A stretch of DNA of 50,933 nucleotides, filler included, from Basidiobolus ranarum (Eukaryota), in the NCBI GenBank assembly GCA_040143965.1. It is 2 parts of 2 records of this genome, joined end to end, with 100 filler letters (N's around TTAATTAATTAA, not from the genome) between each part and the next. Parts side by side here need not be neighbours in the genome. Positions count along the whole stretch, not along the records: positions 1 to 25,549 come from JASJQH010007017.1; 1 more part is not named here. One strand, written 5' to 3'. This document shows, in pieces, positions 1-50,933 of the stretch. The notes below the pieces were generated by a model, which was not told the origin of the DNA, did not search any database, and saw only the letters and a program-made list of their open reading frames with translations. Position 1 is the first letter of the stretch. Every line of letters starts with the position of its first letter. A program made the position numbers and the translations under genes.

Positions 1-205
1 GACCATGGGGAGTGGCAGAGTGAGAGTACGTTGGAAGAAGAAGATTTCGATGGGAATGGCCATGTATGATAAGGAAATGAACACATCAGCCACCATAGTT
101 ATCCAAGAGACGGAGTCATTTCCTTCTAATCAAGATACAAAAAGAGAAAATGAACAATGAATTTCAGTATACCAAATTTATGTTCTCAATATGCATACCT
201 GGCAT
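1..205 (-). CDS. 5' end of ethylene-receptor-like (ETR1-type ethylene-binding domain) sensor protein, runs off the window edge
   Basis: ATG at 205, exon 1 ATGCCAG (199-205), GT-AG intron 126-198, exon 2 125-1. Spliced product MPEGNDSVSWITMVADVFISLSYMAIPIEIFFFQRTLTLPLPMV. The segment ADVFISLSYMAIPIEIFFF aligns with Arabidopsis ETR1 helix 1 SDFFIAIAYFSIPLELIYF. Confidence 0.8.
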
Positions 206-1558
206 GATTGTTTGTTTACAAAGTGGAGATGTTTTTAGTAAGTGCGAACTTCGTAAGATTGAACCAATATTCTGGGATGCAAAATGAAGAACATCAACCC
301 TTCGTTATATATTCAGTGGAAAACCAATTCTCGATGGTTCGGTAGTCAAGGTGCTGCGAGTATATTGAATCAAAGCTTTCGTATTACAAGGCAATAAGAT
401 CAAGTTCTCCTGAGAAAATGCACTTTCTGGGTTAAATTGGATGTGAGTACTTTTTTTATCTCATTCGTAAAGCATTGAGAGAGCTGGTATGGGAAAGATC
501 TTTTGCAACACCTCTCGCAAGTTTAATTTTATTCGAATTCTGGAAGTAATGAGTCCAATTCCAACTAGCTAATACCCCTGGGCCATTTTCATTTAATAAT
601 CTTGAATGTGGAACTAGTAAAGAAACTTGGCATATTATCTCGATTGTCCAAATCAGGGGCCAAAGATATATCCTAAACTTCCGAAAATAAGATGAAGGCA
701 AGGATAAATAATACGTTCAATATGATTATACATCAACACTGGCCAGTGTCTATTTTGAGATTTCACTTCAAACCGATGCTGAAAGAGCGAAACAAACAGC
801 GAGACAGAGCATTTTTGAGGTAAGAGTGAAATACAAAATGGATACAGCTAATAGCATATCTCTTGAACATAGTGAGCTTTGTATGTCCATAAATAGTCAA
901 GCGTATACACTAGCGGTGAAACAATACTAAGGAAATATCCTCACAAAAAAGAGACCATTTGATGTGATATCCAATATGCCACTCAAACGATCCAAAATGA
1001 TTTAAAAAGGGTTCACTCATCAGAAACAACCTTGTGTTGAAGAATCATGATTGTTTAGAGGCAAAAGGCTGAACAAATTGAATGCCTGTAAGTGCTACAT
1101 ATATCATGCAATGTACATCTGATTCGGGTGATTACTAAGCTACCATACATGTACGATATCCACAAGTAGCCTTTTAATATTAGCAACTGATGCCCTATCA
1201 GAATAGCTTCCAGAAGAATTCACGCATGATGCTATTGTGGTGATGTATGGGCGAACGGCAATTTCCTAAACTTAAATGGTTCTCCACAAAGTATTCAAAA
1301 TCTCAGTTGCAAATCTGCACTGTACCAAATGTACAATATATATGGTATGCCCAATAAGGTGATAAGTAGTAGAAGTGCAATACTTCCACTCAATGTCATC
1401 TGAATATAGCATAACCCTAACCACTACAATCTAGCCCTTGGAAATTATATCATCTTCCACGCCCTCTATGTAATACCGTTATATAATATGTCTTGCAGCA
1501 GTCTTGCATTTGACTCGCCATGACTGAATATGTAGAACTTAATGAATAATGAAAAGTT

Positions 1559-1855
1559 TGTTGAAGTATTTGGGAGCCTGTTGGAAGTGGTTTGGAGAAT
1601 TAGAGAAATTGGTGGTTCTCACTTATTGATTTATTGAGTTGAAAGTTGACATTTATAGTTTTGTCAAGATGTAAACAAACTAACGTGTAGAATGTGTTAA
1701 GGAAGGTCCTAGGAACATGTGTGCAAGGTTTGGGGCTTCTTTGAAAAATCTATATATCTGCGAACTTCTAGGTAAATTCCTTATGAGAATAATGGGTGAT
1801 ATCTTGGTGAAATTAGCATTGCCTAAGCTTATTATTTAGTTATCCTATATTTCAC
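1559..1855 (+). mobile_element. Solo LTR copy (same family as 23940-24287) with internal deletions and an inverted 3' end
   Basis: Begins TGTTGAAGTATTTGGGAGCCTGTTGGAAGTGG and is near-identical to 23940 onward for ~240 bp. Bases 1807-1855 match the reverse complement of the LTR 3' end. Confidence 0.85.
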
Positions 1856-2361
1856 TGATATGAATAGTTCGGTGCTTAATTCTAATATTTCCAACATATA
1901 TGACATCCAAGAATATATTCTCTCTCATTTATATCTATCGAACAAAACACTATACGTTGACGCCAATAGAATGTATTCTTTTCACATACCAATTAGTCCT
2001 ATGATCCTACAGAGTTCAACGGGAAATATTCCAGATAGTGTCTAATCTGTATGACTATTGAACTCTCAACGTTTTATAATGTGTAAAGAAATCATTACAG
2101 ATGATCGATCTTTCCAATCATGATTCAATCGATCACATTTTATCAATTCAATTAAATAGTCGATCAAGAGCAATTTGACTTTATTTTCATGCAATAGCCT
2201 TTGTGTGGCCATCATATACAAAATTTGCAAAATTAAAACGAGCTTATATACATTTGGTTGCAGTAGATGAAGAAAGTGGAATATATGGACTGGTGATAGC
2301 TTTACGAGGACGATAAGTTACAAAACATATATACAATGATAAATACCAAGAGATGTATCAC

Positions 2362-3675
2362 TTAGCATGTATCAAAATCATTCAAATTGATAGATGGGAC
2401 TGATTCATAATCAAGACTAAGTTCAACATGCTCAATCCCGTGAAATGTTTGAGCGACAAAATCGTCTGGCAAATATTCATATTGCTTATCCATGCTCTTC
2501 ACCACGTACCGTCTTCCAACTGGAGGATTCGACTGTATTGCATATCGTATTAGATCATTGAATGTCATTTTGGGAGATATCACTATTCGATCTTTAACCG
2601 TCTTCTTAGCTATGTGTAGAGATACAGTTTTCAGTGGTACTTTTTCTGAAAATCAAAGCCTATCAGTAGCCGATTTAACAATTGAAGTGAATAAACACAA
2701 ACTACCTTTAGGAGAAGCGGAAGCAACTATGTGAGCTAGATCGTAAGTGACCAATGGCGCAAAATCTCTATTCGGAGGTGTCTGCAGTCGCGGAGATGGG
2801 GAGGGCGATGGGGAGGAGGACTGGAATATTATATCATCATCTTCAGAACTGCGAGAAGCTTTCCTCATCGAATTAGCTCTTTGTATCTTCGTATTCAATG
2901 TTTGAGGGTGAAGAGGTAGAAAGGTTTGTTCCGATTCAGTTTTTACATAATCTTGGCAGAACACTACACTATTCAAGTTGGCCAATTTTGATGCTAGGCC
3001 TCTCAGAGGCGAAACTGGGGATTTGTCCAAAGTAACAACACGGCCTATTTGTTGTGGAAATAGCTATTATTAAATTAAAATACACTAATTTGCGTTGTTC
3101 AACAATTAGTACCTTGGACGCCCTTATCACCATTCACATTCGATAATGGACTTCCTGTAGGAGAGAAACGAGAAGTACGGAATCTATCGCTTCTAGGAGT
3201 TGGCTTACTAGCAAGGCTACCTTCATTGAAAACTGGTAATTAAAAAGACATTAGTGTATAGTACAAGGTTGTCGAAGTGAACAAAAAAGCAACCTTTAGC
3301 CCATCTGCGACAAATCGAGTTACACGCCATGCAAAGTTTGACTTCCTTACATGATTCCTCCCAAATTAAGCGTTGAGAGAGGTTGGCCTTTAACCAAGTC
3401 ATAAAGACTCGATTATTAGGTAAAATACATCTACGACGAAATTCCACTTTGTAACCTTGTCTTCTCTTATTCCAGTGAATTTCGGAAGCGGGACAGTGGC
3501 AATCGTTGGTGCCATATTTTCCGGCACAAGTTAAACAGGTTAAGCATGTTACGCATATATTTGGACGCAAAGAGAGAGAAAATTGAAAAGAAGGTTGTTC
3601 CAATTCAAAAGAGGGAAGTTTTGTAGTGCTACGCTCATTATTGAGCTTAAAATTGGGAATATAAACCTCCGACAT
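2362..3675 (-). CDS. Uncharacterised 4-exon protein: N-terminal Cys-rich putative Zn-binding region, Ser/Pro-rich linker, small C-terminal (possibly ubiquitin-like/PB1-type) domain
   Basis: ORFs 3223-3675, 2653-3030 and 2362-2583 join through GT-AG introns. The TGA at 2653-2655 lies in an intron (GTAGTT...TTTCAG). Motif CVTCLTCLTC-x8-CHC...CMAC. Confidence 0.65.
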
Positions 3676-4768
3676 TGCAGTAATTGACAGTTGAGAATCT
3701 TGAGTGTAGAGCTGCTATAAAATATTCAAGTATTTGTATCCTAGCCTGTTGTAGACAAAGTTATTCTGAGACGCAAGTTCGAGTGTATATCCACACAGTT
3801 GGAGTAACTGCTTGATTTTCCGATGGTACCATTATGTCATAGTTCAAATGGGTAACTGAGAGGTGATTGGTCAATATATTTTAACATAAAATGATTCACA
3901 TCAGTAATGAGGATTCACTTTGTAAGCTTTCTATTCTATAATATGCTGACTGCCCAAGTTATCATTAGGACATATTTGTTAGCAACTAGCTGCTTTTATG
4001 ACTAATTATATTATATAATACTTATTTTGATATAAACTAATCCATTTTTCTCTGTACGCGATCCTCTTCACCAATCATTTCTCGTTTTTTTCCAAGAAGA
4101 ATATTCGAACCAGTCTACATCGAAAATATCAATATCAATACATTCCTATTGGTCATATTTTCCGAAAATACCATCCGTCGGAAAATAAAATAATTCGGTA
4201 AGAATGAAATATTCATCTAATGCTGCATAAAGCTATCAATGATGTTTCCTCGACCAATGAAAAGTATACTGTGTAAGCCAATGATTGGAACTTATTCAGA
4301 GGCTGAGTTACAAAAAGAGAGTACTTTCCAGTTATTAGCTTAATAGTTTTGGCGAGTTTCACCGTTTCGAGAACTTTCGAAGGCCCCGGTTTCGATACCA
4401 CAGCATCTACATTTATCATTAATTTTTACGCTAGTAATTCAATTTTTTTCATTACGATTGATGTGGTTTAGCCAAATAATAACCATTACTGAATAAATAT
4501 CAGAGATAAGCAAATTTGAAACACATCTTCAGTAAGGTACAGCCATCTTTGAGTTGGTGTTTGCAAATATAATATATTAAAGCTGGGAACTTGATAGTTT
4601 ATTTGAAGTAGTTCAACGCAAATCATACCATTTGGATATCAATGATTTATAGTGAGTTTAAGTGGCGAAGTTGACGATATTAAATTCAAATTCTGAAATA
4701 TTGAACCATTGTTAAACTTAAAAGGATTTACGTAAATTTGTCATTAATTCGAAACTGATATTGCTCTA

Positions 4769-6223
4769 TTATTGAGATGGGACCCAAACAGAGACTGATC
4801 CACCATTAGCCTTGAAGTTGGCCCATCCATCTTCTTCAATCACAACCTCATCTTCACAATGCCCAAGGAAGTCACGCCATTTTTGACCTGCTCTATCTTG
4901 ACCAACCTCCATTCTTTTCTCACCAGCATCGCTGTTGGTTAACACCACAGCACATGCTTTACTTTGATCGTCTTCCTTGCCCATACGTACCCATCCAACA
5001 GTGTTGGGATGGTCCCAATAATCCCGAGTCTCACCACAGGCATAGTCTTTCCTGGCAAGTAATAGTTGTTTGATTACATCATACTTGGGCGGAACTGGCT
5101 CCTCACCACTAATGCCATACAAGTCACCATAGAACACACAAGGATACCCTTGGTCACGTAACAGAATGATGGCATATGCATGTGGCTTGAACCAATCCTG
5201 AACCCAAGACTCGAGCGACTCACCTGGCTGTGAATCGTGGTTGTCAACAAAGGTAACAGCATGGGTTGGGTGCTTGGCGACGATAGTCTCATCGAACAGC
5301 TGTTGTAGGTCATACTCCTTGCCTTTATTCGAGGCCTGAGAGAGATTGTAGTGTAGTGGGACATCGAACAGATCGATCGAGTAGTCCACATCCTCCAAAT
5401 GTTTGTCCACCGCTTCGATGCTACTCTTCCAGAACTCACCGACAGCATAGAACTTGTCGTTACCCAACTCCTGGCGTACGTGCTTCATCAAATCATATAT
5501 GAATTCTCCATCAATGTGTTTCGCGGCATCTATGCGGAAACCTGAAAGTTGAAGCTCTTTTGACACCCATACGGCCCATTTCTTTGTCTCTTCTTGGACC
5601 TCAGGGTGACTGTAGTCGATGTTGGCAAACATGAGATAGTCATAGTTTCCGAATTCATCATCCACACTATCCGCCCATGACTTATTTTCCCCCACGATCC
5701 GATACACTCCTTTCTTTTGGTTCTCCTCATCCCAGTCGGTTCCAGTGAAGTGGTTGAAGTTCCATTTGAAGTCGGAATGCTTATCACCACGTCCTGGGAA
5801 TGTGAACTTTGTCCAAGCCACAATATCATGTGGTTCTGAAATTTCATTCTCTCGATTCTCTTGATCCACTTCGATCGCTTGGAATCTCTCAGTCTCATCA
5901 GCTGCCGCTTTATGATTCAGCACCACGTCACAGTAGATTTGAAGTCCGTGCTCCTTACAATGCTTGATTGCTTCGACTAACTCCTGCTTGGTCCCATACT
6001 TGGTGGCAACGGTGTTTTTCTGGTCAAATTCTCCAAGATCCCAGAGATCATAAACACCATACCCCACATCTTCTTTCGTTTCACCTTTGGTAGGAGGTGG
6101 AATCCAGACCCCGGTGATTCCAAGCTCTGCTAGCTCCTGAGCTCTCTCTTGAAGACGCTGCCAGTGCTTATGGTCGGCGGGAAGGTGCCATTCAAAGAAT
6201 TGAATCATTGTTTCATTACCCAT
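4769..6223 (-). CDS. Cytoplasmic alpha-amylase, GH13 subfamily 5 (Bacillus AmyS/liquefying type), intronless
   Basis: 484 aa. Motifs GYGVYDLWDLGEFDQK, DVVLNHK, GFRIDAAKH (nucleophile), VGEFW (acid/base), FVDNHD and C-terminal NGGSVSVWV. No signal peptide. Confidence 0.97.
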   Translation of the reverse strand: MGNETMIQFFEWHLPADHKHWQRLQERAQELAELGITGVWIPPPTKGETKEDVGYGVYDLWDLGEFDQKNTVATKYGTKQELVEAIKHCKEHGLQIYCDVVLNHKAAADETERFQAIEVDQENRENEISEPHDIVAWTKFTFPGRGDKHSDFKWNFNHFTGTDWDEENQKKGVYRIVGENKSWADSVDDEFGNYDYLMFANIDYSHPEVQEETKKWAVWVSKELQLSGFRIDAAKHIDGEFIYDLMKHVRQELGNDKFYAVGEFWKSSIEAVDKHLEDVDYSIDLFDVPLHYNLSQASNKGKEYDLQQLFDETIVAKHPTHAVTFVDNHDSQPGESLESWVQDWFKPHAYAIILLRDQGYPCVFYGDLYGISGEEPVPPKYDVIKQLLLARKDYACGETRDYWDHPNTVGWVRMGKEDDQSKACAVVLTNSDAGEKRMEVGQDRAGQKWRDFLGHCEDEVVIEEDGWANFKANGGSVSVWVPSQ

Positions 6224-6319
6224 ATTGAGGTTTATTTTACTCGCTTTGGAAGAGGAAGGTATAAATGCTACCAGCTAAGAAATCAAGGCTGATACGTTTA
6301 GTAGAGTTTCTTGGTTGGG

Positions 6320-6330
6320 TTTTTATATAC
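6320..6330 (-). promoter_or_regulatory. TATA-box-like element upstream of the amylase
   Basis: GTATATAAAAA on the minus strand ~100 bp upstream of the ATG at 6223. Confidence 0.45.
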
Positions 6331-7220
6331 TCAATACATATCATATCATGTGAGGTATTTCTCCTTTTCACTACTCCCCCCTTCTGACGTATGTATGGAG
6401 TTGACAATTCAAGAGCATCTATAGTATAGTCTGTGGATCTTGCCTTAAATCCTCTTCTCTGATGACGCAAATCCAATCTCTATTATATTGCTTAATATTC
6501 ATTTGATATACTAATCAGTCGCCCTTTAAATTTGGATGAAAGTTGGTTGATCCCAGATTGTAATATGTGTAGGATGATGTAATTACTCCACAGTTCCAAC
6601 TATAAGGTACTTCTAAAGCAACATTTCAAAAATTGGCTTTAAAGTCCGCTAGTGCTCATGAAATCTATGGATCAATGCACAATTAAACCACTAACCAATT
6701 GGAGTTAGAGATATATCAATCTGATCACTATATATAAAATATAACCCCAAATAATTTGGTTCTCAGGAACATCAGTATCCTTTCCTTAATTAGTAACACA
6801 AGCATATATATACATCAAGGTGTGCTCAACATCGATACGAATAATGAAACTGATACGATTTTACTTGTGGTCACTCGATCGATTTGCTCGACTTCCTATT
6901 GCACTGCAATATCTCTCAGGATTTGAGCATAGACAAGGGGTATGGCCTGCGACAGCTGTTCAATGGTGCCGCCGTCGCTAAACACCCAACCCATGTCACA
7001 TCTGTCGACAACCACGACCCACTGGTGAGTCACTTGAGTCACTGTAACTAGTTTAAGAACACAGTTTATTCATCCCAAGTATTCCAAGAGATACAATGAT
7101 ATTCATTGATTATACACTTGGGATTACATAAACCAGAGTTCACTTAACATATTATGCTTTTAAATTTTCGCTATTTCTATATAATGGTCAAAGTAATTTA
7201 GAGTTAGAGCTGGTTTAAAT

Positions 7221-9276
7221 CTAATAGCCCATAAAAAACAAGTTGATTTTCTTTAGTGTTGCCCTAGATGGAGAGGCCTAGAAAGATATTATTAGTGATT
7301 CGAATTCAACCTTCACATCCATACTTCAGTAGAGATCTTACCGATGGATGGGATTCAGTGATCTGAAGTAGTTTTCGCAGGATCAAATCTTTTGTTACTT
7401 GAGATTTAGCAACACCTTCCGGTACTATATCGCCAGCTTCGTTATAATAATGGATCATAATGGCGAGTGCAATTCCTACGGAGCGATCTTTGCCTTGAGC
7501 ACAATGTACAAGGATAGTACGATTCTCGGTTAACTTCTCTTTAGCAAATTCCAAAGCTTTTGGAATTAATTCGAGTAAAGTAGATTGGCCTTTTTTCCCC
7601 TCGGGTATATTAAGGTGTAAATATTCGGATTTGTGAGTTTCATCAAGATTATCGTTATACTCGAGTTCACAGCAATTGATGATGCAATCGAAGGTGTTCC
7701 AACATTGAGGAGGTCGTCCTAATCATTGTAATGAAATTTTGTTAAAACCTATAAAAGAATATACTTTAAATGGCGATATTTACCACTGGTACGACTACCG
7801 ATGGCGATGGTAGTTCCTTCAATAAAATCGAATGGACGTTGTATCGGTTTTCCAGATTTATCGAGCCATTGTTCGCCATAATGCTCGCTACTCTGTGATT
7901 TCTTAGCTTTAGCAACGATTTCACGCACGCGACGTTCACATGTGGCTGCATCAGCTGCAAGAATGGATTCATGGTTTTCCCAGAATAACGAAGGAGTTAA
8001 ACCCTAAGAGAAATCATAAGTAACTTAACAGACATGTTGATTTTGAAATTAGCAAAATACCATGGCCCAACATTCATGATCGTCGGCAGATCCCTGAATG
8101 TACATATAGCCCGGTTGAGGCTCCATCGCAGATTTAATTTGACGTGAAGCACTTAAACAGAGTACGGGATAGAATGGCTCATCTTCATAGCAAATATTTG
8201 TCGTAGCAGATAGTTGTGATTGTGGAGTATACCACAGAGGACGTAACGGCTTTTGTAAAAGAGAAGATAATTTGGATAGATTGATCCCCGAAGACTTTAA
8301 ATATGAACAGTATGAGTTAAACAACCAACGACAGTATGTAAAATTTCTCAACTTAAATTACCGAAAGTTTTTGAACGAAATCTGCCATTCTATCTGAAAT
8401 TTGACTATGTTCGGAAGCAGAAATAACCGATGGAAGTGAATGAAACTCCAAATCCCAATTCTGTGGTAGTTCCTCTTTTGTTAAAGTACCGTTGATAATT
8501 TGTTGTTGGCGCCATTGATAGATTGCATTGTTTATTGCGCAACACCATATCGGAACAGTCTTGGAGAGCGAGTCGGGAACGCGTTTTCCACGTCTAGTAG
8601 AATCCACCAAAATACATCCGTGGTGTTGTTCGATTATATCAAGTAGGTGAAGGTTTAAGCGTCTCAAGTTCAAATTCCATTTTCCTGTGTGCCCATCAGT
8701 AGATTTGAAATATACTGTTTGGTAAAATAACTAAAAAAAATTGACGTTGTTTAGTAACTTACAAAATAATACTATGTTGCAAGAATACTTACTTTCTTGG
8801 GTCGTACATACCAGGTTCCACACCTTTCGTTCGCTAGAAAATATTCCGAATATAGTTTGAGTTATGGTGAAAAATTCGGTTTTTTATGACGAAGGGATAT
8901 ATAATGGCCTTCAGTTGAAGAACATTAACAGAAACGTCTGATGGTTTGTCCAAATCACACAGTATTGCTTACCTATCAGTGGTAGTTTAGGGAATATCTC
9001 TGCAACATTGTCTACAAAATCAGCATCTACTTCAATTGATCGAAGACGATTGTACACGTTTTTATTATCTTTCCTTAGTTCCTCTAGTATGTTGTGCTGG
9101 TTTGGGTGTCCAAAGGTAACGTCAAGATCAGAGAAATCTTGGTTAATGTTTTCAACTGAAACAGACTGAAAACTTGGGGCAGTATCCAAAAAGGGCTCGA
9201 AGTCCGTTGAAGGGAGGCTTTCAGTATCAGAGAAGTTATCCTCAGAGTCACTGTTGACAGAACAAAAGAAAGACAT
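7221..9276 (-). CDS. RIT1: tRNA A64-2'-O-ribosylphosphate transferase (multi-exon)
   Basis: Motifs NERCGTWY, YFKSTDGH, ILVDSTRRGKRVPDSLSKTVPIWC, YIQGSADDHECW and C-terminal DUSP-like HCAQGKDRSVG. Ends PSRATLKKINLFFMGY*. Confidence 0.93.
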
Positions 9277-10407
9277 TTTAAACACCGGAAAGGATGTAAA
9301 TTAGATAATTTATTTATTGTGGTTCTATTATGAAAGTTTGCCTAAATCCATCCAAATCAGACAAGTATCTCAATTGATTTAGTGAAATAGCTACAACAGA
9401 CAGAAAGACACCTTCCCATCAAACTTTAACTGACATTTTAGAACTCATATATCCCAAGTGTGCCAAGCTTCATATAACCAATGCTTATCTTTAGTCTGTT
9501 TATCATTCATGTAGAGTTGATGATTTAGCACCTGGATTAGGACAGCAAGATTATCACGCGCGAGGAAGTAACAAGTACATGTTTAGATCTATCTAGACCA
9601 ATGCAACAGTAATACACGTATGTATTATTGCCAAGCATTCTGCGATCAAGAGAGCATAGTTTCTAGATAGCAGTCTAAGTACAAAGCGTTATTACAATAT
9701 TGGGAAATTAAGACTTGATTCAGAATATCCAATACCGATGTATTACTGTATCGGGTAGAAGGACTTGATTAATATAGATAGGCAAGATTCCGTGCAAATT
9801 TCAATGTTCTAAGTCCCATCTCTACAGCCTGGTAATGTTATAGCAGAGTTAGGATCAGAACAACTCCAGGATTACAGGAAATATTCTTAGCAGAAAAATG
9901 AATTAAAATCCGGATTATTGCCAAATCCAAATCCATAGTTACTGGCGGCAAAACTTTATCCTTGCTCAACATCACAGCTTTTCACAGCTCCAATCGCGAT
10001 GTTACTTGTTGTCCTTATTTGCAGCGTGACTAGCTAGGAATACCTTCAAAAGCATCAACATAAAAATGAGGAGCTCCGCTTCATCTAATTATCTTGTCTA
10101 GAACTTCTCTGAGATGTGTACAAACAAGGAAGAGTAGTTTGGCTATCGCCGCATTCTAGCCTCTTCACTTATGTAAATGCTGAATGTACTACTCTTTTGA
10201 ACAATTTCAAATCACAAAGATATCCCACTACTCCCCTGCTCCCAAATAGGCGCTCTAATCCTGTCCAGACACTCGGTCCATCTATGCTAACCCAATCATT
10301 GATGATATCTCCAAATTTGTAGAAGCGGGTTTCTAGGCATTTTTGAAAATAAAAGGCCGTGTACCAAAGTGGAGCTCCTTCATCAGTGCAAATAGTTACT
10401 TCACATC

Positions 10408-12376
10408 ATGGGTGCAATAGTCAATCTCTTGCAGAATTGTTTCTCATTCCAATCACTCAGCAACCTCGTTACCGTTGCTTTGGGAGCATTGGTCCTCTAT
10501 GTTTTGAGTGACTGGTACAATCAAAAGGTAATTTCACTTCAACTCTCTCTTCTCTGCGTCTGTTGTACTATAATTACTAACACCGTCGATCTTTAGTATG
10601 GCAAAAAAGAACTCAATGCCCCTCCTATGGTTCCATATTGGATTCCTTTCCTTGGATCCATGATTACTTTTGGAATGAACCCCGTTGATTTCTTGACCGA
10701 AAACCGTGCCAAGGTAGCGTTGTATACTATTCTAAACAAACAAGAAACTCATGACTAATGGTTGGCAAATATAGTATGGCGATGTCTTTACTTTCTTAAT
10801 GTTTGGTCGCAAGATGACTTATGCTCTGGGCACTGAAGGAAACAACTTTGTTCTTAATGCCAAGCATAGTCACGTCAATGCTGAAGATGCCTATAGACCA
10901 CTCACTAAGCCTGTATTTGGCGAAGGTGTTGTATACGATTGCCCTAACCACATGTTGATGGATCAGAAGCGGTACTTAACTATAGCAATAGCTTTGAATC
11001 TACTCCATAAAATTGACCTGATTTCTCTCATATAGATTTGCCAAGGAAGGTTTGTCATTTGAAGCTCTGAGAACCTATGTTCCAATGATTGTTGAAGAGA
11101 CTACCGAATATTTCAAGTAACTAGCAACTGCCATTTCAGATATTATTATTCACTTGGCTAAATATTTTATGTGTAGGCGTTGGAACAAGAAGACTGGTGA
11201 AGGAGAAGTGAGTGTAGCATTCGCTGAATTAATTATCAACACTGCCTCTCGATGCCTCATGGGTAAAGAGATCCGCTCTCAACTCGATGAAACTGGTAAG
11301 GAATTATTCGATAGAACCGAATCTCAACGAACGAAATTTATTAACCCCGTTTTCTGACAGTTGCTCACCTGGTTCACGATTTGGATAACGGTTTTCAACC
11401 TATCAATTTCCTCTTTGAATGGCTTCCACTTCCAAGCTACAGAAAGCGTGACGAAGCTCATGTTAAACTGACCAACATCTTCTTGAGCATTATCAATAAC
11501 AGACGTCAAACCGGTGATATGGTATTAACCTAACCTAGAGATCTCTAAACCATTTAGACTGTAACTAAATGGACTTTGTTTAGGACAACTCGGATATTCT
11601 TCAACATTTCATGACTGTTACTTACAAGAACGGCCACCAAATGTCCGACAAAGAAGTTGCACACATGATGATTGCCCTACTGATGGCTGGACAACATACC
11701 AGTGCGGCTACCTCTACTTGGGCCTTGATGCATATTGCTCATGACCCAGAATTACGGTTAGTATTACAAAGCATCTCTTTTATCATGTTTACACCGACTC
11801 AACTCGCTATTTGATAGTGCACAAATCTATGCTGAACAGAAAGAAATCTTCGGTGAAGATTTGAAACCCCTTAACTTCAATGATATCAACAAATGCAAGG
11901 TCTTGGATAACCTAGTTCGTGAAACCCTTCGTATACATACACCTATCGTAGCAATTTTGCGTAAAGTGGTTCAATCCGTCAACTATCCTAAATCCGATAT
12001 CGTAGTACCCAAGGGACATTTCCTTTGTGCCAGTCCAATCATTGCCCAACTTTCTGAGGAGCATTTTGAAAACCCATTGAAGTTTGACATCAGCCGATGG
12101 AATCACATTGCCGAAGAAAAGGAGGAAGAAGATGAATCTATCTTCGGTTCAACCGGCAAAGGTGCCAAAAATCCATATCTTCCATTTGGTGCTGGTCGTC
12201 ATAGATGCATTGGTGAACCATTCGCTTATGTCCAAATTAAAACCATTTTGGCTACCATCGTACGTATGTTCGAGATTGAAAACATCCCCGGTAAGGAATT
12301 CCCCAAACCTGATTATTCCAAATTATTTGTCACTCCTGAAACTCCCATTCCATGCAAATACACCAGACGTGATTAG
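10408..12376 (+). CDS. CYP51: Sterol 14-alpha-demethylase (cytochrome P450 family 51), multi-exon
   Basis: N-terminal TM helix, PPMVPYWIPFLGS, AEDAYRPLTKPVFGEGVVYDCPN, I-helix MAGQHTS, ETLR, heme motif FGAGRHRCIGE. Confidence 0.97.
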
Positions 12377-12741
12377 GGAAGTATGTGTTCCAAATCACTT
12401 ACTTTCTTTACTCGCACCATTTGTTTGATTAGAAATATTTTTGTTTAATAGAATCCTTTTTAAAATAAATTTGATTGGAATTTTGAATTTACTTATTGTA
12501 AATATACAGCTCGTTTTTATTGATGTTTAAATAACCGCCAATATTGTGGCTTTAAGCTTTAGTAGAAAAAAACGAGAAGCAAAATGAAAGAATGAAAAGG
12601 GAGGGAAGAGGATAATGATTCCAAGTATGGAGGAGTCATTTCAGTGTATTGTTAACAGTAACAGTTGGAGTGATAATTTCGTTTAATGTAATGTAGAATA
12701 GAAAACCCAATTATTAAATTGAGAATGATGCGACTTAGAAT

Positions 12742-13746
12742 TTACTTTCTATACCACATGGTAGCAACACGTCCTCTTCTGATCTTCTTTTGCAGTTGCA
12801 TGACACCGTACATTAAAGCTTCTGCTGTAGGAGGGCATCCTGGAACATAAATATCAACTGGTACAATACGGTCGCAACCACGCACAACGGCATAAGAATA
12901 ATGATAATAACCACCACCGTTGGCACAAGAACCCATGGAGATAACCCAACGAGGTTCAGGCATCTACAAATGAAAATTGAGTCGATTGTCCTAGCATTAC
13001 AGAAGATAAAGAAAAGTAGGCTTACCTGATCGTAAACCTTTCTCAAAGCGGGGGCCATCTTGTTGGTAAGAGTACCAGCAACAATCATCACATCAGATTG
13101 ACGAGGAGAAGCACGGAAAACAATACCAATACGATCTTGATCGTAACGAGCAGCAGCCATGTGCATCATCTCTACAGCGCAACAAGCAAGACCGAAAGTC
13201 ATGGGCCAGATAGAACTAGTACGACCCCAATTGACCAATTTATCGACAGTAGAAAGAGCGATTTCTGAGAAAGGAACATTAGTATTTAAAGAATTTCTAT
13301 AACTATCGATCGTCAAATTTCTACTTACGAGCAACGTTATTAGGTTCACCAACGTTAGTGAATTGTGGAGGTGCTACAGCTAAGAACATCATGTTAGAAC
13401 ATCTTGATTGTATGCAATGTAAAAGTACATGTCAAAGTATTAAAGCAATACTACAATGTAATCGAACTGGTATAAAATACAAATAGATATATCTAAGTAC
13501 CATTGTCGCTTTCGTCTTTAGGGGTAGAGTGAAAGAAGCTTTGTCTTTGACAAACAGCGGGAGTTCTAACTGCCAGAGCACGAACAGCTGAAACTTGAAT
13601 AAAGAATTGAACAAAAAGGTCAGTTACTGGTTCACTACTATTTGATTCAAGTAGTGTCTATCTAAGTGGTCAACGCATAATAAAATAAGGGAATACCAAC
13701 CAGTAGAAGACTTGGCAACAAGGTTTAAACCGACGTTAGCGAGCAT
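12742..13746 (-). CDS. NDUFS7: Mitochondrial complex I PSST/20 kDa Fe-S subunit
   Basis: [48 protein letters not shown]-terminal presequence exons start [14 protein letters not shown]. Confidence 0.96.
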
Positions 13747-14380
13747 TGTACGATAAGAAAAGTCGATAAAAGCAACTCCTCTTCGTTGTTACCTGTGTGT
13801 ACATAAAACTGATGTGTTAACCCCACTTTTTTGCAGCCGATGGTTGATGATCCACGTGACTTCCCCATATCATTTTGTTGAGAACAATTTGGGGATACTG
13901 CTCCATCTTCGAGTTCGAATATAATTATTCCTATGGTTTAGCTGGCAATTAAGAAATATGAGGCCCCATCTTAATGAGAAATTTCGAAATGTTGTTTAGA
14001 TCGAGATCAGATTCTCTGGGTCTATCCAGAGTATAGATTATTTCTCATTACACACGCCGAAAGAACGATATATGAAACAAAGGCCTGGCAATAAAATCAA
14101 CATAACAGGTGATACGCATAATCATGACAATGAAACAAAATACTTTGGGGATTTATTGTATCTATTATTATATAATATTAATATCTGGTGAATATTGTTT
14201 CATAAGAAAACAAGTCAAGATGCAGAGCTGTGAGAACAAACTGGAAATATGAGATACAGACGAAAGGTGAACGGCTAATGAAGTTGTTAGAGAGTTGGAG
14301 ACGAACAACAAAAGTTTCAAAATCTCATTTGATACAAATATATATATATTCAGATTTCGAGAGAAACCATTTCAATTGAA

Positions 14381-16067
14381 TTATTCATCATGGATAACCA
14401 AGTCTTCGAGGAGCTCTTCCAGAGGAATCTCTGGTGCATTTTCATCTTCAACGTCGGTCATTTCTCCGTCAGTCTCCATAGCATTGACATCTGGTTTCTG
14501 CTCAGAGCGGTAGAGATTAATGGTGGAACGAAGTTCAGCATCTTCTTCAAGATCACGTAAGAATAACTCGAAGTCTTGTTCGAGTTTCTCTTGCTCTTGC
14601 TTTCTGGGAAGCATTTCTTCCTCCTCCTTGTTCAAATTCTTGAGCTTCCAGTGACGCTTATTCTTCTTCTTGCGGTTAGGATAGCTCTTCTTGACCAAAA
14701 TAACATCGGGAAGTGCGTTTCTATTCATTGAATCGAAGTCATTGTTGTTGAAATTGGCACTGGTAAGATCATAACCCATGACAGTATCTCCGATATTCAA
14801 GATACCTCCGAGGTGGGAGCGGGCAAAGAAGGTAGTGTCGTTTTTACCAAAGTCGCTACTACGGGCCACCATGACATCAGCAAGGACATTCTTACCACGG
14901 ACAGCACCGAGCACTTCAACATCCAAAACATAATACTCTACCATGTCTTTAACAGTAGCAAGAGAGTCAAATGGATTTCTCCAGTAGACAGCGTTGGTGA
15001 TATCGGCAGAGTTCAGAGTATTAGGATCCAAAACATGGATAGAGTTACCGATACGGCTGCAGAGAACTAGAGGCTGAATGTTGCCAAGAGACCTGGCGAG
15101 CTTAACGGGTAAACAAACAAGATCGTCCTTACAAACTGGTACAATTTCAACTGAGTAAGTGAATTTGTAATTGGAGGTACCACTGTGGATATCACTAGAA
15201 ATAAGTTGTTCGGAAGTTTTTGAACGAACAGGAGTGACGGCATTTAAGAATTCTACCATCTTGACTGCATGACTACGTTGAGCATAGAAGAAATCTAAGC
15301 CATCTCTAAGCTCCTTAATGTTGATGGTATCTTTGTGAGCATTATGCTTGAGAATGAGCTGTTCCAAGTACATGAAGGTACGCTTATGATTGACCTATAA
15401 ATCAAGAAGTATAAGAAAGATGAACATACAGTGAAAGTGCAACGTATAACTCGTACCTTTTGTCTCACTTGCACTGTAGCTTTCCAAGTGTTTTGAGCAG
15501 CAACTCTGGTACACTCTTCACATTGTTGAGTACAAACAACAAACTCAACTTCGAAGATTTGTTGAAGAATTGTAGAAGCAAACACCTTATATATGAAATA
15601 GCATGTTAATATTGAACACACCAGCACAACATATTATTGAGCAACAAGATCCTACCTCTTTCTGAATAGTGAGTTTGACTTTAATTCTGCGCGAGTGAGG
15701 TTCAGTCCAAATGAAACCAGCGTCAACGAGACGAACCTTATTTAAGCCCTTGAGTTTCTTTAAACATAAGGCTAAAAGTTCTCTAGATTCGAGTTGACAG
15801 CTAACCCAAAGGTTAGGTGGTTGATGGTATCTTTCACAATTACGACAGAAGTGAATGGTAGCCTGCTTAGGGATTCCTTCAGTGATGTCAACCTCGTTAC
15901 GAATACAGTTAAGGCACATATTGGCCGGGTTGGGTGGAATGGGAGTACCACAAGAACAACATAAGCTAAGCACAAAAAGTGTAAGTAATAAGTATATTAA
16001 ATAGCTCGCTAAAAAACGCTTCTTTAACTTACATAAGTTGCTGCTGAGCTTCAGGATTATATTGCAT
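14381..16067 (-). CDS. NMD3: 60S ribosomal export adaptor
   Basis: ILCCSCGTPIPPNPANMCLNC, FIWTEPHSRRIK, C-terminal FLRDLEEDAELR and NES-like EELLEDLVI. Short exon 1 MQYNPEAQQQL. Confidence 0.96.
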
Positions 16068-16256
16068 TTTGGTATTCTGACAAGGAGAAAGAAGGGAACA
16101 GAAATAACGGGAAGGACAATTCGGTTCAAATACTAAACTAACTCCTTCAACGCAATCTTACTACGGAAGTCAATTCGAAAATCCGCTTTTTTTCTTTTTT
16201 TTCTCTTTTCACAAATTTAATACAATATCAATTTGCTTATTAATGTCCGGATGTTT

Positions 16257-16265
16257 AAACCCTAA
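16257..16265 (+). promoter_or_regulatory. Telo-box AAACCCTAA in the NMD3/MTR3 divergent promoter
   Basis: Exact AAACCCTAA between two head-to-head RNA-biogenesis genes, flanked by poly-T and poly-A tracts. Confidence 0.35.
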
Positions 16266-16494
16266 TTGGTGAATAAAATTTCCCCTTTTCTATTTAGAAA
16301 TTGTTTAACTCAAGCTGCGGGAAATCATTCATTAATCAAAATCGATGCAGTAACAAAAAAATGCTTCACATATACAAAAGAAAAAAAGAATCCCGCTCCA
16401 AGAGCTAGTCTGTTCAATAAAGTTCCTCGATATTTAGAGGTGTAAATTAGATTGAATCAAAGGAAACTCAACGTCAACACTTTTCATAAGACAC

Positions 16495-17613
16495 ATGGAT
16501 AGAAAACGTATTAATGGTCCCGAATTGAGCGTAGCTCCAATCTTTAAAGATCAAAAAATACCTGCTGTAATTCCCCTTACACTATCGGAAAAACGTAGTG
16601 ATGGTAGAACTACTGAAGAACTCCGCTCTATTTGTATGTCGGATTTCTTTTATTAGATAGTATATATATTATCTTCAATACTGAGTGAACATATTTCTTT
16701 TTCTAGTTTTGAAGACTGGATTAATCAGCCAAGCTAATGGCTCAGCCTATATTGAGTTACAACACACGAAAATTGCTTGCGCCATGTAAGATTCATTTCC
16801 AACGCGCCTTAGTCAGAATCGATCTTAACGAGTTGTTTAATTCAAATTTAGTTACGGCCCCAGACAAGCAAAGAAGCCTTCGTTCAATAACAAAGGTGAA
16901 TTGAACTGTGAATTTAAGTTCACACCTTTCTCCTGTGTTAAACGTCGTGGTCATTTAAGAGTACGTATATATATGTAGCCCACTTCTAGAGACTTGGTAT
17001 ACTAATTATTTTTTATTATCTATAGGATGCACAAGAAAGAGAGTTATCTCAAATTATCACTCAAGCACTAGCTCCTTCAGTTCGGTTGGAGCTATTCCCC
17101 AAGTCTGTTGTGGATATTTATATCAGTGTCCTCGAAAGCGATGGTATTGGAAGTACCGTTGCTGCAGCTATTACCTGTGCTTCAGTTGCTTTAGCTGACG
17201 CTGGTATCGAGATGCTCGACCTAGTTGCCGCTTCATCTGGGGTAATTAATTTTATTTACACTCATTGGTTGTATAACAGCTATATCGTTTTCAAAAACTT
17301 ATCCGAGTGATATTAGGGCTTCTTTCAATCTCAAGTAATGCTCGATTGTACAGCTATCGAAGAAGAGCAACAACAAGGGTCCTTGATTCTCTCTTATATG
17401 CCATCCCTTAACGAAGTTACACATATAGTCCTTGGGGGAGAAACTGAAGTGACGGTGTCTAATCAAGTAAGCAGTAACATCGCATTTTCTTTAGTCCATA
17501 CGGAATATTGACCTATTTGCACTCTTATCTAGGCTATAGAGCAATGTATTGATACTTGTACAAAGATTTATTCGGTGATGAACCATAGTTTGTTGACATC
17601 AATTGAGCCATAA
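16495..17613 (+). CDS. MTR3: Exosome RNase PH-like subunit MTR3/EXOSC6
   Basis: Starts MDRKRINGP. Contains LKTGLISQANGSAYIE, YGPRQ, LFPKSVVDIY and ASVALADAGIEMLDLV. Confidence 0.9.
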
Positions 17614-17828
17614 TATAGAGATTGTTCATAGCGGTTTCTTCCAAGTCACCATTGATAAAAAAAGAATAAAGAGTAGTTAACTAACAAGTATATATATAGC
17701 CACGGCAAAGATTGCTCACTCAATGAAATTATAGTGAACTCTATCGGTTTATTACATCTTTCCAGTTCGTTAATGATTATAGATGGATGGATTGTTTCAA
17801 TACTAAAGGGTACGACCAAGCTAAAGTT

Positions 17829-20149
17829 TTACGGTATCCTAGAGGGAGGGTTGGACGAAGGGTGCGGTAGTATTGGAGTGCGGGTAGGCGGTGGTATGCT
17901 GCCACTCGTAGCTTGAGCTATCTGCTTCTGTGCTAAATGATAGACATAGTCATCGATAAACAATCGTAGAATCTGGAAAGAACCTAGATTTGGAGAGTTA
18001 ATTTCATTCCTATTTAGCCCAATCTCTTATAAGCATGTCATACCAAAACTTTGCGCACTACGTATTGAGAGATCGCGAACTATAAGCGATCCAAAGTAAG
18101 ACCATTTTAACACGAACGCCTGGGCGTTGGAGATTCCTTCTGGATTGAGATTCTAACTCGAAATCAGAATTTGATCAAGAAAAGCTAACTCAAGAGACTC
18201 CTTACCTCTCCCAGGAATTTGCTACATATCGTTTCAATCCAACTAACCCACTGATCCAATTGTGCTGATGATTGTAGCAACTGCTTGATGTCGATCTCCA
18301 CTAAATAGTACAAGTAGTTGAGACTAGGATACAACTGTCGAACTCGCTCATTCTTAACTTACTGATTTGAATCAAGTCTGCTTTGCCACACTGGCATATA
18401 ATTGCCGCTTGATCTCGTAGAGACTCGAAATCAACATTGGCCCAATCAACAACCATTTGAGTGGTTTGATCCTTGTTCTGTATAATGGATGCTGCTGACT
18501 GACTCAAATGATTTAACGAGCAGAGTTTTATCAGAACCCCAGTAAAGGTACGGGCCACTTGAAGTCAGAAGAGTGAGAGAGTGGCTTTCAAAGAGTCTTT
18601 TTAACCGATCCTACCTTCAAGCTTTTTCGTATAAAGCATTTGAGAATGTCCGTACAACGAGACTATAATCCAACCCTCATACTGCTTCGCAAAGTCCTGA
18701 ATAGCTTGAATAGTTACCAAAGGAAGCGGAGTCAGGACTGTGGTAAACAATAATCTGGAGATGTTCTGATGTGGTGGGTTAGTTTGCGAGGTAAGATCTA
18801 GATGGAATCTACAACGAACTAACATCATAGAGTAACGTGTCATCTCTTCCAATAAGGTGGATAACTTCTGGGCTGTTGGCTATGCCCCTGTATTGAGGAG
18901 CCAACTCCTGCCAGAACTGCTTCACTACTGTGGAGATCTATGAAATAGAAGTTAATTTAGCAAAGAAAAAGGATAGCTTCCTAATATTACTAACACCGAT
19001 GAAGTTTTGACGACCAACTAATTCATACACTGTCTGACAGTGTGATCGATACAGCGACATGAAGTTCGTTACGGCAACGGGCGGTAAGCTAGAGGAGATC
19101 CCTTTCTCATTGAGCGTATCGAACTCTATAGGATGCCACATTTCACTATTGGAGTAAAGATCGGAATCCTGGCTGTCTTTTCTATTCATTGAGCAATGTT
19201 CAATCGTTTGCTATCAATAGCATAGTCTCACATCTGTTTACGAACCTTCCAGAGGGGGTAGCTGTGTCTGAGGCAAACGAATTTGTAGATATCTGTTTAG
19301 CACGAATTCCCCAGTAATGGTATGTATATTAAGTGAGTTATGGCTATTAAACAAGGAATCAATCACATTTCCAAGAACTTCAGACAAAAAAGATATTTGG
19401 ACTGTCCTCTGGTTCCTAGTCTTCTAGTAGTAATATTGGAAAATACAGAGCGCACAATTTTCCCAAAGCTAGCGGAATTTACGTGATGAACGCCTATCTT
19501 CTCACAGAATAGGGTGTAATGGCTATATAGGGCTTCTCTGGAGACACTCTGGTCGTCAGCTGATTCGTAATTATCAATCAACCTGAGACAAAAGGAAGTA
19601 TTTCTTTAGTCAAAGATTTGCTTCACGTATGGAAGTGACTTACCAAGTACTGATCAATATCGAACGGGCTTTATCTGCTGATCCAGGTGTTGTTTCGTGA
19701 GTTTTTGCCGCTAATACTTCCAAGCTCTCTCTAGATTCTAGTGCCAGTCTACGAAGTTCGTCTGTATTGGATATGCTTAGGTTGACACCTGAGGGTCTTT
19801 TCGAAGTAGACTCACCTTCGGGTTCAGAGCCCTCTGTATCTGATTGATTCTTACCAGAGTCACTTTGTAGGCTACTGTTCTCGTGGGATTTATTTGCAGG
19901 ATCTTGAAAGGTAGCAGAGTGAGAGTCACTTACGGGAGAAGTGGAAGGAAACTGAGGCTCTGACGTGGGATGTGAGGATGCTTTCGAAAATTCGGGGGGA
20001 ACGATTGAAAGGGTGGATGGTGGTGGAAGAATAGGCAGAGTAGTAGTTGTAGGTTGATGGGTGGTTGACAAGATTGGCGGTAGTGTAGTGGAATAAGTGG
20101 TGTTAGGGCTATGTGAATCTGTTGTCGACGGGTGTTTAGAAGTTTCCAT
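17829..20149 (-). CDS. RFX-family winged-helix transcription factor (Sak1/Rfx1-like) with B/C/dimerisation domains
   Basis: DNA-binding domain [36 protein letters not shown] domain LYRSHCQ; dimerisation domain [29 protein letters not shown]. Confidence 0.92.
19324..19396 (-). other. AT-AC (U12-type) intron in the RFX DNA-binding domain
   Basis: AA|ATATCTTTTT...GCCATAACTCACTTAATATAC|A TAC CAT TAC. Removing it restores GQSKYHYWGIR. Confidence 0.85.
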
Positions 20150-20722
20150 TGTACTTCAAAATATGTCTTACACGGTTTGAGATTGAATCAGTGTGCGTGA
20201 TTGAAAGCTAATACGAAACAAATTAGTGGCTTAAAAGTAAATATGTGACACGCAATAGTAGACAACAACATCGGCTTGGAGTGAAGTATATATAGTGGAT
20301 GAACGAAAGCTGATATCTGTAAAAATAACCAAGGGCGGTATATAAAATACCCCTATGACCAACCAGGAAAGTCGGTGAGTATTTTTAAATTAACTTGTCC
20401 TTTGCTATGAAAACCTCCATTGTGCCAACCGCCAATGGTGAATATGAAATATTGAGACCGCCGAGCAAACCCATTGGCTTCCATCAAAGTAGTAGAGTAG
20501 GACAGTAGTCATATTTGACTGCGTTTCCAAGGCTCAGTTCCCAAGGCTCATACCGTTTGGCTGTAGAAGTTTTGTAAATACCACTCTTTGCTATTATTAA
20601 CACCAATCACCTAGTACTTGTTATTTTTGTACAATGATCAAGTTTGACTGAGCAGCGATCTAGTTGAAGATTAAGGTGTGAGTAACCAATTTGCTCATTG
20701 GAGTATCCAAGGTGATATAGAA

Positions 20723-20774
20723 GAATAAATAAAACCAGCCCTAACCCTGAATAAATAAAACCAGCCCTAACCCT
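20723..20774 (+). repeat. Perfect 26-bp tandem duplication containing telomere-like CCCTAACCCT
   Basis: GAATAAATAAAACCAGCCCTAACCCT x2. Confidence 0.9.
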
Positions 20775-21732
20775 AGCTTGTGTAACTAACAAATGAATTT
20801 CTTGGATAATCAATACCGAGAATATGTAAAACTACACATATCTACCATGCGAGTATTGCCATCATTACATAGCCTCTGTGTTTTTTAATAGACGATGTTT
20901 AATAGATGTCTATTTCAAAAGTAGAGTATTTGGATGCTTAAAACTGTGATTATATAATACAAAATAAAGAGCATTTTGGTGTATAGGACTGTGATTATAT
21001 AATACAGCATAAATGAATAATAACAATTAGGTAATTGTTACACCCATTAGAATCACAAAAGCAAGTCGCTAACTGAACTTAATTCATTGGAGCACAGCTT
21101 ACATTCGTTGGACCATACAGCAACCGTAGTGATATTGCTCGACATATGATTGTATCGTACTCTGTGTTTCCTCAGAAACACTGGAGAATCCTTAACTTGT
21201 GTAGAATACAAGAAAGCAACAATGGATCATAGAAAGTCATCCAATTGTTAATCTCTATTTTCTCCAAATTATTATTATGACATTATGATAATGACTGTTC
21301 TATGTAATTGTTCTTGCCTATTGCGGAAGGAAACGAGTTGGCCATCCCTCGTTGCGCCTGCATTGTTACAACAATTGTTGGTTGGGGGAGATGAGTTCTA
21401 TCGCAGCTTTATAAAGCTTAGTGTGATCCATTTATCCAACGGCAACTCAACAGTTTTTGTATATTTCCTCAAGTACTCCAAAGCACTCTTTCTTTTTAAT
21501 AGAGGTGTTATCTCTTGTTATTCTATCGTTTTGATACTTTGAATAGAAGTCTGTATATTTCGTACTTGAGCCCTAATTTGTACTCCTCTTTTGGTCTATA
21601 TCCTTCAGTTATTCAGATATAGCTTTACGTAACTCATACATTGTAAAATTCTATTCATATTTTTTTCATATACTGTTGACCCGCTTTATCTTCATACCTT
21701 TTAACTTTTCTTAAACTATTCTCCCAACTATT

Positions 21733-23311
21733 ATGCCTGCCTTTGCCAAAGCTTCCCTAGATTTATCGAACCAAGGAAAAAGCCCCTTAACTATGGATCG
21801 CAACGACGAAGCCAGTTAGTATCATTTTTATACTGGGCTCTTGATATGCTTCAGTTGAGCTAAATTTTTGTATTTTACCAAAGTTTTTAGTCATCAGTAT
21901 TCCAGCGAATGCGAAAGGATGCTTTCACAATTCGTCGACTCATTAGATAGTTCTTTGGATAGTGATAGATTTTCGAAAGTACTTCACCGTACCGAGGAGC
22001 CTTATATCCATATTTTCCAGGATCCGAAAGTTAGTTATGGATACAAAGTAATTGCTCGTCTTGATTGTAAGCCAGAATTAGCGTTTGAATACATGCTAGA
22101 TGTAGAAAGGTGGAAGCAATGGGACGATCTTTGTGAAGGTGCTGAGATTATAGAAGCTGTAGACCCCGTTACTCGTTTTCAGTACATAAGAACCAAGCCC
22201 ATTTGGCCTATATCGGCTAGAGATGTTCTTCTATTTTCAACTATGAAGAAATTGGAGGATGGTAAATATATCATGGTTGGGAAGAGTATGGCCCATGAGA
22301 AATGTCCAACGAAAAAAGGAGTACTCCGCATGGACGTTGGTTTCTTGGGGATGTGTGTCTTTTCTGAGCCAGAAGATGATACCAAATGTAGAGTGGTGTT
22401 CGTTGCGGATGGAGATCCAAAGGGATGGGTGCCAAAGAACATAGTTAAATTTGGTATGTTTCCGTTTACTTTGAAGGTTGTTTGCCGAAAGATATCTAAT
22501 CTGTGTTATAGTTGCCACGAACGCTATGCCATTGTCTCTGCGTATGCTGAGCAATAATTTGGGATCGATGCCACCTATAGAGTACAATTTGGTTTCGGTA
22601 CTCAATTCTCTGGCTGAACATAAGCCCTCGACCCGCTCTCCTCTTCTTTCAAGCCTGCGTTCAAGTATCTTAAGGTTAAGCACCAAGTCACCGAACAACG
22701 CCAAGTCAAGAGTGTCCATAATCTCGTCTTTTCTGTTAAACAGCAGAAGTGGAAGCTACCATGGAAGTCATTCTTCAACTAGCATAAAGCCTCGAAGTGT
22801 ATCTACTTCGAGATTTACTAGAGGTGCTTCTGCACGACCTGGATCTCCCCCCTCGGCTCAAAGTGTATTGACTGAAAAAGCATTGCCTATCGTTAAACAA
22901 ACATCAACGCCTGAACCAAAGGAGATATTACCACCATCTCAAGAATCACATAACTACACCTCATCAGTAGATCAAATTCCCTCTCTCACCGACTCATCTT
23001 CTCTCACTTCCAAGTCTAAATCACTTAATCCTTCAGATTCAGACATGACAACCACTCTAACCTCTAGTACTACTTCACCTAACACCGAAGCCGAGTTGAA
23101 GACCAAACGCCGTCGAAGTCTCCTCGTTAACCCTAAACAAGTAACCGACAAATTATGCGGTAAACTTCGTCGAATGAAAACCCGTGTACGAAATGCTATG
23201 ACACATTCCAAGCCACCTCATGAAGAATTTAATGAAAAATCAACTACCCCAGTAATCACACAATATCCAAACAACTCCTCACCTGGTTTGAAAGTAGCAT
23301 GTGTTTCATAA
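21733..23311 (+). CDS. START (lipid/sterol-binding) domain protein with long Ser/Thr-rich C-terminal tail
   Basis: WKQWDD, KPIWPISARD and DPKGWVPKNIV are START hallmarks. An intron near 22454-22511 joins ORFs 21868-22557 and 22478-23311. Confidence 0.88.
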
Positions 23312-23939
23312 ACGTTACCAAACCAGCAGCTCAATAATTCTGCGCTAATAGAAGCAGTACTCCACCAAACCTTTATCACTTTTATTACTCTCAAGCTCGC
23401 AACACTTCTTTAATTTCGAATTCAAAACGGAATCTTTTCTCTGTTATCGGATAATTAGTTTCATTCATCAACTCTCTTGTAGGACTGTTGTAAAATTAGA
23501 TGTAAGTTCAAGACTAGATATGTTGTACAATAGTATAGTACCAATATAAAATAACCTTGTTGTATTGTATTTTACTGTTCTCATGTTATGGTGAAGTATT
23601 TCCCTCTAGTAGGGTTAGAATTGAGTAATAGATGCATATCTCGTACTTGAGGAGCTGTATATGTTTTCTGGGAATTCAGATAGCAAGGGTTAGGGTTTTC
23701 TGAAAATAGCTATTTGAGTTTACTATCACCATCTGTATACTCTTAAATATTCCTTACTTTACATTCAATATGCCAAATTTTAGCAAATATCCAAAAGTTT
23801 GATGGGGATATGATTATGAAGCCATGGAACAATTAGGACATATATCTCTTAACTGAATTGGAACTCAAATATCAAAATATCTCAGAGAAGAGAAATCTCT
23901 TGGAATCACTAAATATAGACTAAACATGGATGATGTGCC

Positions 23940-24287
23940 TGTTAAAGTATTTGGGAGCCTGTTGGAAGTGGTTTGGAGAATTAGAGGAATTGGTGGTTTT
24001 CACTTATTGATTTATTGAGTATTCAGTTGACATTTATAGTTTTGTCAAGATGTAAACAAACTAACATGTAGAATATGTTAAGGAAGGTCCCAGGAACATG
24101 TGTGCAAAGTTTGGGGCTTCTAGCACAAGTTTGAAAAATCTATATATCTGAGAACTTCTAAGTTGGTAAAAATATTCTAAGTAAATTCCAATTGAGAATA
24201 ATTGATAATATCTTAGTGAATTATAAGATAACTAAGTACTAAGCTATATATGACTATATAGGTGTTTAGGCAATGCTAATTTCAACA
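23940..24287 (+). mobile_element. Intact solo LTR (348 bp) with 5-bp target-site duplication GTGCC
   Basis: TGTTAAAG...TAATTTCAACA (TG...CA, imperfect terminal inverted repeat). GTGCC at 23935-23939 and at 24288-24292. Confidence 0.92.
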
Positions 24288-24379
24288 GTGCCAACATTAC
24301 ATATATCTATTATGATAATTCAAATCATCAAAGTAAACCCAAATAAACTCTAGCTAATTTGTTACAGTAGTAGTGTATA

Positions 24380-24846
24380 TGTTGAAGTATTTTGGGAGCA
24401 AGTGATTTGGAGAACCAGAGGAATTGGTAACTTTTACTTACTAATTTATTGAGTGTAAGTTGACATTTGTACTTTTTTCAGCAAGTAAATAAACTAATGT
24501 GTAGAGTAGAAAATTTGTTAATGTATTTTGGGAGTTTATTGGAAGTGGTTTGGAGAATTGGTGTTATCACTTATTAAGTAGAAAGTTGACATTTATAGTC
24601 TTGTCAAGATGTAAGCAATAAACCATATATAATCTGTTAAGGAAGGTTCCAGAAACATGTGTGCAAAGTTTAAGGCTTCTAGCACAAATCTGAAAAATCT
24701 ATATATCTGAGAACTTCTAAGTTGGTAGAAATACTCAAAGTACATTTTGATTAAGAATGGTTGGTAATATCATAGTTCAATATAGAATAACTAAATACTA
24801 AGCTATAAATGACTATATAGGTGTTTAGGCCATGCTAATTTCAATA
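24380..24846 (+). mobile_element. Two older LTR copies of the same family (partial 24380-24515; near full-length 24516-24846)
   Basis: Diverged matches to 23940-24287, beginning TGTTGAAGTATTTTGGGAG and TGTTAATGTATTTTGGGAG and ending ATGCTAATTTCAATA. Confidence 0.85.
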
Positions 24847-25122
24847 GCATCCACCCCATTCTCTCTAATGTTTGGAAGATTGTTCAACTCTCTCCAGAAC
24901 TATCAGGATGTTTTATTCAAACCAATCAACACTGAAGACTTAACCAACTGACTTCAATTATTAATAGATAGAGTTTACTCTGGAGTCACCTCAAAAAGCA
25001 AAAATAGTCAACAGAAGATCATATCCAAGCAACCATCTATGCATATGAACACTAGGCTTCCTGAAGGCTCCTTTGTCATGACTCTAGATCCCACCTGCCA
25101 ATCCAAACTTGATCCCAAGTAC
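24847..25122 (+). pseudogene. Degenerate Ty3/gypsy integrase C-terminal fragment
   Basis: Frame reads ASTPFSLMFGR...LTN*LQ...LPEGSFVMTLDPTCQSKLDPKY, matching the TPFxLxxGR motif and the start of the GPY/F module, with one in-frame TGA. Confidence 0.8.
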
Positions 25123-25390
25123 TTAGTTATGTTGTAATTCACTAAGCTATTATCCATTATTCTCAATTGGAATTTACTTAGAATATTTTTACCAACCTAG
25201 AAGTTCTCTGATATATAGATTTTTCAAACTTGTGCTAGAAGCCCCAAACCTTGCACACATGTTCCTGGGATCTTTCTTAACACATTCTACATGTTAGCTT
25301 GCTTACATCTTGACAAAACTATAAATCTGAGAACTTCTAGGTTGGTATAAATATTCTAAGTAAATTCCAATTGAGAATAATGGATAATAT
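25118..25390. mobile_element. LTR fragments: minus-strand copy (~25118-25326) fused to a plus-strand fragment (~25327-25390)
   Basis: Reverse-complement and then direct matches to internal parts of 23940-24287. Confidence 0.8.
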
Positions 25391-25413
25391 TGAAATTATT
25401 TAGGGAGAAATAT

Positions 25414-25486
25414 TGGTCTGGCCAGGATTTGAACCTGGGGCCTCCTTCACTCTAGCAAGGTGCTCTAACCACTGAGCTACCAGTCC
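25414..25486 (-). tRNA. tRNA-like sequence/pseudo-tRNA (AGA at the anticodon position, short variable loop), probably part of a mobile element
   Basis: GGACTGGTAGCTCAGTGGTTAGAGCACCTTGCTAGAGTGAAGGAGGCCCCAGGTTCAAATCCTGGCCAGACCA. A and B boxes and D/T stems are intact; A3:A70 and G31:G39 are mismatched; there is no Ser-type long variable arm. Confidence 0.7.
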
Positions 25487-25549
25487 TTGTATGCTATGCC
25501 TATATTGCTAGGGAACCTTAACCTAGTCTGTCAATGTATGGTACTTTGG

Positions 25550-25649
25550 NNNNNNNNNNNNNNNNNNNNNNNNNNNNNNNNNNNNNNNNNNNNTTAATTA
25601 ATTAANNNNNNNNNNNNNNNNNNNNNNNNNNNNNNNNNNNNNNNNNNNN
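25550..25649. other. Artificial assembly gap/contig spacer
   Basis: 100 bp of N with a central TTAATTAATTAA (25594-25605), which gives stops in all six frames. Confidence 0.97.
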
Positions 25650-27746
25650 TTCAGGCATATCTAAGATTTTTGATATGGTATAGGGGCTTACTCTAGATTG
25701 TCGGATAGTCGTAGAAGGCATTTGCATGGTTTATTAATGTATAATCTATAGAAGTGGGCTTATTAGCCTCTATTAAGTCAAAAATATTTGCCATATGGAA
25801 TACAATAAAATCAAGATATTTCAAGTGGGTTATATATAGGACTTACCCCGCATTAATGTGAATAAAATCACGTTTAAGATGTCAGAGCTGTATGCATATG
25901 GACACACTTTCACGTTATATGTATTCCACCAAATTCTCCAAACAGATGCAACACTTTCTCTTGGATTATTGTTTTTCGTTTGATGTTGTAGCTTTGTGTT
26001 GATGCACGCGTCAACCAATGAATCAATTAGTGGAACTAATCCAAGTACCATACACGTATTTATATTCAATGGATCAGAAAACCATTATTTCGGATCGATC
26101 TACCTTATCTTTATGTGGTAAACCAACATTTGATACACGTCGTAGTCGTGTTTACTCATCGCTTGCCTATCTACCTTATGCATTATAGATTGATTGTCAC
26201 AAAATTATGAGACGCGTGGAACGATTGCATATCCTATCTCTTTCCTACATTCTGAATATCACGGAGATTTAATTCGTACTTGTAAACACTCCGCATAATG
26301 GAATTCCACCTATAGATTGCTTAAGATAAGATATGAGGTTTTGCTTCCAGAGAAGCGTAGATCTTTAGGTTGCACCATATACTGATTGATATGTTCGGCA
26401 AGTGTGGTTGATGTAACTGATGTGAAAATTCGTAAAAATCCTTTTAGCAAACAGCTTGGGAACGGATAATTCGGTTCATTCCAAGCTTACATGGATATTA
26501 GAGCTTAAACATTGCTCTAATAAGACTCCGAAGAAAACACCAACTCGCAACCCAATGAGCAAGACGCTCCGATCGAACTGAAGATCAGCGGTTTTGCTTT
26601 AATTGGAATGAGCTATTAGATACTTGGTTGAGCCTATGCTTTCAACTAAAATAGTAAATCAGGTGGAATTTGATCTCCGCTACTGGCCAATAGCATATAT
26701 CTTTTAAGTGCGACACTTCTAACGTCGCTGCAGTAATGAGCAATGCGTAGCCATTGGATCCACGTCTCTTTCCAGCCAGGAGAAAACCCAGGTTTCCTAG
26801 CCAATCGTTGGGGCACGAATGTGTACTCCGGTCATCGGTCCTCGTTTAATCACGTCTGCATGGTAAACGATGATATGTAGAGCTGGTAAACTCATGAATC
26901 AGCTTCTTCCTCGAACCACATTCTAGGCTTATCTCCTGGGGTGAAAGAATGATCCGCGCATTGGAGAGCAAATAGATGATTACTAGACCATCGTAGTCTA
27001 TGGGTTATCGATCAGCTCACTGATTTCCACATTCATATGCGTTTACCAATCGCTCTATGATGATCGAACCTTAAAATATACGTTTCACCCATCCAAACTA
27101 AGACTATCAGTCTATAATTGGACAATCTTGGAAGATACTATATTTGGTTGAGGATGATTATCCTGAATGGTCTATACTCTACCAATCTTGTCCTCAGAGA
27201 AATCCATTCCCTTCCACTGGCCCACCGGATTAAGATCACTTGACCGAGGAAATCCCAAAATTGCTGATTAAAAAGAGAGTCATGATCAGTATCATCATGA
27301 CTAACAATAACACATGGCTAGTGTGTACATGAAGGGCAAAAATCGAAATGAACTCAATCCACAGATCACCAAAATGTGACCTGAATTGATCAAGCTAATC
27401 AAATAGCTACGAAACATTGTCACCAAGTCCGTCAGGGAAACATGGAAACACTCTGAGAATAGTCTTGTCCCAGAGACATTGGCAAATACCCTGAGAATGG
27501 TTTCTCCAAGCGTTCATGATGATTGTAAAAGTTCAAGCCAATAGGCAATCACAATCCAGAAAGGTTTATATTCTATTAATATTTATTCTGACTTGATCAT
27601 TGCAAAGGTTTCGATAATATATACAGTCAAGGGTAACACTAAATTGATAATTATGGATTCTTGCGTAAAGAGATTTGTGAAAGGGGATGCCTAGAAGCAC
27701 GGTTGACATATGTGGATTGTGTATTATTACATAGAAGCTCAGGCCA

Positions 27747-27995
27747 CTAAAAAGAGGAGGTTCGCAAAAACTGTTGGTAACTGCGGTCCAACATTTCTGC
27801 TAGCCGTATGAACTCGGATTTCTCTTCTTGTGAGAATAACTTTAAACTGTTTGCCGATATAAAACTTTCCAACTCATCTGTTCCCTCCATCATAGGTTGA
27901 GGCAGAAATGATGGATTTCGAGGTTGACAATAGATTTTAGAGACATTATTCTTAGTCGAGTGACGAAAGCGCATCAGGTTATGAATGTCAGGCAT
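27747..27995 (-). CDS. Possible small orphan protein (82 aa)
   Basis: ATG-initiated ORF with TATATA ~80 bp upstream and a helical-looking C-terminus. No family recognised. Confidence 0.3.
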   Translation of the reverse strand: MPDIHNLMRFRHSTKNNVSKIYCQPRNPSFLPQPMMEGTDELESFISANSLKLFSQEEKSEFIRLAEMLDRSYQQFLRTSSF

Positions 27996-30118
27996 TATAC
28001 TCTACACTTGAATTAATGTAGGAGTGTGGGAATTGTATCAAGATAATTTGATTTTTGCCATGCAATCCCATTCTATATATACAAGAATACATTTAGCTTA
28101 CTTATTATTATCATTAATATGTTTCTTGCTCAAATCAGACAATCGATGGTTGTTCCATAAATAGATCAATGTGACATCTTTGGCAAGCACTTCTTAGGTA
28201 ACGATGATCGAAGCAATTAGTAGCAAAACCCAGCACTGTGGAAGAGCGACTGATTGGTTTTTCATGAGTGTATGACGGTGCCAAGTTATTGCACGAATGA
28301 ACAGTTCTTTTAGAAGGAATCCAATGGATATATATAATACTATGAAGAATTGGCTATTCGCAACGTGGCAATTGAGTGTTGTCCATTTAAGATCTTGTTC
28401 CTCAAAGGGATTTCATATATATATGGACATCTGGGTGTTCAAGCATTTTACCTATTGTTGGTATTACTGATTGGTGAAACTGCGGTTAAATACGTCATTT
28501 TCAAAGTTTGAAACATGGTATATTATTTTCCGGAATATTGGGTCATGTCATGCCATATATGCAAAAACCAAATCAAAATCCACTAAAAATAGCCACTAGA
28601 CTTTATCTAATCACCAGCATATAGATTGCTAAATCCTTATGCTGAGCTTTGCTTGGTTGGATGTTGAGGAGCACTATACAGAGGTTGAAGGGACCGGGAA
28701 AAAGATAAGGAGATACCCAAGTATCGTGTTTCGTATGCTTTACTTGTAAAAAAGCAAAATGATAGTCGGAAATATATCATTTTAGGGATTACTTGTACTC
28801 CATAGATCGTCATAATGAAATAGACTCAGAAATGGCTTTCAGCACATGACGAGAATAGTTCTAGTCACTTCAAAGTTTTCTCGAAATGGAACCAGAACAA
28901 ATTATTCTTGAATAGTTTAAAGCAAAGGCCTTTGCACATAAATGGCTGTCAACATACACCATGTGACTCATAAGCAATGAGGGCTCTTTGATATTAACAA
29001 CATGCTTATATCTGATACAAGCATCAAGCGGTGAAAGACGCAATCTGTGAGAGTTGCTATTAGTTCAGGTTTAAAATTCTCATCCCATATGACTATAATA
29101 TAAAATGAATAGAGACATTTTATCCTAGATAATAATCCGACCAACTTCGAGTAATTCTCTAACAGGATCTAAATCGGATGAACAACCAATTTCTTTCCCT
29201 TATTAGTTGATATTCTTTTTAGAATCCAATGTTGAGCTTAATATTGAATTTATTCTGATTATCTTGTTTAGTAACGATGCATGATGCCACCTTAAACGTT
29301 TTGAAGAACTTCAGGGTATATTACCAAATTAACGGACCGAGAAAACCGATATTTCTATTAATCGAATGCTTCCATTCACATTCAACTAAATAGAAGGTAA
29401 GATACGCAGTACAGTGTCACTACTAGTGGGTTATTTGAAAAGGCCAATTCCATACAAAATATCGCATTTCCATATCCATGATTGCATTTACCATCATTAA
29501 ACAGGAATTACTCAACCGTCATCCCATTCATTCAGTGTGTCGAAATTAGGAGTTCTTGGTTTCAGCTGTAACATCTTGTTATTACCGTCTCAGAAAGATT
29601 GATTTAAATTCGTTTAGATGTGGTAAAACTACCATATATTTCCACATATGTTGTGGTATTCTAAACACTACTAATGTCTGGGTTTTCTTCGATTTTATCT
29701 TGGATATTTTTACTGATTATCAAATCGGTATTGAGTTGCTCGAAAAAAGTGGATAAATATGGGTTTCAAAAGCTGCATGATTTCCAATAGCTTAGAATAT
29801 GAAGCTATGCTGTGTATACAACAATGGTGATGTAAAAATATTCAAATGATAGATTCAGTGTGTACAAAATGGACAAGTATGATTGATCAAGATAAACTAT
29901 GTGTATTTTGGAGGATATGATAGACAGCTAATATATACCAAGTCAATATATAAAGGCTTACAAAATCGACGCGCTTGTTAAGCCTAAGGTTCTTTAGACA
30001 GTAGCGAGTAAGGACATCGCACTAAGCTTGTGAATAAAAAAGTAAATCACAGAGATCTGCTTGAAATTCCAAATTAAACACATCTCACTAGTAGTATACT
30101 TTCCTCATGAGATTCGAT

Positions 30119-33100
30119 TTATACAAGACCAAAGCCACGTGCATTTTCAATGGCTATTAGTAGATTCTTCTTCAATTTTTGTCTAGTCGTATATTCAGGT
30201 AGGAGTAACCGTCCGAAACATGTGAGGGCAGTGGGCAATCGGTCAGAGTCTGGTCCATTTCTTTGTATAACAAATGTGATGGCGCCAAGACCCTTTACGG
30301 GAATACGATCACTGGCGGTAACAAATATCAACAGTTTCTTCTGTTCTTCCTTGGTCATATCATGAACTACACTCCAGAAGTTACGAATCACATAATGGTC
30401 AGGATTGTAACCATCATCGTATTGGGCACCACGTTCCAACTCATTAAGGTCCACTTCTGAGATTCCGCATAACAAAAGTTCCAATTCCTCCGGTCTTAGC
30501 ATTGATAGAGCAGTTCCACCACAGACTCTTGAGAATCCGTCTCTCAACGCATCAAATTGCTTCGACACATACTTGTTGGCGAAATGTTCAATATACAAAT
30601 GGACATATTCATCACGGTTGTTATTTGTTACGGGAACATTGACACCATTGGGAATCAATGGAAAGGTGTTCATAACTCCAGCCTCATCATACGCAATTTC
30701 AAACTCTCGCATGAATACGTCATAAACATCTCCATCTTTCCATTGTAACATTTGCTCCAAGCCCTTTCCAAGTACGGGGAATCCTTCTTTAATGTCTTCA
30801 AGATTGATCGGCTTTCCCAACAACTTTTTGTATATCAGCTTTGGAAAGTTCGCTCCAATGATAACTCCATTGTATAGTGCCAACCCAAGGATGATTCCCA
30901 CCAACTCGAAATACTTCTCGCCTTCTTTGGAAGCTCCATTGATCCAAGAATACCTAGTCTCATCGTCATATACGAACATCCCGAAAACCGGATCAAGTAA
31001 CTTGGTGATCAACATTTGGAAGAATTCTTTTTGTACACCACCCTGATCGATACCTTCTTCGCCTCCATTGACAAATCTAATCTTAAGAGGTTTCTTCAAA
31101 TTTTTGGCCTTTGCTTCGATTTGGGTCAATGCATCTTCGATGAAATGTTCTCTTCGAATTTCCAATATAAAGTAAGGACAAGTTAACCGACGTAAACTTT
31201 CCTCAATACGAGTGGCCTTCTGAGAATCCTGCATGAACCGTTGAGCATGCAAAACAAGAGCGTGATGCACACATGCATCTTCGTACTTATTAGACATTTG
31301 ACAGACAGCATCTACATGGAATATCAAACTCTTGGCACTAGGATCAAATAAGAAAGGGAAATTGAAATACGAGAATTTTGGTGATTTACGAATGGAAGAA
31401 CCTAAAGTTGCTTTCCCGTCTCTTTCAGTTGACCTCTTCCATAAACGATATTCATCCTTTATATTCATAGTGGTAGATAACACCTTATTGTAGAATACAC
31501 TAGGTGAAACAATGTGCTCAGATTTAGAAGTTTCATTAGCATCATAGAGTAGTCCAAGTACTTTGGTAGCGCATGCGACAGGGTCATCGGGTCTCGGATT
31601 CGATCGGAAATGATTAGCTAGGTACTCGTGGAACATATTCACGATCTTCAAGAAGCCATGGGAATCATAAGTAGAAAACCATTGTAATAGAACACTTCTA
31701 GCGGAGCCGCTCACTTGGCTTAATACTTGTGCCAGTTTTCGTAGCAGAGATTCGGAATAAAAGGAGTCGGTCATTAATGGATTTTCCAGTAGGATTAATA
31801 AAACTCTTAAACCCTCAGCTCTTGACAATCGTCTTGAGTTAATCTCTAATTCAGCAAGAACAATCTCAGTAGCAGCAGCTAGATTATCTACAAACATTTG
31901 CTTAGGCTTTTGTTTGAGTATTAGCTTATAAGAGCTACGAATAGAGTCCAAATCTAATCCAGACATGTGTTCCTTCTCCGAGGAATCAGCCAAGAAACTA
32001 GCATTCAAGGCATCTGTAGAAGAGAAAACTGTGCGGATAGTGTTGACTAAAAACTTAGTATCACTGGGACCGGTCACTATAGTGCGTCGAGAAAGTGACC
32101 GGTAATGTCGATATGACATAAAAGATTTGGGTGACTTTGGTGTCGCTTCAACTGTTTCTCGTTCTTTTCCTTTTTCAAACCAATCATCCTCATTATCTTT
32201 TTGAACAGATATGGAGTCATTGTGATCAGATGAATATGTGGCGATTGTACGTTGTAGCAGCGATAACGTCAAATAACTAAGACTAAGTTGTGGCTCAGTA
32301 TCTTCGCTTTCACTACTTAAAAGAGAACGCCAATCAGATACGCTATCATCATCAGCTGGACCATGCCCGCTGGTACAACCTTCTGAAGTAGAATGGCGAA
32401 ACGGAATAAAGTCGACTATATGACATTCAAATAATTAGGACGATAGTGAAGTTACGACTATGGAAGAATGATTTAACTTACAAGAATGGCTTAGAAGTTT
32501 GGGAAATCCTAGATAATTGTGTTCTCTACGAGATCCGTTGGGAAGATCTGTCTCTGATTCTTCTAGCTTATTGTAACTTGAAGTATTTCGTAAGAGTAAT
32601 GCAGGCGATGAGTCATTATTGAAAGTCTTCCCATCAATGGAAGGTGCGGTGTTTTGTCTACGTAAACGTCGAGATAGAGTCACAGAATCCGTATGAGTTT
32701 GAACATTCGAATTATTACTTTGTATCGTTGATATAGAGGTAGGCGGACTGGCTGAAGGACGAGGGGCATCATTCGAACTATTTGTGTCGGAAGAAGAAAA
32801 CATAGATAGGAACGGAGTAGAAGAGAACAAGGAATATAGAAAAGGTTTGACTACTGCTTTTGGTGCACTCGGTTTTGAAGATCTTTCAGAAGAATTGATG
32901 GAACTTGAGTTGGAGGCTGTAAAGAGTGTATTAGGAAGAGAAATATCTGGTTCAGAAGGGCAAGTAGGGCAAAAATAATGGCGGGAGCGAGAGGCAAGTT
33001 GTACAGCAAAAATAGCAGCGGATTCGGATGACATACGTGGAGAAGCTGCAGCAAACAATTAGACTCAGTCGTGGGAAGAATTTCGAAATGTGAAAAATAC

Positions 33101-33657
33101 CTTGACATGAAGCACAAAAACGATTTAAACAATTGGGGTTTTCGCAACCAACAGTAAGTTGGTAATAATACCTAAAGAAAAACAGTGGTATTTAGATATC
33201 AAATATTCAGTTCTGACAAGAGCAATAAAATAACTAACCTTTTGACGAATTTTTGGTATTGTGTTCGATACGAGTCTTTGGATTGATCTCGTCCCCACTG
33301 TTTAGGTACAGACATTTTGAGCTTTTGGTTGAGTTGGGGATCTGACAAAGCCTGTTTGAACGATAAGGATTTAGCCTTTTCTGCTAGAGACTTTAGTGAT
33401 TGAGTCTTTTTGAGTGTGTTATGGCCTAAAGAAATGGTGTTGCTTCTGGGAAGGGTTGTATTGGAAGAGAGAATTGGACTCGTCAAAGAATTTCTAGTTT
33501 TGTTCATGCAAGGTAGAGTGGAAGAGGTTTTTCTCAGATATTCCGAGGAATTATATTCTGAGGTGGGTGATGTCACAGCATCTGTAGAGTTGGGTGGGTG
33601 GTCTAAGATGCAGTTTGAGTGATCAGTGTCTGATCTTTTGAAATTCTCGATAACCAT
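30119..33657 (-). CDS. HECT E3 ubiquitin ligase with N-terminal AZUL Zn domain (UBE3A/E6AP-HECTD2/Hul4 group)
   Basis: HECT motifs GEEGIDQGGVQKEFF, RLPTALTCFGRLLLPEY and terminal GFGLV. Exon 33101-33171 encodes YYYQLTVGCENPNCLNRFCASCQ (AZUL). Confidence 0.92.
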
Positions 33658-35410
33658 TACTATAAATTCTCAAATGTGTAGTGGTTGCGTGAGTGCTTGA
33701 AAACAATACTTGTGTAGTAGTGAGTGTTTGGAATACAATAAGTTTGATCTTGTAAATAATATAAGGAACTAAAGTAGCTATAGTGAATTTGTATAAAAAG
33801 GTAAAAGGCTGGGCAAACACAAACGGAAAGAGGGGCAAACTATGAAAGAGAATAAAATGAGGAAAAGGTGATACAATTGAAAAGGGTCAAAGAATTACAA
33901 GCAAATGATGCGGTCCTATCATAAGTCAGTACTCATTTTAAATAGATAACATGGCATAGATTAATAATCCTTAATAATAATATAGTTTAAGGAAGTAATA
34001 CAAATCATGATGAGTAAAAGTGGTCCAGATTTACGTGCGTAAGTATCGAATTTAAACCAATAGTCACAACTCTACATTGCCTTTGGTACGTCCATGCTAC
34101 CTCTCAATGAACTACAGCATGAGACCAGGATACTCTCCATCCAAGATCTCAAACTGCTTTGAGGGCCATATAAATGTGGGAGAAGACGCGTATCATCAGA
34201 CCCTGAGCTTAGTTGTCCGCACAGGCTGGTCTTTTCATACGAAGTTTGGCTCAGTGCAGACATCACACCAGTTGCTTCATCCGGGATGAATAGCCCCACG
34301 ACCTGTGGGTAGTAGGCCGAAGTGAGAGAAACGGTAGAAATCATGATCATATAAAATCTATCAAGCACATTAGAATCGAGTGATCGTTCCACCTGCTAGA
34401 ACATCCAGACTATTTTGAAACCATGGGTGTCATATATGATCAAATGTTCCTGATATCAACAAATATCGCCCCGAGTCGATCTTTTCGCCAGCTTCTCAGC
34501 ACCGGACCGGTTTAGGATATGCTGGCTCAAATAATGTCCAGAAATTTGTAGCTTCGAATGGCTGTTGCTTGGTGTGACTGAAACTAGCAGTCTAGCAAAT
34601 CGTTCTAGATAGAAGTGTGGTTACTCAAGCAGATGAATAAAGAGTGCAAGTCGCCGATGCTGAAAGCAGACGTCAATAGAACATGATGACGTGATTGTTT
34701 TGGCAACAACGAAAACACTCGCTTGGCTTTCATCGTCCCATCTATGGTCGTCGAGCAATTTCTGCTCCATAGTTTAAAATGAAAGGAACTCATTGTTGCT
34801 CCACTATTTGAGGAATCCACATGAATATCCAAAATATCCGTTGTAGCCAGGTGGGACATGTCATCATATGATTCATCAGCTGATGTGGGAAGTTGTAATC
34901 ATCCAGAGCGTGTTTGATATGGGTGTATCTGTTAACTTAATGGAGATTGGACGTCTATTCGCTAATGGACAATGAGCTGCAGGAATCAACGCTGTGGTCA
35001 TGCATTTCATCAACCCATTAGTATTCGGGAAAGACTGACTAGTAAACCTTGTCCAACAACATGGAGAATAATTAAGCTAGTATTCAAGTAAACGATCAGT
35101 GAGTATGAATGACGCCTTGTTATATCACGTGATATGAATGGTTGTGACAGAATGGACTGCCTTCAACAAAAGTAATGCCTATCGCGAACTAAGGTCGCGT
35201 ATTCTCTCAAGCTGTGGGAACATTATATCTTGGTAACCACTGATATAAACATGCATATTGAAACTGTAAATATTAACACTTCACATGACTTGCGGGAATG
35301 TTTATATTGAGAATTCGTACAATATGTTCATGTGCCAATGCATTTAGTAAACTGATCTGTCTCTTAAATTTTAAAGCCGTACAAGATGGATTTAGCCTAA
35401 ACAAGTGCTG

Positions 35411-38049
35411 CTAATTGGTACTATCTAACAAAGTATAAACATTCAGGTAAAGAGAATCGATGGGGTTTTGAACTAGTCTATCGAAATACTCCGTATTTAA
35501 GTGACCCCACTGGCGATGGATAAGCTTTAAGCGACTTTGCAGAGGGCCCAAATCTACGGCTGATGGTACTACCAACAAAGTTCTATATAGTATGTTAGCA
35601 TACGAATACGGAACATATAGCATGGATCTAAATATACCTTTCAAACTCATCCTTGGAGGTGACTTTGAAAACTGCAATATTTGCTGCGGCGTCAGATCGC
35701 ATGGCTGAAGCAGACACGCCATGGTAAGAAGCTAATGTCTCCTGCAATATATCGAGCGACGATCCTGCCAAATCAACGAGCTTAATCGTACTTTTCCCCT
35801 CATCTTTGCGTTTAATAGCTAATAGATGTTGTGGTGGCATATAGGTTTTGTAGAAGATGAGATTCGTTCTCAGTTTGAACTGGGAATCAAGCTCTAAAAA
35901 CAACAGTTGCAGTTATCCAATATTAATGAGATGTCCAAGAGGTTTCTTACCTTTGTCTTGAGGTGAATAGGAATACTGACAGTGAATATGCTCATCATAG
36001 AAAGAACAAAATACAGGTTCGTTGATTTCATGTTGGACGTGATTGAGAACAGGGATGATACCCCCTTGATGGAAGATTCCAAATATCAAGAATCCAAGAA
36101 TATTGAACAGCACGAAGATCATCTACAGCGTTGCGAGTCAATACAACTGTTATATTTGCAAGTAAAACTTTGATATGTAATAATCATACCCAGAATCCCC
36201 TAGAAGCTGACTTGAGCTTGTCACTCAAGATGAATATGACTGGAAATAATATGGGTAACAGAAATCGAGCCTCCTGGTGCGGCATCAATGAGAGCACCGT
36301 AATCCCGAATAGGACCGAGTAAGCAAAAACTAGATGTAAAGAATGGTTAGTTAGGGAGCTATATAGAGTGTACGGTATTTTGAGTAAAGATCTTGCTCTA
36401 ACAATATCCCCAATCAAATCGTCTTTGATATGAGTCCTGTTCAGACTTGGGATTTGACAACTCGAAAATACCGAAATATCACAGCGATCGTAGTGGCAAA
36501 GTCTTTCATCATATTGTGGAGAACAAACCTGTTTTCAAAAATGTTTCCGAATAATATTTCCTGTTGAAAATCGCAAGGCGGCATTTATTCTCCAAAAGAT
36601 AGGCGAGCGGTCCGAGTAAAAGAGGCGTGTATACCAATAAATGTAGATACCAAGGGTGAAGTCCATGTAATGAAAGGTTTTCTTTGTTCGAGTTGTAGAG
36701 TACATTGTTCAATGGTGTAATAACCAACTCTCCCTGTAAGATTACATTAGTAGAGAGTACGACACCAAGTATGTAAATGTTTACCTTTTTGAAGCTATCC
36801 AGTAATGCAAATGGGTTGAGTAGCAACGGATACAGTTGAGTGACACTCCGTATCTTTAGCGAGCCGAAATATATGGAGTCGATAAGAATCATAGCCAAAC
36901 TAGATAGAGCTAGCCCAACAAATAGCGGAAGAATAGCAACCATGAAGGCGGAAAACTTTGATAGACTGATGTAATTTCGAGTTAAAGGCTTAATCTTTGC
37001 TCAATAAAACTTTAGTAACTTCATACATATTTCTCCGGGGATTGCTAAGTGTTTGGGTTCCAACAGCGTAGAGGTATGCACAACCAATTGGGAAAGCGTA
37101 GATCACAAAAGTAATTCGAGTGAATGATCCTAATGCAAATACGAGTCCAAGGGCTAGAGAAGCCTTTGTTGAGGGAATCTATAATTTAAATGGCTAAGTG
37201 AGGTGACATGGAGATATCACAACTAAACAACACAATGTACCTTGAATGCTGTCGTTGGTACTTTGCCAGCTTGTTTATTGAACTGCGGTATTACAACAGC
37301 CACCTGTAAAATGTACCCACATAACGCTAACAAAATAGCCTCGGTAGCATTTGAAAACGGTCTTGTGAAGTAAACCAATAACGTATATGAAGACGACAAT
37401 ACTATTAAAGTGGGGTAAGGATCTCGTCGATATATCTTAGCCAATCTGAACAAAATAAAGTCTAGAAACCGAGGGATGTTAGATGTCATAAGATGGAAAT
37501 TTAGGGTACTTCAGTTACTTACCAAAAGCGAAGCTGAATAGTGCGAATGGCAGTCTTTCGGCGATCAATAGTGTGATTGTATTGATTGGAAGCACTTGAA
37601 TAATGTAAGTGAGATAATCGGTGCTTTCAGTGGTTCTAAATTGCAACTTACTATTGAATCCGTATTGATTTAATGTGTTGTGCAAATATTTAAGAATTGC
37701 AAAAGGAATCCCATTTACGAGAGCACTTCAGGAAAATATAGGTCAATTCATAATGCATATCAGTGGTTAAAAACCAAATTCATGTGAATAATAGCTTACG
37801 GAATGACAATCGAGCGGCAAGGCCATGTAGCATTGTATTCCCATGGCTTAAATATTTCAAAATGAAAGATGTCACCTAATCCACAGAAACTAAGTCAGTT
37901 CTTTGTAACCAATATTTCGAAGTCGGGAATATACCTGCAACTATTTCTGGTGTTTGGAAAAACTCATCTGGATGTATGTAGCCAGGTAAGAATATACATA
38001 ATATTCGAAGTATGACCAAAGAGGTATACCAAGTGCGTTGGCATATCAT
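35411..38049 (-). CDS. SMP3: GPI mannosyltransferase 4 (PIG-Z/SMP3, GT22), multi-exon
   Basis: [31 protein letters not shown]...[33 protein letters not shown]. Confidence 0.93.
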
Positions 38050-38438
38050 TTCGTATTGACCAAGAGTTGAGTTCAAATTATTATTCACGTAGAATTTATG
38101 AAGAATCATGACTATCAATTGTCTCGCATTTTTATAAAAAATAGCTACAAATGAATCAATCTTATGTCTCACCAGTGACGTCAAAAGTTTACTTGGTCAA
38201 TACGTTTTACTTTACCCGAAGCGCCACTATTGACTTTATATTTTTTGTAAAATATCGATTATTCAACCAAATATCGGGTTTCAGCTAAAGATATATAATT
38301 AGCAACTCATTGTTAGGTTCTACTTCACACTTGCTTCTCGCGATAAAGCTTAAATTTCATAGCTTTATTTGGTACAATGATCTAGACTATATATTGTGAC
38401 ACTAAAGTGACGGGCTCAACTATACGTTGATTTCTAAA

Positions 38439-40650
38439 ATGTCTACAAACACCTATATTTACCAAAAGACAATAGGAATTGGCAGCTCATGTCGAGTAAA
38501 ACTATGCAAAAAGGAGCGAACTGACAAGGAACTAGAATATGTAGTCGTTAAAGAAGTACCTTTGAAACATGTGGACACAGGACATGGCCATGAAAAACTA
38601 TTTCAGGAATCTAACATCCTAGCTTCTGTATCTCATCCTAATATCATTGGATATAAAGAATCGTTCATAGAAAATGACTGCTTATGCATCGTTACAGAAT
38701 ATGCCGAAGGAGGTAGAACGACTTCTGATCAACAACTTGAAATCCTCATGTCTAATCTTCGAAAATAGGGGATTTACATGCGTTAATAAAGAAAAGTAGA
38801 AGATACTTTGAAGAAGATCAGATCATGAGCTGGTTTACACAGATTGCTCTTGCTTTAAGTCATATTCATAATATGAATATCATCCATCGTGGTTGGTATC
38901 AGCCTGTTAACTTTGGCCTTTATTTAACGTAGAATTTAACTTTCCTTCTATAGATGTCAAAACGCAGAACATATTCTTGACGAATATGCAAAAAAGAATC
39001 AAGGTCGGTGACTTTGGAATATCGCGTATTTTGAAGGGTGCTGAAAAAGCCCGAACAATGATAGGCAAGACACTATTGCTCACCATATTCTAGTTTATTG
39101 CACTTTGTTGATATTCATTTCAATTGATTAGGTACCCCTTATTATATGAGCCCGGAGGTATATCAAAACAAACCATATCCTTTAACTCGCCTATAAGTGA
39201 GTCTTTGAAACTCTGATTGTTGCCACTTCCTTAACGTAAATACTTATGACCAAAAGACTGACGTTTGGGCACTTGGATGTGTTCTGGTAAAGCGATATAT
39301 TTAAGACCCTTAACTGTCTGAATCTTAATCATAAATAATGATTTTATAGTACGAGTTGTGCTCCCTACGACACCCCTTCGTTGCCAAGGATATCAAAGCC
39401 TTGGTAGTCAGGATATCTGAAGACAATTATCCACCGTTACCCAGGTATTGCCTTTTGCGTACATCTATACTACATGTGATACTCAAGCCCATTAGTCAGT
39501 ACTCTTCAGACATAAGATACTTAGTGTCTTGGATGTTGAGCTATGATGCAGAAAAAAGACCCAATATTCGTGACATCTTAAATACAACCTACGTAAAATA
39601 TCATTTGAACAGACTCTACAACACATCTTGGTTTGCTACTACTCAAAAGGCTTTTGCTCAGGTTATTACTACACATATGATCAACTTCAGCTTTAGTCTT
39701 AACCATGCTTGTATAGGAGTCCAAGTCCGACCCTCCTAATCCAATGTTGACTGTCATTTCAAAGTATATATAGTTCAATACTATTTAGGGAAATGTTCTC
39801 CAAGTGACCTTATTTTGTAGGATCCCAAAAAATCCGAACATGTCCAACTCCTCTTTAAACAAGCCAAAAAGAATCATTTATGTAGATAGAAGCATATAAT
39901 TATTTTAATTTGACATAGAATGTACTAAATCAATTACCTGAAGAGGAATAGTACATTAACCGACACCTCCATGTGAGTAGAACCTCCAGCAATATCTTCA
40001 ATGTTATGCAGTGTCACTAATAGCCATCAATAGAAATCAACCACTCCAAATCTCTATTCCATCTGATTTATCCAACTTATCACTTGTATGTATATGTGTT
40101 GGCAATCTTTCAAGTTGACCGTACTATAGCTCACCATTAGCCCAAGCAAGATGCATTAGGTTCGACAAGGACGAGGATCCCCACCTCTATCAAATCAGGG
40201 GTGTCTGACGCTTCAGTATATAAAGATTCGCAAACCGAAGAGTACATGTAACGATATCATTTCCTTGTTGATTTCTATCATTAACATATTGAGGAAGATT
40301 TTTAGGACATCTTAAGCTTCTTCGTATATCGGAGGCAGTCGTGGAATCTCTAAATATCACACCAGATGACTCCATATACACGTGTGTTCAGACGTTGAAA
40401 GACTATCTGGAACATGTTCTGGGAACAAGCAAGGTTCTACAAGGCTACCGATATGTCATTAAATCCATGATGAAATTCAAAACCGTTAACAAAGCGGAAT
40501 TAAGGAAAAAATTAGGAGGACATCCTATGAAATTGAAGACTGCTGAATTGATTATCTTACTAGGTATGTGAAGATTAATTCATTCTAGAATATGTTGATC
40601 GCTAAATGGGCGCCTTAGTTTATTCCGAGGAGAAAGCTTACCACGTATAG
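38439..40650 (+). CDS. NIMA-related (NEK1/4/5-like) Ser/Thr kinase
   Basis: VVKEV, HPNII, EYAEGGDL, HRDVKTQNIFL, DFGISR, GTPYYMSPE, KP|YDQKTDVWALGC. C-terminal LKDYLEHVLG helical domain. Confidence 0.9.
39175..39243 (+). other. Canonical AT-AC (U12-type) intron in the NEK kinase
   Basis: CC|ATATCCTTT...TTCCTTAACGTAAATAC|T TAT. Consensus U12 donor and branch point, and an in-frame TAA inside the intron. Confidence 0.95.
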
Positions 40651-41356
40651 ACAATTATTAACTCGAAAGTACTTTGGAATCAATACATCTTGTGGACATG
40701 TTTTATATACTGGCGACAGTTCGTACTACATTTTATGGTTTCTTTGAAAGAATAGCAAATAAACATCTCCCAAGATCCATTCTTGCAACCAACACACTGG
40801 AATATTTGTGAACTAAAAAGATTATAAGGAACACAAACCCCAATACAGCAGCCATTGAACGAGCGTTGATTTTCCACCTAAACGATCATTGGAAGCGAAT
40901 GTGGTTTGGGAAAGTGTTGTCAAATGTGAAGAACGTTTTGCTGTCTGGTTTGTTATTTGCCAACCAGTGATAGGATACGCCTTTTCTTTGGCCTATCACT
41001 TTTGGAGGCATTCGCGTAACAATCATCTGTAACGGATTTCTGTGTTGGTAAAGTGATGATTCAAATAAAGCCCAAAGAGAAATGCTTAAATCGGGTTTCA
41101 CGCATGTTTTGGTAAAGATTATCGTGTATTACCACCACCTATGTCAGACAACCAAGCCATCAAAAATCTGGATAATTTCAAAGATAATCTAAATTGGTTC
41201 AAATTACAACCTTTATTTTAGATCGATGCTGGCAGTTACAGTAATGCAAGAAAATGATGTCGCTTCCGAGCCCAATATGTCATGTATGAGTTGGGGGAAA
41301 CCAGGTTTGGGATGGTTGGATAAATATTGTGCTGTTTATACATTGACAATGACGAT

Positions 41357-42702
41357 CTACTGCAAGAAGCGCATAGCAAATTCAAAACTAAATCGAAGAT
41401 GTTAGTTCATTGCAATTGAATTACTTGAAGAGAAAAAACTTACCCAACAAAAGTGGCCGCATTAGCTGGAGCAGCACGAATAATACATGGAGCAATACCA
41501 CGGAAGAAGCCAGCCGCACCTTCATGAGCGAAAGTCTTACGAGCGCAGTCAATCATGGATTTGTACTTCTGGGAGGCAGAATCGAAACTATCAGTCTGAA
41601 GTTTGGATTTGATAATATCCTACGTGAAAGTCAACGGTCAGTTACTAATAGTAGAGACGTTACTAAGTATATGCGATACTTACAATAGGATAGATTGTCA
41701 ACCACATAGCATAACCAGCGGCAGCACCAAAGGTACACACTTTCCAGGTAGGAAGTTGATCTCTAGCTTTGTTCTCTGCTTGCATAGCACGTTGAACCAA
41801 GTACTCATAAGCAAGGAAGTAGGCACCATAACCTTGGAACTCACGGATCATAGTGGCGACTTGACCTTTATAGATACCACGAAGACCATGTGATTTATAA
41901 ATCTTTTGGATACAGTCAACAGGTCCTGTATAAAAGACCTTAGAGGGAACTTGAGAACCAGCACCACTTGCAATAGCAGGAGCACTAGAAGTTTGGACTT
42001 GTAAGCGAGTACGGATGTGTTCAACAGGACCTACAAATATTGTTAACTAACTAGAATTTAAGATGGAAGCAAGTAGAGAGATTTTACCAGAAACAATCGA
42101 GTTAGCTACACCAGAAGCGGCACCGGCAACATACAATTGTGAAAGAGAAAGCATGTTCGATTCAGCACCCTTACCGGACCTTCTGTTGATGTCAGTATAA
42201 GTACGCTTAACAGCTTCAAGTACGAGAAATTGAATAGAAACACAAGCACCAACACCGACAAGGGGAGTGGTGGTTCCCTATTTTTGAAACAGCTAATTAA
42301 TACGAAGTTCGAGAGAGAGTAATTTAACATATCACCTACCTTGTAGAAACCAGCAAATCCTTCTTTGGCAATAGTTTGTTTGACACAGTCAATAGTACCT
42401 TTGTACAAAGGAGCAGCACCAGGAGCGGGAGTTGGTTGAGTTTGAAGTCTCTACATGTGCAATAACATATTTAACCAAATGTTTGAGGTCACTGAATGCT
42501 TATATAGTTCACATACCACTTTGACAGTATCAAAAGGCTATTCGAAAGACAACAAAAGTAGGAAAGAAACCAATTAATCAACAATCTTAAAGTTTTAGCA
42601 AGCTAATGAGATTACCTGGCCAGCAAAAACTTGAAGAATACCACCAGCAGAACCTGCAACGCAGTCCTTAACAGCACGCATGGAGTCTTCGTTTTTAGTC
42701 AT
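41357..42702 (-). CDS. Mitochondrial carrier (SLC25), Ymc1/Ymc2-ornithine/carnitine carrier clade
   Basis: [75 protein letters not shown]. Confidence 0.92.
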
Positions 42703-44265
42703 TGTTAAATACTGTATCAAGAGGCGGGAAGTGATTTAGATAGCTATAAATAAACTCAGCGCGATCAATACGAATTGGGCAGAGACTCGTTTTATAAGTG
42801 AGATCAGGGCAAGAGCTGATTGGACAAAAGATAATGGGTAAAAAAAAGATATACTGTTAAGATTGGTCAACATTGTGTGAGCAAAGTTGACCAATTTGGT
42901 TAGAGTAATGAAGAAAATTTAGGCATGCATTACCCAAGATGAGATTTGGGAGTAAGCAGTCGAGACCGTGTGATCAAAGATCTCAATAATTATCAGCTAT
43001 ATTCTATAGATACGGAGTAAAAGCTAAAGAGACGGTAAGATTAACCAAACCTTATTTCACAGAAGATGCGAATAAACCCGGTGAATAGATTTGATTTGAT
43101 TAGATGAGATATACCATCCACACAATTCTGATGAACAAGTAGAAATATATAGGATTCCACTCATCCTTCACAGTGCTCCATCTATTGTAGATAAATCTAA
43201 ATCCGTAATCTATGTCTTCTCCTAGGAAGCCTGCCTTACCTACACATTTCCATTTCAAGAGAAGTCTATTAATTCTGTCTCACTCGGTGGCCTCTTGATT
43301 GGTTGATTTGCGTGCTTCCCAGAGAAATTATCATAGTACGAGATGGAATAGGCAATATGTTTCGATTACCATAAATTGAGTGATTCCATTTATATATATA
43401 CATAGTTGGAGTCAGCTCTGTTGTCACAAATCAAGCATGCTTTAGATCTACTGTTAAAAATCGTGGTTTCGTGATCTATAGTAGTAAGAACAACTGAAGC
43501 ACTAACTATAGATTTCTAGTGTCCTCAAACACAAGATACTATCGAGGCAGATTATCTTTTTGTACATTACACCCTGATTCTCTATCTCATCGACCAATGA
43601 AACTCTGCTCACAAGGATTAGTTAGCCATTATTCACTTTGATAATTTGTTGCTCATATCTACCGCTGACTTATTGGCCATATATGTAGAAGAGCAGATCA
43701 CTATCTTAGCCAAATCCAACGTATAGGGTGGTATTGTGGGAGTAAGGATGTCTATTGGAATCTGATGTACATATGGTTTCAATGATCTCGCTCTGAAACT
43801 ATAGCAATCAGTCTTCACCTCACTCTGGCCAAGTATTATAATAATGTGAGTATTGGCGTCGTATTCATTGGCTTCAAAGCAATGGGTATCGTTGTCATAA
43901 TGCACTCATATGACAATCCTTGAAGTTCTGCTTATTTGGTCATGCATAAAAAAATATCATGTTTTCATGCGATAGTTCGAAGTGAATTGACATAATTAAT
44001 TGTTGGCAGTATATCTCTTCATATGCTGTACGGAAACCAATTTATTTCTTTGCCAACCTTCAATGTTTTGGGACTAAAAGGGTTATATTGAGTACACTGA
44101 TAAGTCGAGCACCCCTCGTATAGCAAATATATCGATGTTGATTTTTTTCATTTGAAAGTCATTACTGTAAGTCACTTCGTTGTCGAGTTTCGAATTATAC
44201 GTTCTATGGAAACCAATTGCGAATAATGTAGGTTGCATATATTACTGTACATTATTCTTCGGAAG

Positions 44266-45582
44266 CTAATCACTAAAAAGTACAATATCTGTGTCACAAA
44301 GTTCCTCTACTGATTTGACTGTCTTAATTGCAGATGCTTTCTTCAGAGTATCTGAGCATCCTTGAAGGATACTCCTGGAGACGGCGGCAACGTTCTCTGG
44401 ATAAGTAACAGTTTTGAACCAATTTCTAACATCTTCTTCAGGGTAGCCAAGTTGTTTCATGACAAATTCCACCGACTTTGTTTCTTTATGGTGAACGAAC
44501 CAGCGAGTAGCTTCGTTTACAGCAGCCAAAAATTGTTTGACCGTACGCTGATGAGTCTTTAGAGTGGTGACATTTGCACCAATGTAGAAAGAAGGCCAAG
44601 GTGGAACAACTTGACCGATTTTTTTGACTTTTCCTGCATCATAATACGGCTGAGAATGGTTTCATTCGATTAATAATCAATCTAGATGGAGATGCATACT
44701 TGGGGCTATATTACCTTGGTTGTAAAGACTTCCCATAGGAATGCATCGGCGCTGCCATCATTAACTCCAGCGATGAGACCATCAATATTATTAAGTATTT
44801 CAAAATCCAATGGGGTTGTTTGACCTCCTTCAAACCACCCTTTGGTGTCAGCCAAGTATAAACTCATTACGTGACTGCCACTACCTATTCTACTGATGCC
44901 TATAGTTCCATTCTTAAGGGTATCCTCAGAAGTATGCTTGGAATTAACGCCTGCAGAAATAGCCCAGCCTAAATTGCACATCCCGTGGTTAATGCTGAGA
45001 ATTTTGATAGCAACCTAATGGATGTCAAAAACTTACAAAGAGGTGACTCGACGTAGGTACCAATAATCTTAACTTGATCAGCACCATTGGAGATACCTAA
45101 ATAGGTCATATAAGATTTTCTATTATTACTAACGAGCAAACTACGGCTTCATACCAGCAGTCACTCCCTCGGCAACCATCATAGCGATATCCAGTGAGCC
45201 ATCTTTTAACATAGCGAGCATCTATGTGATACAAAAGAGTCAGAAGAGCGAGTGAGGAAAATTTCGATAAAAACTTTGTTTACTTTTCCAGTACCCTCTT
45301 TGAACACGAAAGAGATTACACGTTAGTTAAGCCTCATTGCTCCAAGATTCAAGGAATAACTTACCAGGCACCGAGACAAGCTCAACTTCGACATCTCTAC
45401 GCTTGAAGTATCCGTCTTGCTGAGCAATATGAAGAGGGCAGCTAAAGTGTTCAGGAACTGTTATGGTTCATTATATTAGAAGAAAAGTAAAATTTATCCT
45501 TGAATTAATATTGAAGTCTGTGGGCTCCGAGTGAAAGAAACTTACCACAGCCTACTCGCAAAATATGTGTAGGATTGACCAT
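44266..45582 (-). CDS. Type 2 periplasmic-binding-fold protein, Ca3427/NMT1-THI5-like
   Basis: LRVGCVPEHFSCPL, PEGTGKM, GTYVESPLCWAIS, IGISRIGSGSHVMS, ADAFLWEVFTTKPY, PPWPSF. Confidence 0.85.
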
Positions 45583-47021
45583 TCTTAATGAAAATCAGAT
45601 AGTAGCCTGAGGATTTAGTGAAGTACCACCAAGGTGTTGGATATATACGAGAAATGCAAAAATTTAACTTCCCGATGCCCCGAAGTAATCCAATCATTTT
45701 AGTTCCGCGATTTGATTGTGGAGACCAAATCCTATGTCCGAAATCAAGTTTTCTTAGTAATCTTAAACGAGTACTAATAGCTCATTGGGTTAGTTTCGAC
45801 GTGAAATATACCTGCGGTGATGGAGCAGTTTACCAGAGAAAACAATCTTATGAGCCACTCCTTAGCTGCTTTATAATCAAAAAGACGATACACATATGCA
45901 CACTGATTATACACTGAAGATACTACTCAAAACTATTAATCACTACTGATAAGATTGCCACACACTGTGCCGATTTGGAGCTCTTAACTTTCACTGGTCA
46001 AGCATTTGAATCATAGCGAGATGGCGTGATCTAGCAACTCAGTCCATATTGGGGAACTTGCCACTTGGAGATCTCAATTCTCCACTCGCATGAATATCAT
46101 TTGATCTAACCAATGCAGAAGCGATCTACTAATCAACTATCCATGCCGGTTAAATCTTGATGAGCATAAAGCAATCATGTCTACCTTGCAAGCCTTCCAA
46201 ATAAAATGAGGGATATTCTTGACCAAGTTGGAGTTAAGACTTGTAGAATTTGGAAGTTGTCTGCTTTTCAAGGATTTTGAGAGTTTGTCTTCCTCCATAT
46301 AGGGAACTTGTGCTCCCACTCTTTAGATTGTATGATGGCCAGGGGTTATTATTATAACGAAAGGTGATGGTATGCTTCTAATTCTGCAAAATATAAAAGT
46401 CCGTCTACCTAATAGGGATTATCCCGTGGCAAAGATATTCCGGGATCACAGCCATACTCATATCTTATGAAAGCTCTGTATGGCATTTAATACGGAGAAC
46501 ACCACACATGATATATTAATATGCTGATTCTTGATATGACACGATAAGGCTCAATCGCAGCTAAAATGAGATGCGTAGAGTCAACCCATAGGTCTTTTCG
46601 ATCTTTAAATAGTGTGAACTAACAGGTACCTGTAATGCCAACTCAGCATTCCCATTATTATGAATCCGCGAAATTCAGTTTCAAGACCTCATGTTTACCC
46701 AATCACTATGTTATTAATTCCCAACCCTAACAAATGTACTCATGCACTTCATTCGACTCTTGAGGATCTGCTTCACTTTCACGTGTGCCATCAACTCTGG
46801 CGGACTAAATATTACAACGATTTCCCAGTATTGAGACTTCATGTATTTATTAAGTGAAAATGTACTCTGAAATTTCAAATGGTTATCGAAAACCGGCCAT
46901 CATGTCATTATAGTGTACATGGGATAGATTGTGAAGTATTAAGTCTAGTAATTCGAGTTATCCCAATTTAAACCATATTTTAACCACATCTAGTGGATAT
47001 GATGAGCAGAATAGATCCACC

Positions 47022-50704
<3,683 letters not shown>

Positions 50705-50933
50705 CGGATGCGGAACGATCGAATACTTTAAGGCTAGGAGTTCTTCACAACAACCACGATAATTTCAATTCTGTTAATCGAAAAACCTCACTGAGGTTTC
50801 GAACTTTGAGTTGTCACACCAAGGTTTCAAGGTTCCTAGTTGTTACTATGTGAAGTACTACTCAGATAATTTAATGCTAGAGAGATTGACAAGAAGTGAC
50901 GGCTAGGTTTAGGAGAGCAAGGCGATACTCTAT

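Follow-up and report, generated by a model that had tools for sequence, protein, structure and literature searches.

At the left edge of the window, by which we mean the whole stretch of DNA analysed (50,933 nucleotides of Basidiobolus ranarum, filler included), the minus strand carries a stop-free open frame of 43 codons, LEGNDSVSWITMVADVFISLSYMAIPIEIFFFQRTLTLPLPMV, which continues past the edge. The visible codons specify a short piece of N-terminus followed by transmembrane helix 1 of an ETR1_N domain, and the coding sequence runs on leftward (Table 1). The key codons of helix 1 align with D25, Y32, I35, P36, E38 and F42 of the reference protein P0039 in our alignment A1, and tblastn placed residues 1-32 of the B. 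meristosporus protein P0003 on window positions 96-1. The frame of exon 2 is closed upstream by an in-frame TGA, so translation of the conserved residues ahead of helix 1 requires a start in an upstream exon. Searches of the window with the relatives (tblastn) gave no second copy, and tRNA and Rfam scans gave nothing near the locus at 1-205. The plus-strand reading of 1-205, an open frame of 52 aa at 2-160, had no match to the ethylene-binding domain (EBD) profile and was rejected.

Table 1. Positions of the features discussed in the text, counted along the window.
Feature	Position	Strand	Basis or description
Open frame, 43 codons	1..129	-	Continues past the left edge
Visible coding exon 2	1..125	-	2 bases finishing codon 3 and 41 codons, G4 to V44 (spliced numbering)
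Helix 1 core, MVADVFISLSYMAIPIEIFFF	34..96	-	Alignment A1, residue table, tblastn
Helix-1 key codons	D 87-85, Y 66-64, I 57-55, P 54-52, E 48-46, F 36-34	-	
Candidate 73-nt intron	126..198	-	GTATGC donor 198-193, TACTGAA branch-like site, pyrimidine-rich tract, TTAG acceptor ending 126
In-frame TGA closing the exon-2 frame upstream	130..132 (132-130)	-	Sequence
Proposed coding end of exon 1, ATGCCAG	199..205	-	Start codon 205-203, A at -3; sequence and model enumeration
Frame	2362..2652	-	
Frame	2653..3063	-	
Alpha-amylase frame	4769..6274	-	Uninterrupted, 501 codons; Alpha-amy_C_pro (PF09154, 'Alpha-amylase C-terminal') at end
Rit1	7306..9300		Pfam
Cytochrome P450	11762..12376		Pfam
NMD3	14381..16132		Pfam
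START domain	21859..22557		Pfam
tRNA gene, 73 nt	25414..25486	-	Rfam 58.6 bits; ARAGORN tRNA-Ser, anticodon AGA
HECT ligase	30119..32434		Pfam
Alg9-like mannosyltransferase	36184..37000		Pfam
Protein kinase	38406..38768		Pfam
Mitochondrial carrier	41663..42046		Pfam
DPP IV / S9 peptidase	47022..48514		Pfam

Gene start and splicing

The splice elements that the preliminary description had proposed, a first exon of 7 nt and an intron at 126-198, are all present on the minus strand, and their junction is in frame. The donor at 198 stands in the context CAG|GTATGC, and when 199 is spliced to 125 the frame stays open and the product reads M-P-E-G-N-D-S-V-S-W-I-T-M-V-A-D-V... Enumeration within 600 nt upstream yielded five in-frame ATG-plus-GT models to which the acceptor at 126 can be joined. 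Four of these have poor donors (GTATTA, GTTTAG, GTTTCT and GTTCCA) and introns of 489-589 nt. The 73-nt model is the only one of the five that combines a consensus-like donor with a length like that of the other candidate introns in the window, which in a heuristic scan, with true and false calls mixed, measured 41-149 nt (most plausible about 60-105 nt) and had donors of GTAAGT or GTATGT type. The acceptor region itself is tandem: at 123-127 on the minus strand TTAG is followed by AAG, the second AG lying at 124-123, three bases downstream, with one codon fewer. Either AG is in frame, giving MPEGND... or MPGND...

Judging from these signals, the ATG at 205-203 is rather likely to be the start codon, with the candidate 73-nt intron lying within the coding sequence. 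The same gene could lack a coding mini-exon and start at the ATG at 96-94 (MVADVF...), as would agree with the annotated starts of the B. meristosporus models (MVADVF in P0003, MIADLL in P0004) and with P0007, which begins MVADLF; the candidate intron is, moreover, read from the DNA sequence only. We regard this shorter start as somewhat unlikely, for the stretch S-V-S-W-I-T ahead of that Met, which has no in-frame ATG upstream of it within exon 2, resembles S-I-A-W-V-T of B. ranarum P0002, and the proteins P0009-P0011 also have about 10-20 residues ahead of helix 1. Two further points speak against it: a short upstream frame of 6 codons begins at an out-of-frame ATG (119-117) immediately ahead of that Met, and an ATG, a consensus-like donor and an acceptor are found upstream exactly in frame.

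Family assignment and conserved residues

Residues 7-35 of the window peptide matched positions 2-30 of the 97 in the Pfam profile ETR1_N (PF25487) with an E value of 1.3e-5 and 25.8 bits, just below the cut-off of 27 bits, a shortfall which arises because only 30 of the 97 profile positions fall in the window. Our own EBD profile, made from 102 family members with the Basidiobolus proteins left out, found the frame at 1-129 with an E value of 1.9e-10, and the next best of the 1644 six-frame ORF pieces (at least 20 aa) had an E value of 1.1. Three independent scores, from Pfam, from our own profile and from the search that gave the close Basidiobolus relatives described below, thus bear out the ethylene-receptor-like helix 1 that had been suspected at the edge, and the check by profile searches that had been suggested for it gives ETR1_N.

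As a reference for ETR1 numbering we used P0039, a protein of 740 aa that is of the plant ETR1 type by architecture only (ETR1_N 17-115, GAF 158-306, HisKA 342-407, HATPase_c 454-584, receiver 615-726) and that has D25, Y32, I35, P36, E38, C65 and H69 in its own numbering. The preliminary description had named D25, Y32, I35, P36 and E38 as all conserved, and in alignment A1 the window residues indeed occupy the same columns as those of P0039. The ETR1 helix-1 string quoted there agrees with that of P0039, SDFFIALAYFSIPLELIYF, in all residues but one, and that one is different. Column counts in 107 family sequences are 104 for D, 104 for Y, 105 for I, 103 for P and 100 for F, all of which are kept in the window. 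E38 is kept there as well, and since E is carried by only 42 of the 107 members it is the least diagnostic of the five residues. In the helix-2 ligand columns the family has Cys in 105 of 107 and His in 107 of 107 sequences.

The primary mutagenesis of ETR1 residues is reportedly that of Wang et al. 2006. A passage in PMC11819568 states that ethylene binding requires D25 and C65, and assigns H69 and K91 to the copper site and output; I35, P36 and I62 are counted among the residues essential for ethylene binding in a passage of PMC6586836. No sequence in the PDB matched P0002 at E values up to 10, so there was no solved sensor domain to serve as reference.

Basidiobolus relatives

The 43-residue peptide, compared with longer proteins, gave four matches among five candidates, all of them from Basidiobolus, which is in accordance with the origin in an early-diverging fungus that had been proposed. 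The best match, against 5.8 billion proteins, was P0002 of B. ranarum (369 aa, E 7.3e-13), named 'Histidine kinase osmosensor, variant 2', and the others are the B. meristosporus proteins P0003 (K493DRAFT_388940, 351 aa, E 3.9e-8), P0004 (K493DRAFT_348989, 338 aa, E 7.1e-7) and P0005 (K493DRAFT_295633, 338 aa, E 0.66). When P0002 was searched against proteins of similar length, five were recovered among 3505 candidates, namely the same four and P0007 (B. meristosporus K493DRAFT_336014). Identities of the window peptide to these five are 33/43, 30/32, 27/32, 20/21 and 27/32 (77-95%), and every other sequence in A1 is at most 59% identical to it: 46-59% for P0009-P0011, at most 44% for full hybrid kinases and 20-30% for plant-type sequences. 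None of the five Basidiobolus proteins, four of which come from one B. meristosporus genome, has exactly the sequence of the peptide, and by its sequence the window gene is a further member of a small Basidiobolus family. P0004 and P0007 are both reported from contigs of equal length (169885) and may lie on one contig.

The five Basidiobolus proteins (338-369 aa) matched ETR1_N only in Pfam (5/5, 58-77 bits). HisKA, HATPase_c and receiver domains were found by Pfam in none of the five; the Pfam GAF model gave no match in them, and their GAF domain is supported by fold only. ACGATH, with the copper motif CGATH, is present in helix 2 of all five, as are the C, G, T, H, K, S and P of helices 2-3, including the equivalents of K91, S98 and P110. 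The AlphaFold2 model of P0002, made with a 107-sequence alignment (mean pLDDT 86.7, pTM 0.71), has helices at 2-35, 42-66 and 74-145, then an alpha/beta domain that reaches roughly to residue 300, and its tail is disordered. When this model was compared with the PDB by Foldseek, 242 matches at E <=0.001 were obtained and the best of them were GAF domains, isolated GAF domains matching with E values of 1e-6 to 3e-5 and target TM-scores of 0.64-0.71.

Alignment A1 shows the Basidiobolus sequences reaching only as far as the beginning of HisKA in P0039, beyond which they have nothing but a Pro-rich tail, ending ...YDMKPLNWP in P0003 and P0005. The mean identity among the five (10 pairs) is 88% in the EBD, 96% in the linker helix, 79% in the GAF and 39% in the tail, a pattern of protein identity, not dN/dS, which fits selection on the folded parts. 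Because its five nearest relatives end after the GAF without HisKA, HATPase_c or receiver, the window gene most likely encodes a truncated sensor-plus-GAF protein and not a histidine kinase, so the framing as an ETR-like histidine kinase in the preliminary description is probably not right for this lineage. This short architecture is taken from gene models of two species, all of which could miss downstream exons, but the shared ending of the sequences after the GAF argues against such an omission. A metagenome scan with P0002 and with patterns that included PIEIFFFQ, which is also encoded in the window, matched 130 stretches, none of which was confirmed as a relative.

The homodimer of P0002 residues 1-320 predicted by ESMFold2 had a score of 0.45, against 0.00 for the best of three controls. 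Of 30 proteins solved as pairs of one chain, 21 reach the mark that it passed, and of 23 solved as single chains none does; among eukaryotes 17 of 29 reach it, yet only 1 of the 7 lacking an older solved relative, so the pass may be a memory of related folds. Three runs, in which the alignment was not used, agreed in at least 79% of contacts, with a partner pLDDT of at least 70. Helices 1-3 and residues 102-133 form the predicted interface, with Cys58 opposite Cys58. As an expression of the model's own confidence, this prediction supports the formation of a homodimer by P0002 and does not prove it.

The wider ETR1_N family

With P0002 as query, a full HMMER search yielded 4377 representatives at E <=0.001, 414 at <=1e-10 and 9 at <=1e-30. 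All 20 representatives that were scanned have ETR1_N, and 12 of them also carry HisKA, HATPase_c and receiver domains. P0009-P0011 (576-626 aa) have ETR1_N with weak HisKA/HATPase_c matches and no receiver, and by this architecture only we take them to be of the Entomophthoromycotina kind (Conidiobolus CcHHK3, Ancylistes ETRs). Among the 43 representatives shorter than 450 aa, 7 have ETR1_N and GAF only, 9 have ETR1_N only, 12 have PAS domains and 11 have kinase parts; such short representatives may be fragments, and their numbers therefore do not tell how frequent stand-alone EBD-GAF proteins may be. A word-limited search for longer homologues returned one long protein, of 1452 aa from Allomyces, with HisKA, HATPase_c and receiver, which is weak evidence that there is no long Basidiobolus form.

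Comparison with known ethylene receptors

The closest likeness is to the five Basidiobolus ETR1_N proteins, which share with the window peptide the helix-1 residues and a short N-terminus free of Cys. The plant ETR1 type, represented by P0039, shares the ETR1_N domain. The window retains its D25, Y32, I35, P36, E38 and F42, the close Basidiobolus relatives retain its C65, H69, K91, S98 and P110, and in P0039 and these relatives alike the GAF follows the sensor; the identity of P0039 to the window peptide is just 25%. The plant type differs in its N-terminal Cys pair (positions 4 and 6 of P0039), which is absent in the window peptide and in the Basidiobolus relatives. This pair links the dimers of plant receptors. 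For OsERS1 a role of Cys4/Cys6 in dimer linkage is described in a passage of PMC13261662. The plant type also has kinase and receiver, whereas the Basidiobolus relatives end before HisKA. Plant-type output runs via partners of the kinase domain (CTR1), and as the Basidiobolus relatives have no kinase, such partners would have nothing to dock on.

Bacterial SynEtr1 and AzoEtr1 have the same sensor domain and binding residues, and passages in PMC6682694 and PMC11819568 report that ethylene binding was measured on the isolated N-terminal domain. These two are two-component kinases with response regulators, whereas no kinase is expected in the window gene. Entomophthoromycotina homologs consist of EBD and GAF without receiver, with a kinase region that is degenerate or absent, as far as passages in PMC5285503 and bioRxiv 10.1101/2023.12.22.573025 describe them; most retain a remnant of the kinase region, and the Basidiobolus proteins are without it.

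A 2023 MPMI paper reportedly deals with kinases of arbuscular mycorrhizal fungi. Basidiobolus is not mentioned by Kabbara et al., and it does appear in Herivaux et al. 2017, a passage of which (PMC5285503) lists the B. meristosporus homolog Bm|388937|. The same source speaks, in a passage on the Conidiobolus and Basidiobolus proteins, of 'striking truncated structures', which are interpreted as gene erosion. In a preprint (bioRxiv 10.1101/2023.12.22.573025), ETR homologs are stated, in the part concerned with their distribution, to occur in all examined Entomophthoromycotina except E. muscae, to have the binding residues and one GAF each, and all to be without receiver. Two Ancylistes ETR genes are described there as having no kinase region at all. 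The preprint suggests a role mediated by the GAF, comparable to the action of rice OsERS2 on MHZ1/OsHK1. The preliminary description had conveyed a sense of something largely new, and this has to be given up, considering that truncated homologs were described in 2017 (in the passage of PMC5285503 mentioned above) and again in 2023 (in that of bioRxiv 10.1101/2023.12.22.573025). The truncated kind is already described, and the window gene adds one more Basidiobolus copy.

The gain from the window alone is small and amounts to correcting the annotation at the edge of a contig or of the window. A concrete gene start is supplied as well (ATG at 205-203, candidate intron 198-126). The conserved Basidiobolus proteins are, in addition, a convenient minimal system for the question of how an ethylene-binding domain signals without a kinase.

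Proposed function and alternative explanations

Taken together, positions 1-205 of the minus strand are probably the 5' end of a gene for a kinase-less, ethylene-receptor-like membrane protein of the Basidiobolus type. Judging by the five relatives, its full product would have about 340-370 residues and three membrane helices, and the Cys/His (CGATH) site of helix 2 would hold Cu(I). Helix 3 would run on as a long helix into the GAF domain, followed by a disordered, Pro-rich tail, with neither kinase nor receiver. Such a protein would presumably form a homodimer via the membrane helices and the linker helix, and ethylene or a similar small unsaturated ligand may be bound at the copper site as in ETR1. 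Its signal would have to pass without a kinase, possibly via contacts of the GAF domain or of the helices with other proteins.

As the window shows only 43 codons of the gene, the remainder to the left could in principle encode a full ETR-type hybrid histidine kinase with sensor, GAF, HisKA, HATPase_c and receiver, as found in the 12 of 20 scanned representatives and in the Allomyces relative. All five relatives that are more than 60% identical to the visible peptide are, however, without kinase and receiver domains, those with kinase remnants are only 46-59% identical and the full kinases in A1 at most 44%, and the Basidiobolus form has been described as truncated (PMC5285503), all of which makes a hybrid kinase very unlikely. 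The same shortness of the visible sequence could hide a dead copy, either a pseudogene or a first-exon fragment left stranded from the Basidiobolus family. In favour of this, the family is multi-copy, with four proteins in one B. meristosporus genome, and the truncated forms have been read as products of gene erosion in a passage of PMC5285503. Yet the 43 codons contain no stop or frameshift, all near-invariant helix-1 residues are present, the reading frame follows the relatives to its final visible residue, and the ATG, donor, branch-like site and acceptor upstream are intact, so that we consider a dead copy highly improbable.

Membership in ETR1_N could also go together with another function than ethylene sensing, for example that of a copper-binding or cation-conducting membrane protein or of a sensor for another small ligand. 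In the literature on ethylene receptors, Basidiobolus and early-diverging fungi we found no ethylene- or copper-binding test and no genetic test of the truncated fungal forms, which leaves room for such a function, and Ca2+ conduction by rice OsERS1/2, independent of the ethylene-binding Cys65, is reported in a passage of PMC13261662. The channel activity in rice needed Cys4 and Cys6 according to the same passage, and both are absent in the window peptide. Furthermore, the residues singled out for binding in the passages of PMC11819568 (D25, C65, H69) and PMC6586836 (I35, P36, I62) are all kept in the relatives, those of them that belong to helix 1 are kept in the window, and bacterial homologs with the same residues bind ethylene, as a passage of PMC11819568 states. 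A function other than ethylene sensing is for these reasons rather unlikely, and we retain the reading as a kinase-less ethylene-receptor-like protein.

A further question is whether the Basidiobolus proteins are relics of erosion or have a role of their own. The family-level results argue that the copies are kept by selection, with sensor, linker and GAF conserved, a tail that varies and a confidently predicted dimer. Only tentatively, and as a possibility that falls short of being probable, we propose that the EBD-GAF proteins without kinase in Basidiobolus, among them the one encoded here, are maintained, multi-copy, stand-alone gas sensors and not eroded relics. A membrane dimer that holds copper would then signal the presence of ethylene, or of some other small ligand of litter or gut that is unsaturated or gaseous, through the linker helix and GAF to separate partners. 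The domain-wise conservation and the predicted dimer are compatible with this proposal and do not show it. If it is true, it would amount to a signalling layout distinct from that of the two-component ethylene receptors.

Other features of the window

The nine ordinary eukaryotic genes recognised by Pfam elsewhere in the window (Table 1) include none tied to two-component or ethylene signalling. Upstream of the gene, about 2.1 kb (206-2360) contain no ORF of more than 96 codons. The two minus-strand frames that follow had no Pfam match and look like two exons of one gene with a short intron near 2640-2700. The uninterrupted alpha-amylase frame sits among genes that are apparently split by short introns and is possibly an acquisition of bacterial type; horizontal transfer into Basidiobolus has been reported in the literature. 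The tRNA gene has a short variable region and an A-A mismatch at the acceptor pair 3:70. As cytosolic tRNA-Ser normally has a long extra arm, this gene could be a decayed copy or a tRNA with a changed anticodon.
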